In this document: positions 1-64,000 of the stretch, in pieces
Layout of the letters: every line of letters begins with the position of its first letter
How positions within the stretch are numbered: the stretch's first letter is position 1
Source: a virus
Lineage: Duplodnaviria > Caudoviricetes
DNA: 64,000 nt
Strand: one strand, 5' to 3'
IMG/VR virus record: IMGVR_UViG_3300030433_001804
Span: 1-64,000 of that record
Made by a program: the position numbers and the translations under genes
The notes under the pieces: model-generated
Seen by the model: the letters and a program-made list of their open reading frames with translations, nothing else
What the model was told of the DNA's origin: nothing
The model's database searches: none

Positions 1-24
1 TAGTTAGGAAGGGGGAGTTTAATT

Positions 25-1677
25 ATGGCAAATACAGATATATTTTTAGGAAGCGGGGCAAGCATAACATTCATACCAGAAAATGATTTATTTTTAGGTG
101 TAGGATTGAAAGATGGTGGAGGAGCATTAGACGGTTCAGAACAAAGCGTCATACAAGTAAATGCAACCTTTGATTCTGACTTTGAATTAGTTACTAATTT
201 GTATAAAGGATGTCTTTTAGAAAGATACGATACAAATGATGTTTTACAATCCACTCACAGAATATCTTCTAATGATGCTAATTCCGTAACAATAACTCCT
301 TCTGCACCAGCCGCTTCTACTGACTATTTTGTAATCAAGTCATATGGCGCACCTGTTCCTGCTCCCGTTTCAACAGCAAAGAGATTACTTTCCGACCAAT
401 GGTTAGGTATTCTTGAAAGTGCTACTTTCCCAACAACCGAAGTTGAAACAAAGCAGATTAATTTATCTCTAGGTGGAAGTAGAAATAAAACCTATCAATA
501 TAAAGGCATTACCTCTTTTAGTGGAGGTAGCCTTAATTTTGTTGCTAATCATGGAGCATGGCTGTATTACTTTTTAGGTAAATGCACAACCTTGACTTGT
601 AGCACAGATGCCTTGACTACTGCATTATCTACTGATGCACATAGACAAACTTTGGCTCATGTTTCGGGCGACAATAATAGTTTCTTAATTCGTTCTATGG
701 ATGCCGGAACAAACGAAGTTGCCGCAGGTGATGATGCTGTTATTGCCGGTATTGTAGAAACAGGGCCAATATTTAGAAGAACAGTCGGTAATAAAATATG
801 TCCTCCTATTACTCCCTTCGAGGCTACTGATGCTCAATTAGATTTTTACCATAAATTAGACAGGCCAACAGGCTCTACTACATTAACAAAAGCAATTACA
901 TATACCTTTGCTGAACAAGATGGAGATTTATTACCTTCTTTTTCACTAGAGCAAAACCTATCTAAACTAACAGGAACTAATATTTACAGAACAAACAATT
1001 CAGCAGAAGCAGAAGATTTGAACTTTGTTAAAATCGCTAGAGGTTGTAGAGTCAATACTTTAACTATGACTGCTAATGAGAATGAAGAAGTTAAGATGAC
1101 TTTAGATTTATCAACAAGAAATGTTCATGACCTCGCCCAAGATGAAGTATATGATGCTAGAAGAGGCGTTACCGATGAAAAAGCATTCACTAACTATGAA
1201 ACTACTATCAACGCAGATGAAACAAGAGAACCGTTTTTCTTTTCTGATGGAACTTTTAAAGTATTAGGAAGCACATTCTTGAAGATTAATACATTGACTT
1301 TAACTATGAATAACAACTTACAAGATAGAAGATTTTTAGGCGTTGGTTCAAAAGATGTTCAAGAATCTATACCAGCAGAAAGAACATATGAAATTTCATT
1401 TACTGGCCATGTTACTGATGATGCTCTCTATACAGCCCTACTAAACGATTCAGAAAATACTACGCAGATTATTGAATTAGTCTTTACAAAAGCCAATGGA
1501 GAAAGCATTACTTTGAAGTTTAATGATTACTTTATTTCTGCAAACAATTTCCCAATACCCGATGATAAAGGGCCGATTGTTGTTGAGGCAACAGTAATGC
1601 CGAGAAGATTAGCCAACCAAACCGATGATTCAATGGATGGTTGTGTTGTAAAAACACATTGGGTTTTACAGGGGTGA
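25..1677 (+). CDS. Major tail tube protein
   Basis: First gene before chaperone and tape measure. C-terminal half has tail-tube-like strands (GCRVNTLTMT, FFFSDGTF, LTLTMNNNL, RTYEISFTG). Confidence 0.7.
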   Translation: MANTDIFLGSGASITFIPENDLFLGVGLKDGGGALDGSEQSVIQVNATFDSDFELVTNLYKGCLLERYDTNDVLQSTHRISSNDANSVTITPSAPAASTDYFVIKSYGAPVPAPVSTAKRLLSDQWLGILESATFPTTEVETKQINLSLGGSRNKTYQYKGITSFSGGSLNFVANHGAWLYYFLGKCTTLTCSTDALTTALSTDAHRQTLAHVSGDNNSFLIRSMDAGTNEVAAGDDAVIAGIVETGPIFRRTVGNKICPPITPFEATDAQLDFYHKLDRPTGSTTLTKAITYTFAEQDGDLLPSFSLEQNLSKLTGTNIYRTNNSAEAEDLNFVKIARGCRVNTLTMTANENEEVKMTLDLSTRNVHDLAQDEVYDARRGVTDEKAFTNYETTINADETREPFFFSDGTFKVLGSTFLKINTLTLTMNNNLQDRRFLGVGSKDVQESIPAERTYEISFTGHVTDDALYTALLNDSENTTQIIELVFTKANGESITLKFNDYFISANNFPIPDDKGPIVVEATVMPRRLANQTDDSMDGCVVKTHWVLQG

Positions 1678-1681
1678 TTAA

Positions 1682-1807
1682 ATGGTATCAAGGGCAGATT
1701 TGATTAAATTGACGCAAATAGAGAAGGCTAAAAAGCCAAAGCGTCAGCCAAAAAAGACAACTACGAAAGCCAAGGAGGAGAAGAAAGAAACTCCAAAGGC
1801 TGAGTAA
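1682..1807 (+). CDS. Small Lys-rich hypothetical protein (41 aa)
   Basis: Read from sequence: MVSRADLIKLTQIEKAKKPKRQPKK...; GGGGTGA SD-like motif upstream; below ORF-track cutoff. Confidence 0.5.
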   Translation: MVSRADLIKLTQIEKAKKPKRQPKKTTTKAKEEKKETPKAE

Positions 1808-1861
1808 GCATAAATTCCACCAACACCGTTTGTTTGTTTGTTGGTTTTAAAGGTGGATAAC

Positions 1862-2224
1862 ATGGAAAAGAAAATAGTAAGTGATAAGAGTGTGCTTTTT
1901 GCACTACAAGAACCTACGCTACATTATATTAAAGTAGCACCCGAAAGTGATGAATACCTAAAAGTGTGGGTAAAAGAACCTACATGGCTAGAAGTAGATA
2001 AGGCTATGAATACCTTAATGAAAATAGACGCCAAAAGCCAAGATGTTCAAATTGATATGAACGCTATGTTTAGGTATATGGTTGAGAACTTCATCGTAAA
2101 GACAGAACCCAACCTATCAGCAATTGATATTCTAAAATTAACTCCTTATGTTGGCAACCAACTCAAGGATATTCTTCCTAATCCTCTAGAGGACACACAG
2201 GAGGATGAACAAAAAAACGATTAA
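1862..2224 (+). CDS. Tail assembly chaperone (gpG-like)
   Basis: Between tail tube and tape measure. ATG at 1862 follows AGGTGG. Ends in slippery heptamer A AAA AAC (2212-2218). Confidence 0.75.
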   Translation: MEKKIVSDKSVLFALQEPTLHYIKVAPESDEYLKVWVKEPTWLEVDKAMNTLMKIDAKSQDVQIDMNAMFRYMVENFIVKTEPNLSAIDILKLTPYVGNQLKDILPNPLEDTQEDEQKND

Positions 2225-2448
2225 TTAGGGAGGCAATAAGAGGTGGGGAATGTTCCCCGCATCTTTCCTCTCAATTAGTTGTATATAGTTTAGCAACAGC
2301 ATTTTCAATTAGTCCGTTAGAAGTATATCAGATGCCATCTTCTTTGGTTACTGATATGCTTAGAATACATTTTGAAATGAAACGCTTGGAAGCAGAAGAA
2401 GTAGATAAACTTGATAAACAGTATCAGACTAAGATGAACAGAAGGTAA
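2212..2448 (+). other. Programmed -1 frameshift and gpGT-like extension
   Basis: The -1 frame after A AAA AAC is open (KRLIREAIRGGECSPHLSSQLVVYSLATAFSISPLEVYQMP...MNRR) to TAA 2446-2448, just before the tape measure ATG. Confidence 0.8.
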
Positions 2449-2452
2449 TAGC

Positions 2453-4441
2453 ATGAGTGAGGTCATTAAAAACTTAGATGCCACTCTAAGTCGTTTAGAA
2501 CAAACCATGCTTTCTATCTTAGGAGCATTAGATAAGAGGGCTTTTAGAAAAGCCAATAAACTGTTAGAAGAACAGTTAGAAAAAACTGAAAAATTAAACA
2601 AAGTAAAAGAGGAGCAATTGAAAATAGAAGAGAAACGAAAAAAGATTGCTGAGTTTTATGCTAAGAAAGATACTGAAGAAGTAAAAAAAGTAGAGGGATT
2701 AACTAGAAGAACCCAAATACTCAATAAAACTCTTACTAAATTAGCAGAAGAACAAGGTCTTGCCAAAAAAGAAAATGTAAAGTTTGGTCTAAGCCTTGAG
2801 AATATGAATAAGTATGTAGAACAAGGAGGAACTAAATTAGAATTTTTAGCATTATTCATGACTTCTGCATCAGAACAAATGCAAATTTTAGGCTTTGAAG
2901 CAAGTTCTGTTAGAAGAGTTATATACGGTTTTCTTCCTAGAGGTGCTTTTAGATTAGTTAATCAACTTGCTACAACCTTTAATGGGCTTGGTAGTGTTTT
3001 TAGAGGAGTTAGCGAAGATGGTGAAAAGACTTCGAGTGTATTAGGAAAATTAGTAAACATATCAAAGAAAACTCTCGGTTTTAAGTTTGTAGATAAGAAG
3101 AAAAAGAAAGAGGAAGATGGTTCCACTGATGATGCTTTTGGTGGACTATTCAGCATGTCTACTAAACAAACTAAACAGGCAATAAAAAATATGAAAAAAG
3201 CAGAAAAGATTTCTAGAAAAGAGAAATTAAAGTCTCAGAAATTAGAGGCTAAGAATGCTAAGTTTAGATTAAAACAACGAATAAAGGAAGAAAATGCGGC
3301 AAGAGACAAAGTAAACGAATACAGAACTGCCGCAGAAAGAGCGTTTGTTAAACAATCTGGTCAGTTCGGAGCCTTGGGAGATACTAGAACATTAGAAGAA
3401 TATAGACAACAACAAGAAGAATTTGTTGAAAGAATGCTTAGTGATGTAAGGGCGCAACCCGGAAGTGAATTAGCGGAACGGGAATCTGCTCTTAGAAAAG
3501 CAAGTAGTAGAGTAAAAGACCAAAAAAAGCAACATGAGCAAGCCGCTAAAGCATTAGAAGATACTCAAAAAAATAGTCCTTTTAGAAAAAGAGCGCAAAA
3601 AATACAGAAATTTACTACAAGTATGCTAGGAACAGTTCGGCAAGTATTGATGTCAGCAGGTAAATTTATGTTCATGGGATTATTTGTAATCATGGGAATA
3701 ATAGTTATCTTGAAAACAATTGGCCCTACTATATTCAAGGCAATAAAAGCGGCTATTGACTTTGCTAAACCAGCGTTTGATTTTATTTTTGAAGCATTTG
3801 GAACAATATGGGAAGGACTTACTGAAATATTTGATGGCATATTTGGTGATGGTGGGTTAGATAAAGCACTATCCGGAATAATAAAAGTAGCGTTTGGAAT
3901 ATTGAAGGTTATTGTTGGTATTTTATATGCTGTTGTTATGCTCTCCATTGGATTTATTGGTAATTTTATCGGTGGTCTTTGGTCTGCCTTTACAGGTTGG
4001 CTTGTAGCGTTCATGTCTAAGGGAAATAAAATAGCAAGGGCGGCAGTTCTAGCAGTAACGATAGCGGCAGGAATAATAGCGGCTATCATGGGTGCGCCTG
4101 TTTTAATTATAGCAGGAGTCATGGGTGTAGTATTTGCTGCGGCAAAATTCCTAATGAAGAAATTAGAGAAAATACCCGGTTTTTCAACGGGAGGGGTGTC
4201 CTCCGGAGGAATGGCTCTTGTTGGAGAAAAAGGCCCAGAATTTGTTTCTTTACCAGCAGGTTCTAGAATTCATAATAATAGAGAAAGTAAAAATATGGCA
4301 AGAAAAGGAACTGTTAATAATTATAACACATTTAACATTAATGTCAATCCTAAAGATTTGAGCGACCAAGAGATGAAAAAGGTAATTGATAGAATAAGTA
4401 AAGAGATGAGAGTGGGATTGGGTAGAAGAACATCACTATGA
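2453..4441 (+). CDS. Tape measure protein
   Basis: Long helical protein with amphipathic/hydrophobic repeats and C-terminal GGMALVGEKGPEFV motif typical of TMPs; canonical position. Confidence 0.85.
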   Translation: MSEVIKNLDATLSRLEQTMLSILGALDKRAFRKANKLLEEQLEKTEKLNKVKEEQLKIEEKRKKIAEFYAKKDTEEVKKVEGLTRRTQILNKTLTKLAEEQGLAKKENVKFGLSLENMNKYVEQGGTKLEFLALFMTSASEQMQILGFEASSVRRVIYGFLPRGAFRLVNQLATTFNGLGSVFRGVSEDGEKTSSVLGKLVNISKKTLGFKFVDKKKKKEEDGSTDDAFGGLFSMSTKQTKQAIKNMKKAEKISRKEKLKSQKLEAKNAKFRLKQRIKEENAARDKVNEYRTAAERAFVKQSGQFGALGDTRTLEEYRQQQEEFVERMLSDVRAQPGSELAERESALRKASSRVKDQKKQHEQAAKALEDTQKNSPFRKRAQKIQKFTTSMLGTVRQVLMSAGKFMFMGLFVIMGIIVILKTIGPTIFKAIKAAIDFAKPAFDFIFEAFGTIWEGLTEIFDGIFGDGGLDKALSGIIKVAFGILKVIVGILYAVVMLSIGFIGNFIGGLWSAFTGWLVAFMSKGNKIARAAVLAVTIAAGIIAAIMGAPVLIIAGVMGVVFAAAKFLMKKLEKIPGFSTGGVSSGGMALVGEKGPEFVSLPAGSRIHNNRESKNMARKGTVNNYNTFNINVNPKDLSDQEMKKVIDRISKEMRVGLGRRTSL

Positions 4442-4451
4442 GGTAATTGAA

Positions 4452-5093
4452 ATGTCTGAATATTATGTGTATCTAAAAACAAATGTCTATTCTGCTAACA
4501 ATTTAACGGGTAGTAACATCATTCCGTTGAGAGTAAATACGGTAAATATAGGGGTGCAAAAATCAAATCCGAGTTTTAATGTTCCATTTTCCGGTTTAGT
4601 TACAGGAGAGTCTGAAACAATAGCACTAGACTTAGGTATGGCTTCTAAAACAGTTCAATTGAGTGGTTTTATCAATGATACTACATTAAAAAGACAATTT
4701 AAGGATGACGATACTCCTAGAATTCTAGAGTTTACAGCACAAGAAACTGCACAATTAATTGCTAGTGGTGTAGATTCTACAGGTATTGCAGAATATCAAG
4801 CGTTTAGTGAACTGGTCATTTTAATACCTTCTAATGTAGATTCTAATTATGTAATGAGAAGTTCCGGTATTGGCTCTTTGGGTGAACTAATACCGTTTAA
4901 TTTTGCTTCTAGGGGTGGAGCAAATTCATTAGATAATACTCTAGTTCCTTTGCCCACTTCTACTTTCCCAGATTCACAAAGCCACAAAGGGATTTCTGGT
5001 TTTATTAGTTCTTTTGATTTTACTTTAGATGGAGAAACAACAGAAATTGCATTCAATATGACTTTTGAATTAGCCGCACCATTAATACCTTGA
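4452..5093 (+). CDS. Putative distal tail/baseplate protein
   Basis: Directly after TMP, beta-rich, 213 aa; positional inference. Confidence 0.45.
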   Translation: MSEYYVYLKTNVYSANNLTGSNIIPLRVNTVNIGVQKSNPSFNVPFSGLVTGESETIALDLGMASKTVQLSGFINDTTLKRQFKDDDTPRILEFTAQETAQLIASGVDSTGIAEYQAFSELVILIPSNVDSNYVMRSSGIGSLGELIPFNFASRGGANSLDNTLVPLPTSTFPDSQSHKGISGFISSFDFTLDGETTEIAFNMTFELAAPLIP

Positions 5094-5102
5094 GGGATAA
5101 TA

Positions 5103-6287
5103 ATGTATCAAGTTTACACAGGGAAACAAAGAAGTTTGATATTTCCTATTATGTGTAATGGATTTGCTACATTATCTTATTCTGATAATATTCCCGGAGA
5201 TGTTAAGTTAGGCGTTTGGGATATAGAGGGTTCTTTTACCTTTGAAACTATTATAACCCCATATGAAATAAACGGGTATCAAAGTGAATTAAATAACAGC
5301 CCTCCTTCTATGGAAAACTCACAGAAAATATATCCTAAGACTTTTGCTACAACTTCTGAATCAGAAGGAGAAACATATTTGCCAAAAGCAAGCAGAAAAA
5401 ATCATGAGATGATGATTTTTTACAATGATAATTTTCAAATAAGTTTGGTAAATAGTTCTACTATCTTAGAAAACAGTCCCGCAAAATATTTTATTAGAAC
5501 TAGGATAAAAGTCGCAGCAAATAATATACAAGTAGTAGATACTCCAATTGTTATTTCTGCATCTACTTCCCATCAATACTCTTTTACTACTACTAATTTG
5601 AACGGAGAAAATTTACCTACTGATTTTGCCGCACCGAGTATTGATGCAAACATTAGCGGATTCAACAGTTTAGGTCAAAAAGAGTTTGATTTACTTGCTG
5701 TAGCAAATAGCGTAAATACATCCTTTGGAGCAACAACCATAGGTGTTGTAGAAAATAGTGGGAGATGGTCGGGTCAGTTTCCTAGCACACAATTTTTCGT
5801 AGGTCAAGAAATATTTACAAGAAGTGGAACCACATATACATCCATAGGAACTATTGCATCTGTTGGTAGCGGTAGTTTTACTATAGCAGCAAATACAGGA
5901 CTGCCATCACCCTTCTTTGATTTATTTGTTAGGAGTAGATTAGAACCTACCTACATAAATAATTCATTTCATATTGCTTGCACATATAATGGAATAGAGC
6001 ATGTTCTTGAATTATATATTAATGGTCTAAATATCAAAAGACAGGAATTAACTGTTGCCGCTTCGTCTGATAGATTTTCTTTTTCCTCGACAGATTGTTT
6101 TATTGGTTCTAACGGAACTGGTTCTTATGGGGCTAATTCAGCGACAACAAATAAACAATTTATGGGAGAACTCCATGAATTAGCAATATCAAATACCTAT
6201 AAAAATAAAATAAACGGTTTAACTAATTTATTACCAAACCTAGATAGCACAATGCTTTATCTTAGATTTGAAGAGGTGGATGAGTAA
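5103..6287 (+). CDS. Tail protein with LamG/concanavalin A-like domain
   Basis: FTFETIITP ... FHIACTYNG ... LELYING ... FIGSNG ... QFMGELHELAIS pattern of LamG-like folds. Confidence 0.65.
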   Translation: MYQVYTGKQRSLIFPIMCNGFATLSYSDNIPGDVKLGVWDIEGSFTFETIITPYEINGYQSELNNSPPSMENSQKIYPKTFATTSESEGETYLPKASRKNHEMMIFYNDNFQISLVNSSTILENSPAKYFIRTRIKVAANNIQVVDTPIVISASTSHQYSFTTTNLNGENLPTDFAAPSIDANISGFNSLGQKEFDLLAVANSVNTSFGATTIGVVENSGRWSGQFPSTQFFVGQEIFTRSGTTYTSIGTIASVGSGSFTIAANTGLPSPFFDLFVRSRLEPTYINNSFHIACTYNGIEHVLELYINGLNIKRQELTVAASSDRFSFSSTDCFIGSNGTGSYGANSATTNKQFMGELHELAISNTYKNKINGLTNLLPNLDSTMLYLRFEEVDE

Positions 6288-9200
6288 TGGCTACTGCTAT
6301 AGGAATTCCAAATGTTGGAAGCAACAATCTTTCTGTTCTTCATCTTCAAGTTTCTAATAATGTTCCAACTAATCCCAAGATATTCAATAATACTGGGACT
6401 CTTGTTGGAGATAGAATCTTTACTATGGTATATCCAGAAGGAACTACAAATGAAAATGTAGAATATTTTGGAGGAGCAGTAGCGGTATATACTAATTTAG
6501 CAAATACAGAAGGATATAGAATAAGTTGTTATAAAGAACAAAACGCTACTGGAATTCTGGTTAATCCTACAGATTTTAACACTAGAGATTATTTTGTATT
6601 GGTTCATTCAGAAGACCACCTAAAACATCATTTTGCTAAAATTACTCAAATTACTAAAGATGATGTATTAGGAGATTCATTTGAGTTTGAGCCAAGACTA
6701 GGTGATGAAATAGCAAAGGGTTCTAGTTTTAGAATATTTAAAGGGCCGCCAAAGACATCATCTATTATTGCGTGTTCATTTGGACTAAAAAGAGAAGTTA
6801 TAACGCAAGATACATTATTTTTATCTAGACCTCAATTTTATTTCTTTAACGAAAAGTTAGATAAAAAGAACGAACTAGACCACGAAACAAAATACTTCTT
6901 GAGACAAAGTTACTCTCAAACCGCCACTATTACTTTTAATGTAGCAACATCTAGACGGGCATTTTTGACCACTGATTCCTTTGGGAAGGCTTTGATAGAC
7001 CAAAGCAAGTTTAGTATGAAAGTTACTTTAACAGATGTATTAAAAAATAATGATGAAGATTCCTCTACAAGTAACGAAGGCTTTACTTATACAGAAGATA
7101 GAGGAGACTATTCTCTATATTTAGCACATGCTAGAAGAGATACTGATGATAGAGCAAAAAATGGAAGTTCATACATCAAAGATAACAATGGGCCTTATCG
7201 CTATCTTTCATATGGATTTTCACCACAAAAAAATAATCTATTATACAATGTTGTCAATTCATCAACATCATCAGCAATAGGTGGAAGAAGCGGAGTGAGT
7301 GAAACTCTAATAGCCGATAGTCATAAAATTATATCTAAAAAGGTAAAATCTCATGTTAGAAAGGAAATCAGACATAGAGTTTTTACAGCAGAACTAGATG
7401 AAATGAAAGAACTTCCACTTACTATTACTTCTCATAGTGTTATAAGTAATAATTTTACATTAGTTATAACAGGAGCAGATGATTATTTCGTAGCAAATGA
7501 CCAAATAAAAATAAATGATAATTTTTACATAATTGAGGCTGTAAGTAATCTTGCGATTGTTTTGCGAAGCACAAATACTTCGGGTAGTAATTTATTCGTT
7601 AGACCATCCGGAGAAGGAATTTACTCTTCAGTTACTAGCCCTACATTTAGTTCTACTGATAAAATATACCGTAGGGCTTTTTCTTCTACTAAAGGTAATT
7701 TAATTACTGATTTTAAATTAGTAAATAATAGAGAGAAAAGAATAAAATTAAGATTTAATGGTAATGCTTTTCTTTTGTTAGATGCAGATATTACTGCTAT
7801 AGACCCAATTAAAAAATTAGCAACTGTTAGTTTTGATAAAGAAGGATATGATAGTAATGTCATAAAATATATTGATGGTTCTTATAGTATTGAAATCGTT
7901 AGGTTTATTGGAGAGATAGAGGAAATAGATAACTACAAAGAAAACGGTCAAACATTTATGTCTATAAGGGCAAGAGATGAATTTAATAAGTTATTATCAC
8001 CAATAGTAAACAAAAATTATACTTTGAGTGAAGATATAATTTATTCATCTAAATCTCCTTATAATCGTCTTTCCCCTATTTCTACAGGCTCTTTATCACT
8101 GACATGGACTTTTGGGGACACATCAATCAATTTGGGAGTGCCGGGGCCGAATATGACAGGAGGAGCAAGTAATTACATTGCTAATATGACAGGAAAAAGA
8201 CTTTTTAGCGGCACTACTATTGTTGGAACTATAAGTGGTTTTTCTCTTGATGGTAGTAATAATGTAATAGTAAACATAAGTTCTGCTGAATCATCGGGTA
8301 ATTCTGAAAACTTATATGTAGAACTAACTAAAAACTATATATTTAGTAAAGCACTTAGTAGTAATTATACTGCTAGTTTGAAACCAACATCGTTAGAAGG
8401 TCTTGCAGGTAAAGGAATAATATTCAATAGTGGATTCACTATTGCCGCTAATGGCTCAGAAGTTTCTTCACTACCAAATAGTTCGCAAAATACTAATCCA
8501 AAAGCAATCGGTTACGATATCTTTCACCCAAATTCAGTGGGAGAAGACCTTTCTTTCCAATCCCAACTAAAAGATGAACAAGAAAACACTCTCTCTAATT
8601 TTGACACAATAAATACCCTAATAGATTTTGAAGTATGTAATGTTAGTAAAAAAGAAAATGTTACATCTATACAACTAGCACCCTATATACCAATAACATT
8701 AGGAAGAAAAGAGCAAAACCATTCCGTGGGAACAAATAATACTTTTGTAGAAATAGGAGATATAGAACTAACTAGTAATAACGCCCATACTGATTTAAAA
8801 ACAACAGGTATTCTCGCTATTCCATATAATAATGTTATAATTACCAAAGCCGCATCTGCTTTTTCTTTAGAACCCGGAACGCCTCTTTTTACAGAAACTA
8901 ATTCTGGTGGAAAAATTTTCCAAGGATATCTAACTGCTACCCAAAATGAAAGTCTTTTTGACCCTACTGTTTTTCAAACAAATCCCCCATCAGTGGATAA
9001 GGAACACTTACTACTTTTCTTAGATAGAAAGGTTACGGGTCTTGTAGCAGGAGGAACAAATAAATTATTCACCATGACTAAAACACAACATTCTCTATTT
9101 TTTACTAATGGTTCACATCTTTGGGGAGGAAAGATACTATCACTAATTCATCCCATGTCGTCTGCTTCCGGGCTACATCTCTTAAATTACATAAAAGGCG

Positions 9201-12200
9201 CACAGGGCGGAAGTGCTTCTGTTAGAGATATTGCCAATAAATATGGTCAATATTTATACAAAATAAATTCTTTAGGAATCGGTTCTTTTAATTATGTATC
9301 AAGAATACTTCAATCAACAACATTTGGTGTTAGTAATGAAGAACAAACCAGAACTATCAATCAATACGATACTGTTTCGGAATTAAATTATGTGGCTAAT
9401 GCATATAAGATAAAACCTAATATTGCAGAAAAATCAGTTCATAATGTAGATTTAATCAATACTAATTCTCAAGATAAAGAAATAGACCTTGATTCTAGAG
9501 GATTTAACAGACCCTATGGAGAATATCTAACTGGAAGAAGCAAAATGCTCCCTTCTTCAGCAACCGATAAATCCGGAAATAGATATCCCAAAAATTTCTT
9601 ATTTAGGACACTTGCTCCAATTACTTATGCTTTTAGAAATGTAGATTATTCTTACGCTAGATTATTTTTATATGCTAATAGTGACATTAATCCTTATTCT
9701 TCCGTAAGAGCAGATAGTCTAATGAAGCAAAATAGAATATTAAAGGATTACAATATATTATTTATAGATAACAAGAGAGTAAGTGAAGGAACTAAATTAG
9801 AACAAACATATCTCAGTGATGGAAGCCAGTTGTTATTAGAAGACAAAAATTTTCAAAAATTAACAATCAATTCTGATTTAGATATATCTACTCTTAAGAG
9901 ATGTGGAATGATGAGACTTACAGAATTATGTTTTGATTCTCATTATACTATTTTTAATCCAGAAAAAGATGTTATTCCAGTAACTAGAGAATATGATGCA
10001 AATGGAGTAATGCATGGTTTTAGTGAGTTTACTCAACTTATGAACGGTTCAACCCCAATAACAATTGACCGGGTTAGTAGTGGCCTACCAAGTAACGCAC
10101 AGCCCAATAAAATACAATTCTCACTAAATGCTAATATTAGCAATAATGACTATATTTTTGATTCAAATTTTAATTTATTAGGAAAATATGTTGGGCTTAA
10201 CACAAACACACTGGTTATAACTTTAGAGCATCCTGTAGCATATACTAATGGTAAAGACTATCCTGCACATGGAACAGTATTATACAAAGCAACTCTAAAA
10301 ACTTCTAGAATGGAAGGATGGGGAGGAAAAGACATTCTTCAAGTAAATGAGCCATATCACTCTCAAAAATATTATGCTGTAAATAAAAGCAATTTAACAC
10401 CAAAAGGGGGTTCTGCTCCTTCTAACAGTAATAAGTTTGGCTTTGATGGAACAGGCGCAACAATAAATGCTGCTTGGTATGAAAAATTTGCGAATAGCGT
10501 AGATGGTCAAGGAATGATACCCGATATAAGCGATAGACATGCTATTTTTATGCTACCCACTCATTTTAATATAGGAACTAATCCTAACAATTGGTTTGGA
10601 ACTGTAAAATATTCTCCTACTCTTCCTATTGCTTCGCATGGGGAAGGGACTCATTTGAAACACACAGTAGGGGTTAATTTAGGAGGATGGGAAGTTGGTG
10701 GGGCTACTGAGGGGCTATCTTTAGCCAAAGGAGCAAATTCTCCTGCTATTTTAGAAAGCACTACTTTTGACACTAAGCACAATGGAAGTTTTAATGCTTC
10801 TTCGGGGCCAAAGGAATTCGATAATGTAAGTTTAATTTCGGTATATTGCAAGGGAACTACTGGATTGGGTCATAGTCCTGTAAGACCATTTGCTTCAATG
10901 ACCGATTCTGAAAGCCTATCGGGTGGCAATAGAAATAATATAGGTAGGCAAAATACAAACGGTGATGTTACAGGAGCGCACTTAGGATTTAAGCCTAGAC
11001 TGCATATTCCTAATGGAACAACTTCTTTTACAATACCTTCTGTGAATGGTAATTTATTTCAATATACATTAGACCCTACAAATGCTGGTGATTGGCTTAG
11101 ATATATTGACTTAACAGGATGTTATCTAGTTCATGAAGAGGCAACTAGAACAGATAATGGTAAATCAACCATCAGATATGCTGGTAGTGCTAATTATCCG
11201 GATATATTGAACAGCCATGTTGCTAATAGAACCATAAATAATTCTGTATCAAATTTAATATCTTATGTTGTTTCTCATAAAGTAGGAACTAATACGAAAG
11301 AGCATCATTTAATAGTAGACACTGAACTTACTGATATAGGAACAGGGCCGATTAGTGGCCAACGAGGAAACTATAGAATATTTCAACCTAATCAAGTATG
11401 CTTTCATGACTTCTCACCAACCGAAATAAAACTATATGAAATGAGTAGTAAATATACTAAGGTAGCAAATGAAAATAGATGTTATGACAGTATTCCCGAT
11501 TTTATAGGAACTGGTTCTATTTTTATCAATGATGGAGTAGAAGCAGGAAAATCAAACACTCCAAACAGCGAAGTGACTAGAATACCAAGTCTAGGAAAAA
11601 ATGAGGCTTTCCTATCCATGTATGTTTTAGTAGATACTGATAGGCAACATAGTGGTAATCAAGTTGTTTTAAGAAACCCAACACAGGCACTAGAAGTTTT
11701 GCCGGAAAATGAATACTTAATGAATATCAGTGACGGAGATACTAGATATCTTTCTAAGTTTAATATTACTAGTGGCCAATACGATAATGCAGAAGTTAAA
11801 TTTGAGACAATTAAAAAGCAAAAGGGAGTAGTTTCTATTTCTGAAACATTTACTATAGAATCCCGTGAGGAGTTAAATATAGAACCAAATAGGGCTTGTA
11901 TTGGTTCTCAAGTAACAATTACTAGAGAATCGGAAAACATAATTAATGATTTATTGGAGAATGAAGGTATTGAATTTGAATCTACAGACAGAACATATCC
12001 ATTATATTATTCTCCGGATTTTAAAGGAATAGATTTATTTTCAGCAATTAACAATATTCTAGAAAAGAAAGACCTTTCCATTAAAAGAGAAGATGAAAAA
12101 TTCAAGATATTCCCCGACAGCGATTCACAGATATTCACTAATATTGTTATCTCGGATAATATTTCAGAAGGTTCCGTCAAAATATTAGAATATGAAAAGA

Positions 12201-12829
12201 AGACAACAATATTTGAGTTTTATAATGAAATAATAGTTTATGGTTCCTCTCATAAATCTAATAGAAAGGACATAAAAAGCGTTAATGATGTTGGTAGAAA
12301 AACATTAGAGGTGTTTGAACCATTATTAACAACTCAAGAGCAGGTAGATAAAAGAGCCACGGAACTACTATTATTACATTCTAGACTAAATGAAAAAATA
12401 AAAGTAAAGGTAAACCATACAAATCTAACCCTAATTAATGCAGGAGATATAGTTTCTATGGAAATAAGCAAAGAAAATATACCTATGAATCAATATATTG
12501 TTTTAGAAGTTTTACATGAAATGCAGGGCTTCATTACTCTTACTTTAGGAAAATACTCTATTAATTTAGAGGACAGGCTCGCTGAACTATTAATTAGCAG
12601 TAAAAGAAATAGTTCTCAAATTAGAAATAAATCATTTAATGCCCAAGAAGAATCATTTAATTTTGTCGAAGATTTAGATGTTAAGATGTCTAAACTATTA
12701 GTAAGAACTAGGGAAAATACAGGGGCAACCAACACTCTAGGATTCCTTGGACTAACACTAAATACTAACACTACGCCATTTGGATTCGGGTCTATTGTAA
12801 TAACCGACTTGTTGGAGGAAGAATTTTGA
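6287..12829 (+). CDS. Large tail/baseplate hub-like structural protein (2180 aa)
   Basis: Very long S/T/N/G-rich ORF in tail module. RFIGEIEEID and the C-terminal NEIIVYG...GRKTLEV...AGDIVSM segments resemble tail hub proteins. Confidence 0.6.
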   Translation: MATAIGIPNVGSNNLSVLHLQVSNNVPTNPKIFNNTGTLVGDRIFTMVYPEGTTNENVEYFGGAVAVYTNLANTEGYRISCYKEQNATGILVNPTDFNTRDYFVLVHSEDHLKHHFAKITQITKDDVLGDSFEFEPRLGDEIAKGSSFRIFKGPPKTSSIIACSFGLKREVITQDTLFLSRPQFYFFNEKLDKKNELDHETKYFLRQSYSQTATITFNVATSRRAFLTTDSFGKALIDQSKFSMKVTLTDVLKNNDEDSSTSNEGFTYTEDRGDYSLYLAHARRDTDDRAKNGSSYIKDNNGPYRYLSYGFSPQKNNLLYNVVNSSTSSAIGGRSGVSETLIADSHKIISKKVKSHVRKEIRHRVFTAELDEMKELPLTITSHSVISNNFTLVITGADDYFVANDQIKINDNFYIIEAVSNLAIVLRSTNTSGSNLFVRPSGEGIYSSVTSPTFSSTDKIYRRAFSSTKGNLITDFKLVNNREKRIKLRFNGNAFLLLDADITAIDPIKKLATVSFDKEGYDSNVIKYIDGSYSIEIVRFIGEIEEIDNYKENGQTFMSIRARDEFNKLLSPIVNKNYTLSEDIIYSSKSPYNRLSPISTGSLSLTWTFGDTSINLGVPGPNMTGGASNYIANMTGKRLFSGTTIVGTISGFSLDGSNNVIVNISSAESSGNSENLYVELTKNYIFSKALSSNYTASLKPTSLEGLAGKGIIFNSGFTIAANGSEVSSLPNSSQNTNPKAIGYDIFHPNSVGEDLSFQSQLKDEQENTLSNFDTINTLIDFEVCNVSKKENVTSIQLAPYIPITLGRKEQNHSVGTNNTFVEIGDIELTSNNAHTDLKTTGILAIPYNNVIITKAASAFSLEPGTPLFTETNSGGKIFQGYLTATQNESLFDPTVFQTNPPSVDKEHLLLFLDRKVTGLVAGGTNKLFTMTKTQHSLFFTNGSHLWGGKILSLIHPMSSASGLHLLNYIKGAQGGSASVRDIANKYGQYLYKINSLGIGSFNYVSRILQSTTFGVSNEEQTRTINQYDTVSELNYVANAYKIKPNIAEKSVHNVDLINTNSQDKEIDLDSRGFNRPYGEYLTGRSKMLPSSATDKSGNRYPKNFLFRTLAPITYAFRNVDYSYARLFLYANSDINPYSSVRADSLMKQNRILKDYNILFIDNKRVSEGTKLEQTYLSDGSQLLLEDKNFQKLTINSDLDISTLKRCGMMRLTELCFDSHYTIFNPEKDVIPVTREYDANGVMHGFSEFTQLMNGSTPITIDRVSSGLPSNAQPNKIQFSLNANISNNDYIFDSNFNLLGKYVGLNTNTLVITLEHPVAYTNGKDYPAHGTVLYKATLKTSRMEGWGGKDILQVNEPYHSQKYYAVNKSNLTPKGGSAPSNSNKFGFDGTGATINAAWYEKFANSVDGQGMIPDISDRHAIFMLPTHFNIGTNPNNWFGTVKYSPTLPIASHGEGTHLKHTVGVNLGGWEVGGATEGLSLAKGANSPAILESTTFDTKHNGSFNASSGPKEFDNVSLISVYCKGTTGLGHSPVRPFASMTDSESLSGGNRNNIGRQNTNGDVTGAHLGFKPRLHIPNGTTSFTIPSVNGNLFQYTLDPTNAGDWLRYIDLTGCYLVHEEATRTDNGKSTIRYAGSANYPDILNSHVANRTINNSVSNLISYVVSHKVGTNTKEHHLIVDTELTDIGTGPISGQRGNYRIFQPNQVCFHDFSPTEIKLYEMSSKYTKVANENRCYDSIPDFIGTGSIFINDGVEAGKSNTPNSEVTRIPSLGKNEAFLSMYVLVDTDRQHSGNQVVLRNPTQALEVLPENEYLMNISDGDTRYLSKFNITSGQYDNAEVKFETIKKQKGVVSISETFTIESREELNIEPNRACIGSQVTITRESENIINDLLENEGIEFESTDRTYPLYYSPDFKGIDLFSAINNILEKKDLSIKREDEKFKIFPDSDSQIFTNIVISDNISEGSVKILEYEKKTTIFEFYNEIIVYGSSHKSNRKDIKSVNDVGRKTLEVFEPLLTTQEQVDKRATELLLLHSRLNEKIKVKVNHTNLTLINAGDIVSMEISKENIPMNQYIVLEVLHEMQGFITLTLGKYSINLEDRLAELLISSKRNSSQIRNKSFNAQEESFNFVEDLDVKMSKLLVRTRENTGATNTLGFLGLTLNTNTTPFGFGSIVITDLLEEEF

Positions 12830-13200
12830 TAACAGATAAAGCAAAAGAATTGATGTCAGACTATTTTGTAAAATTGATATCGGGTGGAACCACCCTAAGC
12901 AATGTAACTCTTTCTGCCGGAAGTGGAAAGATAGGAACAGGGGGAAATAATACTTCTCCTTTAGCAACCACACTAGATATAGATTTAGCATCTGCTACAG
13001 TCAGCGCAGTAGCAACTTCTAGCAATACCTTTGAAGTAAAATTGTCAGTAGCGGGAAGTAATATAACAGGTAAGGTTATTAGAGAGGCTGGAATATTTGA
13101 CTCCAATAACAACCTACTAGCAAGGGTAAATTTTAACGGAGTTGGCCCGTTTACAGCATCACAGACATTAGAGATATTTTTGATTATGGAGGTAGAATAG
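12826..13200 (+). CDS. Tail structural protein
   Basis: Coupled to neighbours; IREAGIFD..NLLAR motif as in tail fibre/collar N-terminal domains. Confidence 0.55.
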   Translation: MITDKAKELMSDYFVKLISGGTTLSNVTLSAGSGKIGTGGNNTSPLATTLDIDLASATVSAVATSSNTFEVKLSVAGSNITGKVIREAGIFDSNNNLLARVNFNGVGPFTASQTLEIFLIMEVE

Positions 13201-13201
13201 T

Positions 13202-15064
13202 ATGAATAACCCAAATAGATTTGCACAATTAACAACATTAAGTAGTCCTTTAGAAATAGAAGACAGCGTAGATTTTCCTCATACTGGTTTAATTAAAGCC
13301 TTAAGTTCTGCTAATACGGGCAAATATCCAATAAATGGGTTTAATATCACAAGCATAACTAACAACACCTTTATTGTAGCAAGTGGAAATATATTCAAAG
13401 ATAATGCTTTACAAGCAGTAGCAGGTAGAACATTTAACGGTGGAGGAGGAAATGGGCCAGTTATACCGGGAACTTACTCATTAGGATATCACTTATTAGT
13501 TGTTGATTCTAGTAATGTATTACAACATAGAAACCCTACTGCCGCTAACAAAGTAGCCACTTATCAAGATGGAGATACTATTATTGCTGTGATTGCTTTT
13601 GAAACAGGACAGAATCTAAAAATACAATACTTAACTAATTTTAAAACAAGTAACTCTCTAAGTATTGGATATGACAATTCGGGATATACCGAAGCCATGT
13701 CAGTAGAAGGAAACGCAACAAGAACTACTTTTCATAATAAAATAGCAGACGCAGATGTTAGATTTGTATTAGGTGATAATACGGCTGATGAGAGGTTTGA
13801 GATAGTAACTGATGATGATGCTGATGGAGACTTAACTGATACATTAACGGAAGTATTTTCTGTTGATGGAACAGGAGATACAAAGGTCAAATCACTGAGT
13901 CTAGGTAGTGCGGCTGAACTTACAATAACAGAATCTAGTGATGATATTACCATAAAAAATACAGTATCGGATAAAGATATAAAATTCAATGTCAATGAAG
14001 GGGGAACTCCTGTAGATGCCATGACGATAGATGGTAGCGATAATAGAGTAAAGGTCGGTAAGTTTGAAGTTTCCGGGACAAATCCTTCTCATGCTGTATT
14101 GGATATAACAAATACAAACGCAGGAGTGACTATTAAAAATACTAAACAAAACAATCCGATAAAGTTCCAAACTAATGTAGGTGGTAGTTCTGTTACGCAA
14201 ATGTCAATAGGTTCCCAAGGAGGAGCCGTAGAAGGGGTAGCAATTGGCCCAAATCCACCTACTGCACCACTTCATGTTCAAAAAGATTTTACAGGAGAAT
14301 TGGTTGTAATTGATTCATTTACCAACAGTGCAGACCATGGCCCTAATATGGTTTTAAGAAGAAGTGGTGGTAGTGGTGCTGGAGGTATTGGTGCTGATAA
14401 TGATGGATTGGGAACAATTGTATTTCAAGGTAGGGATGCGTCAAGTAGTTTTGGCCAAAATTCAGAATATGCATCAATTGAGGCTGATATAAAAAATGCT
14501 ACAAATAACGCCCATAATGGTAGTCTAAAACTAACTATTGCTAAGGCAAATAGCAAAGTATCAGCATTAGAAATGAACTCTAGTGAAATAGTTGTAAATG
14601 AAGATTCTGTAGATATTGACTTTAGAGTTGAATCAGATGGAAATGCAAATATGTTAGTTGTCAATTCTGGTCTAAATAGAGTAGGAATCGGAACTGCTTC
14701 GCCTACTGAAACACTAGATGTTGTTGGAAGTATAACGGCTTCAACTTCAATTGTATCCGGTGGTTTTTTTAGAAGCCCAAGGTTAGATACTATTCCTTCA
14801 AATAATACATCTCTAACTTTAACTGCGGCTACCCATGCAGGAAGATATTTAATTTATAGCGGTTCGGGTGGAACAATTACTTTACCCGCTACATCATCTG
14901 CCGGAGAACATTATACTATTCTAAATGCTACAACTGGTAACATTACGGTTGCACATGGAGGAAACGCTATAAATGGAGCAGGTAGCAATATTACCGTTGG
15001 AACCTTTAACGGTGTAACTTGTATTGCTATCGGCAGTAATAATTGGATTGCATTAGGAGTTTGA
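13202..15064 (+). CDS. Tail fibre / receptor-binding protein
   Basis: Gly/Ser/Thr-rich, RVGIGTASPTETLDVVG fibre repeat, C-terminal TITLPA...GEHYTILN...NNWIALG domain. Confidence 0.75.
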   Translation: MNNPNRFAQLTTLSSPLEIEDSVDFPHTGLIKALSSANTGKYPINGFNITSITNNTFIVASGNIFKDNALQAVAGRTFNGGGGNGPVIPGTYSLGYHLLVVDSSNVLQHRNPTAANKVATYQDGDTIIAVIAFETGQNLKIQYLTNFKTSNSLSIGYDNSGYTEAMSVEGNATRTTFHNKIADADVRFVLGDNTADERFEIVTDDDADGDLTDTLTEVFSVDGTGDTKVKSLSLGSAAELTITESSDDITIKNTVSDKDIKFNVNEGGTPVDAMTIDGSDNRVKVGKFEVSGTNPSHAVLDITNTNAGVTIKNTKQNNPIKFQTNVGGSSVTQMSIGSQGGAVEGVAIGPNPPTAPLHVQKDFTGELVVIDSFTNSADHGPNMVLRRSGGSGAGGIGADNDGLGTIVFQGRDASSSFGQNSEYASIEADIKNATNNAHNGSLKLTIAKANSKVSALEMNSSEIVVNEDSVDIDFRVESDGNANMLVVNSGLNRVGIGTASPTETLDVVGSITASTSIVSGGFFRSPRLDTIPSNNTSLTLTAATHAGRYLIYSGSGGTITLPATSSAGEHYTILNATTGNITVAHGGNAINGAGSNITVGTFNGVTCIAIGSNNWIALGV

Positions 15065-15891
15065 TTTCTTTGTATAATGCTATTGCGGGTTCTTGTGCCG
15101 AACAAGAGGCTAATGCTGGTGGCATTCCAGTTGGCCCTCAGCCAATTACATTAAATCAAGCATATTTTTCTGATAATGTTACTTCTGGTGCATCAGCAGG
15201 TATTGTTCCTGAAATATATTCAAATGTGCAATTTATTGATTTCGCTGGTGGGTTTACCCCTCCTTTTAACAGGGCTTTTGCTACTACTCCAATAGAATTA
15301 ACAACTTCACTAAGCACACCGACTATTTCTGCAATATCAACAACAGAAACAAAAAGTGCATATACAGTCAGTGCTACTGCACTCATTCAATTTTTGAATC
15401 TTTCAGCAACAGGACAACCAAGCCCATTCCCACCAAATCAGAATTTTCAGTTTGAAATATTTGTAAATGTAGGTTTATTTTTACAAACTCCTAACGGATT
15501 AAATACTCTTATTTCATATGAAATTGACTCTTTTAGCACTAATATAGCAGGAATACAAATATTTCCGGGTTTAGGCCATGTTTCTACTTCTAATTTTCCT
15601 CTACAAAATTCATTACAAATTTCAAGACAATATCCTGCAACTGGAACAAATAATAACTTTAATCCTGCATCTGTTAGTAGTAATTGGGGAATGCTCGGAA
15701 CAGGCATACTAAATGCGTCTTTTGTTCCCGGAGTTATTCTTGAACCACTAAACCTATTTGATATGAGGGCAAGAATGGGAGTTTCACCAGCCGCAGGTCA
15801 AGTATTAACTATAAGATATAAAGCAGTAATAACTAATAGTTCAAATAATCAAGAACAGGCATTTCATACATTAGAAATAACATTAACATGA
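15043..15891 (+). CDS. Putative virion/tail-associated protein
   Basis: Follows fibre gene (true start probably TTG 15061); beta-rich, low charge. Confidence 0.5.
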   Translation: MDCIRSLISLYNAIAGSCAEQEANAGGIPVGPQPITLNQAYFSDNVTSGASAGIVPEIYSNVQFIDFAGGFTPPFNRAFATTPIELTTSLSTPTISAISTTETKSAYTVSATALIQFLNLSATGQPSPFPPNQNFQFEIFVNVGLFLQTPNGLNTLISYEIDSFSTNIAGIQIFPGLGHVSTSNFPLQNSLQISRQYPATGTNNNFNPASVSSNWGMLGTGILNASFVPGVILEPLNLFDMRARMGVSPAAGQVLTIRYKAVITNSSNNQEQAFHTLEITLT

Positions 15892-15900
15892 GGTAATAAA

Positions 15901-16410
15901 ATGTTAGGAATAAATATACCCGAAGGCGAAATAGGCAATTGGAAAATAGAAATAGATAATGGAGAATGTTCATTAGTTAAACTAAGTATTGGTAATTCTA
16001 TTATGAAAGATTCTCAATGGGAATATAATACTCATAAATGGCTTTGGGATAATGCTAGTGGAGATATATTAGTAGCAGGTTTAGGTATAGGCTTTCTAAA
16101 CAAAGAATTGATTGATAATCATACTTTCAATTCAGTTACGATTATAGAAAACTCACAAGATGTAATAGATTTAGTTTGGCCTTATTGTGCAAAAGATAGT
16201 AGGTTTACTTTAATCAAAGAAGACATAGAAACTTGGAATATTCCCGCAGGTTCACATTGGGACATAGGCTGGTTTGATTCTTGGGTAGGAGATAATCCAC
16301 TATCGTATATGGGATATATTAACGCCATGAGACATAAATATGAATCTTATTGTGATAAAATAGGTTTTTGGAATGTTAATGATAGGATACATAATCGCAT
16401 TTTTTCTTAG
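15901..16410 (+). CDS. Class I SAM-dependent methyltransferase / spermidine synthase-like protein
   Basis: GDILVAGLGIGF (motif I), VTIIENSQDVIDLV, WDIGWFDSW. Confidence 0.7.
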   Translation: MLGINIPEGEIGNWKIEIDNGECSLVKLSIGNSIMKDSQWEYNTHKWLWDNASGDILVAGLGIGFLNKELIDNHTFNSVTIIENSQDVIDLVWPYCAKDSRFTLIKEDIETWNIPAGSHWDIGWFDSWVGDNPLSYMGYINAMRHKYESYCDKIGFWNVNDRIHNRIFS

Positions 16411-16546
16411 TTTTATTTTTGGTTATCTGATTATGTCATTAGGACTAAAAGATAATCAAACTACTGGGATTATATTGCTTAAAGATGAAAAGCCCTGAAT
16501 TTTGCCTATTGAAAAAAAATGTAACAAAAAAAAGACCAAAAAAAAA

Positions 16547-16581
16547 TGAGGGAGGCCGAAGCCCCCCTCAAATTGTTTTTT
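16547..16581. terminator. Hairpin at convergence of + and - gene blocks, probable bidirectional terminator
   Basis: TGAGGGAGGC-CGAA-GCCCCCCTCA with A-run on the left and T-run on the right. Confidence 0.65.
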
Positions 16582-16711
16582 CTGACCAAATTCCCTTACA
16601 AGCACGACACTCCCACAATTTTATCTGTTCGGGAGAACCTACATAGAAACCTAACAGTCTCTTAGCAACTGTAAGTTCCTTACAATAAGGACAAACTTGT
16701 TTCAATTTCAT
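16568..16711 (-). CDS. Small Zn-ribbon protein (47 aa)
   Basis: MKLKQVCPYC...WECRACKGIW read from sequence; coupled to upstream ORF. Confidence 0.65.
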   Translation of the reverse strand: MKLKQVCPYCKELTVAKRLLGFYVGSPEQIKLWECRACKGIWSEKTI

Positions 16712-16860
16712 CAATTGCCGCCTTTATCTTCATTCATCAGACGCTTCATATATTCTTCAACGCTTTCATCGGTGATGTTAGTTCCACCAAAAGCGGCAAA
16801 GAAAAGAAGCATCAAGATGGTAATGAAAATAAACAAGCCGAACCATTCCCAACCAGTCAT
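16711..16860 (-). CDS. Small membrane protein (49 aa)
   Basis: MTGWEWFGLFIFITILMLLFFAAFGG..., one TM helix; stop/start overlaps on both sides. Confidence 0.6.
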   Translation of the reverse strand: MTGWEWFGLFIFITILMLLFFAAFGGTNITDESVEEYMKRLMNEDKGGN

Positions 16861-17462
16861 TACCACTTCACCTCCAATTCTTTAAATTCTCCTTCTTCTA
16901 TAGAAAAAGCCTTGACAAATCCATTATCTTGACCATATTTCCAAAGGTCATATACTAACTGTGTGTCTTTCATACAGTATTCTACTACTTCATCATATTG
17001 ACCCATTTTCCACAACTTAGGAGCATCAGCACTATCCATTAATTTATAATCATTCATAGTGCATTTAACTAAGTTCTTCAGTTGGAATCTCTCTTTGAAT
17101 TCTTTTAGAAGAATCTTAGAAGTATCAATATATTGTTTTTCATTTATATATTTATTAATACAATAGATATCCATTGAGTCTCTTAGTATCGGTAGGTCAA
17201 AAGCGGCAATATTATGTCCTAATAATAGTCCTCCTTTTTCAAAATGCTCATCTAAATCATATTTTAATTCGCTAAGAGATTTAATTATATGACCCGATTT
17301 AGCAAAGGAATCAACAGGCTCATCTACATAAACTGTTCCTGTATTACCATCCCATGTAGCAACAGTAGATACTTGAAACATATGTGTATTAGAGAACCCG
17401 CCAATATCATAAGACATATTCTTGGTTTCTAAGTCAATTGCCAAGACTGACATTAACATCAT
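16860..17462 (-). CDS. RNase H-like DEDD 3'-5' exonuclease
   Basis: LAIDLET, GHNIAAFDLPIL, EYCMKD (Exo I-III). Confidence 0.8.
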   Translation of the reverse strand: MMLMSVLAIDLETKNMSYDIGGFSNTHMFQVSTVATWDGNTGTVYVDEPVDSFAKSGHIIKSLSELKYDLDEHFEKGGLLLGHNIAAFDLPILRDSMDIYCINKYINEKQYIDTSKILLKEFKERFQLKNLVKCTMNDYKLMDSADAPKLWKMGQYDEVVEYCMKDTQLVYDLWKYGQDNGFVKAFSIEEGEFKELEVKW

Positions 17463-17689
17463 TCCTTAGATGGACTAGCCCAAAGTTTTGCTACCTTAGC
17501 CTCTTCTTTATCCACCTTTGGCTCCTCAACATCTGTTCTCCTCTTTAGAAAACAAACGATTTGAGAACCTGCAACGATTAATTGAGAACAACATTCCCAA
17601 CCATCATTACCATAGGTGTTTAAGGTATCAATAATCACTTTCGGCCCTTTTGCTACTTCAAATACTAGGTATGTATTTTCCCACTTCAT
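17459..17689 (-). CDS. DUF4177-like small protein
   Basis: MKWE...LNTYGNDGWE...CFLKR pattern. Confidence 0.6.
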   Translation of the reverse strand: MKWENTYLVFEVAKGPKVIIDTLNTYGNDGWECCSQLIVAGSQIVCFLKRRTDVEEPKVDKEEAKVAKLWASPSKE

Positions 17690-19149
17690 TCTTCATCACT
17701 CCTGTTATATTTTACATATACACTTCTTCCAATTCGCATCTCATCAAATTTATGTCTAATTACTTCGTAGTGGCGGTATATTTGTGCTTGAGATTTCTTG
17801 GCTTTGTTTCTTACTTCCTTCAAAAATAAACTCTTATTGACATATCCCTCGTCATCTTTATTCATTTTATCATAAACATTAGCAAAGACCATTTCTAACG
17901 AATTTTCCGTTATGCTTTGCCTTCTCACTCTTAGGCTTCGTTCTAACCAGTCTACCAATGTCATATAACATTGTCGGACGATGGTAGCGGCCTGTCTAAC
18001 ATTGTGACCACCCACCTTGAAACGGTCTTCCTTTTTCTTAATCGAAGGAGCAGAAGCAACGCTACATAATACTGACATCTTAATTAGAATCTTCATTAAA
18101 CGGGTTGTAAAGTTAGAAGCAATAGCCGCAACATCGGGTCTTGTATTCTGTAGATATGCTCTCATATTCTCGTATTCTAATTGAAGAACATCATTAAAGT
18201 CCGGAGTAAATGTCATAGTTTTGATAGGGTCGCCACCTACTTCATCAAATCTTTCTTTTGTGATTTGGTATAATTTGATAAAAGCATTTACATATTGGTC
18301 AATTGGTGAGTTTACTTCCTCTATAGTCCCTGCTTTCGAGTTCTGTTCTGTTCTCATTTTGTGTTGTATAAACTCCGGAACTTCCCAGACATATAGAAGC
18401 ATCCTTTGTAGAACACCTTTTTCTGCCATAATAGAGTTAAGATTGCTTGGTGGATAAGTCATAGCCAAAACAGAACGCTCACAATAACATTCCATAACTT
18501 GATTATCATAAGAAGTTAGAGCCTTAGAAATAATCCAAGATTCACCAGATAAACTGTTCATTAGAGTATTTAGATATACAATTGAGTTTTCTTTATGCTG
18601 ACTTTGTTTGAAAATACCGGAGTATTCAAACTCATCCCAATGGGCTAATCCGCTTCCTTCTAGAAGACCCGGTTTTCTTTCCCAAGTAGTTTCCCCGTCA
18701 TCATCAGTATCCTTTGAGTAATTACCAATCAATACTGAATCAGTATAATCTGTTACACCAAAAGTATTGAAAGTCCTTGTCATCGGTATTCCATCTTTGT
18801 TAATAAAAGCAGGATGGGAGTTTAGTTCGTTGATTTTCTTAAATGTTTTATTGGCTACTGGCCCAACAAAATTCCAAAGTGTTGATTTTCCCGTTCCCGA
18901 AGTCTGAACCCAACAAAAATGAACCCTAGAATCTTCATGATTTCTACCATTCGGTATGATAATGAAGTCCTTTACTATCTGACCTAGTATAGTAAAGAAA
19001 CTGATTCCTGCGGGTATATCATTGTAATGAGATACTTCTACTGCTGATTTTTGAAAGTCTTTAACGACTCTCGGTAGTGCTTCTTTGAAAACCCCTGCGT
19101 TTGTTTCTAGGGATTCCATGTATTTTTCTTCGTCATAATTTTCATTCAT
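17686..19149 (-). CDS. MCM-like AAA+ replicative helicase
   Basis: Walker A SGTGKST, WERKPGLLEGSGLAHWDEF resembling the MCM Walker B region, probable C-terminal winged helix. Confidence 0.65.
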   Translation of the reverse strand: MNENYDEEKYMESLETNAGVFKEALPRVVKDFQKSAVEVSHYNDIPAGISFFTILGQIVKDFIIIPNGRNHEDSRVHFCWVQTSGTGKSTLWNFVGPVANKTFKKINELNSHPAFINKDGIPMTRTFNTFGVTDYTDSVLIGNYSKDTDDDGETTWERKPGLLEGSGLAHWDEFEYSGIFKQSQHKENSIVYLNTLMNSLSGESWIISKALTSYDNQVMECYCERSVLAMTYPPSNLNSIMAEKGVLQRMLLYVWEVPEFIQHKMRTEQNSKAGTIEEVNSPIDQYVNAFIKLYQITKERFDEVGGDPIKTMTFTPDFNDVLQLEYENMRAYLQNTRPDVAAIASNFTTRLMKILIKMSVLCSVASAPSIKKKEDRFKVGGHNVRQAATIVRQCYMTLVDWLERSLRVRRQSITENSLEMVFANVYDKMNKDDEGYVNKSLFLKEVRNKAKKSQAQIYRHYEVIRHKFDEMRIGRSVYVKYNRSDEE

Positions 19150-19862
19150 ATTTTCACCTTCTCTTCTGAGTTTAATGTGGAGATTATTCTTTTGGCTAAG
19201 GTTTCTCCAATTCCTTCAATGGCTTGTAATTCATATTCTGAACACTCGCCTATTTCCATAATAGAGCCATATTGTTTGATTAATTCTTTTGCTTTTTTAA
19301 TTGATACTCCTTTGATACTGCTTAATAGGTCTAATCTTAAATCGTCTGTTGTTAATCTTTTGAATACTTGGGGTGCTATTGTGTTTCTTTCTACTGGTTT
19401 CATTTTACTTACTGCTGTTATTATTAGTGCGGCTTCTTCTTCTGTTTGAACCCAAAAGGGCTTTATGTCTGTATCTAATACTATTCTCCCTATTGCTCCA
19501 AGAAATTTATTATTTAACATAATACTTCTAGTTCCTATTGGCATTTTACTGGGAGAATTTGAAATTATATTGTGGATTGCTTCATCGAGTTCACCATAAA
19601 TAATGACTACATTCGTTTGATAGTGCCTATCCATATTATCGAGTTGAGTCCACAATCTTTTAGTCATAACAGAACCTAAAAAATCTGTCGCTGACTTTGC
19701 CTCAAAGCAAACATCATCGTAGACATAATCACCAATCTCAATCCATCTTTTTTCGCATGGTATTCTGAGTGCTTTGGCTTTCTGCATAACTAACTTATAC
19801 AGTTTGGATTTTTCTCTAGAATCAATTATCAGCACTAGGAAACCTCCAACATTTACCAACAC
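19146..19862 (-). CDS. ERCC4/XPF-family nuclease with HhH motifs
   Basis: IIDSRE, IGDY, FEAKSATDF; C-terminal IKGVSIKKAK and IEGIGETLAKRI hairpins. Confidence 0.85.
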   Translation of the reverse strand: MLVNVGGFLVLIIDSREKSKLYKLVMQKAKALRIPCEKRWIEIGDYVYDDVCFEAKSATDFLGSVMTKRLWTQLDNMDRHYQTNVVIIYGELDEAIHNIISNSPSKMPIGTRSIMLNNKFLGAIGRIVLDTDIKPFWVQTEEEAALIITAVSKMKPVERNTIAPQVFKRLTTDDLRLDLLSSIKGVSIKKAKELIKQYGSIMEIGECSEYELQAIEGIGETLAKRIISTLNSEEKVKI

Positions 19863-20877
19863 AAAATCCTTCGCTAATTAACTTGTCACAGTGAGGAGCA
19901 TTGTAATTATTGAATACCGTAAACTTCGCATGTTTCTTTGTGGTATTTTTGTCCCAATCTAACCATGTCGAGTCTGAATCAGCAAACACTCTTTCTAATT
20001 CCTCGACAACTAAGTTTAGAGTCTTTTCCTTATCATCCAATGTCTGCAAGTCTTGATAGCCCGAAATCAAATCTCGATACCAAGACACTAGATAGGCTCT
20101 CGCTATATGGGAAGGATTCTCGACCATGACTGCATTATACAGGCATGGTAGCATAGGCAATTTACCAACACTAGAAGGCACAGAAACCTCACCTTTCATG
20201 GCCTCAATAGGGGGTGCTTTTGGAAAAATTACCTTCGTATTTCCGCACTTTTTGAAGGGTATCATTCTTTGCCGTTGCGCTAAAAGTAGTATATCGCTAA
20301 GTTCATTGTTTAAGTCTTCTTTGACTAACGGTATGCAAAAATAGGGATTTCCTTCTTTATCAGATGATGCCATATTAACAGTATTAGGAACTCTACGCAA
20401 TCTAGTGTGTTGCCCTACTCTATCATCAAGAGAATTATCTTTGCCAACTTTAGAAACCAAATATTCTTTTATCTCTTTGAAGAAGGTTTGAATGTTTCTC
20501 ATATCTTTGGTTTCTTCTCCAAAGATAAAAACATGAAATCCTCTTCCAGAAAAAAAGAAAGTGTGTTCATAATCTCTTTGATGAATTAAATCCATTACTA
20601 TTTTTAAATCACGCCAAGCCATATCTAAATTATCTTCATGTGCATCAAAGTCTAAAAAGATTCTATCTCTTATTACAGAAGAATCTATTTTTGCTTTTTC
20701 AGAAAACTCCCTAAAATCATAGACTGTTGTATATACATTAGTTCTATTATTTTGTGCGTGAACAAAATCAACATAGGCTTGTCTAGTTAGAACTATCTTT
20801 CTCGCCATCTGAGGAGCGTTCTTGATTTGACTTCCCGCCCAAACTTCTCTCGGATATCTCATTGTTATTACCTCCAA
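19822..20877 (-). CDS. Archaeo-eukaryotic primase; PriS catalytic domain fused to PriL-like C-terminal domain
   Basis: FLDFD, FSGRGFH, RLRRVPNT; C-terminal LPCL...SHIAR...YNAPHCDKL...FCVGKC Cys pattern. Likely start ATG 20862. Confidence 0.85.
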   Translation of the reverse strand: MEVITMRYPREVWAGSQIKNAPQMARKIVLTRQAYVDFVHAQNNRTNVYTTVYDFREFSEKAKIDSSVIRDRIFLDFDAHEDNLDMAWRDLKIVMDLIHQRDYEHTFFFSGRGFHVFIFGEETKDMRNIQTFFKEIKEYLVSKVGKDNSLDDRVGQHTRLRRVPNTVNMASSDKEGNPYFCIPLVKEDLNNELSDILLLAQRQRMIPFKKCGNTKVIFPKAPPIEAMKGEVSVPSSVGKLPMLPCLYNAVMVENPSHIARAYLVSWYRDLISGYQDLQTLDDKEKTLNLVVEELERVFADSDSTWLDWDKNTTKKHAKFTVFNNYNAPHCDKLISEGFCVGKCWRFPSADN

Positions 20878-21148
20878 AATTAACTGTGGCTGTGCTTAAC
20901 ATTTGCTTGATTACTTCTGCTACATCAGCCTGTATTTGTATTAGTCCAATATCTCTAAATATGTCCTCAAAGGGTCTACCTAGCATATTATCATTTATTC
21001 TTATTTCTCTTACCAAGTTAAATCTTTCAGTAAGTGAAAGTTCAATGTATATTTCTTTGGCTAATATGCCAATAGAATTTGCTAAATCACTAACTTCTGA
21101 AAAAGACCAATTCTTGGATAATACTTTTTGTTTAATTATATCTTTCAT
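20783..21148 (-). CDS. Hypothetical protein
   Basis: In the overlapping - strand gene chain. Confidence 0.5.
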   Translation of the reverse strand: MKDIIKQKVLSKNWSFSEVSDLANSIGILAKEIYIELSLTERFNLVREIRINDNMLGRPFEDIFRDIGLIQIQADVAEVIKQMLSTATVNFGGNNNEISERSLGGKSNQERSSDGEKDSSN

Positions 21149-21811
21149 GCCGTCACCTCCACACCATAATCTTCCAAAACATTAAGAAAATCTGTAACAT
21201 AATCATGACCATAGTAAACTGTCATTCCTTCAAGTAATTTTATCATGTCCTTGTATCTTTTTGTCTCCATTATAGAATCATACCCTACATGCAAGTCGTA
21301 TATCCAATCAGCCGCTTTCCTAGATATCCCTGTATAGCCAAATAGATAGGCGGCAAAGTTCTTTATTTCTCTACTCCAAACTATATCTTTTTCATCCATA
21401 TCTATTCCTCCTTTTTGCATAATCTGTTTGTTTATTCATATGAAAATATTCAGACTCTCCTTCTTGTAAGGCTTTATTTTTTTCCTGTGTGGATTTTAGT
21501 TTGTTTAATCTCTTTCTTAATTTCTTAATTGTTTTTTTCAGTTTGTGTTCTGAACCTTCTCCTTTTTCAAGTTTAGAACTAAAAATAGAGATTTCATTTT
21601 CTAATGCTATTATTTCTTTCATACATTTTCCTCCTGAAATCTTTTATATTTATAGATACCAAGTCTTGTAGGAATAACTACTTCGTTGTTGCATTTGTCA
21701 CAACATCTTCCCCTTTTTACAGGTTCAGCATTATGGCCACTATCCCAATACATTTTTCCATTATGGTATTTCTTTTCTATTTGCTTTTTACATATACTGC
21801 ATTTCATAATA

Positions 21812-22717
21812 TCACACCCATGTATCTGCACCTGCCGCATCACAAAGACCAAAATAACTACAATGAGAACAGGTTTTGTAGAACCACTTGGTAGGGAATT
21901 CTTTTTCTATGTATGCTGAAATAAGCCTAGCAATATTATCTCTTACTGATGTCATTGAGCGAGTCTTGATAGGCTCAACTTGAACATGGTTAGAAACAGG
22001 ATAATACCAACCCCAGTGACTTACTTCCATATCTCTTGTTAATCCATTTTTTTCAAGAACTTCATCACTAGCATTTTCAATCAGCAGTTGATAGAAAGCC
22101 ATTTCCTTTCTCATACCGCTTGCTTTGTAATCTTTCCATGCTCCCGTTTTATATTCAAAGGGAATAAGTTTACCATCCTCAATAAAAATACGGTCAATGA
22201 TTCCTTGAATGTGAATTACATAGTCTCTATCTAGTGGGAACTTTTTAGAATAATCCGCAGGTATTGTTATTTCTGCATCAAATAGCCCTTCGTTTACAAT
22301 CGGAAGATACTCACTAGTTTTTTCTTCAGACCTAGATTCGATGAATCTTTGAGCCTCAAAAGCGGCCACAGTTAAGGAGACATCATAGTAATCATCTACA
22401 GGCATTAGACTTGTAGCATATTCTAGAACTTCTGCGTTGTTCATTGATTCTGCTTTCTTAACATCAAAGTCATGAAAGAAGGCTTCTCTATGATTATGTA
22501 AAACAGTTCCCTTTCTCATGGCTTCGGTTTGGTCTTGCGGTCTTCTTTCAATATAATTAAATTCATATTTCTTAGGACACCAATCAAAAGAACCAAGTGA
22601 AGATTTAGTAATTTTCAGTATTGGTTTAGAAGGGTCATCATAGTTTTCCGGTTGCCATTGATAACTGTAGTCTTTCATTGAGTCAATTCTCGCTTTGTAT
22701 TTTTCATCTGTATTCAT
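21812..22717 (-). CDS. Cas4-like/RecB-family PD-(D/E)XK exonuclease
   Basis: WCPKKY, GIIDRI, EYKTG, YQL and C-terminal CSHCSYFGLC (split 4-Cys Fe-S motif). Confidence 0.85.
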   Translation of the reverse strand: MNTDEKYKARIDSMKDYSYQWQPENYDDPSKPILKITKSSLGSFDWCPKKYEFNYIERRPQDQTEAMRKGTVLHNHREAFFHDFDVKKAESMNNAEVLEYATSLMPVDDYYDVSLTVAAFEAQRFIESRSEEKTSEYLPIVNEGLFDAEITIPADYSKKFPLDRDYVIHIQGIIDRIFIEDGKLIPFEYKTGAWKDYKASGMRKEMAFYQLLIENASDEVLEKNGLTRDMEVSHWGWYYPVSNHVQVEPIKTRSMTSVRDNIARLISAYIEKEFPTKWFYKTCSHCSYFGLCDAAGADTWV

Positions 22718-22886
22718 TTATTATTCCCCCATCTAAGGTCATTGATTTCATGTTCTAAGAAATCAATTGTCGCAATAAGATGGTCTACAAATGAGTAGAC
22801 TCCTAAAGTTCCATCTTTATCATTAATCAACATTCTTTCATAGTGTTGCATCAATTCTTTTTTCTTTATTTCTAATTCTTCTTTAT

Positions 22887-23801
22887 TCAAAACCATTCCT
22901 CCAAACTTTTCTGTATTCTTCCTGTTCTTATTGCTGATAAATCCCAACCCATAGATTCGTAAACAGGCTTTGCTTTATCTATGACCTGTTGTGCGTAGTG
23001 TTCCCAATCCGGTGTAAAATCCTTAAAATCAGCAAAGATAGTTCCCGATATAAACTCAGCAGGTTTTACTTCTTTAGTTAAGGGATTTACATAAGTCATA
23101 TTTGAATTCTTGACTTTTAAGAATACATAACTATCATCAAAGTTAGTGTTGTTATTTTGCCAAGCGTTAATTACACCCGCTACACCCGAACCAATAGTAG
23201 CCTTTTTTCCTTCCACAGTAGTAAAGGAAGAGACGGGTTCACCACACTTATGAATCCCATTCTTACCCTCATTCTGACCGCAAACTGTAATTTTTGTCAA
23301 TTCTTTTAGATTATATTTTCTACTACAATCCGGGCATTTTACGGTAAATCTTTCCGGTCTTAGGCGAGTTCTCTTAACTAACTTCTTGAAATCGTAGTTA
23401 CCATTTTTTACGCTCACATATGTTCTGTGCAAATAGGCATTTATTTTCTCCATTGGTTCTTTGTTAGCCCACATTTTCAAGACTTTGGTTTGGACTTCTT
23501 TAGCCATTTTAGTTTCGCTAACCCTCTTGGCAATAAATCCAGTCATGATAAATTTAGGCTCATCTAACCATTCACCGTCTTCCCAAGTAATCATACCTGC
23601 ATTTCTATTTTTAACTGTCCCTACACCTAGAGCATCAAAATACTTCTCAAACTCTAATACTACAGGGTGTTCTTGTAAACCCAAGATATTAGGGAAGTGT
23701 TCTCTAACACTTGCTTCTATCTCTTTGATAGCCTCTTGTGCCTTTTCAACTGAATCTATTTGCACATAGATTGAATCTGTATGTCCGTAAACTACTTTCA
23801 T
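22887..23801 (-). CDS. polB: DNA polymerase B, C-terminal subunit (motif C, thumb, PIP box)
   Basis: Starts MKVVYGHTDSIYV (ATG 23801), LEFEK, ends QKSLEEWF (PIP box). Confidence 0.9.
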   Translation of the reverse strand: MKVVYGHTDSIYVQIDSVEKAQEAIKEIEASVREHFPNILGLQEHPVVLEFEKYFDALGVGTVKNRNAGMITWEDGEWLDEPKFIMTGFIAKRVSETKMAKEVQTKVLKMWANKEPMEKINAYLHRTYVSVKNGNYDFKKLVKRTRLRPERFTVKCPDCSRKYNLKELTKITVCGQNEGKNGIHKCGEPVSSFTTVEGKKATIGSGVAGVINAWQNNNTNFDDSYVFLKVKNSNMTYVNPLTKEVKPAEFISGTIFADFKDFTPDWEHYAQQVIDKAKPVYESMGWDLSAIRTGRIQKSLEEWF

Positions 23802-23802
23802 C

Positions 23803-23949
23803 TTAACCAATCCTTTGATGTGTAATAATTCCAATTCTTTTACCATTGACATATAATGAGACTACATCATTATGAACCATGATAGTAGTAACATCATCTA
23901 TATATCTTCTAGCCCAATTGACGAGTTCTTTTTCTGTTTTATTATTCAT
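23803..23949 (-). CDS. Small hypothetical protein (48 aa) between polB halves
   Basis: MNNKTEKELVNWARRYIDD... read from sequence; ATGA overlap with upstream ORF. Confidence 0.5.
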   Translation of the reverse strand: MNNKTEKELVNWARRYIDDVTTIMVHNDVVSLYVNGKRIGIITHQRIG

Positions 23950-24218
23950 TCAATCAGCCCCAATAGTTTTTCAACATATACTGCCGCATCCATTAATTCT
24001 TCTTGTAAGTGCTTAAGCCATTCTTGTATAGAAAGAACTTCTTCTTCCATAGTTACGCCATACTTCTTTTTTCCTACTTCAGACCTAGCCTTAATTTTTC
24101 TACATACTTCATCTTCTATTTTACTCATTTTCATCATCCTCATATTGCACATATTCTTGTTTTTCGTCATCCCAATATCTGCTTGAACGACCTGTCCTTG
24201 ATTCTTGAATCCAAACAA
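23946..24218 (-). CDS. Conserved small phage protein, possibly MazG-like helical fold
   Basis: GKKKYGVT...EWLKHLQEELMDAAVY; true start probably near 24128-24137. Confidence 0.5.
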   Translation of the reverse strand: MFGFKNQGQVVQADIGMTKNKNMCNMRMMKMSKIEDEVCRKIKARSEVGKKKYGVTMEEEVLSIQEWLKHLQEELMDAAVYVEKLLGLIE

Positions 24219-24387
24219 GGGGAAGAATCTTGTGAAAGAATCCCTTTTCCATTATGTGTTCTTCAATACCTCTTGGTGGGTATGTCGTTTTCCAATTATC
24301 AATGTTAAGGCATCCTTTACAATGTTTCCCTGTCATTTCTAAAGTAAAGGCTTTACCACATTCAACGCAATTTCTTTTTTCACTCAT
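24121..24387 (-). CDS. Small Zn-finger protein
   Basis: CVECG...HCKGC. Confidence 0.5.
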   Translation of the reverse strand: MSEKRNCVECGKAFTLEMTGKHCKGCLNIDNWKTTYPPRGIEEHIMEKGFFHKILPLVWIQESRTGRSSRYWDDEKQEYVQYEDDENE

Positions 24388-24495
24388 ATTACCACCGTCA
24401 CTATCGTTATTATTGTTATTATATTTACAATGTTTACCATCATTAATATCTTATTACTCCTTGAAATCATATCTAATAATTCTTCTAGCAGTTCA

Positions 24496-24735
24496 TTAGT
24501 TTTGTCCATCATCATAATAATCCTCTTCCATATCTTTTTCTGAGTAATCTTGATTAAGAAATGATAGGCTTAATTTACTCGAATCTTGATTGATTCCCTG
24601 TTCTATATTGATAATAGAAGCGTTACGCTTTAGGTTATTCATCATTTGGAATATCTCTTCTACTTCTTGTAAAGTAATATCCCATGTTTCTTCTGTATCG
24701 TAGTTTACTTTTACTGTTACATATTTTGTTTTCAT
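24496..24735 (-). CDS. Hypothetical protein
   Basis: ATGA overlap with stop of the polB N-terminal half. Confidence 0.55.
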   Translation of the reverse strand: MKTKYVTVKVNYDTEETWDITLQEVEEIFQMMNNLKRNASIINIEQGINQDSSKLSLSFLNQDYSEKDMEEDYYDDGQN

Positions 24736-26405
24736 ATTTCCAACTCCTTTGCTTTAAATGCGGCTAATCTAATTGCTTCTCTAGCACTAGCAGTAATACT
24801 AGCGGCTAGTTTTGGATTAGCCCAACTAAACCCTGTAAATCCAATGATGCCATAGAAAGATGAAGATAGCCTCTTTACTGCCATTTGATTATTATACCAT
24901 TTCATATACTCACCGTTTGGTTTTCCTCTAGCCTCTCTCATTTTGGCTTTGTATTCATCCCTTAGTTTTTTAAGTTCTAATACTGCTCTAGGCAGTAGTC
25001 CTAACTTGTCTGTTTTGAAGTAAATCATATCCTCACCTACAGGTTCGCTGAAATCTCTAGGAGTTAGGATATTAACTCCAAACTCAGTAGGCTCATCAGA
25101 AATAGTTTCCCAACTAATATTTCTAGCAATCATCATACTAGGATATAGACCTGCGAAATCAAAAGCGGCTACATTAAGATGTAATCCGTTTGTTCCTTCG
25201 CTAAGTGGGTCATATATCATAGCCCCTTGATACGCTTGTTTCTTTTCTTTCTTGTTTCCTGTTGGTGCTTTCCACCAAGCATTTCTCATGAAGTAAATAC
25301 TACCCATGTGAGAAGCAAAAAAGCAAGCATCAAATGGTGCTTTTAGTAGTCTTTGAAGTGCTAGAATAGCCTCACTACAATAGTTTGATTCATCAATTTC
25401 TACCATTAGTTTTACATCTAATAAAGCATATTCAAGATAAGTTTGTGTATCTTCTAACCATGCTCTACGATAAAACTCGTTTGGGTCGGGGAACTTTTCA
25501 GATACTAATTTGTTCTTACCTAATACTTCTTCCGATACATAATCTAAAGATAGCGAAGGTAATGTTCCTCTTTGTGAATCATTCCATTGACGCTCAAAAG
25601 CCATATCAAGATTCAAGGTTATTCTTCCACCAATCGGTTGTTCTATTTGTGAAAAACCTTTTTCATGATACATAAATTGATAGCCGTCTCTTTTGGTATT
25701 CTTTACTCCTTTAATAGAACCAATAGGCGACATAATCAATGGATTAAGCCCTACTGCACACGCTCTTTCAAGAAGTTTAGGAACATCAGCAAAATTTCCA
25801 AACCATGCAATCAACATATCGGGGTCTTTTACAACCATAGTTGTCATAAAGTTTTCAAGCATATCTTTTTCAGAAGTAAATATTCTCTTGATTTTTTTAG
25901 TTTCTTCATATGGTAAAACATATGTTTGTTCATTTTCTCGGTTAGGAAACCATACCCATTGATAATAATTCTTATCGTAATTATCATACGCTACAATAGT
26001 AGTAATCTTACCATCATGTTCTCCACCTTGTTGCCACTCCATATCCCAATACCATTTACGCATATCATATTCGGGCATATCGTGTAATTCATCTACACAG
26101 TATCTAAACTGATAAGGCACATCGGCCTCATATGTTTTAGAGAACATATCTTTGGCTTTTTTAATATCATAAGAAGTATCTACATATACTCTTTTTAGCG
26201 GAACTCCATCAATGTTTATCCAATCGCCTCTAACATAATCAAAATCTCTTTCGATATATTTACTAGGGCGATAAGTAGGTGGCTCTTTTTCAGACTCCTC
26301 TACATAGAAGTATGGCCTAAATTCTACTTGCTCAAACTTCCTTTCGTTGTTTTCTCTCCACGCTTTGTATATTGTTTTACCATCATCCATTCTGCTTATT
26401 ATCAT
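24732..26405 (-). CDS. polB: DNA polymerase B, N-terminal subunit (exonuclease, motifs A and B)
   Basis: FRPYFY, YEADV, WDMEW (ExoI), YALLD (ExoIII), YQGA, FDFAGLYPSMM (A), KRLSSSFYG (B). Confidence 0.92.
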   Translation of the reverse strand: MIISRMDDGKTIYKAWRENNERKFEQVEFRPYFYVEESEKEPPTYRPSKYIERDFDYVRGDWINIDGVPLKRVYVDTSYDIKKAKDMFSKTYEADVPYQFRYCVDELHDMPEYDMRKWYWDMEWQQGGEHDGKITTIVAYDNYDKNYYQWVWFPNRENEQTYVLPYEETKKIKRIFTSEKDMLENFMTTMVVKDPDMLIAWFGNFADVPKLLERACAVGLNPLIMSPIGSIKGVKNTKRDGYQFMYHEKGFSQIEQPIGGRITLNLDMAFERQWNDSQRGTLPSLSLDYVSEEVLGKNKLVSEKFPDPNEFYRRAWLEDTQTYLEYALLDVKLMVEIDESNYCSEAILALQRLLKAPFDACFFASHMGSIYFMRNAWWKAPTGNKKEKKQAYQGAMIYDPLSEGTNGLHLNVAAFDFAGLYPSMMIARNISWETISDEPTEFGVNILTPRDFSEPVGEDMIYFKTDKLGLLPRAVLELKKLRDEYKAKMREARGKPNGEYMKWYNNQMAVKRLSSSFYGIIGFTGFSWANPKLAASITASAREAIRLAAFKAKELEI

Positions 26406-26428
26406 TATTATTCCTCATTGTTATTCAC

Positions 26429-27193
26429 TTATCCGTTTACTGTTGGTGCTTTCAGTAAAAGCCTATCATTGGCTACTATTAGTATTGGAAACTCATCTTT
26501 TACATAGAAGTTCAATAATTGGTCATTATCAAAGAAAGCATATAATGGCCCACTAAACTCTACTGTTGCACTTTCACCGCTATTAAATACTGGCGTAACA
26601 TTCTCGCTATATTTACTAGAAGTGTTATTTCCACTAGAAAAGGTAGAAACTCCTTCATCATAGTTTAACTTGTAAACTCCTGTCTTTGCTAATTCACAAG
26701 ATTTGATTGTGTTTTTGAATTGGTCTACATTAAGAGTAAACGCTCCTTCAAATGGTTTCTTGTTAAAAGAAAACATTGTTTGTGGATTAGCCTCATATGT
26801 AACATGACTTAACAATGTTCTTACTCTACTAATCGCTTCAAAACCACTGTGTATTGCTACTTTAGGAATATTAGCATCTTTATTCTCTTGAGTAACACTG
26901 ACTACATCTCCTACATCTATCTTAATATCACCAGTAAATGATTTTAGAAACGGTGTTAATTCTTTAGCATCAGCAATAAAATTACCATCCTTTTCTCCGT
27001 CTACTTCAAGTGTAATACCCACAATAAAAGTAGCGTCACCGTTCCAAATACTTAGAGAATTATCTTTCAATTCAGCCCAAAATAAAGAACCTATACTAGA
27101 ATTAGAAAAACCATTTGTGGTCAAATGTTTCCCTTTGACCTGTATCTTATCTAGAGCATTCTGTAATTCTTTACTATCGGTTGTAAATATCAA
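26429..27193 (-). CDS. Sliding clamp (PCNA-like)
   Basis: 254 aa, two-domain pattern, adjacent to polB that carries a PIP box; C-terminal FPILI...LLLKAP. Confidence 0.65.
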   Translation of the reverse strand: MIFTTDSKELQNALDKIQVKGKHLTTNGFSNSSIGSLFWAELKDNSLSIWNGDATFIVGITLEVDGEKDGNFIADAKELTPFLKSFTGDIKIDVGDVVSVTQENKDANIPKVAIHSGFEAISRVRTLLSHVTYEANPQTMFSFNKKPFEGAFTLNVDQFKNTIKSCELAKTGVYKLNYDEGVSTFSSGNNTSSKYSENVTPVFNSGESATVEFSGPLYAFFDNDQLLNFYVKDEFPILIVANDRLLLKAPTVNG

Positions 27194-28002
27194 ATTAATC
27201 CCTCTCTAAGTTCCGGAACACCATTCCACTTGACTTTACCACTGCCAACTTCTAGAGTTTCCCATGATTTACCAACAAGAGAAGTGTTTGTTTTACTGCT
27301 TTCTAGTGTGCATTTGTAAACAACTTCTCCTTTCTTTAGAGTTCTTTTAGTGTTAATTACTTGGAAAAGATAGTCTCCCCAGTTGTGCCAATTGGGTTTA
27401 GTTCCTACAACTTCACCGCTTGCTCCATAATCAGCCTTAGCATGAGTTATGTATATTTGGTCACACTTTAGATTCTTACACATAGCCAATAAAGAATAAA
27501 ATGGTGCATTTCTTTTACCCCATTCAAACTTCATCTTTTGTGGCTTTCCGATTTTAGAACTACCTGTAACATGAAGTGTGCAACAATCTAGCCACTTATC
27601 TACTCCATCAAACACAAAGAGAACATCCTCTCCTTGCTCAATTTGTTCTTTAACTGTTAAAACAAAATCTTCTGAATTTGCTTCTGACTTTTGTATATCT
27701 AATTCACCATTAGCGTTTCTAACTTCGGGATTCCAAAGAGTAATCCTATCAGTCATTTCATGGTTTTGTCTCCATGTAGGTTCGCAACCATCATCCCAAT
27801 CTAAAACATAAATCTGCTTGTCTGGAAAATCTAAAGCAATACCGCTTTTTACAGTCTTAGGTTCTCCCCAAATACCACAAACTAGTTTGTTATTTCTAGC
27901 CAACCTAGCCTCAGTTTGTTGCTTTAACTTATCTCTAAACGCAGTAACTCTAGCATTGTTCTGCAATTCCTTATCTACTTTCATTCCGCTTGTTATTCCC
28001 AT
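27190..28002 (-). CDS. RecA-superfamily ATPase (RadA/Sak4-like)
   Basis: GEPKTVKS Walker A, VLDWDDG, FVFDGVD Walker B, YITHAK. Confidence 0.7.
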   Translation of the reverse strand: MGITSGMKVDKELQNNARVTAFRDKLKQQTEARLARNNKLVCGIWGEPKTVKSGIALDFPDKQIYVLDWDDGCEPTWRQNHEMTDRITLWNPEVRNANGELDIQKSEANSEDFVLTVKEQIEQGEDVLFVFDGVDKWLDCCTLHVTGSSKIGKPQKMKFEWGKRNAPFYSLLAMCKNLKCDQIYITHAKADYGASGEVVGTKPNWHNWGDYLFQVINTKRTLKKGEVVYKCTLESSKTNTSLVGKSWETLEVGSGKVKWNGVPELREGLI

Positions 28003-28006
28003 TGTT

Positions 28007-28267
28007 TCACCATTCCTCTATTATTTCATCTATATCTATTTCTACTTTCTTTCCTTTAATTTTAGACCATATCTCTAGTAAGTCTTTGAGAGATTCTTCA
28101 TCTTTACAAACATATCTTGCATCCTTACTACCGATGTGTAATTTAGCCCAATATGTTCCTGCTATCTTCTCATTTTCTTTCCAAGTGATAAAATCTACAT
28201 TATCTAAATCAATCATATAACTGTTTGATTTAATCAAATATCTATTAGCCTTTATATCTCCTAACAT
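28007..28267 (-). CDS. Hypothetical protein
   Basis: In gene chain with SD-like motif. Confidence 0.55.
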   Translation of the reverse strand: MLGDIKANRYLIKSNSYMIDLDNVDFITWKENEKIAGTYWAKLHIGSKDARYVCKDEESLKDLLEIWSKIKGKKVEIDIDEIIEEW

Positions 28268-28489
28268 CTAATTCCACTCTCCTATTTTCATTTCTTTCCG
28301 ATATGCTGCATGAAATAAATTAAAGTCATTAACACTCATTTCTTGTATTATCACACCGGCACTTGAATATATTTTTACTTCTCTCAGTGAGTTATCACTT
28401 GAGGTAGTCTTCTTCCAAGAGTAGTGCTGAATATTCTTATAAAGAATAATCGCTCTATCTGTTTCTATTGCATTTCCATATATTATCAT
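28268..28489 (-). CDS. Hypothetical protein
   Basis: AAGGAG SD upstream. Confidence 0.55.
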   Translation of the reverse strand: MIIYGNAIETDRAIILYKNIQHYSWKKTTSSDNSLREVKIYSSAGVIIQEMSVNDFNLFHAAYRKEMKIGEWN

Positions 28490-28681
28490 ATTATTTTCTC
28501 CTTGAATATGGGCTTCGCACCCATTTGAATGTCAATTTCCTCTACAAGTTCACATTTACACTCGCTTTAACTTTAGTTTCCGACATGAATTCTGTAATGT
28601 CGCCAACACATCATACCGCCATTAACTTAGGCTAATCACACCTAACGACATTTCTACGGGGAAACTAACAAGAGTTTCATT

Positions 28682-29905
28682 TCAAAACCAGTCGAAGTCT
28701 TCCTCCATTGGTGGTGAAACTTCTACTGCCGAACCAGTCTTAACGGTGCATAAAAGACCGCCTACATTGATAGTAGCGTCTTCTACTCCTTCATCAGTAG
28801 TTCTTTGACTGCTTCTTCCAACAACAATTACAGTAGAACCTATACCAAAGTCTAGATTAATATGTTCCGGAATCCAACAGGTTGTAATTCCATCCCCGCC
28901 ATTTTCATAGTCCATAGTTGAATCAATATCTGTAATATTGATAATTCTATTACCGTTTGAAGATGGGGTCATATTCATGTTAGTAACCATTCCATCTGTA
29001 ATGATGAACTTCTCTTTGTAAGGTAGAGCCTGTCTTTCGATGTGCGCTCTATCCAAATCAACTAGAGGAACTAACTTATCTGAGAATTGACTCATCAAAA
29101 TCTGCTCAATATCATAATTAGATGTATCACGATAGACTTCGCTTTCCGGGTCTAAATCAGTATTTAGAGTAAGACTGTTCAAAGTCAAATCCTTTGCTCC
29201 ATAAATATCTGTTCCGTTAGAACCTTCTACACATAAGAAGTGAACAAACTCAAATGTGTTAGGAGTAAAGTCTACTCCCGGTTGATTTTTGTAAGAAAAG
29301 AAATAAGTCTTCATTTCTCCATTACCTAGAGAACCATAGAATATTCCTGTTCTTCTCATTAGTTCTTTTGCCAAAGGCTTACCATAATTAGCATTCTTTC
29401 CACCATTCATGTAAGTAGCAGTATTATCTAGTGGAATGTATATTCTTCCATCTTCTAATGTTTCTGCTCCTTCCGGAAGTTCGGAGATAATCTTTTCTTC
29501 ATATTTGTCGTTGTGATATCTAGAAACAGCCCACTTTTCTGTTGCTGTTCTGTTAGCCACCGCTACAATTCCTTTCTCTAAAGCACTGTCAGAATCTCTT
29601 AGGAATTCTTCTTTTGCTTGATTTCTGTTCCAACTCAATGTATCTCTAGGTGCGTCTAGTGAGATAAAGAAACCAAATGCATTCTTGTAGTAGGAATCAT
29701 TATTGTTATTTCCTTCCTTATTTGCATTATTATTTCTTCTAACATTGGCAACATAGTTTCTCCATAGCCCTTTTGCTATTGGATTATCTACGCTAATTCC
29801 GTTCTCGGCACAAATCTCCTCGAACTTAGCCATAGCCTCTTCTACGCTCATATTGATATATTGTGCGCTGTTTTCTATTTCATTCTTCATATCTTCAGGT
29901 ATCAT
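28682..29905 (-). CDS. Putative ssDNA-binding protein (RPA-like, OB fold)
   Basis: C-terminal OB-like strands (ITDGMVTN...RIINITD...STVIVVGR), acidic-aromatic tail EEDFDWF; next to RFC and recombinase. Confidence 0.55.
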   Translation of the reverse strand: MIPEDMKNEIENSAQYINMSVEEAMAKFEEICAENGISVDNPIAKGLWRNYVANVRRNNNANKEGNNNNDSYYKNAFGFFISLDAPRDTLSWNRNQAKEEFLRDSDSALEKGIVAVANRTATEKWAVSRYHNDKYEEKIISELPEGAETLEDGRIYIPLDNTATYMNGGKNANYGKPLAKELMRRTGIFYGSLGNGEMKTYFFSYKNQPGVDFTPNTFEFVHFLCVEGSNGTDIYGAKDLTLNSLTLNTDLDPESEVYRDTSNYDIEQILMSQFSDKLVPLVDLDRAHIERQALPYKEKFIITDGMVTNMNMTPSSNGNRIINITDIDSTMDYENGGDGITTCWIPEHINLDFGIGSTVIVVGRSSQRTTDEGVEDATINVGGLLCTVKTGSAVEVSPPMEEDFDWF

Positions 29906-29933
29906 TTTTTTTCACTCTCCTTTTTCTTTTTTT

Positions 29934-30845
29934 TCACAATAATTGACCCACCATCCATGATAGTAACAGTTTGGGGGTCATTGTATTGGAACGCCATTCA
30001 CTTTCTCCTATTGTTCTTAAAAACTTAAATTTGACATTATTATCTAGCCCTTCTGCGCTGATAATAGCCTCATGTAATCCAATACAAACCTCTCTTACGG
30101 TTTGCCCTTCATACAATAAGTCGTGAATATCATTAAGCACATTGGTATCTTTATTTATTATTTGCATTATAATTTTCTTGTAATCCTCAAGAGCCACTTC
30201 CACTTGCTTCCGAAGGGTAGAGTCACTAGCCTTGGCCGCTTGAATTTCGGTGATTGCCCTACGAATATCACCGTTCATGGCATATATAAAGGGGTTCAAC
30301 TCCTCTCTTGAGAACCTAGTTATGTTTTCTTGTTCAAGAATACTCTCTATAACAGTAAGCATACTTTCATTAGAAACTGGTTTAAAATGATAATTTGCAC
30401 ATCTGCTTTGTAGTGCAAAAATGATTTTATTCCTATCGTTACAAGTAATAATAAATCTAATATTGCTGGCATATCTTTCCATAATTCTTTTCAATGCGTT
30501 TTGTGCATCATTAGTCATTCCATCCATTTCATCTAATAGACACATTCTAAATGGAACATCACCATAAGAACTGCTTTGTGCAAAGTTCTTGATTTTAGTT
30601 CTCACAGTTTCTAGTCTTCTATCATCACTAGCATTTATTTCTATAAAATTATTAGTAAATCCATCACCCAACATAGTCTTAGCAAGAACTAAACAAGCAC
30701 TTGTTTTACCATTACCGGGATTTCCGTAAATAAGAAGATTAGGCATATTGCCTTCTTCTTTCCACGAATGAGCATCCATTACAAAATGCTCTTGTCCTAT
30801 GATATCTCCTAATTTACTTGGTCTGTATTTTTCTGTCCATAACAT
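29934..30845 (-). CDS. rfcS: Replication factor C small subunit
   Basis: LWTEKYRP, GNPGNGKT, EINASDDR, LDEMDGMT, AQNALKR, ALQSRC. Confidence 0.95.
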   Translation of the reverse strand: MLWTEKYRPSKLGDIIGQEHFVMDAHSWKEEGNMPNLLIYGNPGNGKTSACLVLAKTMLGDGFTNNFIEINASDDRRLETVRTKIKNFAQSSSYGDVPFRMCLLDEMDGMTNDAQNALKRIMERYASNIRFIITCNDRNKIIFALQSRCANYHFKPVSNESMLTVIESILEQENITRFSREELNPFIYAMNGDIRRAITEIQAAKASDSTLRKQVEVALEDYKKIIMQIINKDTNVLNDIHDLLYEGQTVREVCIGLHEAIISAEGLDNNVKFKFLRTIGESEWRSNTMTPKLLLSWMVGQLL

Positions 30846-31679
30846 TACAATTCCTCCAATTTATTTTCTATATCAGTTACTAATTCTGACATAATACTGC
30901 TTAACCAACCATGTGGTTCTTGAATATCAACTGAACTTAATGCATGTAATAATTCATCAATAATCATTTCTGCATTAACCGCAAGCGAATGTAATTCTTC
31001 CAATTCTTCAGCCTGTTTTGCTTTTTCTTCTAATTCTTTACTTTTCATTTTTAATCACCTATTATTATGATTGAATTCTACTTGTCTTGAAATATATTCA
31101 AAACAGTTTCGGCAAAGTTTAACTTCACCTTTTTCGGGGTGTGGTAGCCCAAAGAAATCAATTAATCCAATTTTGCCACATAAGGCACATTTCATTGGGT
31201 CGTTAGTTTTTTTATGGATAATCTTTTTCTCTTTCATGACATTTAATTTAGTCCAATGTTTTTTCATTTTTATTCCTCCTCGAATTTAATTAGTTCTTGT
31301 TGTATTGGTTTAAACTCCGGCATTAATAGCCCTCCTAACCAATAAAGAAAACCTGCAAAAAATAAAAACACTACTATGTTAAACAATTAAATTCCTCCTA
31401 TGTGGTGTTTTTTTGGATTATGTTTTCTTCTAAACTGAATACTCTTATTACTTATTTTTCTTTTTTCGATGTATTCGTTATCTGTTAGCCATTTGAAAAA
31501 TGTTCTAAATTTATCTATTCCAAATATGCAGGATGAATTCTTTTTAATTTCTGCCATGGTTCTCCATTCTTCATCTATTAACAATAGAACAGATAGCCAC
31601 TGGCCGGGAATCACTTCTCCCGGATTAAATAGGATTTCTATAGATTCAAGATATCCCCACTTTAGCCTTTCTTTGGTAT

Positions 31680-31934
31680 TCATTCAACCATCTCCTTCCA
31701 TGTTTCCGGTAAGTCTAATCCTCGTTCAAGTGCTTTCATCATTTCAACATGACTAGCATTATTTCTAATCATTTCATCTAATGCTGTAAGAACAGCACCT
31801 TTCTTTTTACTCTCTTCACGCAACCGCTTGACTTCTGCAATCAAAGGAAACATTCTTGCTAATAGCGTATGCTCGTTTTCTTCATCGCCATAAAAGGCGT
31901 TAAACTCCAATTCTAATTCTTGTATGTCAATCAT
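31680..31934 (-). CDS. Hypothetical protein (LIAEVKRL family)
   Basis: Shares motif with 31931-32332 and 43414-43710. Confidence 0.5.
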   Translation of the reverse strand: MIDIQELELEFNAFYGDEENEHTLLARMFPLIAEVKRLREESKKKGAVLTALDEMIRNNASHVEMMKALERGLDLPETWKEMVE

Positions 31935-32332
31935 TCTTCATTCCTCCATTCCTCTATTGTTTTTATTTGTGGATTGTTAGTAGGCACATAATATTCAATG
32001 ACTTCAATTCTACCCACCCATCCATCTTTAAGTGTCGCTATGTATTCCTCACACTCTTTCAAAGAACCATGCTGTGTGTATTCTTCTTCCATATCTTCTT
32101 CATTCTGTGCGAATACTTGGAAGGTGGGAGCATACTTCTCTAAGTATTGTAGTCGCTTGACTACGGCTAGAAGTTTTGGTGCGTCATTCAGTAGTTCGAT
32201 AGTTGCCGTTATATTCTTTACATCAACTGTTTTACTATTTTTGAGCATCCATTCATTCCAAGCCCAAACCTGTGACTTTTCCTCTACTGCTTTGTCTATC
32301 AAGTGTCCTTCGTATTTGTCTGTATCAATCAT
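31931..32332 (-). CDS. Hypothetical protein (IDTDKYE family)
   Basis: MIDTDKYEGH...APKLLAVVKRL. Confidence 0.55.
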   Translation of the reverse strand: MIDTDKYEGHLIDKAVEEKSQVWAWNEWMLKNSKTVDVKNITATIELLNDAPKLLAVVKRLQYLEKYAPTFQVFAQNEEDMEEEYTQHGSLKECEEYIATLKDGWVGRIEVIEYYVPTNNPQIKTIEEWRNEE

Positions 32333-32550
32333 TCCTCTTCATCTCCTTTTAATTTGTAAAGAAAACATTTTTCTTCCGTAGAAAAACCAACTTTCTCTAT
32401 TTCTTTTGATTTACCTAATATCTGTCCTAATTGCCTAACGGTAAAACTATTCATTTTTGTTTCGTTATTTTTTAGTATTCTTGCTATTTCATATGTTGAA
32501 AGCGTTTTATCGCCTAATGCTTCTATTATTCTTTTTTTGATTCTTTTCAT
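32329..32550 (-). CDS. Winged-helix DNA-binding protein
   Basis: IIEALGDKTLSTYEIARIL...TVRQLGQIL followed by a beta hairpin. Confidence 0.55.
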   Translation of the reverse strand: MKRIKKRIIEALGDKTLSTYEIARILKNNETKMNSFTVRQLGQILGKSKEIEKVGFSTEEKCFLYKLKGDEEE

Positions 32551-33395
32551 ACATAGTCCTCCAACTTTTTGATTTGTATTTTACCAGAAGCGTTAGTCTT
32601 TTTTCGCTTCTTTCTCTTTTCACCTAAGCCGAGTATTCGGCATTCAGCGTTATTTAGTTTCTTTTGAAAAGATGAAACTAAGGTCTTGTCCATACAAAGT
32701 TGCCGTAACACTCTTGGATTCTTAACCCCTAAGCGTCTAGCCAATCTAGGTATTTGTGAATATTGTCTTCTTTGTGGCATGGTTAATCTACCATATGATT
32801 TACCACTATGAGCATAGGCTAACATCTCATAGAAATATCTTTGACTCCATCTTCGTTTTACTACACCATCAACAAAAATTAATTTATTGGGATGTATATT
32901 CTGTGCTAACCAAGATATTATCTGTGTGTCTGAAGGCTTATTGAATAGCAATAACTTAGCCATGAAGTCTCTATCCGATTCTCTAAGATATTCATTTACA
33001 AGGGAGTAAGTATCTCTTTCATATGATGATGGTTTTTCGCAATGGACTGCCATTTCTGATATTTCATTCCAAAGATGATTTACTGAACCTGCTCTTTTTA
33101 TTTGACACATAGTTTTGATTTCTTTGGGAACAGACTTTTCATTGATTGAAGTTAATACAACCTGCCCCTTGTATAATCTCAAGATAGTAAGTATGCCTTG
33201 CTTATCAGCATTATAATGCACATCTTCAATAATAATCCCATCTTCTATAGGATGAGAAAATATATCAAAGTCTACATCATCTGCATATACTATTTTAGGA
33301 TTCTTAACGAAGGTCTTGGCCTTAGTTGATTTTCCTGTTCCTGTTTTTCCTGTAAGTAATATTGCTCTATTTTTATTCATTGTTGTTAATCCCAT
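32547..33395 (-). CDS. AAA+ ATPase, RFC large subunit-like
   Basis: LLTGKTGTGKST, IIIEDV; basic tail ending in PIP-like IKKLEDYV. Confidence 0.6.
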   Translation of the reverse strand: MGLTTMNKNRAILLTGKTGTGKSTKAKTFVKNPKIVYADDVDFDIFSHPIEDGIIIEDVHYNADKQGILTILRLYKGQVVLTSINEKSVPKEIKTMCQIKRAGSVNHLWNEISEMAVHCEKPSSYERDTYSLVNEYLRESDRDFMAKLLLFNKPSDTQIISWLAQNIHPNKLIFVDGVVKRRWSQRYFYEMLAYAHSGKSYGRLTMPQRRQYSQIPRLARRLGVKNPRVLRQLCMDKTLVSSFQKKLNNAECRILGLGEKRKKRKKTNASGKIQIKKLEDYV

Positions 33396-33790
33396 TAGAT
33401 TACCCCTTTTATTTTCATTAGTATTTCCATTCCTTTCAGTTCTTTATGGATTCCATTTGACATAATGTGAACTGCTTGTCTAAAGTCTTTCCATTCTCCC
33501 TTTGCATCGGGAAGGTTAGGCACTAACTTAGTTACCTTATGAAGTTCTTTGATTCCTCCTATTCTTAGAATAGGTTTAGGTCTTGAATTATGTTCTCTTT
33601 GTTTATAATTAGATTTAATTTGATGTTGCTCAAGGCTTCTTTGGACTCCTAGTAGGAATTCTTCTGTGCCTCTTATGCTTAATCGGACTTTAGCATTATA
33701 TCCTAATTTCGCTTTAGATGACCGTTCAATGTGTAAGTCCATCTTAGCAATACCCAATAGTATTCCTATTAGCATATCTTTACTATACAT
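33395..33790 (-). CDS. LAGLIDADG-fold protein (free-standing, degenerate)
   Basis: LIGILLGIAKM helix, VRLSI..TEEFLLGVQ, LRIGGIKEL, KGEWKDF...GIH typical of single-motif LAGLIDADG proteins; catalytic acid not evident. Confidence 0.6.
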   Translation of the reverse strand: MYSKDMLIGILLGIAKMDLHIERSSKAKLGYNAKVRLSIRGTEEFLLGVQRSLEQHQIKSNYKQREHNSRPKPILRIGGIKELHKVTKLVPNLPDAKGEWKDFRQAVHIMSNGIHKELKGMEILMKIKGVI

Positions 33791-34136
33791 GCGATACGCT
33801 CCTATGACTAGAAATATATTCTGCTTTATATCTTAAATACTCTAAACCGTCACAAACGATGGTTTTGATTATTTCTTCTATTAGTATTTCATCGCCCGCA
33901 AAAACAAATGTGATTGAAGTTCCTCGATATATATTCCAAGCAACTGCTTGTTCTTCACTTACTTCATCAAAAAACACTGCCATTTTGGTATCATCAAAAT
34001 CCTCTAATTGGACTATCAATCCTTTGATAAGAAGGTCTACTTCATCATGAGAGAGTTTCCCATATGCCATAAAAGTAAAACTTGTCGCTACTCCATGTTG
34101 CTCAATCCATTTCTGAATATCAGCATCGTGGAACAT
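33783..34136 (-). CDS. Hypothetical protein
   Basis: In gene chain. Confidence 0.55.
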   Translation of the reverse strand: MFHDADIQKWIEQHGVATSFTFMAYGKLSHDEVDLLIKGLIVQLEDFDDTKMAVFFDEVSEEQAVAWNIYRGTSITFVFAGDEILIEEIIKTIVCDGLEYLRYKAEYISSHRSVSHV

Positions 34137-34140
34137 AATA

Positions 34141-34602
34141 TCACTTCATGTATTCCTCATTAGAAGGCCAATAGCCGTTAGGTGCTGTGTTAGTTTCTAG
34201 CCAAAAAATGTGGGCGGCACTAATGGTCTTTGTGTTCCGGTTTAAAGCGTTTTCTTCTGCATTCGCAAGGAGATTCAATAATGCGGTTTCTACCCATTCA
34301 GCGAGGAAATATCTTGCTGACCTTGAAACTCTTAAATCAATATTTTCTTTGATTAGTTTAGAAATATTAATTGTCGTCTTTGGTTTTACTTTTACTTCTT
34401 CTTTTTTAGGAGTAATTAAAATATCATTCTCAACATACGGACATTCCTCTACAGGAATTATTTTTGGCTTACCACCTGCACCATCATTAATTACATTTCT
34501 AAGAACAGCATTTCCGTTTTCTATTCTTACACAACGGTATGTTTGAGGTAGACCTCGCTTATCTTTTATAATAGTCATTTGACCTTGTTCTATCATTTCC
34601 AT
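34141..34602 (-). CDS. Histone-fold protein with N-terminal extra domain
   Basis: ISKLIKENIDLRVSRSARYFLAEWVETALLNLLANAEENALNRNTKTISAAHI aligns by eye with the HMf-type histone pattern (RIIK...RVSDDA..L...L......A...A...RKTI.AEDI). Confidence 0.7.
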   Translation of the reverse strand: MEMIEQGQMTIIKDKRGLPQTYRCVRIENGNAVLRNVINDGAGGKPKIIPVEECPYVENDILITPKKEEVKVKPKTTINISKLIKENIDLRVSRSARYFLAEWVETALLNLLANAEENALNRNTKTISAAHIFWLETNTAPNGYWPSNEEYMK

Positions 34603-34732
34603 TCCTCATATTTACCACATTCATAACAATACCACCATGATTTACCTTCATAATCAAATAGGGTCATAGTGACACCATCACAATATTCTTCACGAATATC
34701 GGGGTCAGGATGATTTGCTTTACACATACAAT

Positions 34733-36268
34733 TCATTCTAACACCTCTACATCTTCTAAAGTATTACAATCAGAAGCAAATTTATCATCTCTAATTCTAT
34801 TACATCTAGGAAATCTAAGACCTATATTATTATTAGAATCTCTAGTAACTAAATCTGCACTAACTTCTAAAACAGTTCTCGGTAAGAACGAATATGTTCC
34901 GTTATCTACATTAGAAATAATAGTTCTTAATTCTCTTGTTAATCTAAGTAAATCTTCATCACTAAATCCAGTTCCTACAGAACCAATAGAAATCCATTCT
35001 CCTTCATTTCTTACACCAATACCAAATGTAGCAAAAACATTTGACTTAGCACCCTCACCGTATTTAGCATTAAGAATAGCAACATCTAGTTCAATTCGTG
35101 GAGGTTTATATTTAGCCCAACCGATGCTTCTTTTACCTGCCTCATAGGGTAAGGTAGTATCTTTGACAATAATGCCCTCAAAGCCATCATTAATCGCTCT
35201 ATTATAGAATGCTAGAACATCACCACCTTCTTCCATTCTATGTGCTTGGTCGGGTAAGTCTTCAAAACAAAGCAATCTTTCATGGTAAGGTAAATCCATA
35301 ATGGTCTTACTTCCTATCTTAAGGCAATCAAATATAACCCACTTGACTTTAACCTTCTCTCTTGCTTCCGCATGGTCTTTAGAATGAACTCTTGTTCCCA
35401 TTAGTTTATGTTCAGCAGGTGAACCATCATCTTTAATTGGATATATTTCACCATCAAGAATACAATTTTGCACACCATAACTTCTAATTCTTTCAACAAC
35501 ATCTTGAAACTGGGGAGTAACTACCTTACCTTTACGATTAAAGATAATCACATTATCTCCTTCTTTATGTATCTGATAACGATTGCCGTCATACTTGTAA
35601 TCTACAATCTTATTTTCCGGCCACTTATTCATAGGCACATCTTTAGCCAACATAGGAGCAACAAATGTTCCGTGTGATAGAAGTGTAGGAGGATTTTCAC
35701 CCATTTCATAATATGTTGCAGTTCTTTCAATACTGTTCAAATTAAGATGTTTCTTAACTTCGCTAACTTTCTTATCATAGTATTTAGCCATAATCTTGAC
35801 TACTGTTCCTTTGTTAATTCCATTTCTAGGAGTTCTGAGTAAATAGCGAACAAACCATCTTCGCTCTAATGCTGACATATCCCTAATAGCAAAATGAAAA
35901 GTATCATAATTATTTGAAGTGATACTACCATAATCCATTTCTAATAGACGCTTAACATTAGCAATACTGAAAGGATTACCTTGTGTTTCTGCTGAAGAAT
36001 CTAGATAATATAATGCATCCCCTAAATCATTATGTGCATTGTAATTACCTTCTATCTCATCTTCAAAGATATCAAACGCCTTTGCTATCCACTTCTTTGC
36101 TTTTGCTAAGGCTATATTATTAGCAGTTAATTCATCCTTAGAAAGAATAGAAAGCACTAGAGGAACTTCATCAAAATTCTGTAAGTCTCTTGATATTCTT
36201 GTTATCTGTTGGGTTGGTATTAGACCGTCCGTTGATTCTAACATTCGGCTCATCATTTTCCATGTCAT
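34733..36268 (-). CDS. lig: ATP-dependent DNA ligase
   Basis: PMLA, YKYDGNR (motif I), ILDGEI, FDCL, EGIIVK, WAKYK, VGTGFSD, LRFPR. Confidence 0.95.
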   Translation of the reverse strand: MTWKMMSRMLESTDGLIPTQQITRISRDLQNFDEVPLVLSILSKDELTANNIALAKAKKWIAKAFDIFEDEIEGNYNAHNDLGDALYYLDSSAETQGNPFSIANVKRLLEMDYGSITSNNYDTFHFAIRDMSALERRWFVRYLLRTPRNGINKGTVVKIMAKYYDKKVSEVKKHLNLNSIERTATYYEMGENPPTLLSHGTFVAPMLAKDVPMNKWPENKIVDYKYDGNRYQIHKEGDNVIIFNRKGKVVTPQFQDVVERIRSYGVQNCILDGEIYPIKDDGSPAEHKLMGTRVHSKDHAEAREKVKVKWVIFDCLKIGSKTIMDLPYHERLLCFEDLPDQAHRMEEGGDVLAFYNRAINDGFEGIIVKDTTLPYEAGKRSIGWAKYKPPRIELDVAILNAKYGEGAKSNVFATFGIGVRNEGEWISIGSVGTGFSDEDLLRLTRELRTIISNVDNGTYSFLPRTVLEVSADLVTRDSNNNIGLRFPRCNRIRDDKFASDCNTLEDVEVLE

Positions 36269-36384
36269 CTATAATCATCTCCATATTGGTATTCAATTTA
36301 ATAACCAGTTCTTTTAGAAGGCGGGATATTTCACCTTCGTTTCTTTCTGAGTAAGTCCACATAGCATTTGCTAAGTAAATCCAT

Positions 36385-36744
36385 TCACTCTTCTTCATCT
36401 GTATTCCCCGCATCTACTACTTGTAAAAGTCTTAGAAAGTTAGTCATCATATGCTGAACCATTTCTGCTTCTTCCATATTTTTGTTTTCTAATAAACGGT
36501 GAAATAAATGTATTAGAGTTGCTTGGGTAATAGCAGGTGCTAATTTAGCCATTGAGCCATTAGTAAATATCTCCCAATAGCAAACAAAACTTGCTCTTGC
36601 TAGATAGTTACCTCTCGCTATGTCATTGTAGCCTTGAGAAAAATGGTCATATGCCAAAGGGTCTTTCTTCAGTTTTTTCTTTGTGGCTTTACCCCAATCA
36701 TCGAATTTCTTGTCGTTTGTTGTTATCAAATATAATCTATTCAT
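36385..36744 (-). CDS. Hypothetical protein
   Basis: In gene chain. Confidence 0.55.
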   Translation of the reverse strand: MNRLYLITTNDKKFDDWGKATKKKLKKDPLAYDHFSQGYNDIARGNYLARASFVCYWEIFTNGSMAKLAPAITQATLIHLFHRLLENKNMEEAEMVQHMMTNFLRLLQVVDAGNTDEEE

Positions 36745-37012
36745 TTTCCATACTCTCCTTTAATATTATTAAATGCTCCAAACTATTTTGAGCAATAGCA
36801 AAAGTTTTCTCTATATGCTCAACTTGGACTCTACAACCTTCTCCGCTATTGGGAGGCTTTTCCATGTAGGCTTCTATCAGCCTAGAAAAAGTATGTAGTA
36901 GAGAACTAGAACATTTAGCAAAACGCTCAGTAGAACCGTCTCCAAAAGAACGCTTTGGGTTTGGCTGTCTAAGTAGTTTATTTGCCTCTCTTATGCTTAT
37001 ACTATATTTCAT
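36737..37012 (-). CDS. Possible divergent histone-fold protein
   Basis: Short helix (ISIREANKLLR), loop RSFG, long helix, then RVQVEHIEKTF resembling the L2/alpha3 pattern. Confidence 0.4.
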   Translation of the reverse strand: MKYSISIREANKLLRQPNPKRSFGDGSTERFAKCSSSLLHTFSRLIEAYMEKPPNSGEGCRVQVEHIEKTFAIAQNSLEHLIILKESMENE

Positions 37013-37215
37013 TCTAATTCCCTCCTTAATATCTGTAATAGAAGTTTAGCCTCTTCTATGTTTAGTCTAATTCCTTTATTTGTGGGTTTATCATCTTTAA
37101 ACCAACGAATATCCAATACTTCTATATTCCAGTAAACGCCTCTTTTTACTAGGGCTTCTTGTCTTGAATCTCTTACAACTCTACCTACTACTGGCATTTC
37201 ACTCAATTCATCCAC
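37009..37215 (-). CDS. PC4/YdbC-like ssDNA-binding protein
   Basis: VLDIRWFKDDKPTNKGIRLNIEE matches the PC4 signature. Confidence 0.75.
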   Translation of the reverse strand: MDELSEMPVVGRVVRDSRQEALVKRGVYWNIEVLDIRWFKDDKPTNKGIRLNIEEAKLLLQILRRELE

Positions 37216-37601
37216 CCCTGTTTGAATTTATCTAGTTCATTTCTAGACTTGAAATATCTAGGTGTGTCTAATTCATCTAAGCGATTAACAACCCAACAAG
37301 CACCACCAAGAGAAGAAATCTGAACAACTTCATATTGTCCTCCATTTACTTCTAAAACTTCTAGAGTATTTACTTCGGGAACTAAACCATACTGTCTAGT
37401 TATTTCTCCGGCTATGTCGTGTATGTTATCAACTACATACTTGACAATATGAGAACGCTGAATTGGTATTTTTGGTGCAACATCTATCTTTAGATTACCA
37501 GTCATATTACAGACTATGCACTTATTTCCTTTACAGATAGGGCATTTTATTTGCGCTTTATGTGGCGCAGGTAATGTTACTGTTACGGCTTTTTTCTTCA
37601 T
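37203..37601 (-). CDS. Zn-finger protein
   Basis: CPICKGNKCIVCNMTG (DnaJ-like CxxCxG repeats). Confidence 0.55.
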   Translation of the reverse strand: MKKKAVTVTLPAPHKAQIKCPICKGNKCIVCNMTGNLKIDVAPKIPIQRSHIVKYVVDNIHDIAGEITRQYGLVPEVNTLEVLEVNGGQYEVVQISSLGGACWVVNRLDELDTPRYFKSRNELDKFKQGWMN

Positions 37602-37686
37602 TTCTTGTCACTCTCCAAACAATACTTACACTTACCAAATCTTCTAGCATAATATCCTTGCATTCTTCTCCAACAATTAGGACATT

Positions 37687-38010
37687 TCAACTGCATTCCT
37701 CCTTAAAATAGTGAAGTATAGAGTCATTTTTGGTTTTAACGGGTTTATTGGTTTTATTACTAATATATACTTTAGAATAATTTCTACTGAGATACCACTT
37801 CATTTGTTGAATAGTCGGCATGTCATCCCTGCGTGTTGCTTTGTATTTTTTTCCATTATTTTTGTTAATTTGATACTCTATCGTTTTTAAAACAAATAAA
37901 TCATCTAATATAGCCCGATAGGTTCTTGGTTTAGAACTTATTACTTTATCTATACTCTTTTTAGCCCATTCAGATATCGGTGCAGAATTAGGATTTCTAG
38001 CACTTACCAT
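37687..38010 (-). CDS. Hypothetical DNA-binding protein, paralog 1
   Basis: Shares ILDDLF, PT, YL..NY.KV, KPVK, HYF with next ORF. Confidence 0.6.
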   Translation of the reverse strand: MVSARNPNSAPISEWAKKSIDKVISSKPRTYRAILDDLFVLKTIEYQINKNNGKKYKATRRDDMPTIQQMKWYLSRNYSKVYISNKTNKPVKTKNDSILHYFKEECS

Positions 38011-38012
38011 AT

Positions 38013-38282
38013 TTATCCCTCCCTAAAATAATGCACTATACCATTTGACTTTACGGGCTTTCCAGTAGACATACTTAATTCTACTTTATCATAATTAGAA
38101 GTTAAGTATTTAATCAGTTCACCTCTTGTAGGTATTCGTTTAAATTGATTTCTATATTGATTTTTATCTAAATAAATAAACAAATCATCTAATATTGTAT
38201 TTATTGCTTTGGGTTCAGAAGTTATTATTTCTTCTAAATAGCGTTTAACAAAAACATTCATTCTCTTTCCCTTAAAGGGCAT
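38013..38282 (-). CDS. Hypothetical DNA-binding protein, paralog 2
   Basis: Tandem paralog of 37687-38010. Confidence 0.6.
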   Translation of the reverse strand: MPFKGKRMNVFVKRYLEEIITSEPKAINTILDDLFIYLDKNQYRNQFKRIPTRGELIKYLTSNYDKVELSMSTGKPVKSNGIVHYFREG

Positions 38283-38284
38283 AT

Positions 38285-39820
38285 TTATTCCTCCAATAAT
38301 ACTGCTACATCTGTAGTATAGAACAATTTTGCTATTGACATAGCAGTTAAGAAACTGTTCTTAGTTACCTTAACAGGGTCAAATATTCCTGCTACTTCCA
38401 AATCCATGTAATCACCAGTAAGGGCATTAAATCCTAAAGAACCCGCTAAATCATCATCATGCCAATTACCTTCATGATTACTATTAAGCAATAGTGTGTT
38501 ATATGGAGCGTAAAGGGAATGCGCTAAGAAATTGAAATCTGTTTCTACCTTATCACCTGCATGGGCTAATGAAGTCCCGCCACCCAAAATAATCCCTTCT
38601 GCTAATGCCGCTTTAGTAGCATTAAGAGCATCATCTAATCTCTCCTTCCTTTCTCTTAGTTCTAAGGAAGAAGAAGCACCGACCTTTATTGTTGCCACAC
38701 CACCCTTTAGTCTAGATATTCTAGATTTAATACGGGCTTTGTCGAAACCTTCCATGTCATCTAATTGACCCTTTAGAAGTTTTATTTGTTTTTCAGCATC
38801 ACCGATACCGCCAACTACAATTGTTTTTTCTTTAGTTACTGTAATGTTTTCACAACTACCAAAGTCACTTAATACAATATTAGTAGGGTCGTCTTTGCTC
38901 TCTTGAGTAAACAACTTACCATTTACTAATGATTGAATATCGGCCAATTCGTCTAGTTGTTTATCGCCAAAATTAGGTGCAAGTATGGCACAACATTCTA
39001 CCGTTTGATTCATTAGATTCATAACTAAATTATTTAGTGCTGAACCTGACATACCACCACAGAAAATAACCAGTGGCCTACTATTAGCGGAAGCCAATTC
39101 TAACATAGGAATTAAATCCTTAAAATTCTTAAAATGAATATTAGAAATAAAGATAAGAGGGTTATTGAATACAGTTCTCCCGTTAGCAGTATTGGCCATT
39201 AAATGACTAATATAGCCTTCAGTAAGTTCCATACCCTCTCTTATTACCAGTTCTGTATTATGTGATTTAGATTCTTCTACTGTAACAATACCGTCTCTAC
39301 CTACTTTAGCCAAAGCATCACTAATTAGTTTACCTAGAACTCTATCATTATTTGCCGCTATTGTAGCGACTTCAATAATATCAGCATCTTGTATTTCTTT
39401 AGCCATTGAATCTAATTGGTTTACCACTTGGTCTGTAAAATCATCAAGAAGACCCATGAATTCGTGAGTGGTTAAATCTAGGTTACTGTGATTATGTATT
39501 GCATTACAAAATGCTTGTGCTAAAATACAAGCAGTAGTAGTTCCATCACCGCTTCCTTCTTGTGCTTTATGTGCTAGGTTTTGAACCATCTGAATACCCA
39601 TCTGAACATAAGGGTCTTCGCTACTAATATGTCTTGTAATGGTTACTCCATCGTTAATAATAACAGGGGGATTACCTTGTAGTATAACCGTTTTGGCTTG
39701 TGGGCCAAGTGTAGGTTTTACTGTATTAGCAACTAAATTAATTCCTTCTAACAACTTTTCTTTTACTTCATTTCCATGTATTATCATTCTTCCACCAACC
39801 TTGTTTGTATTCCTCTCCAC
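38285..39820 (-). CDS. groEL: Group I chaperonin GroEL
   Basis: VKPTLGP, INDGVTI, GDGTTTA, VGRDGIVTVEES, APNFGD, GGVATIKVGA, DDALNATKAA, GIFDPVKV. Confidence 0.95.
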   Translation of the reverse strand: MERNTNKVGGRMIIHGNEVKEKLLEGINLVANTVKPTLGPQAKTVILQGNPPVIINDGVTITRHISSEDPYVQMGIQMVQNLAHKAQEGSGDGTTTACILAQAFCNAIHNHSNLDLTTHEFMGLLDDFTDQVVNQLDSMAKEIQDADIIEVATIAANNDRVLGKLISDALAKVGRDGIVTVEESKSHNTELVIREGMELTEGYISHLMANTANGRTVFNNPLIFISNIHFKNFKDLIPMLELASANSRPLVIFCGGMSGSALNNLVMNLMNQTVECCAILAPNFGDKQLDELADIQSLVNGKLFTQESKDDPTNIVLSDFGSCENITVTKEKTIVVGGIGDAEKQIKLLKGQLDDMEGFDKARIKSRISRLKGGVATIKVGASSSLELRERKERLDDALNATKAALAEGIILGGGTSLAHAGDKVETDFNFLAHSLYAPYNTLLLNSNHEGNWHDDDLAGSLGFNALTGDYMDLEVAGIFDPVKVTKNSFLTAMSIAKLFYTTDVAVLLEE

Positions 39821-39995
39821 AAATCATAGGCTTGTTTCTTTTCGGGAATTGTATTCAATAGTGTTTTTATCATCATTAACAAAAACTCTAGTTCACCGAC
39901 TAAAAGCCTATCATCTATTTCCTCTCTAAACAAATCTCCATTTTCCGTTACATCAATCATTCTTAACAAAATATCTTCGTATAATTCTATATCAT

Positions 39996-40211
39996 TCATT
40001 CAATCACCGCCATTACTTGTGCTATTGGCACAAACTTATATCCATCATATTCCTGTATCGTCTTCGCTTCACTAAAGATAACAGTCTTACCAATGAGTGA
40101 TTTGTCTATTTGACAATCAATCACTTTCCCAACATTATTCTCTTTAATCATAATTCTACTTGCTGAAGATACTTCTTGCTCTACTATTACATATTCTCCT
40201 ACTGCTTTCAT
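39996..40211 (-). CDS. groES: Co-chaperonin GroES-like
   Basis: MKAVGEYVIVE...VGKVI...GKTVIFS...VMAVIE, just upstream of groEL; short mobile loop. Confidence 0.75.
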   Translation of the reverse strand: MKAVGEYVIVEQEVSSASRIMIKENNVGKVIDCQIDKSLIGKTVIFSEAKTIQEYDGYKFVPIAQVMAVIE

Positions 40212-40341
40212 TCTTGTTCACCATACCATTCTTTTTTGTTTACTTCTTTTACTCCGTCATATTCATTACAAACAGGACAAGACCAATAACCTACATCATC
40301 GTCTGCTTCTCCCTCGCAATAAACACAAATCATAATTGTTG

Positions 40342-40689
40342 TCATTTTCTTTCCTCCACATTTACTGAATCGCTAAACTTATCTCCTTCACTTATTGTTA
40401 TATTTACATCTTTACCTGCTGAAATTTGTATGTTATTAGACCCGGAAACTGTTTGGCTATTATTTTCCATTCGTGATTTTAACCTATCATATTCTTTTTT
40501 GAGGGCTTCATACATTTTTTCATAATTCACACTTTCTTGCTTTATTGCTTCCTCTTTTTTCTTATTTTGAGCAATAAAACTTAGATGTAATTCTTTCAAT
40601 TCTTCTGCAAAAGATTTTTCTTTTGCAGGTTCTTTAGTTTCCATCTTGGGGATTAGTATTCTTCGTTTTTGTATCCTATTGTAAGTCAT
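40342..40689 (-). CDS. Coiled-coil hypothetical protein
   Basis: In gene chain. Confidence 0.5.
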   Translation of the reverse strand: MTYNRIQKRRILIPKMETKEPAKEKSFAEELKELHLSFIAQNKKKEEAIKQESVNYEKMYEALKKEYDRLKSRMENNSQTVSGSNNIQISAGKDVNITISEGDKFSDSVNVEERK

Positions 40690-40933
40690 TCTTCCTCATC
40701 CTCTATAGGTAACGCAATCCAGCCATTAGAACCAAAAGAAGTCCAAACATTTGTTTTGTAGAATTCTTTTAGTTGCTTATCTTTCTCAGTTGGCTTTCTC
40801 CAAATTACACCTTTGTTATTTTTTTTAGTATTATTGTCATTGGGATGTCTCTCCCTATGTTCTCTAATTTTATCTGTAAGAGTCTTAGCCTCAATGACCT
40901 CAACTACTTCTGCATATTTCTTTTCTCTTTTCC

Positions 40934-41566
40934 TCACTCTTCTTCCTCTCCTTTATTCCAATCCTGAATTCTTTCTAAGTTAAATTCTTTATAGATTTTC
41001 AACTGCTTAGGTTTATCTTGATGCCAATAGCCGAAATGACCTTCGCCACCTAATACATATGCTTCAGTCATTAGAGGCTTCCATTGACTTACTGTTTTAA
41101 TATCTACACCACTAAAATAAGCACTACCAAAAGGATGAGTGTGAATCCAGCATCTAATAGGTAATTTCATTCCTATTGGTGGTTGCATACCAAATTCAAC
41201 ATAACCCGGAGAACCAGTAGTAACATAACAATTGTTTTGACTATCAATTACTACCTGCACTTCTAAATTAGGAAGGATTTCTGTTGAAGAATGCCAAATC
41301 GCATCATGAAATTTAAAATTCTTATATGCTAATTCATCAACACAGCCCCTATCTTTCCAAGCAACATCAATAGATTCAAGAGTTAAAAGAGCCTCTTGAG
41401 TCCAAGTATTCAGAATATGTTGTTCTGCCTTTTCTCTAGCCTTCTCTAAAGCCTCAAATTCTTCTTCTGCTTTAGCCCACTCCAATTCTTCGATATATCT
41501 ATCATATCCATCATCGCCATTTCTTTTCTCTTCTTCTCTTATGAACCAATCACCGCTTCTACTCAT
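40934..41566 (-). CDS. JAB/MPN+ (JAMM) metalloprotease
   Basis: LEVQVVID (catalytic Glu) and WIHTHPFGSAYFSGVD = HxH-x7-S-x2-D. Confidence 0.9.
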   Translation of the reverse strand: MSRSGDWFIREEEKRNGDDGYDRYIEELEWAKAEEEFEALEKAREKAEQHILNTWTQEALLTLESIDVAWKDRGCVDELAYKNFKFHDAIWHSSTEILPNLEVQVVIDSQNNCYVTTGSPGYVEFGMQPPIGMKLPIRCWIHTHPFGSAYFSGVDIKTVSQWKPLMTEAYVLGGEGHFGYWHQDKPKQLKIYKEFNLERIQDWNKGEEEE

Positions 41567-42576
41567 TTCTTTTCACCTCTTAATTTCTTTAGCCTCTTTT
41601 CCATTCTTTCGATTCTTTTCTTCTGCCTTGCTTCTTTCTTTGCCATCTTTCGCTCTTTCCTTAGTTGTCTGCGGCTTGGTTTTGTTTCAGTAGGCTGTTG
41701 TTCCTTACGCCCTTTGACAACTTTAGTGGCTTCCATAACTAGGGCAATATTGTCGGGGTTATTGGAGTTTATTAAATGTTCCAACCTTCCCGCTATTGTC
41801 TCATATGAAAATCCATATCGGGCTGTTGCCTCGTCTATGGAAAGGTCATAGAAATTAATTAGCAAATCTAAGTCTTTAAATTTATTCCATTCTTCTTGCA
41901 TAGATTGAATGTTTTTCTTTACCGTTGGCTTCGCCTTTCTCTTAGATTTTGTATCCCAGTTTTGACTCATAGTTTCTTTTTCCTTGATATAATACCACTG
42001 ACGATTTAAGGCGTCCTTGCTTCTTTTCAATATGCTAGAAAGTTTTTCCGCATCTTTAGCACTCCCACAACTACTAATCAAGTTTATTTCCTTCTTAGTG
42101 TATTTCTTTGGTGCTTTTCTTTTTGGTTTCTTTGTTGGCTTTTCTATTTCTTGTAATAGTTTTCCTCTTGCTAATTCTTTTTGAATAGCAGGAGCATTAG
42201 CAAACAGTCTTTCATCTGCGGGAGCCTTATGATAAAATAAATAATTAATCTGCCTTAGATTAAGTTCAATACCAAATTGTTCGTAAAAGGCTAAACTAAT
42301 TCTAGCAAAAGGCATACCATTAAACTTACAAAGATGAACAAAATCTATTTGTTCCTGTGTGTATTTAGCCCGTGTGCCGTAACTTTTCACTTCGGGAATG
42401 ATAGTTTTCCTTTCTTCGAGTTTCTGTATCTTACTGTAAATAGAATGATATCTTCTATTCACACCATATCTCTTTTTCATCAACTTTGCTATCTTTTTGA
42501 TTGAATATCCTTTTCTCTTACTTCTTAATGCATATATTTCTTGTTCTTTCGTCCATTTTGCCATTTTAATCACCAA
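41563..42576 (-). CDS. Multi-repeat HTH/Myb-like DNA-binding protein
   Basis: Three repeats starting KWTKEQE, KYTQEQI, KYTKKEI, each followed by HTH-like helices; very basic. Confidence 0.6.
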   Translation of the reverse strand: MVIKMAKWTKEQEIYALRSKRKGYSIKKIAKLMKKRYGVNRRYHSIYSKIQKLEERKTIIPEVKSYGTRAKYTQEQIDFVHLCKFNGMPFARISLAFYEQFGIELNLRQINYLFYHKAPADERLFANAPAIQKELARGKLLQEIEKPTKKPKRKAPKKYTKKEINLISSCGSAKDAEKLSSILKRSKDALNRQWYYIKEKETMSQNWDTKSKRKAKPTVKKNIQSMQEEWNKFKDLDLLINFYDLSIDEATARYGFSYETIAGRLEHLINSNNPDNIALVMEATKVVKGRKEQQPTETKPSRRQLRKERKMAKKEARQKKRIERMEKRLKKLRGEKK

Positions 42577-42854
42577 TAATTATTGTTTTTCCATTTTGGC
42601 AGTTGTTCTAATTGAACTTTAGCGTCTGCCCACGCTGTAAGTAATTCGCTGTCACTGTAATCTGTTCCTAATTCTTCAAACAGGTTAAGAACAGTAACTA
42701 TAACAGAACGCTCATCTTCTGTTAAACTATCTAGCAAATCCATTTTCCTTAATGACTCTAAGACATCAGGAAATATTTGTCTAAGTTTAGCAACAAAAAG
42801 ATAGGAAGCGTTATCTAAATTAGTGTGAGTTAAATCATCCCATTTAGGTATCAT
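42570..42854 (-). CDS. Hypothetical protein
   Basis: ATGA overlap with ThiF gene. Confidence 0.55.
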   Translation of the reverse strand: MIPKWDDLTHTNLDNASYLFVAKLRQIFPDVLESLRKMDLLDSLTEDERSVIVTVLNLFEELGTDYSDSELLTAWADAKVQLEQLPKWKNNNYW

Positions 42855-43417
42855 ACATTCACCACCTTAAAATCACAAACCTCTTCATCGTTAAACCAAC
42901 GCTGAATCCATTGTGCGCCCATTCCTGCAATAGCAACTTGCATGAAATGAACTCCTTTATTTGAGCCATCCCATGAATCTCCTTGACAACTAAATGACCT
43001 TTCTTCACCTGCTAACAATGTATCATACATTTTAGGGTCAGCAGTATAAGATACCATAGCCGCATTACGACCCTGCGCTCTCAAATCTAACCATTTCAAA
43101 TCTTTACAATTATACATGGTTCGCCTTAGACCTATATTATCTACACAACAAATAACTAAATCATATCCTTTCATTTGTTTTTCACTAAGAACTGGATATT
43201 GTGATGCGTTAGAAACAGAACCATAATAGGTATCTTTCATAACTACTGCTTTGTTTAAACTAACATGACCACTACCAAAATTTTGGTATGGTAAATTCTT
43301 TGTTTCTACCTTATCGGGGTCTGCTACTGTTATATCATACAATTCTACTTTATCTAAAAGCGGTATCAAGAAACTCCCAATACCACCTGCTCCAATTACT
43401 AATATTTTTCTTTTCAT
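42851..43417 (-). CDS. E1-like ThiF/MoeB-family activating enzyme
   Basis: VIGAGGIGS, DPDKVETKNLPYQ, NKA, DLVICCVDN; candidate catalytic Cys in FSCQ. Confidence 0.92.
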   Translation of the reverse strand: MKRKILVIGAGGIGSFLIPLLDKVELYDITVADPDKVETKNLPYQNFGSGHVSLNKAVVMKDTYYGSVSNASQYPVLSEKQMKGYDLVICCVDNIGLRRTMYNCKDLKWLDLRAQGRNAAMVSYTADPKMYDTLLAGEERSFSCQGDSWDGSNKGVHFMQVAIAGMGAQWIQRWFNDEEVCDFKVVNV

Positions 43418-43710
43418 TTACATCCACTTCTCCATTCTTCATATTCTTTTACTGTCAATACTTTTTCCATAATAGATAGAAAAAATCCAGAAACTTCTTT
43501 TCTTTTTTGCTTTCTACCCACATCTCTAATGTAGTCTATAATACCATTCAACCGCTTGATTTCTGCAAGCAAGTAATCCTCAAACTCCCATTCAGCAGGT
43601 ATGAATCCTTCAACCCTTGCGTTTTGATATTCTTCGTATTTATCTGTGTCAATCTGTTTTTTATCCATTTTTATTCTCTCCTTCATATTAAATCTGCTAA
43701 TTCGTCCCAC
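43414..43710 (-). CDS. Hypothetical protein (IDTDKYE family)
   Basis: IDTDKYEE...LLAEIKRL. Confidence 0.5.
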   Translation of the reverse strand: MGRISRFNMKERIKMDKKQIDTDKYEEYQNARVEGFIPAEWEFEDYLLAEIKRLNGIIDYIRDVGRKQKRKEVSGFFLSIMEKVLTVKEYEEWRSGCK

Positions 43711-44195
43711 ATATCTTCTCCCGCAGTAAAGGATTTTCTTGAGAAAGTGGGGTTTCTCGTTCTTAGAGCAGTATATACTCCTATCGTAATTATAGGGTAT
43801 GAATCACCAACTTCAAGCCCTAGCATTTCAAGCATTATCGGGTGCATATCTTCTGTAATTATAGAATCATTAGAATGGTAAGAAATATCCGACATGGCAT
43901 ATGGCATTCCTTGAAACAGAATTACTTTATGTCTATACAACGGTTGTTCTTGCTCTATCTTTTCGGATTGCAATTCCCACTTGACCCACTGTAAAAACCC
44001 ATCATACGCACTATCTTCATCAACATCATTACCATGCATATCTCCAAAAAGGAATAAAACTTCATCTTCTGTGTATTTATGAGGAGGTAGTTCTGATAGA
44101 TACTTTACTTTTCTATCAACATCCATTCCCATTCTGTAATCATTTGGATTTCTAATATCATCTGTATCTTCCGGTGGTATGTCAATTCTTACCAT
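43683..44195 (-). CDS. Hypothetical protein in Ubl locus
   Basis: 170 aa acidic ORF with GAGGAGG SD. Confidence 0.6.
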   Translation of the reverse strand: MVRIDIPPEDTDDIRNPNDYRMGMDVDRKVKYLSELPPHKYTEDEVLFLFGDMHGNDVDEDSAYDGFLQWVKWELQSEKIEQEQPLYRHKVILFQGMPYAMSDISYHSNDSIITEDMHPIMLEMLGLEVGDSYPIITIGVYTALRTRNPTFSRKSFTAGEDMWDELADLI

Positions 44196-44620
44196 TTATT
44201 CTTCCTCCTCAAATTCGTCACTAAATAATTCTCTTTCTGAACAGTATAATCCATCTGTTTCCAAACTATCTAGCCAATCGTTTATTCCGCAACGATATGC
44301 TATCGGGTCTACACGGTATAATACCGTAGATGGCGACCACAACATACCACAAACATCTATATCTTCATAACAATCATCTAACATTTGATTGTATCTTTCT
44401 GTTATTTCTCTTCTGTATCCATTCATTTTATTCACCATATTCTGTTTTTCTTCTTTGTGCGCCACATACTTTACAATGAGAGAATGCAACGACAACTATT
44501 TCTTTACCTATTTCATCATCCCAAAAGGTATGATAATAGTCTAAGTCCTTATCAACCCAAATATGATTACATTTAATCATGTATTCATCTTCTTCATTTA
44601 TTTCATATTCCCATCCCATT

Positions 44621-45475
44621 TTACTCACCTAATTTGTTCAGTTCTTTTCCTTTAATTTCTTTCAAAGACTCTACACCTAATAGTGTAAGTAAGTTCTTAC
44701 ATTCTTTACCTATCTTAGTTCTATGGAATCCTGTTTGTTCAGATATGAACTTACAAGAATATCCTCTAACAAATATGGTAGAGGCTAATACACATATAGC
44801 CGCATAATAACATCTAGACTTATTGAAGTTACTATTTACGATTAGCGTCTCAAACTTCTGCATTACTTTATTACACTGATGTATGAACTGTGGTTCATCG
44901 GTTATCTTTCTAGCAGTTTGCTGAATAAGATAGGAACTATCATCTATAGAATAATGTATGGAGTTACGATAGAACTGATTTATTTTTCTAATTAGTTTTT
45001 TAGTTCTATTTAGTTTAACATCAAATTCTTTCGCAACATCTTTGAGAGGGTGTGGTGTTCTATTTTCTTTTAGAAGATAGTAAACAATAGCGGTTGCTCT
45101 TTCTTCTAAGGTAAAGTTCCTAAGTGTATGGCTATTGTATAATTCTAAATACACTTTTTGTATTCTTTCTGTAAGATTGATTGGTAGTCTTAGATTAGCC
45201 ATAACCATATTACAATGAGTAATGCCATTGATAACATTTCTCGGCAATACTGGATTGTGTCTATTATATTTAGAAGCACCTTTACCTGTTACCAAAGACC
45301 CTAATCTGCCTTTATCAGCACTGTGCTTTAGTGAATAGTTATCTCCTCTTTCTACTGGATTAACCGTTTCTTCAAACATACCTGTTATGATAACTAAACC
45401 ACATTCAGCACAACACTTCTCTCCTAGCCTCTCATCAAAGGTTATTTCTATCGAACCACATTCTTTACATTTCAT
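44621..45475 (-). CDS. tfb: Transcription initiation factor B (TFIIB/TFB-like)
   Basis: N-terminal Zn ribbon CKECGS...DERLGEKCCAECGLVI, then two cyclin-like repeats. Likely start ATG 45475. Confidence 0.85.
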   Translation of the reverse strand: MKCKECGSIEITFDERLGEKCCAECGLVIITGMFEETVNPVERGDNYSLKHSADKGRLGSLVTGKGASKYNRHNPVLPRNVINGITHCNMVMANLRLPINLTERIQKVYLELYNSHTLRNFTLEERATAIVYYLLKENRTPHPLKDVAKEFDVKLNRTKKLIRKINQFYRNSIHYSIDDSSYLIQQTARKITDEPQFIHQCNKVMQKFETLIVNSNFNKSRCYYAAICVLASTIFVRGYSCKFISEQTGFHRTKIGKECKNLLTLLGVESLKEIKGKELNKLGE

Positions 45476-46631
45476 TAAAATCAACTCTATATTCATTGGC
45501 ATCTGCGACAATATATCGCTTTATTGTATTCACTATTGTTATTGTAAAAGTATCATTGAGTAGGGCTAACGCTCTAGCAGCAAATTGGTCGCCTAATGGA
45601 GAACCTTTAGACATATTATCTATGCATATCGGGCCTTGCCATTTAGGATTATTTACTATCTTTATTTCTTCGCCCGTTGGTTCTCCTTCATCATTGAGAA
45701 CCTTTTCAAAAGAAACAACTGGTTGCCAAATATAAGTAGAAACCATTTGAATATCTGATTTATACCTATTATTTTCTAACATCCAATCAAATTCTTTTCC
45801 ATGAATATAGATACGATGTAAAGTATCTTCTTCATATTCTGCTTTGAGTCTCTTAGGATGTTGTGCTAGCAAGTCATTAACTAATTGTATTGCTCGCCTC
45901 TCAACTAAATCTTTCATTCTATTCTGTTTCAAAAACTCTATCATAACTTTGAGTTCAGAATCTAATGGTTCTCTATCCATTGTCATAGAATATAATTTTC
46001 TAGGAGAGATAAATTTCAGTTTACTTCTTTTTTTACCTTCTACGAGAAAGGAACATAACTTATCCATTGTCTTTAATGGCATTGTTCCCCAAACACCGTC
46101 TGCTATTTCTATAGCGACTTCATCTGTTCCTATCATTTGAACAGGTAGTCTAACATCATATTTAGTTTCATATTCGTGAAAAGTAAACGGTAGTCTATTT
46201 TCTAGAACATATTTAATATTTTCAGGAATCGCTAAAGTATTGTAAAGCCCTAATAATAACTTAGAAGCATCTTTTTCAAAGCAAGACTTGTATGTTACTC
46301 TTGCCAAAGCGTGACAAACAGTAGATAGACTTTCTGCTTTACCATTAATATAATATCTATTCTTTCTTTTTTCTATAGCAACAGGGCAACTACCTATCAT
46401 AATAACGGCATTGTAATCACCGTGTTTTGGCATAGAAAAATAACTACTTCCTCTTGATTTAGTAGAAAGAGACGCATTCCAAAAGGAAACTAATCCACCA
46501 TGTATAGGGTCTTTAGCACTTCTATCGTATGTAATAGAGGTTTCATCCCCGACAATTCTTGCTCTTTCGCTTTTTATTTCTGTAAAATAGTATTCGCTAC
46601 TGTCGTTTGGTTTCTTTATTTTTAATTTCAT
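45465..46631 (-). CDS. Hypothetical protein with possible E2/UBC-like C-terminal catalytic motif
   Basis: NNPKWQGPICIDNM resembles the E2 active site G-x-I-C-L-D; lies between Ubl and E1 genes. Confidence 0.4.
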   Translation of the reverse strand: MKLKIKKPNDSSEYYFTEIKSERARIVGDETSITYDRSAKDPIHGGLVSFWNASLSTKSRGSSYFSMPKHGDYNAVIMIGSCPVAIEKRKNRYYINGKAESLSTVCHALARVTYKSCFEKDASKLLLGLYNTLAIPENIKYVLENRLPFTFHEYETKYDVRLPVQMIGTDEVAIEIADGVWGTMPLKTMDKLCSFLVEGKKRSKLKFISPRKLYSMTMDREPLDSELKVMIEFLKQNRMKDLVERRAIQLVNDLLAQHPKRLKAEYEEDTLHRIYIHGKEFDWMLENNRYKSDIQMVSTYIWQPVVSFEKVLNDEGEPTGEEIKIVNNPKWQGPICIDNMSKGSPLGDQFAARALALLNDTFTITIVNTIKRYIVADANEYRVDFNEM

Positions 46632-46635
46632 TATC

Positions 46636-46797
46636 TCACATCATATACATATTGGTATTATCAACATTACATCTATCATGTATTTCATTTTTAATTTCTT
46701 CAGCAGTCAATAACTGACCGCCACAAACCCTACATCGGGTCGCTATACGCATGTTTTTTCTTGTGTTGATTTCATATTGGGGATTCTTTTCTTTCAT
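46636..46797 (-). CDS. Small Zn-finger protein (53 aa)
   Basis: ...RCRVCGGQLLTAEEIKNEIHDRC... (CxxC...HxxC) read from sequence. Confidence 0.6.
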   Translation of the reverse strand: MKEKNPQYEINTRKNMRIATRCRVCGGQLLTAEEIKNEIHDRCNVDNTNMYMM

Positions 46798-46824
46798 AGA
46801 AACACCATACTAAGGAATGAGGGT

Positions 46825-46866
46825 GGGGGGAAAAGCATTATGAGAGATGTGGTGGCTTTTCCCCCC
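46825..46866 (-). promoter_or_regulatory. Perfect 12-bp hairpin downstream of Ubl gene
   Basis: GGGGGGAAAAGC (46825-36) / GCTTTTCCCCCC (46855-66). Confidence 0.7.
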
Positions 46867-46890
46867 GTGAGGATTCTTAGGACTATCTAA

Positions 46891-47097
46891 TCAAAGACTT
46901 CCTCCAACAATAGCCGGAGTTAAATCTACAGATGTTACATCGTCCCAATTTATATTTGCTATCTCTTCTCTTGCCACCATTTCACTGTCAATAAATACCC
47001 AATGTGTTGGGTGAGTGTTGATTTGCTCAATGACTTCACTGCTTTCCATCACTACTTCTGTGTGTCCTGTTTCATTCAAAATTCTTAACTTAATCAT
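46891..47097 (-). CDS. Ubiquitin-like beta-grasp protein (ThiS/MoaD/SAMP-like) ending GG-SL
   Basis: 68 aa; MIKLRIL, WVFIDSEMV, SVDLTPAIVGG match beta-grasp strands and diglycine, followed by SL then stop. Confidence 0.8.
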   Translation of the reverse strand: MIKLRILNETGHTEVVMESSEVIEQINTHPTHWVFIDSEMVAREEIANINWDDVTSVDLTPAIVGGSL

Positions 47098-47131
47098 ATT
47101 ATCACTTTCCTATTTTTTCCTATTATCCTCT

Positions 47132-47150
47132 TGTATTTAAAGGGGTTCAT
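47132..47150 (-). promoter_or_regulatory. Archaeal TATA-type promoter of the Ubl operon
   Basis: Minus strand TGAACCCC-TTTAAATA; same design (TGAACCCT-TTTATATA) at 55443-55458. Confidence 0.55.
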
Positions 47151-47264
47151 TCCAGTCCCCCATTCGTTAGGTATTCGTCATTTCCTAAAAAGAAAATCAA
47201 CAAACTTCCAAAGACTGCGAATAACACAGCCCAAAAAATAAACTTACTTATTGCTTTCAACATA

Positions 47265-48533
47265 TCATCTCTCTCCTTTCAATTCTTTTATTTTCTTACT
47301 AGCAAATCTTTTGCTAGGTATTCTACCTTCGTAGCCTAAATCTCTTAGGTATTTTACTTGAGCATCCGAAGGCGGGTCTTGCTCAAATATTCTTCTTGCA
47401 GTTTGCAGTTGTCTAGTAGATAGTTCCCGTTGGGCGTCTAATTGATACTTGATTGATACCAAAAATTCCCTTTCCCATTCGTTACCCGCAAAGGTTTCAT
47501 CGAATACGGGCATACCATAGTATTCGCACATATCCTCAAATGTCTGACTCATAGAACTTAGCATTTCATCATCAGCGATTTTCTTTTCCGCTTCCATTTT
47601 AGCCACTCGTTCTAAATGTGCTTTTCTTTCTTTTTGTCGTCTTAAGTCGTCTTCGTGTTCCCAAACAGCATTAAATGGTTCATACAATAAAGTTCGTAAG
47701 TTTCTAAACTCAGAATTTTTTGTTCTTTCTTTTCTTCTCAGTTCTTCTCTTCTTCTTTCTTCTTCGATAAGTTGTTTAACCTTTAGAATCTTAGCCTTTC
47801 TTCTTTCCTTTTCTTTATTCATCTTCTCCAAAAGAGGTTCTGATTTGATAAAGTATATCGCTAAATCTTGCATAAGCCTATCATTAGGATATCCTCTAGT
47901 TGTCTGTTGATTCTTAGGATTGTCCGGATGATTCCATCTCCAAACAATTGAGGCCATTTTGTAATGTGGCGTTCCAAATTCTCCTTCCGACTTTTTTCTA
48001 AGTTGTTTAGGATAAACATATTCTCTAATATCTTTATCATAATGGTATTCTTTGTATTGACTTCTAGTATTATACCTAACATCAATCTCTTTGATTTTAT
48101 TAAACATCATTTCAAAAGATTCACCATTTTCTTTCCACCATGCTTCTGCTTTCATAGAACCTACACGAACATTAATCCATTCTTGGATTTGTTCTTCAGT
48201 AATAGTTTCTATAGATTGTCCCTTTTCTTCGGCAATCTGTCGCATAATTAAGTATGAATTGATATGGTCACTACCAACACATTCTCTAATACCATTTTCA
48301 GTATTAAGAATCTCAAAGTGATATGTAATTCTATGACCACATAGACAACTACCAACACCTTGTTGAGAGTTAGTTACCCATTCAGGTATTTCTCCATTAC
48401 CACGCCACCAAACGCTACCAGTTGCTAACCATTCTTCTTTAGCCTCATCGTAGTTATCAGCAACAGAAAGATTTACCATTCTTCTCATCAGCACTTTATC
48501 CCAACGGCCTTCGCCTAATTCTCTTCTAACCAT
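47265..48533 (-). CDS. Hypothetical protein with N-terminal Zn-binding motif and coiled coil
   Basis: CLCGHRI...ECVGSDHI. Confidence 0.6.
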   Translation of the reverse strand: MVRRELGEGRWDKVLMRRMVNLSVADNYDEAKEEWLATGSVWWRGNGEIPEWVTNSQQGVGSCLCGHRITYHFEILNTENGIRECVGSDHINSYLIMRQIAEEKGQSIETITEEQIQEWINVRVGSMKAEAWWKENGESFEMMFNKIKEIDVRYNTRSQYKEYHYDKDIREYVYPKQLRKKSEGEFGTPHYKMASIVWRWNHPDNPKNQQTTRGYPNDRLMQDLAIYFIKSEPLLEKMNKEKERRKAKILKVKQLIEEERRREELRRKERTKNSEFRNLRTLLYEPFNAVWEHEDDLRRQKERKAHLERVAKMEAEKKIADDEMLSSMSQTFEDMCEYYGMPVFDETFAGNEWEREFLVSIKYQLDAQRELSTRQLQTARRIFEQDPPSDAQVKYLRDLGYEGRIPSKRFASKKIKELKGER

Positions 48534-48933
48534 AAAGACTTTCCACTTCCTTCTCTAATTCTTGAATTCTTGTATGTAATATACTAATCTGTTTCTGTTG
48601 TTTTTCTCTTAGTTCTCTAAGTTTCTTTTCGTGTTCCCTTAGATATTTGTCTAATTTATCATTAAACATCTTTTCTAAATCTGTAGGCATCATGTGTTGT
48701 AACATTGTATTTACTTTCATTTCTACTTGATAAGCAAAATCATATCTCTCTAAAGCATCTAGTCTTTTTTCTATAGAAAGAATAACATTGTTCTGTTTGT
48801 TCTCACTTCTTCTAATAGCGATATCTTGCTTTTTATCCATCCAACAAGTCCTACACCTATTTTCATTAGTAGAAGTAGACATTGTATGAAATGGTTTCTT
48901 GCATTGCACACAGTTCTTTACAATACCACTCAT
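48526..48933 (-). CDS. Zn-finger/coiled-coil protein
   Basis: CVQC...CRTC. Confidence 0.55.
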   Translation of the reverse strand: MSGIVKNCVQCKKPFHTMSTSTNENRCRTCWMDKKQDIAIRRSENKQNNVILSIEKRLDALERYDFAYQVEMKVNTMLQHMMPTDLEKMFNDKLDKYLREHEKKLRELREKQQKQISILHTRIQELEKEVESLYG

Positions 48934-49193
48934 TATTCATCACCTAGATACATCATATCTTGTTGGTCTTGCTTCTCAAACGCCCTTTGTTCACTTAGGA
49001 AACTATTTAGAACCATATCCATCTTTTCTTGTAGATTTTCTATGATTCCTGCAATCAACCTTCTGTTTAGACTTATCCAAATCTTGTGATAAGTGTTCAA
49101 AACTACTTTTGGTTGGTCATCATCATTGTAAGAAATAATGATTGGGGGCATTGTGCTATCATCTACTATTCTAAATTCTACTTCTGTTTTCAT
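48933..49193 (-). CDS. Hypothetical protein
   Basis: In gene chain. Confidence 0.55.
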   Translation of the reverse strand: MKTEVEFRIVDDSTMPPIIISYNDDDQPKVVLNTYHKIWISLNRRLIAGIIENLQEKMDMVLNSFLSEQRAFEKQDQQDMMYLGDE

Positions 49194-49829
49194 ATTAATT
49201 CACTCCTATAATATCTAGGATGAAGGAAAATTCTTCCTTCTGTTTCGCCAAATTCATTGACTATATCACTCTCTAAACCTCTACTAAAATTGATAGCGTC
49301 TTGAGACAATATAAAGGGGTTCACTTCATCAAATAAACGCACACCCCTTTCTTTGAATTTTAGCACTAAATTCAGTATGGAAGTCGTAATAACATTACTA
49401 AATACTGGTTCTTTGGCTAAACCGCATTGTATTAGTAGTTTAATTGCTTCATTTTCATTAAGACCATCATGCTTAATCAAATGATTAAGTATTAATTGCT
49501 CTTTTAATTCTTCTTTACTTAACATAATTATCATTCTCTTTATTCTTGGGTAGTAGTATCCTCGCACTACCCTATATAGTATCCCCATCGGGGGTCAAGG
49601 TGTTTTTCTATAGAGTTAATTGGTATTTTTATCTCGTTCTTCAGCCAAACAGTCTAAACACTGTTCTGACTCCATTATTTCTAATTCATAATTAGGAACT
49701 AAATACCAGCCTTTACCATTACAGATTTGACATTTCATTCATCAATCAACTCCAATACGATTTCCATTTGCCCGTTAGAAAACTCTATTTTTACAAGAGG
49801 TATTGCTCTACCGTGTCTTGTTTGTAATA

Positions 49830-50474
49830 TCATTCTACCACCAACGGTAACATCTTCAAAGGTAGAGATAGGTTGTTTTGTTTGTTGATTCTATCAAACA
49901 TAGCATTCCATCTCATATTGATATGATTAACTGGCCACCAAATAGGTCTTTCTGTTTTCCATTCAGCAAAACGCCATTTACCTTCTAAGTAATAATGGCG
50001 GTAAGAGTCTATAACAAACTCCCAACAATGTTCTCCATATGTATTAGGTATTCTATATTCATCAGCCATAGCAATAAGAGGTGGAGTTGCTAACTTATAA
50101 TCAGCATCATACTCTATTGGTGTATGTAATATTCTCTCATAAGTTCCATGGACTTTACCATATCTAACAGTATATTCTTCACATAGAGCCAAGGCGTGTT
50201 GAAACAACCACATAGTATTATTATCAGTTTGTCTAGCCCAAATAGTGCTAGGATGATTAAGCATAGCAGGTTTCATCAAAATAGACTGTTCTTCCTCATG
50301 ATATTCTTTTAGTCTTCTAAGAGAAGGCTCGTAGCCATACCTATCTACAAAATCCATAAACAAGGCATTTGTGTGTAGCATTTGACAACTTTCAGTTGGC
50401 ATTTTAATCACATGCTTATCTATCATTTGTTGTGCTGATTCAGTAGGGCATTTTGATAATGCAAATATATTCAT
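49830..50474 (-). CDS. Pyrimidine-dimer DNA glycosylase-like (DenV-related) protein
   Basis: MNIFAL...DKHVIKMPTESCQML...NHPSTIWAR...EYTVRYGKVH...YRHYY. Confidence 0.75.
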   Translation of the reverse strand: MNIFALSKCPTESAQQMIDKHVIKMPTESCQMLHTNALFMDFVDRYGYEPSLRRLKEYHEEEQSILMKPAMLNHPSTIWARQTDNNTMWLFQHALALCEEYTVRYGKVHGTYERILHTPIEYDADYKLATPPLIAMADEYRIPNTYGEHCWEFVIDSYRHYYLEGKWRFAEWKTERPIWWPVNHINMRWNAMFDRINKQNNLSLPLKMLPLVVE

Positions 50475-51603
50475 TTAATTCCACTCCCTATTTTTTCTTG
50501 CGTTGCGTTCAACTTCATCTGCCTCGCTGATTAGCCAATTTAGAACGGTTAATTCTTTTTTCCAATCATCACCATGTTGTTCATTTTCTTCCAAGAAGTC
50601 CATTACTTTTCTAAGGCTATCTTTTATTTCATGGCTATTCATTCTTCCTCACCTGCTAATTCATCATAAAATTTCATGGCTTGAGTCCAATAGGTGCATG
50701 TTATAGTCAATTCACTTCTATTAACTTCCCATGTAGTTCTATCACCTCTAACTCTATTAGCCACTCTTTCTTTGTAAAACAACATCATAGATGCTGAATC
50801 TTCAAAGATATATTTTTCTTTCATGGCGATTGTTCCATCGTCATATATTGTATTTCCAAATTCTCTTTTTGTTTTATAATTTATTTTCATTCTTTCATTC
50901 TCCTTATTGATATTTGGTATGCATTATAGTGCGGCATACCCAATGTAACTAATTCCTTACATATTCTTTTTCTTGTCTGCTCATGTTCGTAATCTCGATT
51001 CAAAAACTCCGGCTTGTATTGTCGGTGGTTTTCCTTCGGGATTATATCTCTCATTAATTTCTTCATAACAACCATCACATATTCTAATTAATATTTTATT
51101 ATCTACTTCTTCTAGTTTCATAGTTTTAAACTCAATGAGCATATGAAACTTGGCTCCTAAGCCACATATTTCACACTTAGGAGTCTGTGTTTTTTCTTCT
51201 CTAACGAAGAATCTTTTAATCCAATTTATCATTTTTTTTCACCTCTTAAATTGCGGGAAACGGAAGGAAGCGCATGATAAACTCCCTTAGCCTAAGAACA
51301 CCAAGCCCCAAGAGGTATTTTGTCCGTTATTACTGCTAAACCCGTATTTCCATAAGGAATCTAATATTAAATTCTTTCATCCCTAAACTTTTGATAAGCC
51401 ATATCTTCTGCATCTGCTTTGATAGCCTCTAAGTCTCTCCAACCATATCTATCATAGGCTATGTCTTCACATATTTCTATTGCTAAATCATCATTTTCAC
51501 CTAATAGTTCTGCTAGTAAATCTAGCAGTTCTTCTTGCGAAAGGTGAAACTTTAACATATCAAATAGCGACTTAAATCCACAAAACTCTAACATCTCTTC
51601 CAT

Positions 51604-53034
51604 TTAATTCATCCCCGGTGTTGGCCCAACATATAGTAGGGTTTTCTTTGCTCTTGTAATTGCTACATAGCAAATATTGTTTTCTTCATGCCCTCCTTTC
51701 GGATGTGGCATTCTGTCAGTTGCTAGAATATACACATTATCTGCTTCAAGACCTTTAGCCTTATGAACGGTTGAAAGCATTATTTCTCCCTTATCATTAC
51801 CATCAAATACTCTTTTGATTTCTTCGATAATACCACCAACAGTTGTTGTTTTCTCAACAAAAATACTGATACAGTCTCTCTTGTCTTCAAGAGTTAGTGC
51901 TTGGTTTATTTTATTCTGTTCTAGTAACTTAGCGTGTTTAAACTCAAAGTCTTTCATGAATAAAGCCCAAAACTCTTGTGTTCCCATGTGCTTATTCTTA
52001 GTAATTTTTTCAACTGAAGTAATTAATCCCTTAGTCATATCACGGCCTAGAATATAGGCTGATTTACCTTGGCTAATCAAATCATAAAAAGCACCGATTA
52101 ATGGTGCATTATATCTACAAAGAACCATATCGTTTCTTTGTGGGTTGAATGGAGCATTAACTATCACAGTTCCATCTATTGCATCAGAAGGACATCTGAA
52201 ATCACTAACATATCTATTTGCTTCAGCGACAACTGATTTAGGACATCTCCATGTAATAGTTAGAGGATAGTGCTTTATGTCTCTTGAACTACCACTTAGT
52301 CTATCTTCAAACATAGAAATAGAATTACTATCTGCTCCTCTAAATCCGTAGATTGCTTGATTTTTGTCCCCGACAATAATACACCTACCGCCATTAACAC
52401 AGCGAGAGATTAATTCCCTTTGCATTTCATTGAAATCTTGCGCTTCATCTACAAACATTATATCGTAGTGTGGAAGTGGGTAATCACTTACTAAGGGTAG
52501 CCAAATCATATCATCAAAATCAATGTGGTGAGTTTGTGTTTTACACATAGTCAAAATAGCAGGAATTGATTGAACCGCTATCTCTTCTTCTCTAATAGAT
52601 TCAAATTGAATATTATATTCGTCTATTAATTGATTGATTGCTTTCTTATCATTACCTTCTAACATAGAGCCTTTGACTAGGCTTACTAGTTTCTTTAGCG
52701 GTGTAATGTGGTAATCTTCTCCTAACAAATCTTTGATGATGTTATTTAGTTTGTAATTGTTTACTTTTGTTTTAATACCCGCATTTCTAATAGCGGCAAA
52801 ACCAAATGCGTGAAATGTTTTTGCTTCTACATCTTCGGGTAGTCTTTCTTGTAATTCAGTAGCAATAGATTTGTTAAATGCTAGAAAGGCGGCTTTTTGA
52901 TTACCGATTCTTTTAGCACCCTCTACAATGGTAAAAGTCTTACCAGTTCCAGCACCAGCATTTACAAAAATGTGGGCTTCTGTGTTTTCTATTGCGTTCC
53001 AAATTTCTTCTTGTTCTTGTGTTCCTGTTATCAT
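51604..53034 (-). CDS. UvrD/Rep superfamily 1 helicase
   Basis: AGAGTGKT, LAFNK, VDEAQD, VGDKNQAIYGFRGA, TWRCP, STVHKAKGLE, YVAITRAK. Confidence 0.95.
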   Translation of the reverse strand: MITGTQEQEEIWNAIENTEAHIFVNAGAGTGKTFTIVEGAKRIGNQKAAFLAFNKSIATELQERLPEDVEAKTFHAFGFAAIRNAGIKTKVNNYKLNNIIKDLLGEDYHITPLKKLVSLVKGSMLEGNDKKAINQLIDEYNIQFESIREEEIAVQSIPAILTMCKTQTHHIDFDDMIWLPLVSDYPLPHYDIMFVDEAQDFNEMQRELISRCVNGGRCIIVGDKNQAIYGFRGADSNSISMFEDRLSGSSRDIKHYPLTITWRCPKSVVAEANRYVSDFRCPSDAIDGTVIVNAPFNPQRNDMVLCRYNAPLIGAFYDLISQGKSAYILGRDMTKGLITSVEKITKNKHMGTQEFWALFMKDFEFKHAKLLEQNKINQALTLEDKRDCISIFVEKTTTVGGIIEEIKRVFDGNDKGEIMLSTVHKAKGLEADNVYILATDRMPHPKGGHEENNICYVAITRAKKTLLYVGPTPGMN

Positions 53035-53630
53035 GTTTAAACCTCTTTTGTCTTTTAATGGACTAAGAAAACGCTTAGATTGCTAATTAAAGCAACGGTA
53101 ATGCGTGTAAAAAGGTGAGCATCCTGAAAGTTTTCGTGCTTTTTTAGAAAATTTTCCGAATTGTGAATATGAAAGGTGGGGGAGGAGTCAGCGATTGTTA
53201 GTCGCATCTCATTTGTGTAGCCCCTTGACTCGACTCCCCCATATTTGTCTCAACAAAATAATACCGCCTCATTTAATTGAAGGAGGCGAGGCGTGTATCA
53301 CTGTCAAGACAATAGGGAGGGTCGCCTACCCTATATAGGTCGCCCATGGGGGGTCAATCTTCGTTTCTATAGAAGCATAACCTCCTCATCTAACCCATAT
53401 GCCCCATGCTATCCAAAAGAGCAGTGTGGCCGAAACCGCACCCCAAAACAGCCTAAGACCCAGATTATTTATTGGGTTACATCGAGGTTTGATACAATAT
53501 ATGTTAGTGATGATACTTCCTTTGCTAGTGTAAGTTTCTACTAAACAGTTACTTCCTTGAGGAATATCGCAACCGCATTTTTGACAAACTTCGTCTTTGT
53601 CTGCCTTTCTATAGACTTCATCTAGCATTC

Positions 53631-54053
53631 TCATGATATCCCTCTTTTTCTGTATGCTTCTAGAAAGGCTTTTCCATCGGGTGTCTGTATAGTATCTACT
53701 GCATTAATGGTTCCGTCTAAGTCAGCATGAGTGACTGCTTTCGTAGCGTAGCCTTTTCTTCTTTCTTTTTCAACTATAAATAAGAAATCTAATTTTTTAT
53801 GTTTTTGCCAATTATCTACACATAAAAAACCGATGGTTTCAAAATCATCTGAATCATATTCTAATGACTCTTCATAACTATCCCACATTTCTTTTTTTAT
53901 CCAATAAAAACCTCCATGTGAAAAATAATGAGTAATGGGGTCATTCATAGAGGAGTGAAAGTCTTTCTTCCATTCATCATACATTTCCAAAAGCCTACAG
54001 ACTTCATAAGAGTCATGGGGTTCGCTTTCTTGAATGTATATTTCGACATACAT
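53631..54053 (-). CDS. GNAT-family acetyltransferase
   Basis: FLFIVEKERRKGYATKAV (acetyl-CoA motif A), TPDGKAFL. Confidence 0.7.
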   Translation of the reverse strand: MYVEIYIQESEPHDSYEVCRLLEMYDEWKKDFHSSMNDPITHYFSHGGFYWIKKEMWDSYEESLEYDSDDFETIGFLCVDNWQKHKKLDFLFIVEKERRKGYATKAVTHADLDGTINAVDTIQTPDGKAFLEAYRKRGIS

Positions 54054-54174
54054 AATATCACCTTAATGAAAAGAGGGAAGAACAGGAGAAGAGAAACAGA
54101 AAACTCCCTTACCATACTGGAATTGCAAGATATAGTTCTTATTACTTGGCAAACCTCTTTCATTTCTTTCTGAA

Positions 54175-54636
54175 TCAAACAGAAAGAAGTGAATCGTAAT
54201 TTCCGTCCCATTCTTGGTTCTTATACCATTTAGCCAAACGGTTTCTTGCTCGGACTCCTTCAGCCTTTGCATACTCTTCTGCATCAGCATAAAGTCCTCC
54301 ACCGCTTCTGTTTTGCTTTTTGGTAATAGCACCAATTATTGGGTCTTGATTAAAATAAGTTGTTGATGCTTCTTCTACTGTAGAAACTATCTTATCAATA
54401 ACTACTCTAACTGAAGCAGGTATTGATGATTTTTGTCCCTTCTTGAAAGGTGTTCCATCACGGCCTCTTAATAGTGCTTTAAGTGCGCCTCGACAGGCTT
54501 CTCTTTCATTGGGGTTTGTGTCACCAATACTTAAATTAAGCAAACAGACTTGCTTTAGTCCTTCATCTAAACCTTCATCAGCATCTAGATATTCTTCAAT
54601 TTCTATCTTTAAACTATTCCATGTTGTGTCATCCAT
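54175..54636 (-). CDS. Hypothetical protein, distant paralog of 57048 and 58838 genes
   Basis: MDDTTWN...LNLSIGD...PFKKGQKSS...WDG parallels WN...LSLGD...FPxARKGRESS...WDG. Start ATG 54636. Confidence 0.6.
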   Translation of the reverse strand: MDDTTWNSLKIEIEEYLDADEGLDEGLKQVCLLNLSIGDTNPNEREACRGALKALLRGRDGTPFKKGQKSSIPASVRVVIDKIVSTVEEASTTYFNQDPIIGAITKKQNRSGGGLYADAEEYAKAEGVRARNRLAKWYKNQEWDGNYDSLLSV

Positions 54637-55103
54637 TTTATTCATCTCCGTAGTTTTCAGTGTTGTCGTGTTCTCTATAGTGTTCCCATGCATCAGTCCA
54701 CTTCCATGGTTTTTCTATATATTCTAGCATTATATCTAAATTAGGTATGTGTCCCGAATCAACCATTGCTCTTGCTAATCCACTCATATTATAATGATGA
54801 GTGAACCACGGTTGTTTTTTATCAATCAAAAAATATTTTCCTTCTTGAAGTGCCTTAATTACAGGGTCATTACTTTCTTCCATATTTATTCCTCCTCGGT
54901 TTTTTCTTCATAATTTCTGAGCATTTCTATCAAAGATTTAGGTGGTTTTTTCCATGGCAAACTCATGTTTGCTAATCTATGCATTCTGCACATAGCCAAA
55001 TCGTATGCATCTTGTAAACTCATACCGTTTAGTGCATGATAGATAAAAACTTTATTTCTCTCGCTCCAATTAACAGGTGCTATATTCTTTCTGTCTTCCA
55101 TAT

Positions 55104-55421
55104 TTATTCCTCCTTAAACCAATAATCCTTAGTAATGAAACCTTCATCTACTTCAACCAAAACATCTCCTACTACTCTAGGAGCATTCCATTTTAGTTGC
55201 ATATTAGCCAAGTAATTATCTTCTAGACCGTGTAGAAGTCCCTCTTCATTCACAATCATTTCCTTTACATCGGGCATTAGATATATTTGAGGCATATATT
55301 CAATGCGGCCACCTACACTATCTTGCATTTCTGATAGTGATGGTTTTTTCTTGAATACCTTGCCTTCCATTTTCCACAGGCAGTTCTCTCCTACTTTAAT
55401 TTGCACCCAAATTTTTGCCAT
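55104..55421 (-). CDS. DUF3846-like protein
   Basis: PSLSEMQDSVGGRIE...MIVNEEGL...N...VVGDVL; TATA at 55443-55450 implies a leaderless ATG 55421. Confidence 0.7.
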   Translation of the reverse strand: MAKIWVQIKVGENCLWKMEGKVFKKKPSLSEMQDSVGGRIEYMPQIYLMPDVKEMIVNEEGLLHGLEDNYLANMQLKWNAPRVVGDVLVEVDEGFITKDYWFKEE

Positions 55422-55554
55422 AATTTTCACAATTCTTAGGACTATATAAAAGGGTTCACATAGAAGCACTAAGCCCCATTTTCACTCATAACTTTTATTA
55501 ATCTATTCGTCTAGTCATTGACATTATCGTGGATGGTTACAGGAATGTGCATTA

Positions 55555-55890
55555 ATAGTTCTCATAATAGTTCTCGTTTTCCGATGAGAAATAATTATGA
55601 CCTAGTTATGCCGACAACCCTACCTAAAATGACCTAGTTATACTGACTCTTCTCATTATTCTCATTTCTCATGACTCTTATCAATATATATTATTCTCCT
55701 CACATAGATAAGTAGGGTAATTTTGTATGACTTATATTTATGTAATACAAGAGAGAGAGAGAAAGAAGAAGAAGAGAAAGAGAAATGAGAATAATGAGAA
55801 GTATTGTAAAAATATCTTACTTATACCTATAACTAGGTCATTTTTTTAGAGATATTTCTCTTCTCACTTGCGAAACTCGATGAGAACTAT
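55555..55890. repeat. Nested inverted/direct repeats, candidate replication origin
   Basis: Perfect 22-bp IR 55649-55670/55780-55801; 17-bp IR 55626-55642/55828-55844; direct copy of ATGACCTAGTTAT at 55597; many TTCTCAT/ATGAGAA; AT-rich; at strand switch. Confidence 0.6.
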
Positions 55891-56097
55891 CGGACATTAT
55901 ACTATATTATATATCATATAACATATAGATATTCTATCAATATAGATATAAGTTCAATTGAGAAGCACCCAAGGTAATGTTTAGACAGGGAGGGTAGAAA
56001 ATCTTAGACTAAAAGTTGTCATATGTTTATAATGTAAATAGCAAATGCTTGCTTTCTTTTGACCTATCTTACCATATGGTTGCGCTTTGTTTTAACC

Positions 56098-56262
56098 ATG
56101 TGTCGGTAGTCGGGGATTTCTACCCCGTAAAAGAGTCGTCACTCTACCTCAAACTTAAGTGGCCTTAATGATGGAAAATACAGTATCTCAACCGCACCCA
56201 TTATATGGATTGTTTAATGCATTCACAACTTTCCATCAATAAGGACACCAGACCCGACAAGG
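56098..56262. ncRNA. Candidate structured RNA element (~165 nt)
   Basis: TGTCGG/CCGACA closing stem, CCTTAATGATGGAAA/TTTCCATCAATAAGG stem, CGGGG/CCCCG and AGAGT/ACTCT hairpins; no ORF. Confidence 0.45.
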
Positions 56263-56266
56263 TGAT

Positions 56267-56509
56267 TTAACCAAGTGCGTTAAATAAATCCTCCACTATG
56301 TCATTCAACATATCATGCATAAGTGTAAATTTGACAGCGTTATCAATACCTGCCATGATTGCCTCCATGGTGATAATACCTATCATAGCGTCAGGTTCAT
56401 CAGTGAAGATAGTCATATCTGTGAAAACTGCTGATTGTATAGAATTATCAACATAATTTTTCATGTTTGGGCTAATGCTTGCGACTCTTTGAACTGCTGC
56501 TTTTGACAT
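56267..56509 (-). CDS. Cassette gene, hypothetical (80 aa)
   Basis: Divergent from palindrome 56557; ACCATA element 33 nt before ATG. Confidence 0.65.
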   Translation of the reverse strand: MSKAAVQRVASISPNMKNYVDNSIQSAVFTDMTIFTDEPDAMIGIITMEAIMAGIDNAVKFTLMHDMLNDIVEDLFNALG

Positions 56510-56617
56510 GCTAAGACTATTTATTATCTTATTAGATATGGTGTAAACAAAGCAACACCATATGGTTGTAACGCTTTGTTAAAACAACCCTAAGTAATAG
56601 GTCATTTAATCTATAAC

Positions 56618-56917
56618 ATGAGAAAAATAACACAAGACGCAATAAGAGCCTTTGAAAATGGATATAATTTCAAGCGAGGTAATACCCGTGTAATAGTTGG
56701 CCCATACTACGGTGAATATTCGGTTCGTCTTTTACTACATGGGAACTTAATCGCTGAAAGAACCTCAAACGGTGTATATATTCAAGACGGTGGTTGGCAG
56801 TCTAACACCACAAAAGAACGCTTAAACGGTTTGAGTGGGGTTAATATCGTTCAAAGGAATTGGCAATGGTATTTGAACGGTGAGGCTTGGAACGGCCACA
56901 CAATCCGCATTAATTAG
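56618..56917 (+). CDS. Cassette gene, conserved phage-type hypothetical protein
   Basis: LHGNLIA...GWQSNTTKERLNGL...QRNWQWY; ACCCTA 31 nt upstream; GAAA and TTCG hairpins downstream. Confidence 0.75.
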   Translation: MRKITQDAIRAFENGYNFKRGNTRVIVGPYYGEYSVRLLLHGNLIAERTSNGVYIQDGGWQSNTTKERLNGLSGVNIVQRNWQWYLNGEAWNGHTIRIN

Positions 56918-57047
56918 GCGAAAGCCCCCTTCGGGGTATAACAAAGCGTTACCATATGGTTGCACTTTGTAAAAACCATACTAATATGACATGAAATCCT
57001 ATCTAGTGCTTCAACGGGAATAGGAGCAAAATAAGGAGGTAAAAAAT

Positions 57048-57575
57048 ATGAAACAAGCAAACTGGAATGTAAATACAAGTAAAGTAAGGGCTTGGGCTGA
57101 AAAGCAACCAAAGTCCGATAACCTGAGTGCGGTTTTATTGTCCCTATCATTAGGTGACAATGCCGCTACTGACGAATTAAGAAGCACATATTGGACAGCA
57201 ATCCGTTCAATTGGTTCTACTATGGATGGTTTTCCATCAGCCCGCAAAGGCCGAGAATCAACTCTAACCGAGGAACAACAGATTGCATTGGCGAATGTGG
57301 AGAGTGTGGTAGAAACTGCCTTTGCTTCAATCCCTACTGAATACCACGCAACACTACTGGCCGTAATAGTTCCTCACGGGCGAACTGGCGGAGTTTATTC
57401 ATCAATGGACGAAATGACTGCTTACTATGTCAATCAAGCACATAACTACATGGTCACTTCTATCAAAGAAGGCCGATTCGCTGGTAAGTTGAATAAGGCG
57501 GGTGTTCCTCAAATCACCCCTCGCCCTACAAAGGCTGAGAAAGACGCTCAAATGGAGGACTCAGAAGAGGTTTGA
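57048..57575 (+). CDS. Cassette gene, paralog A
   Basis: AAGGAGGT SD; LRSTYWTAIRSIGST, ARKGRES, PHGR shared with 58838-59335. Confidence 0.85.
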   Translation: MKQANWNVNTSKVRAWAEKQPKSDNLSAVLLSLSLGDNAATDELRSTYWTAIRSIGSTMDGFPSARKGRESTLTEEQQIALANVESVVETAFASIPTEYHATLLAVIVPHGRTGGVYSSMDEMTAYYVNQAHNYMVTSIKEGRFAGKLNKAGVPQITPRPTKAEKDAQMEDSEEV

Positions 57576-57710
57576 GCCTAAACTGCAACTATTCCCGTTG
57601 TAGCCCCATATTATTCCCTTCGGGGTTTAATTGGGGTTTAACAAAGCAATACCATATGGTTGTGATATCTTTGGTATCTAAAACCATATACAGAATTCAT
57701 TGATATTCTA

Positions 57711-58281
57711 TGTCGGAGGTCATGAGCCGACAGGGATTGACAGAATACCCTCTTGGTCGGGGGTAATGTGCAGGTATTCGTGTAGTGCGACATAACAGTT
57801 TATGATGGGGTAATCCTTGAGTTGAAACTGCTCTATGAAAGTTCGTAATCCTCAAAAGGGGTTTGGTCTAACTAACCAAATGAATATACTTGGCTTGATG
57901 GCTTCTAGAATAGGAGCGACCTAACCGAATGTAGGCGGTATCTACATCATCATTAGTGATACTCAATTCACTATCCCACCTTTTATTCCATATGGCGGAT
58001 TGGCCATAAACCATATAGAAACGAGCCGAAACACAGCGTGGTAAGACAGACGGGTAAACAATACAGTAAGCCATGGCGACCTGTAGGGAAATCAAGAGGA
58101 AGTGCAGTTAATCGGATATGTATGGAGTAGGCGAAGTTTCTATTATACTCATTTGGTGCTTAAGCGATAGATAAAAGCGATGATAGTTCACCATGAAAAA
58201 CGCTATACAGGCATATCAATAAAAATCAAATTACAATAAGGATTGTTCCCTGTTACTGTGTAGCCCTTTCATGGGGTTTTT
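57711..58281 (+). ncRNA. Candidate large structured ncRNA (~550-570 nt)
   Basis: Fills a full cassette slot with promoter-like element and terminator-like hairpin, but no + strand ORF of 60 aa; numerous stems. Confidence 0.6.
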
Positions 58282-58349
58282 CAAAGAACAACCATATGGT
58301 ATGGTGCTTTGCTAAACATACCCTACATAATGAATTTAATTTAATTATC

Positions 58350-58703
58350 ATGAACGCAGAAAATAAAGAGTTTAGAGTTGGATTATGTGCAGGACGACAC
58401 GATATCATTGATGGCGATATTGAGATTAAGGATTTTATATTTCCCAATCCTATTGAAAACCCTAATGACTTTGAGGCTCTAAGATTTCAAGCCAATGATA
58501 AGTTAGAGGATATATGGTTCGCAGGTGGTAAGATTTATCTTTATGTTACCGGGCTTGGTCAAGCCTTGACCGTGGTTTTATCCGAGGCCATGCACCTATT
58601 CGCTTTAACTGAGTATGATATGGAGTTTACCGTAATGCATTATGACAGGGAAACCGGGACATACAAAGGTCATAACTTCTTCGGGGGTGAAGAACCCATC
58701 TGA
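58350..58703 (+). CDS. Cassette gene, alpha/beta hypothetical protein
   Basis: Start ATG 58350, 30 nt after ACCCTA; GLCAGRH and LYVTGL..AL motifs; GCC-TTCG-GGC hairpin after stop. Confidence 0.75.
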   Translation: MNAENKEFRVGLCAGRHDIIDGDIEIKDFIFPNPIENPNDFEALRFQANDKLEDIWFAGGKIYLYVTGLGQALTVVLSEAMHLFALTEYDMEFTVMHYDRETGTYKGHNFFGGEEPI

Positions 58704-58837
58704 AGCCTTCGGGCGTTTAACCAAAGTAACACCATATGGTTGGGATTGCTTTGCATATACCGACCATATACGATTAGCCATTGTATCTATTGCTCAGGGG
58801 GATTGAGTGTTAAACTTTAGTTTAGGAGGTAACAAAA

Positions 58838-59335
58838 ATGAAAATAGAAAATTGGAATATAAACACAGCAAAGGTTCAACTATGGTTGGATAAAGAAGAC
58901 AGGGGAGAAAATGGTCAAGCCATTACTCTCTCTATGGCATTAGGAAATGCCTGTGATAACGATGATTTGAGGTCTACTTATTGGACTGCAATTAGAAGTA
59001 TCGGTAGCACATTTACAGATTTCCCGATGGCTCGAAAAGGCCGAGAATCGTCATTACCAGAAGATATACTCCTATCTGCGACTTCTGTAAGGAATGCGGT
59101 TATAACTGCCTTTGCGGGTATTACTGATGCAGATATTATTTTGAAGGTCATACTACCTCATGGTCGCTCCGGTGGCTCATATGAAACAATTGATGACCTA
59201 GCGGAATCATACGGACAAAAAGCCTTTGATGCTCTTGTTAAGGGATATAAGGAAAACCGTTGGGATGGTTCAATGGAGGGCAATGTCCCTCTAATGTCTC
59301 CACCACCTGTAAAAAACAAGGAGGCTAACGAATAG
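58838..59335 (+). CDS. Cassette gene, paralog B
   Basis: AGGAGGT SD; clear paralog of 57048-57575. Confidence 0.85.
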   Translation: MKIENWNINTAKVQLWLDKEDRGENGQAITLSMALGNACDNDDLRSTYWTAIRSIGSTFTDFPMARKGRESSLPEDILLSATSVRNAVITAFAGITDADIILKVILPHGRSGGSYETIDDLAESYGQKAFDALVKGYKENRWDGSMEGNVPLMSPPPVKNKEANE

Positions 59336-59447
59336 GTTTAACGCTTATTCCCCCTGTAGCCCCTGTGGTTACGGTTATGCAAAGCAAACCATATGGTTGT
59401 AGTTACTTTGGAACGACAACCCTAATACTATCAATTGAGAAATAGAT

Positions 59448-60158
59448 ATGTCAAGCGATATAACCTATGTAAGAACTATGAAGATTAACTACGGTAAAAA
59501 GATGGGCGACCTGCAATTTGCCAAATTTGCCAATGACCTGCAAAAGAAAGGTATTACTATACGCCCTCATTTTGGTAGCAAACCTACATATGGATTTAAT
59601 GAGAAAACTGAAACTAAGAAGACCTATCAAATCGTTATGGACGATAAGGTTGTATTTGAAACCAAATATATAACTGATAGAGATGCTGCTTATGATGCGT
59701 TTAGTCCTTTTCTGACTCTAGAAACTTGTGATGCTCAAATAGAAAAAACCTCTAAGGATTGGACTGAGGTAGAAGGTAGCGTAATTGAAATTGATTTTGA
59801 CCTTGAAGGGGAGCAATACAAATGGTATGACCATGAGATTAATTACCAAAACGGACAATCTATGACCATTAGGTTAGCCAACTCTAACACTGGTGTTATT
59901 CTTAAATTCACCACTACATGGAATCCTGACGGTATTCAGCGCAAAAAAACTATTGAAGAAGTTATGGTTAATCAAGTATTGAATGACATGGCTAAGATTC
60001 AAGGCACTATTGAGGGTCGTTTGAAACTAAAGAAGTATGGCTATGATGTTGAAAATGCGTCTATTGACTGTCATTTTGATGCTAAGACTGAAAGCCGTAG
60101 CGAATGCGCTCCTGACATCATTAACCGTGTTAAGGAGGCTAAGAAGGCTCATTCTTAA
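59448..60158 (+). CDS. Cassette gene, hypothetical (236 aa)
   Basis: ACCCTA 29 nt upstream of ATG; hairpin then palindrome downstream. Confidence 0.8.
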   Translation: MSSDITYVRTMKINYGKKMGDLQFAKFANDLQKKGITIRPHFGSKPTYGFNEKTETKKTYQIVMDDKVVFETKYITDRDAAYDAFSPFLTLETCDAQIEKTSKDWTEVEGSVIEIDFDLEGEQYKWYDHEINYQNGQSMTIRLANSNTGVILKFTTTWNPDGIQRKKTIEEVMVNQVLNDMAKIQGTIEGRLKLKKYGYDVENASIDCHFDAKTESRSECAPDIINRVKEAKKAHS

Positions 60159-60663
60159 GCCATAAACCCGTAAGTCCTAATTAGGCAGGGTATAGCAAAG
60201 CAATACCATATGGTTGTATAGCCTAAAAGATTACACAACCATATGGCTTTGTTTCAAAATTTTTATTTTACTGTTCGTTTAAATGAGTGGCTTTAAATCA
60301 ACAAAAGAGGCAGTTTTGCTTAATATATTAGCCTACTTTGCCCATACTATTATATCATGGACTGTTCTGCCTTTTACTAAGCAACTAATATGTTCGTGAG
60401 AATAACAACTTATGCTATTTAGCCCACTATACTAGAATAAGAAACAATGATTAAACAGTCTAAACAAATAAACAAACAATACTGCTAATATAATAAAACG
60501 ATTTAAACGAACAATGCTATAACGGGCCGCAACTATAAACTTTAAAGGAGAATAATTAAAGAAACAACTTTTTATCCTGTTTATATAAACCATATAACCT
60601 AAAAAAAAACGCAAGTGCCAAATAAATTCCGCCACATTTTTTGAGAAAAAAGGAGATGATACG

Positions 60664-60897
60664 ATGACATGGAAAGATATATTGAAGTTTAATAAAAAAT
60701 CCCTTGCGGATATAGCCGGAGAAATGGATAATATGATGGGTGGAAGAACTAAATTCCGTGAAGCCTATGAAAGTGGTAGATATGGTAATGAATCTCAATC
60801 TAAAGAAAAATTGCTTATGCTATTAGATGAATTAAAAGATGTTGATTCAAAGGCAAATAGCCTAATTAGCCATATCAAGGCTATGCCTTCTTTTTAA
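60664..60897 (+). CDS. MTWxDILK-family small protein
   Basis: Begins MTWKDILK. Confidence 0.75.
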   Translation: MTWKDILKFNKKSLADIAGEMDNMMGGRTKFREAYESGRYGNESQSKEKLLMLLDELKDVDSKANSLISHIKAMPSF

Positions 60898-60931
60898 AAA
60901 AAATCCGCCACAAATTTTTGGAGAAATTAAC

Positions 60932-61315
60932 ATGACATGGGAAGATATATTGAAACAAAGAATGACTAGAGAAGGAATAAGTGAAGAACATAGAGAAAGG
61001 CTAAGAGCAATGCCTTCTACTAAACAACCTATGTTTGATAAACGAGATAATCCTTATGATATGATAGATGATAAAGTTGATGAAATTATTGACTCTAACA
61101 AACTAGAGATGTTTCTGCAAATGTCACAGGCTCAATTTATGAGGTCTTATGATGTTAAACAATTTACTCCTGCTCAACCTCCTTATGAAAAAATAGAAAA
61201 AATGAAAGATGAACTTATGAGTTTGATAACTGAGTTGTTGGATGAATATAGAGAAGAAGCAGAAAGAAATCAAGGAGAAAATCCTTTACCTAAATATGAC
61301 CCTAAAGGCATTTAA
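60932..61315 (+). CDS. MTWxDILK-family small protein
   Basis: Begins MTWEDILK. Confidence 0.75.
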   Translation: MTWEDILKQRMTREGISEEHRERLRAMPSTKQPMFDKRDNPYDMIDDKVDEIIDSNKLEMFLQMSQAQFMRSYDVKQFTPAQPPYEKIEKMKDELMSLITELLDEYREEAERNQGENPLPKYDPKGI

Positions 61316-61349
61316 AAAAATCCGCCACAAATTTTTCGGAGAAATTAAC

Positions 61350-61601
61350 ATGACATGGAAAGATATTCTAAAAGCCCAAACTACTCTTTTACAGTTTAGT
61401 AGGCAAGCCGAAATGGATAGGAAAATTCCAGAAATAAGGGCTAAACTAGAAGGTATGCGTGGACGGGCTAAAACCACAGAAAGAGGAACTTCTGAAGATT
61501 TGGCAACCGTAAAATTAGAACAATTAGATAAGGTTAGAAATGTAGATGATTTTGAAAACTTTTATGATGATAACCTAAAATATTTTTTAGGGGAAAAATA
61601 G
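61350..61601 (+). CDS. MTWxDILK-family small protein
   Basis: True start ATG 61350 (MTWKDILK) after the repeat element. Confidence 0.75.
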   Translation: MTWKDILKAQTTLLQFSRQAEMDRKIPEIRAKLEGMRGRAKTTERGTSEDLATVKLEQLDKVRNVDDFENFYDDNLKYFLGEK

Positions 61602-62018
61602 ATGTGGAAAGATATACTCAAACTAGACATGGAAGAAGCCCGTAAATTGGGTGAAAGGTATGCTCCCGAAGATATGGAACAGGCTCGACAAGATAAGTTG
61701 AAAACTGTTCTAACTAAAGTAAGGCCAGCCATTGAGAAAATTTTAGAGATATATGTTGATGATATTGCTGATGAAGATGCAGATAGGCTAAGAATGTCAT
61801 TGGTTTCTATGATGAGAAATTTACCTATGGCTCCTAGAATGTCGAGAGATACTAATATGGAAGCAAGAAATAAGAATAAGGAAATGGTTGAAACTTATCT
61901 TGCTAGATTGGAAGACCTATATCAAGAGGATAAGTCTCCAAGAAAAACGACCAGTCTTATTGATAGGGCTAGAGAGATGAATAGAAAACACCCAAGAATG
62001 GGGAGTGGAAGAAAATGA
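61602..62018 (+). CDS. MTWxDILK-family small protein
   Basis: Begins MWKDILK. Confidence 0.75.
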   Translation: MWKDILKLDMEEARKLGERYAPEDMEQARQDKLKTVLTKVRPAIEKILEIYVDDIADEDADRLRMSLVSMMRNLPMAPRMSRDTNMEARNKNKEMVETYLARLEDLYQEDKSPRKTTSLIDRAREMNRKHPRMGSGRK

Positions 62019-63037
62019 TAAGAAAAATGGGCGAAGTTATGCGAGGGTCTGAATTAGACAAAGACGCTCAAGAAGAAATTAAGGGGTATGCAGAAGATTA
62101 TGCTGATAAACTAAAGATTCCTTCGTCACAAAGAAAGGAGTTTCTTAGTTTGATTTATGCAGGTATGATGAGTAGGTTTTATGTTAGAAATCTAAATGAA
62201 AAGGGGGATGTCAGCCCAAAGACCGGAAAAGAATTGTCTTTGATACATCCTTCAAGACGCTTAGGTTATGAAGAAGAGTCTGAAGCAGAAAACAGAAACA
62301 AGACTCAAGTTGAGAGTGCCGCAAGAAATAGAAGAAGGTTCCAAACTACCGTTGATGAGATGTCATCTGAAATCACAGAAGAAGTGGCTCAAGAGGAAAT
62401 AACCGAGTTGGCTGAAGAAGTAAAAGATTCTAATTTGAAACAGGCATTGGATAGAATGGTTCTTACTTTTAGCGATAGACTTTCTGATGATAAGTTATAT
62501 TCTGAAAGGAGAAAAATATTAGATAAAGATATTCAAGAACTTAGACAGGTAATTGAATCCGATGAGTCCTATACTCAAGAGGATATTATGGCATTTGGCC
62601 AACTTATGGCGAAACTGCAAGGAAAGCCATTCTTTTCCAAGATACATGAAGCGCAACTCAAAGATATTGCTGAAATGATGAGAAGTAAATATAGATTTGA
62701 TGATAGCAAAAATGCTTCATGGCAAGACTCGCTAAGAAAAAGCAGGGTAACTGAGGCTATCAAAAGATTTGAAGAAAAACATCTAAAAGATGAACCTATG
62801 GAATTAAGTAAAAACTATGTGGAGGAGATTGATATGAATTGGAAAGAAGTGCTAAAAGGAAGTTGCGGAACTGAAAAACTAGATGATGAAGAGTCTGAAG
62901 AAATGGAAAAGACTGAAGCAAAACCTGATTTTCTAGATTTAGATAAAGATGGTAACAAAAAAGAGCCAATGAAAGAAGCGGCTAAAGATGCTAAGAAAAA
63001 ACCTAAATCTAAGAATCCTTTTTCAAGAGATGATTAA
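62015..63037 (+). CDS. Charged helical protein with internal WxxxL(K/R) motifs and DxDxDG loop
   Basis: Internal SWQDSLRK and MNWKEVLK (ATG 62834 preceded by GGAGG); DLDKDG. Confidence 0.7.
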   Translation: MIRKMGEVMRGSELDKDAQEEIKGYAEDYADKLKIPSSQRKEFLSLIYAGMMSRFYVRNLNEKGDVSPKTGKELSLIHPSRRLGYEEESEAENRNKTQVESAARNRRRFQTTVDEMSSEITEEVAQEEITELAEEVKDSNLKQALDRMVLTFSDRLSDDKLYSERRKILDKDIQELRQVIESDESYTQEDIMAFGQLMAKLQGKPFFSKIHEAQLKDIAEMMRSKYRFDDSKNASWQDSLRKSRVTEAIKRFEEKHLKDEPMELSKNYVEEIDMNWKEVLKGSCGTEKLDDEESEEMEKTEAKPDFLDLDKDGNKKEPMKEAAKDAKKKPKSKNPFSRDD

Positions 63038-63039
63038 TC

Positions 63040-63195
63040 ATGACATGGAAAAAAATTCTAAAGAATGAAGAGGAAGAGGAACTTCCGGAGCATGTAAAGA
63101 GAGCAAGAGAAAGAGTTAGACAGGGATTGCCTTCTAAAGAACAACCGCTTATTCCTCAGTTTGATGACGAAAGGAGAATGAAGAGAGGTGAATAA
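63040..63195 (+). CDS. MTWxxILK-family small protein (51 aa)
   Basis: MTWKKILKNEEEEE... read from sequence. Confidence 0.7.
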   Translation: MTWKKILKNEEEEELPEHVKRARERVRQGLPSKEQPLIPQFDDERRMKRGE

Positions 63196-63196
63196 T

Positions 63197-63316
63197 ATGA
63201 CAAGGTGTAAACTATTAGATTCGTGGCTTGATACTCAGTCAAAAAAAATTGATAAAAAAGAAAAAGAAACAGGTAAAAATATAATATCTGATGTTCTAAA
63301 AGGCGATAAACAATGA
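63197..63316 (+). CDS. Small hypothetical protein (39 aa)
   Basis: GAGGTGA SD; stop overlaps next ATG. Confidence 0.5.
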   Translation: MTRCKLLDSWLDTQSKKIDKKEKETGKNIISDVLKGDKQ

Positions 63317-63468
63317 CTTGGAGGGATATTCTTAAGGTCGAAGATGACGAGAAGAAAATGGCAGGGGCAGTAACAACAACTTCTTCTCCTGCTCTATTCA
63401 ATGTCACATATGGATATCGTAGAAAAAAGAAAAAGAAAGAGGATGATGAAGATGGTAAAGGAAACTAA
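63313..63468 (+). CDS. MTWxDILK-family small protein (51 aa)
   Basis: MTWRDILKVEDDEKK... read from sequence. Confidence 0.7.
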   Translation: MTWRDILKVEDDEKKMAGAVTTTSSPALFNVTYGYRRKKKKKEDDEDGKGN

Positions 63469-64000
63469 GAAGAAGAAGCAAGCCAAATTCCAAGGAAATT
63501 CCTTTAATCAAAATCTAGATTCTATCAAGTTCGCTAAGGACTACCAAACTTGGAAAGATAATTGTCAAGGAATTAGTGGCGATACACTGATGGTAGAAAA
63601 TGTCCCATCACTATATGATTTTCTCTTTACTCATGTATTTGGAAATATTAGACCCGGTTCAGTTAATTCAGATAAAGAAGGTCAAGGTGCAAGAGAAGCA
63701 TTACAAGTTATTGAGGGAATATTAGACGGTGGGATAATTAGAGAGCAAGAAATTTTTGTTGTTGATGCTATGGCTGATTTATTAGAAGCACTACAAGACA
63801 CATCATTAGACCCAAAAGATATTCTTTTTACTGAATTTACTACGACAAGAGGTGGAAGAAGACGAAGAAAGGTAACAGTTAGAGGCCACTATCGAACCGA
63901 AAACTACGAAAAGAAAACTGGAAAAAAGGCTACTCCGGCTGAATGGAGAGCAGGTAATAATCCTCCACACCAAGCACTATTTTCCGAAACAGAAACACAG
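63452..64000 (+). CDS. Hypothetical protein, truncated by window end
   Basis: Frame from ATG 63452 (MVKETKKKKQ...) appears open to the window end. Confidence 0.55.
   Translation, partial: MVKETKKKKQAKFQGNSFNQNLDSIKFAKDYQTWKDNCQGISGDTLMVENVPSLYDFLFTHVFGNIRPGSVNSDKEGQGAREALQVIEGILDGGIIREQEIFVVDAMADLLEALQDTSLDPKDILFTEFTTTRGGRRRRKVTVRGHYRTENYEKKTGKKATPAEWRAGNNPPHQALFSETETQ

What the first reader, a model, noticed from the sequence alone, without database searches (positions are those of the whole stretch)
57711..58281. Large structured non-coding RNA occupying a cassette slot
Seen: ACCATA element at 57683 predicts a start near 57711, where hairpin TGTCGG/CCGACA begins; the unit ends in hairpin plus T-run 58262-58281; no credible ORF. 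Stems: 57746-57765, 57862-57880, 57901-57917, 57929-57947, 57954-57973, 57991-58008, 58125-58150, GATATG 58115/CATATC 58212, and long-range ACAGGGA 57730-36/TCCCTGT 58247-53. Established: phages carry large ncRNAs of this size class (ROOL, GOLLD). I cannot assign this one to a family. Inference: a possibly new large viral RNA in an archaeal virus.
Basis: partly seen in the sequence, partly recalled or inferred. Interest (0 to 1): 0.82.

Follow-up and report, generated by a model that had tools for sequence, protein, structure and literature searches.

The report
manA-like multi-domain RNA in magrovirus
A marine virus thought to infect archaea carries a conserved ~570-base non-coding RNA gene: its first half is a distant relative of the known 'manA' RNA (recently shown to build RNA-only cages) and its second half is two conserved domains that match no described RNA family.

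Summary
The finding is real, but it is not wholly unassigned.

**Conservation.** Window 57711-58281 (+) has no conserved ORF. It is conserved in about 50 marine viral and metagenomic contigs, which fall into 30 clusters at 95% identity.

**Domain A (57711-57982).** It matches Rfam manA (RF01745) over the whole model at 43.7 bits, E about 6e-10, below the gathering score of 55.2. Relatives score 39-54 bits. Its helices covary strongly: 93.6% of cells paired, 36 of 54 pairs with compensatory changes, against 11-17 in slid controls. A loop-loop contact (UAGU/ACUA) covaries through three states.

**Domain B (57985-58141).** It has invariant stretches of 11-12 nt, no Rfam match, and a hairpin whose four-base loop is self-complementary in about 27 of 30 lineages.

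**Domain C (58142-58281).** It is a variable tail ending in a weak hairpin and a T-run.

**Modularity.** The domains recombine among relatives as A-B-C, A-C, A-C-B, A-B, B-C and A-B-ORF.

**Host virus.** The genome looks like a group B/B1 magrovirus (split PolB, GroEL, archaeal RFC).

**Best reading.** A stand-alone structured RNA that probably acts through RNA-RNA assembly; this part is inferred. The main rival is a cis-acting leader or riboswitch.

Seven of ten are supported. The long-range ACAGGGA/TCCCTGT pairing is not.

**Verdict.** New variant of a known kind.

The parts
57642..57673 (+). Intergenic palindrome CAAAG-N4-ACCATATGGT-N8-CTTTG that precedes every unit of the cassette array
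   Evidence: All 9 exact ACCATATGG sites in the window lie within 56071-60246; 31 matches at <=1 mismatch against 12.3 expected. Read directly. The same element sits 362-398 nt upstream of the domain B anchor in most relatives.
57680..57691 (+). AAAACCATATAC promoter-like box (ACCATA at 57683-57688), about 23-28 nt before the first paired base
   Evidence: Sequence. Equivalent ACC(A/C)TA boxes lie at the same offset before neighbouring genes. No sigma-70-type promoter is called here. The promoter function is inferred.
57711..57982 (+). Domain A: divergent manA-like RNA
   Evidence: Rfam RF01745, 43.7 bits (GA 55.2), E 6e-10, model positions 1-192 of 192. Relatives score 39.4-54.4 bits. Covariation count.
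57711..57732 (+). P1 hairpin UGUCGG / CCGACA
   Evidence: A hairpin is present at this place in 29 of 29 relatives, with at least 8 different stem sequences.
57733..57737 (+). 5' strand (GGGAU) of the long-range helix that closes domain A; pairs with AUCCC at 57973-57977
   Evidence: Five pairs, four with compensatory changes, 95% of cells paired. It equals the outer bracketed helix of the manA model.
57771..57892 (+). Junction helix CAGGUAU (57771-77) / AUACUUG (57886-92) and everything it encloses
   Evidence: All 7 pairs show compensatory changes.
57778..57790 (+). Hairpin e: UCG / CGA stem with loop UGUAGUG (UAGU at 57783-57786)
   Evidence: It is the manA-model hairpin that carries the GUGGUG loop. 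Its loop covaries with the Hc loop.
57791..57837 (+). Long three-tier hairpin (CAUA/UAUG, CAGUUU/AAACUG, apical hairpin); part of the 86-nt stretch that the manA model treats as an insert
   Evidence: The same architecture appears in all relatives with different stem sequences in per-sequence folds.
57861..57881 (+). Hairpin Hc: GUUUGG / CCAAAU with loop UCUAACUAA (ACUA at 57871-57874)
   Evidence: Six pairs, five with compensatory changes. The loop is complementary to the hairpin-e loop and covaries with it: A with ACUA(C) in 17 distinct sequences, U with ACAA in 6, G with ACCA or CCA in 4-5.
57895..57953 (+). Helix UUGAUGG / UCAUCAU enclosing two hairpins (57902-57916 and 57930-57946)
   Evidence: Seven pairs, six with compensatory changes. 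Inner hairpins.
57954..57977 (+). Last hairpin of domain A (UAGUGA / UCACUA) followed by the 3' strand AUCCC of the long-range helix
57985..58141 (+). Domain B: conserved domain with no Rfam family. Invariant stretches GGCCAU, GAAAC, AGCCGAAACAC and AUGGAGUAGGC; closed by AGAAAC (58017-22) / GUUUCU (58136-41) and GCC (58025-27) / GGC (58130-32)
   Evidence: Invariant columns in 30 lineages. No Rfam match at E<=10 other than noise. 53 metagenome loci were found with its two invariant words, of which one inspected locus (L037) is a chance hit. The closing helix never varies, so it is untestable by covariation. The secondary structure is only tentative.
57990..58016 (+). Hairpin H1 of domain B (AUAUGG / CCAUAU) presenting the invariant UGGCCA (58001-58006)
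   Evidence: Stems differ among relatives: CUAUGG/CCAUAG, AUUAGUG/CACUAAU, GAUUGG/CCAAUC. Alignment-based support is weak. L066 carries CGGCCG in place of UGGCCA, which is still a palindrome.
58063..58084 (+). Hairpin H3 of domain B: ACAG / CUGU outer stem and apical palindrome GCCAUGGC (58070-58077, loop CAUG)
   Evidence: The hairpin is found at the same place in about 27-28 of 30 lineages. The apical 4-nt loop is always self-complementary: CAUG, UAUA, CUAG or CGCG. The apical loops of the domain A insert hairpin are not: GUAA, AAAA, AAGU, GAAU.
58142..58265 (+). Domain C (tail): stem C1 UGGUG (58154-58) / CACCA (58189-93) around UUAAGCGA...GCGAUGAUAG; stem C2 GCUAUACAG (58202-10) / CUGUGUAGC (58256-64) around an A/U-rich loop that ends in the conserved UUCCCUG (58246-52)
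   Evidence: Both stems change in a compensatory way in L003, L004, L042, L070 and L081, read by eye. The tail is absent, replaced or moved in other relatives.
58263..58281 (+). Weak hairpin (CCC / GGG) plus TTTTT: presumed 3' end of the unit
   Evidence: Sequence. A similar hairpin and T-run precede the palindrome of the next unit in relatives. A bacterial-type terminator scan does not call it. The 3' end is inferred.

Best explanation
57711-58281 is a gene for a stand-alone, multi-domain structured RNA of a magrovirus-like marine virus. It would be transcribed on the + strand from the array's own promoter-like element and would end at a hairpin and T-run.

**Shown**
- The sequence is conserved and non-coding.
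- Domain A folds like a manA RNA: the P1 hairpin, the closing long-range helix, the junction helices, and a loop-loop contact between the GUNGUG loop and a complementary loop.

**Inferred: how it works**
- The RNA probably works as RNA, through RNA-RNA contacts that build oligomers, as reported for canonical manA RNAs. Those form pentamer-based decamers and a 60-mer cage through intermolecular kissing loops.
- In this lineage, domain B would add two-fold symmetric contacts through the self-complementary apex of hairpin H3 and perhaps through UGGCCA.
- What the assembly does in infection is not known. Scaffold, sequestration of a host or viral factor, and decoy are all possible.
For: - **Conservation without coding signal:**
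- **manA match:** full-model Rfam match in the window and in at least 12 relatives.
- **Covariation:** 54 pairs, 93.6% paired, 36 with compensatory change; slid controls give 41-46% paired and 11-17 pairs; 0 of 500 shuffles reach the observed values.
- **Strand:** G.U 155 against A.C 11 in paired cells, so selection acts on the + strand RNA.
- **P1:** present in 29 of 29 relatives.
- **Loop-loop contact:** covaries through three states.
- **H3 apex:** self-complementary in four different sequence versions.
- **Own unit:** promoter-like element at the same +60 spacing as leaderless genes, hairpin and T-run at the end, and no ORF inside the unit in 24 of 30 lineages.
- **Modularity:** domains recombine as modules, and domain B occurs alone behind its own promoter in L048.
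- **Oligomers of manA RNAs:** bioRxiv 10.64898/2026.07.01.735769.
Against: - No transcript data, so both ends and expression are inferred.
- The manA match is below Rfam's gathering score in every member.
- The fold is not unusually stable (z about 0).
- Domain B's structure is weakly supported on the alignment.
- A 4-nt loop is small for a kissing contact, so a strand-exchanged duplex would be needed.
- Self-assembly was shown only for canonical manA RNAs, in vitro, in a preprint.
- Five of 30 lineages carry an ORF with a Shine-Dalgarno sequence right after domain B. In most relatives a gene of the p165/p175 family follows in the next slot. Both fit a cis role.
Confidence: 0.55

Rival explanations
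1. A cis-acting leader or riboswitch-like element. Domains A and B would sense a ligand or a condition and control the downstream gene. In the ORF-carrying relatives that is the ORF fused behind domain B. In the window it would work by read-through of the weak terminator into the next cassette (58350-58703, and in most relatives a p165/p175-family gene).
For: - Canonical manA RNAs usually lie in 5' UTRs and were proposed as riboswitch candidates (PMC2864571).
- In L034, L039, L063, L064 and L088 a 75-92-aa Lys/Arg-rich ORF with the Shine-Dalgarno sequence AAGGUGAU starts about 25 nt after domain B.
- Invariant unpaired stretches of 11-12 nt in domain B resemble a ligand-binding core.
- The end hairpin is weak.
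- A p165/p175-family gene is the next unit in most relatives.
Against: - In the window and in 24 of 30 lineages there is no ORF before the end hairpin, and the next gene has its own complete promoter element.
- Domain order and content shuffle (A-C, A-C-B, B-C), which is hard to square with one aptamer and one expression platform.
- The gene behind the RNA differs between relatives: p117 in the window, p165-like elsewhere.
- No ligand is known for manA after 15 years.
Confidence: 0.22
2. A protein-binding RNA: an RNP scaffold or sponge. The invariant single-stranded stretches of domain B and the tail motif UUCCCUG would be binding sites for a viral protein (for example the flanking p175/p165 paralogs) or a host protein.
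For: - The RNA cassette lies within about 0.3-2.5 kb of one or both p175/p165 paralogs in nearly every relative with enough flank, although their order changes.
- UUCCCUG and AAUUACAAU in the tail are conserved but have no consistent RNA partner.
- Domain B has invariant stretches.
Against: - The linkage may be plain synteny among related viruses.
- The paralogs have no Pfam, PHROG, PDB or Atlas match that suggests RNA binding.
- No direct evidence.
Confidence: 0.13
3. Not an RNA gene: a decayed or unusual coding region (sense or antisense, e.g. 57868-58095 on the - strand), or a DNA-level element such as an origin or a protein-binding array.
For: - An antisense frame of 75 aa is open in the window, and one antisense frame has few stops in several relatives.
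- H3 and UGGCCA are perfect DNA palindromes.
Against: - Substitutions in L078, L002 and L072 fall evenly on the three codon positions.
- The 93%-identical relative has frame-shifting indels, and the ORFs are not conserved.
- Spacer lengths inside domain B vary by non-multiples of three.
- G.U outnumbers A.C 155 to 11.
- The palindromes differ in sequence between lineages, so no single DNA-binding site is conserved.
Confidence: 0.03

Closest known systems
manA RNA motif (Rfam RF01745; Weinberg et al. 2010, PMC2864571)
   Same: - End-to-end match to the covariance model.
- P1 hairpin followed directly by the 5' strand of a closing long-range helix.
- Conserved junction sequences: UGACAGAAUA and GGUAAUGUG here, against UGACUGAAUAA and GGUAAgGUG in the consensus.
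- A hairpin with a GUNGUG loop whose partner loop is complementary.
- 3' hairpin followed by AUCCCACCUU.
- Marine viral setting.
   Different: - Scores 43.7 bits, below the gathering score of 55.2; a cyanophage manA scores about 100 (PMC9964418).
- The two central hairpins of the model are replaced by an 86-nt stretch with its own conserved hairpins.
- It is followed by about 300 nt of extra conserved RNA (domains B and C).
- In the window it is not in a 5' UTR.
- The carrier is a magrovirus-like genome, not a cyanophage or a gammaproteobacterium.
Large multimer-forming RNAs of phages and bacteria: ROOL, GOLLD, OLE
   Same: Several hundred nucleotides, many conserved helices, phage or mobile-element context, no ORF, and oligomerisation as the likely mode of action.
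   Different: No sequence or structure match to any of these Rfam models even at E<=10. The architecture is modular, with three separable domains. Oligomerisation has not been shown for this RNA.
Palindromic dimerisation hairpins (HIV-1 DIS type) and the strand-exchanged RNA dimers described for EGFOA in the 2026 preprint
   Same: A hairpin apex that stays self-complementary while its sequence changes (CAUG, UAUA, CUAG, CGCG), and a 6-nt palindrome UGGCCA in a large loop.
   Different: The H3 loop has only 4 nt, so a classical kissing complex is unlikely. Dimerisation is inferred from sequence alone.

Membership tests
manA RNA (RF01745) | Score at or above Rfam's gathering threshold (55.2 bits) | tested here: not met
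   Window 43.7 bits. Relatives 39.4-54.4 bits, none above 55.2.
manA RNA (RF01745) | Significant match covering the whole model | tested here: met
   Model positions 1-192 of 192, E 6e-10 for the region searched. Thirteen such matches, the window plus twelve relatives, each with E of 1.2e-06 or lower.
manA RNA (RF01745) | P1 hairpin followed by a long-range helix that closes the domain | tested here: met
   P1 in 29 of 29 relatives. The long-range helix 57733-37 / 57973-77 has compensatory changes in 4 of 5 pairs.
manA RNA (RF01745) | Conserved junction sequences and the multi-helix junction | tested here: met
   Aligned to the consensus. Junction helices have 7 of 7 and 6 of 7 pairs with compensatory changes.
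manA RNA (RF01745) | Complementary loops (GUGGUG loop and ACCA loop in the consensus) | tested here: met
   UAGU/ACUA in the window. Three covarying states occur across about 28 distinct sequences, with ACCA where the loop is GUGGUG. Whether the contact is within or between molecules cannot be told.
manA RNA (RF01745) | The two central hairpins of the model (about positions 78-120) | tested here: not met
   The model aligns them to gaps and an 86-nt insert. The insert holds a different, conserved set of hairpins.
manA RNA (RF01745) | Position in the 5' UTR of a protein gene | tested here: not met
   No ORF between 57711 and the end hairpin. Met only in 5 of 30 related lineages.
manA RNA (RF01745) | RNA-only oligomers (pentamer-based decamer or 60-mer) | not testable with these tools
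   Reported for canonical members by cryo-EM. Testing it here needs a bench experiment.
ROOL / GOLLD and other large phage RNAs in Rfam | Match to the family's covariance model | tested here: not met
   No match at gathering score in the window, and none at E<=10 in 57550-58350.
Riboswitch | Ligand-dependent fold coupled to an expression platform before a gene | not testable with these tools
   There is no ligand candidate. The ORF-carrying relatives give a possible platform. The window has none.

The most novel reading that the evidence does not exclude
Magroviruses make an RNA-only nano-assembly. The manA-like domain would supply the pentamer-forming loop contacts. The undescribed domain B would supply two-fold contacts through its self-complementary hairpin apex. 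The 570-nt RNA would then build a larger or differently closed shell than canonical manA RNAs, and it would act in infection of archaea as a compartment, scaffold or decoy. Domain B would be a new RNA family that can also act alone.
Probability: 0.2. Interest if true: 0.85.

Novelty: new variant of a known kind. Interest (0 to 1): 0.62.

Why it matters
- **Reach of manA.** manA has been an orphan RNA since 2010. It was first proposed as a riboswitch, and a 2026 preprint now shows that it forms RNA-only decamers and a 60-mer cage. Here a distant branch of that fold sits in putative archaeal viruses, as a separate gene rather than a 5' UTR. That argues that manA-type RNAs act as RNAs in their own right, and it extends the family from viruses of bacteria to putative viruses of archaea.
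- **New material.** The branch comes fused to two conserved domains with no described family. One of them has invariant cores and lineage-proof palindromic hairpin tips. This gives a natural series of module combinations (A-C, A-B, B-C, A-B-C) for testing how RNA quaternary structure is built.
- **Gene exchange.** A neighbouring cassette gene matches a cyanomyovirus protein family, which hints at exchange of such cassettes between marine viruses of different host domains.

Tried and rejected
- **Rfam.** Gathering-score scan of the whole window: nothing. E-value scan: only manA, the rest noise.
- **GenBank phages.** blastn of the unit: no match.
- **Thermodynamics.** No signal on either strand.
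- **16-mer scan of viral contigs.** Mostly chance hits.
- **GTDB genomes.** Scan with the domain B words gave 2 hits, both chance, with no similarity beyond the fixed words. One metagenome hit (L037) is also chance.
- **Coding.** Rejected, sense and antisense.
- **Long-range ACAGGGA/TCCCTGT clamp.** Rejected as a conserved pair. I also looked for a partner of the tail motif in domain B (CAGGGAAAC). It fits some lineages and fails in others, so it is left open.
- **RNAalifold on the MAFFT alignment of domain B.** Recovers only invariant pairs. My hand-drawn domain B structure does not beat shuffles on the count of compensatory pairs.
- **Helix 5.** As I first wrote it, it included three invariant G.U 'pairs' that are an alignment artefact. 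Only the 3-bp stem of the manA model is real.
- **p175 paralog.** No Pfam, PHROG, PDB or ESM Atlas lead.
- **Chaperonin.** NCBIfam shows it is GroEL-type.
- **The genome search with RF01745.** Less sensitive than cmscan and missed known copies.
- **Not attempted.** I built no covariance model of my own.

Full report
**1. What is there**

Window 57600-58300 lies in an array of short units on the + strand (56071-60246). Each unit is preceded by the palindrome CAAAG-N-ACCATATGGT-N-CTTTG. All nine exact ACCATATGG sites of the 64-kb window fall in this array (sequences). Three neighbouring genes without a Shine-Dalgarno sequence have their ATG 60-61 nt after the palindrome core. In the unit under study that position (57711) is the first base of a hairpin, and no ORF follows. 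The unit ends with a weak hairpin and TTTTT at 58263-58281, just before the next palindrome.

A bacterial-type scan calls no sigma-70 promoter and no terminator at the unit borders. Both ends are therefore inferred from the repeated layout, not shown.

**2. The virus**

The record is a 96-kb virus genome that CheckV rates as complete. The following point to a magrovirus of group B/B1 as described in PMC5434244:
- a B-family polymerase in two pieces (24732-26405 and 22887-23852)
- a GroEL-type chaperonin
- an archaeal-type RFC small subunit
- an ATP-dependent ligase
- a UvrD helicase and a tail tube protein
- a polymerase closest to those of Halorubrum tailed viruses

The archaeal host is the literature's inference, and I did not test it.

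**3. Is it conserved, and is it coding?**

blastn against loci fetched through the flanking protein, plus three pattern scans, gave relatives in about 10 IMG/VR contigs and 53 metagenome loci from Tara, GOS and other marine sets. One inspected metagenome hit (L037) and both hits in cellular genomes are chance. Forty-six units with both flanking palindromes fall into 30 clusters at 95% identity. Identity to the window runs from 93% down to about 66%.

The units share no ORF. ORFs differ in place, strand and length. In the closest relatives, substitutions fall evenly on the three codon positions. The 93%-identical copy already carries frame-shifting indels in the one antisense frame that is open in the window. 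The spacer inside domain B varies by non-multiples of three.

In paired positions G.U outnumbers A.C 155 to 11, so selection acts on an RNA read from the + strand. The fold of the single sequence is no more stable than shuffles (z = +0.23), so all the support is comparative.

**4. Domain A is a divergent manA RNA**

At gathering score Rfam finds nothing in the window. At E-value threshold, 57711-57982 matches manA (RF01745) over model positions 1-192 with 43.7 bits and E about 6e-10. Relatives give the same full-length match at 39.4-54.4 bits, all just under the gathering score of 55.2.

The alignment keeps these manA features:
- the P1 hairpin
- the closing long-range helix (GGGAU 57733-37 with AUCCC 57973-77)
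- the junction sequences UGACAGAAUA and GGUAAUGUG
- the GUNGUG-loop hairpin
- the last hairpin
- the ACCUU tail

The model's two central hairpins are replaced by 86 nt.

On a MAFFT alignment of the 30 lineages (A1), 54 pairs in 11 helices are 93.6% paired and 36 pairs show compensatory changes. Sliding the partners by 1-3 columns gives 41-46% paired and 11-17 such pairs, and no shuffle out of 500 reaches the observed values. Three caveats apply:
- I chose the helices partly from this same alignment.
- The main helices coincide with the independently built Rfam model.
- One helix as I wrote it included three artefactual G.U pairs.

P1 is present in 29 of 29 relatives with at least 8 different stems. 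The 'insert' is itself a conserved three-tier hairpin plus a hairpin I call Hc, both with many compensatory changes.

**5. A covarying loop-loop contact**

The loop of hairpin e (GU[N]GUG, 57781-87) and the loop of Hc (57867-75) are complementary, and they change together:
- N = A goes with ACUA(C) in 17 distinct sequences.
- N = U goes with ACAA in 6.
- N = G goes with ACCA or CCA in 4-5.

The last state is the pair of loops seen in the canonical manA consensus (GUGGUG and ACCA). Sequence alone cannot say whether this contact forms within one molecule or between molecules. The 2026 cryo-EM preprint reports that manA pentamers are held together by intermolecular kissing loops. Its text does not give loop sequences, so I could not map them.

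**6. Domain B**

57985-58141 has no Rfam match. It holds stretches that are invariant in all 30 lineages: GGCCAU, GAAAC, AGCCGAAACAC and AUGGAGUAGGC. It is closed by AGAAAC/GUUUCU and GCC/GGC. These never vary, so they can be neither supported nor refuted by covariation.

Hairpin H1 has different stems in different lineages and presents UGGCCA. One contig has CGGCCG there, which is still a palindrome.

Hairpin H3 (58063-58084) is found at the same place in about 27-28 of 30 lineages. Its four-base apex is self-complementary in every version: CAUG, UAUA, CUAG or CGCG. Often it is part of a perfect palindrome of 8 to 26 nt. Apical loops of the domain A insert hairpin show no such property. My script looked for palindromes, so the count is not blind. 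Even so, four different palindromic loops on one covarying hairpin are unlikely by chance, at roughly 1 in 16 per change.

Overall, the secondary structure of domain B is tentative.

**7. Domain C and modularity**

The tail, 58142-58265, has two stems that change in a compensatory way in L003, L004, L042, L070 and L081. It also has a conserved loop motif that ends in UUCCCUG. That motif has no consistent partner.

Among relatives the domains occur in these combinations:

| Arrangement | Where |
|---|---|
| A-B-C | window, L002, L003 |
| A-C | L004, L018, L030 |
| A-C-B | L042, L047, L070 |
| A-B | L067, L075 |
| B-C behind its own promoter | L048 |
| A-B followed by a 75-92-aa Lys/Arg-rich ORF with a Shine-Dalgarno sequence | L034, L039, L063, L064, L088 |

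Domain B is single-copy in this genome.

**8. Surroundings**

The RNA cassette lies next to genes of one paralog family (57048-57575 and 58838-59335 in the window) in nearly all relatives, although their order changes. These proteins have no match in Pfam, PHROGs, the PDB or the ESM Atlas. The linkage may be plain synteny.

**9. Reading**

- **Shown:** a conserved, + strand, non-coding, structured RNA whose 5' half is homologous to manA.
- **Inferred:** it is a separate transcript, and it acts through RNA-RNA assembly, with domain B adding symmetric contacts.
- **Main rival:** a cis-acting leader. This rests on the five ORF-carrying lineages, on the usual 5' UTR position of canonical manA, and on the weak terminator.

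I found no paper in the held library that reports manA-like RNAs in archaeal viruses, or these extra domains. That is not proof that none exists.

**10. Verdict**

A real feature and a new variant of a known kind. It is interesting mainly because it places a manA-type fold as a stand-alone, extended, modular RNA in putative archaeal viruses just as manA RNAs are reported to self-assemble. The scan's earlier notes on this genome come from the same window and agree on the cassette layout. Nothing was noted before on other DNA.

Noticed in passing
window 56618-56917 (+): The 99-aa cassette gene matches Pfam PF23790 Kyano_Gp96 (E 1.9e-21) and phrog_554. This protein family belongs to T4-like cyanophages, the group that also carries canonical manA RNAs, so cassettes may be exchanged between marine viruses of bacteria and of archaea.
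   Followed up: partly
window 22887-23852 (-) and 24732-26405 (-): The B-family DNA polymerase is in two separate ORFs about 880 nt apart: exonuclease plus the start of the polymerase domain, then the C-terminal part. Published group B1 magroviruses have the same split. The chaperonin at 38285-39820 is GroEL-type, not a thermosome.
   Followed up: partly
window 56090-56265 (+): The first unit of the array, right after the palindrome at 56071, has no ORF and folds into a multibranch structure closed by UGUCGG/CCGACA. It is 90% identical in L002 apart from a deletion of about 57 nt, and 73% identical in L003. It may be a second small RNA.
   Followed up: partly
window 56071-60246: There is an array of single-gene units, each preceded by CAAAG-N-ACCATATGGT-N-CTTTG and an ACC(A/C)TA box. 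The ATG or the first RNA base sits at +60/61 in leaderless units and at about +97-107 in units with a strong Shine-Dalgarno sequence. No sigma-70-like promoters are called.
   Followed up: partly
L034:584-841 (-), and L039, L063, L064, L088: A small, very basic ORF (75-92 aa, beginning MRK(A/R)QK) directly follows domains A-B in one sub-lineage, in place of the tail. It has no Pfam or PHROG match.
   Followed up: partly
L076 (metagenome contig, 1121 nt): The 5' half of domain B, from UUCCUUUGG through GCCGAAACACAGCGUAGUAA, is tandemly duplicated. This is either a natural variant or an assembly artefact.
   Followed up: no
L004:299-383, L006:706-789, L018:6212-6295 and 10132-10204, L062:4802-4885: tRNA genes, several with a long variable arm, lie within a few kb of the RNA cassette in related contigs.
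   Followed up: no
window 57048-57575 and 58838-59335 (+): Two paralogous genes of unknown function, with strong Shine-Dalgarno sequences and leaders of about 100 nt, bracket the RNA cassette. Members of this family sit next to the RNA in nearly all relatives.
   Followed up: partly
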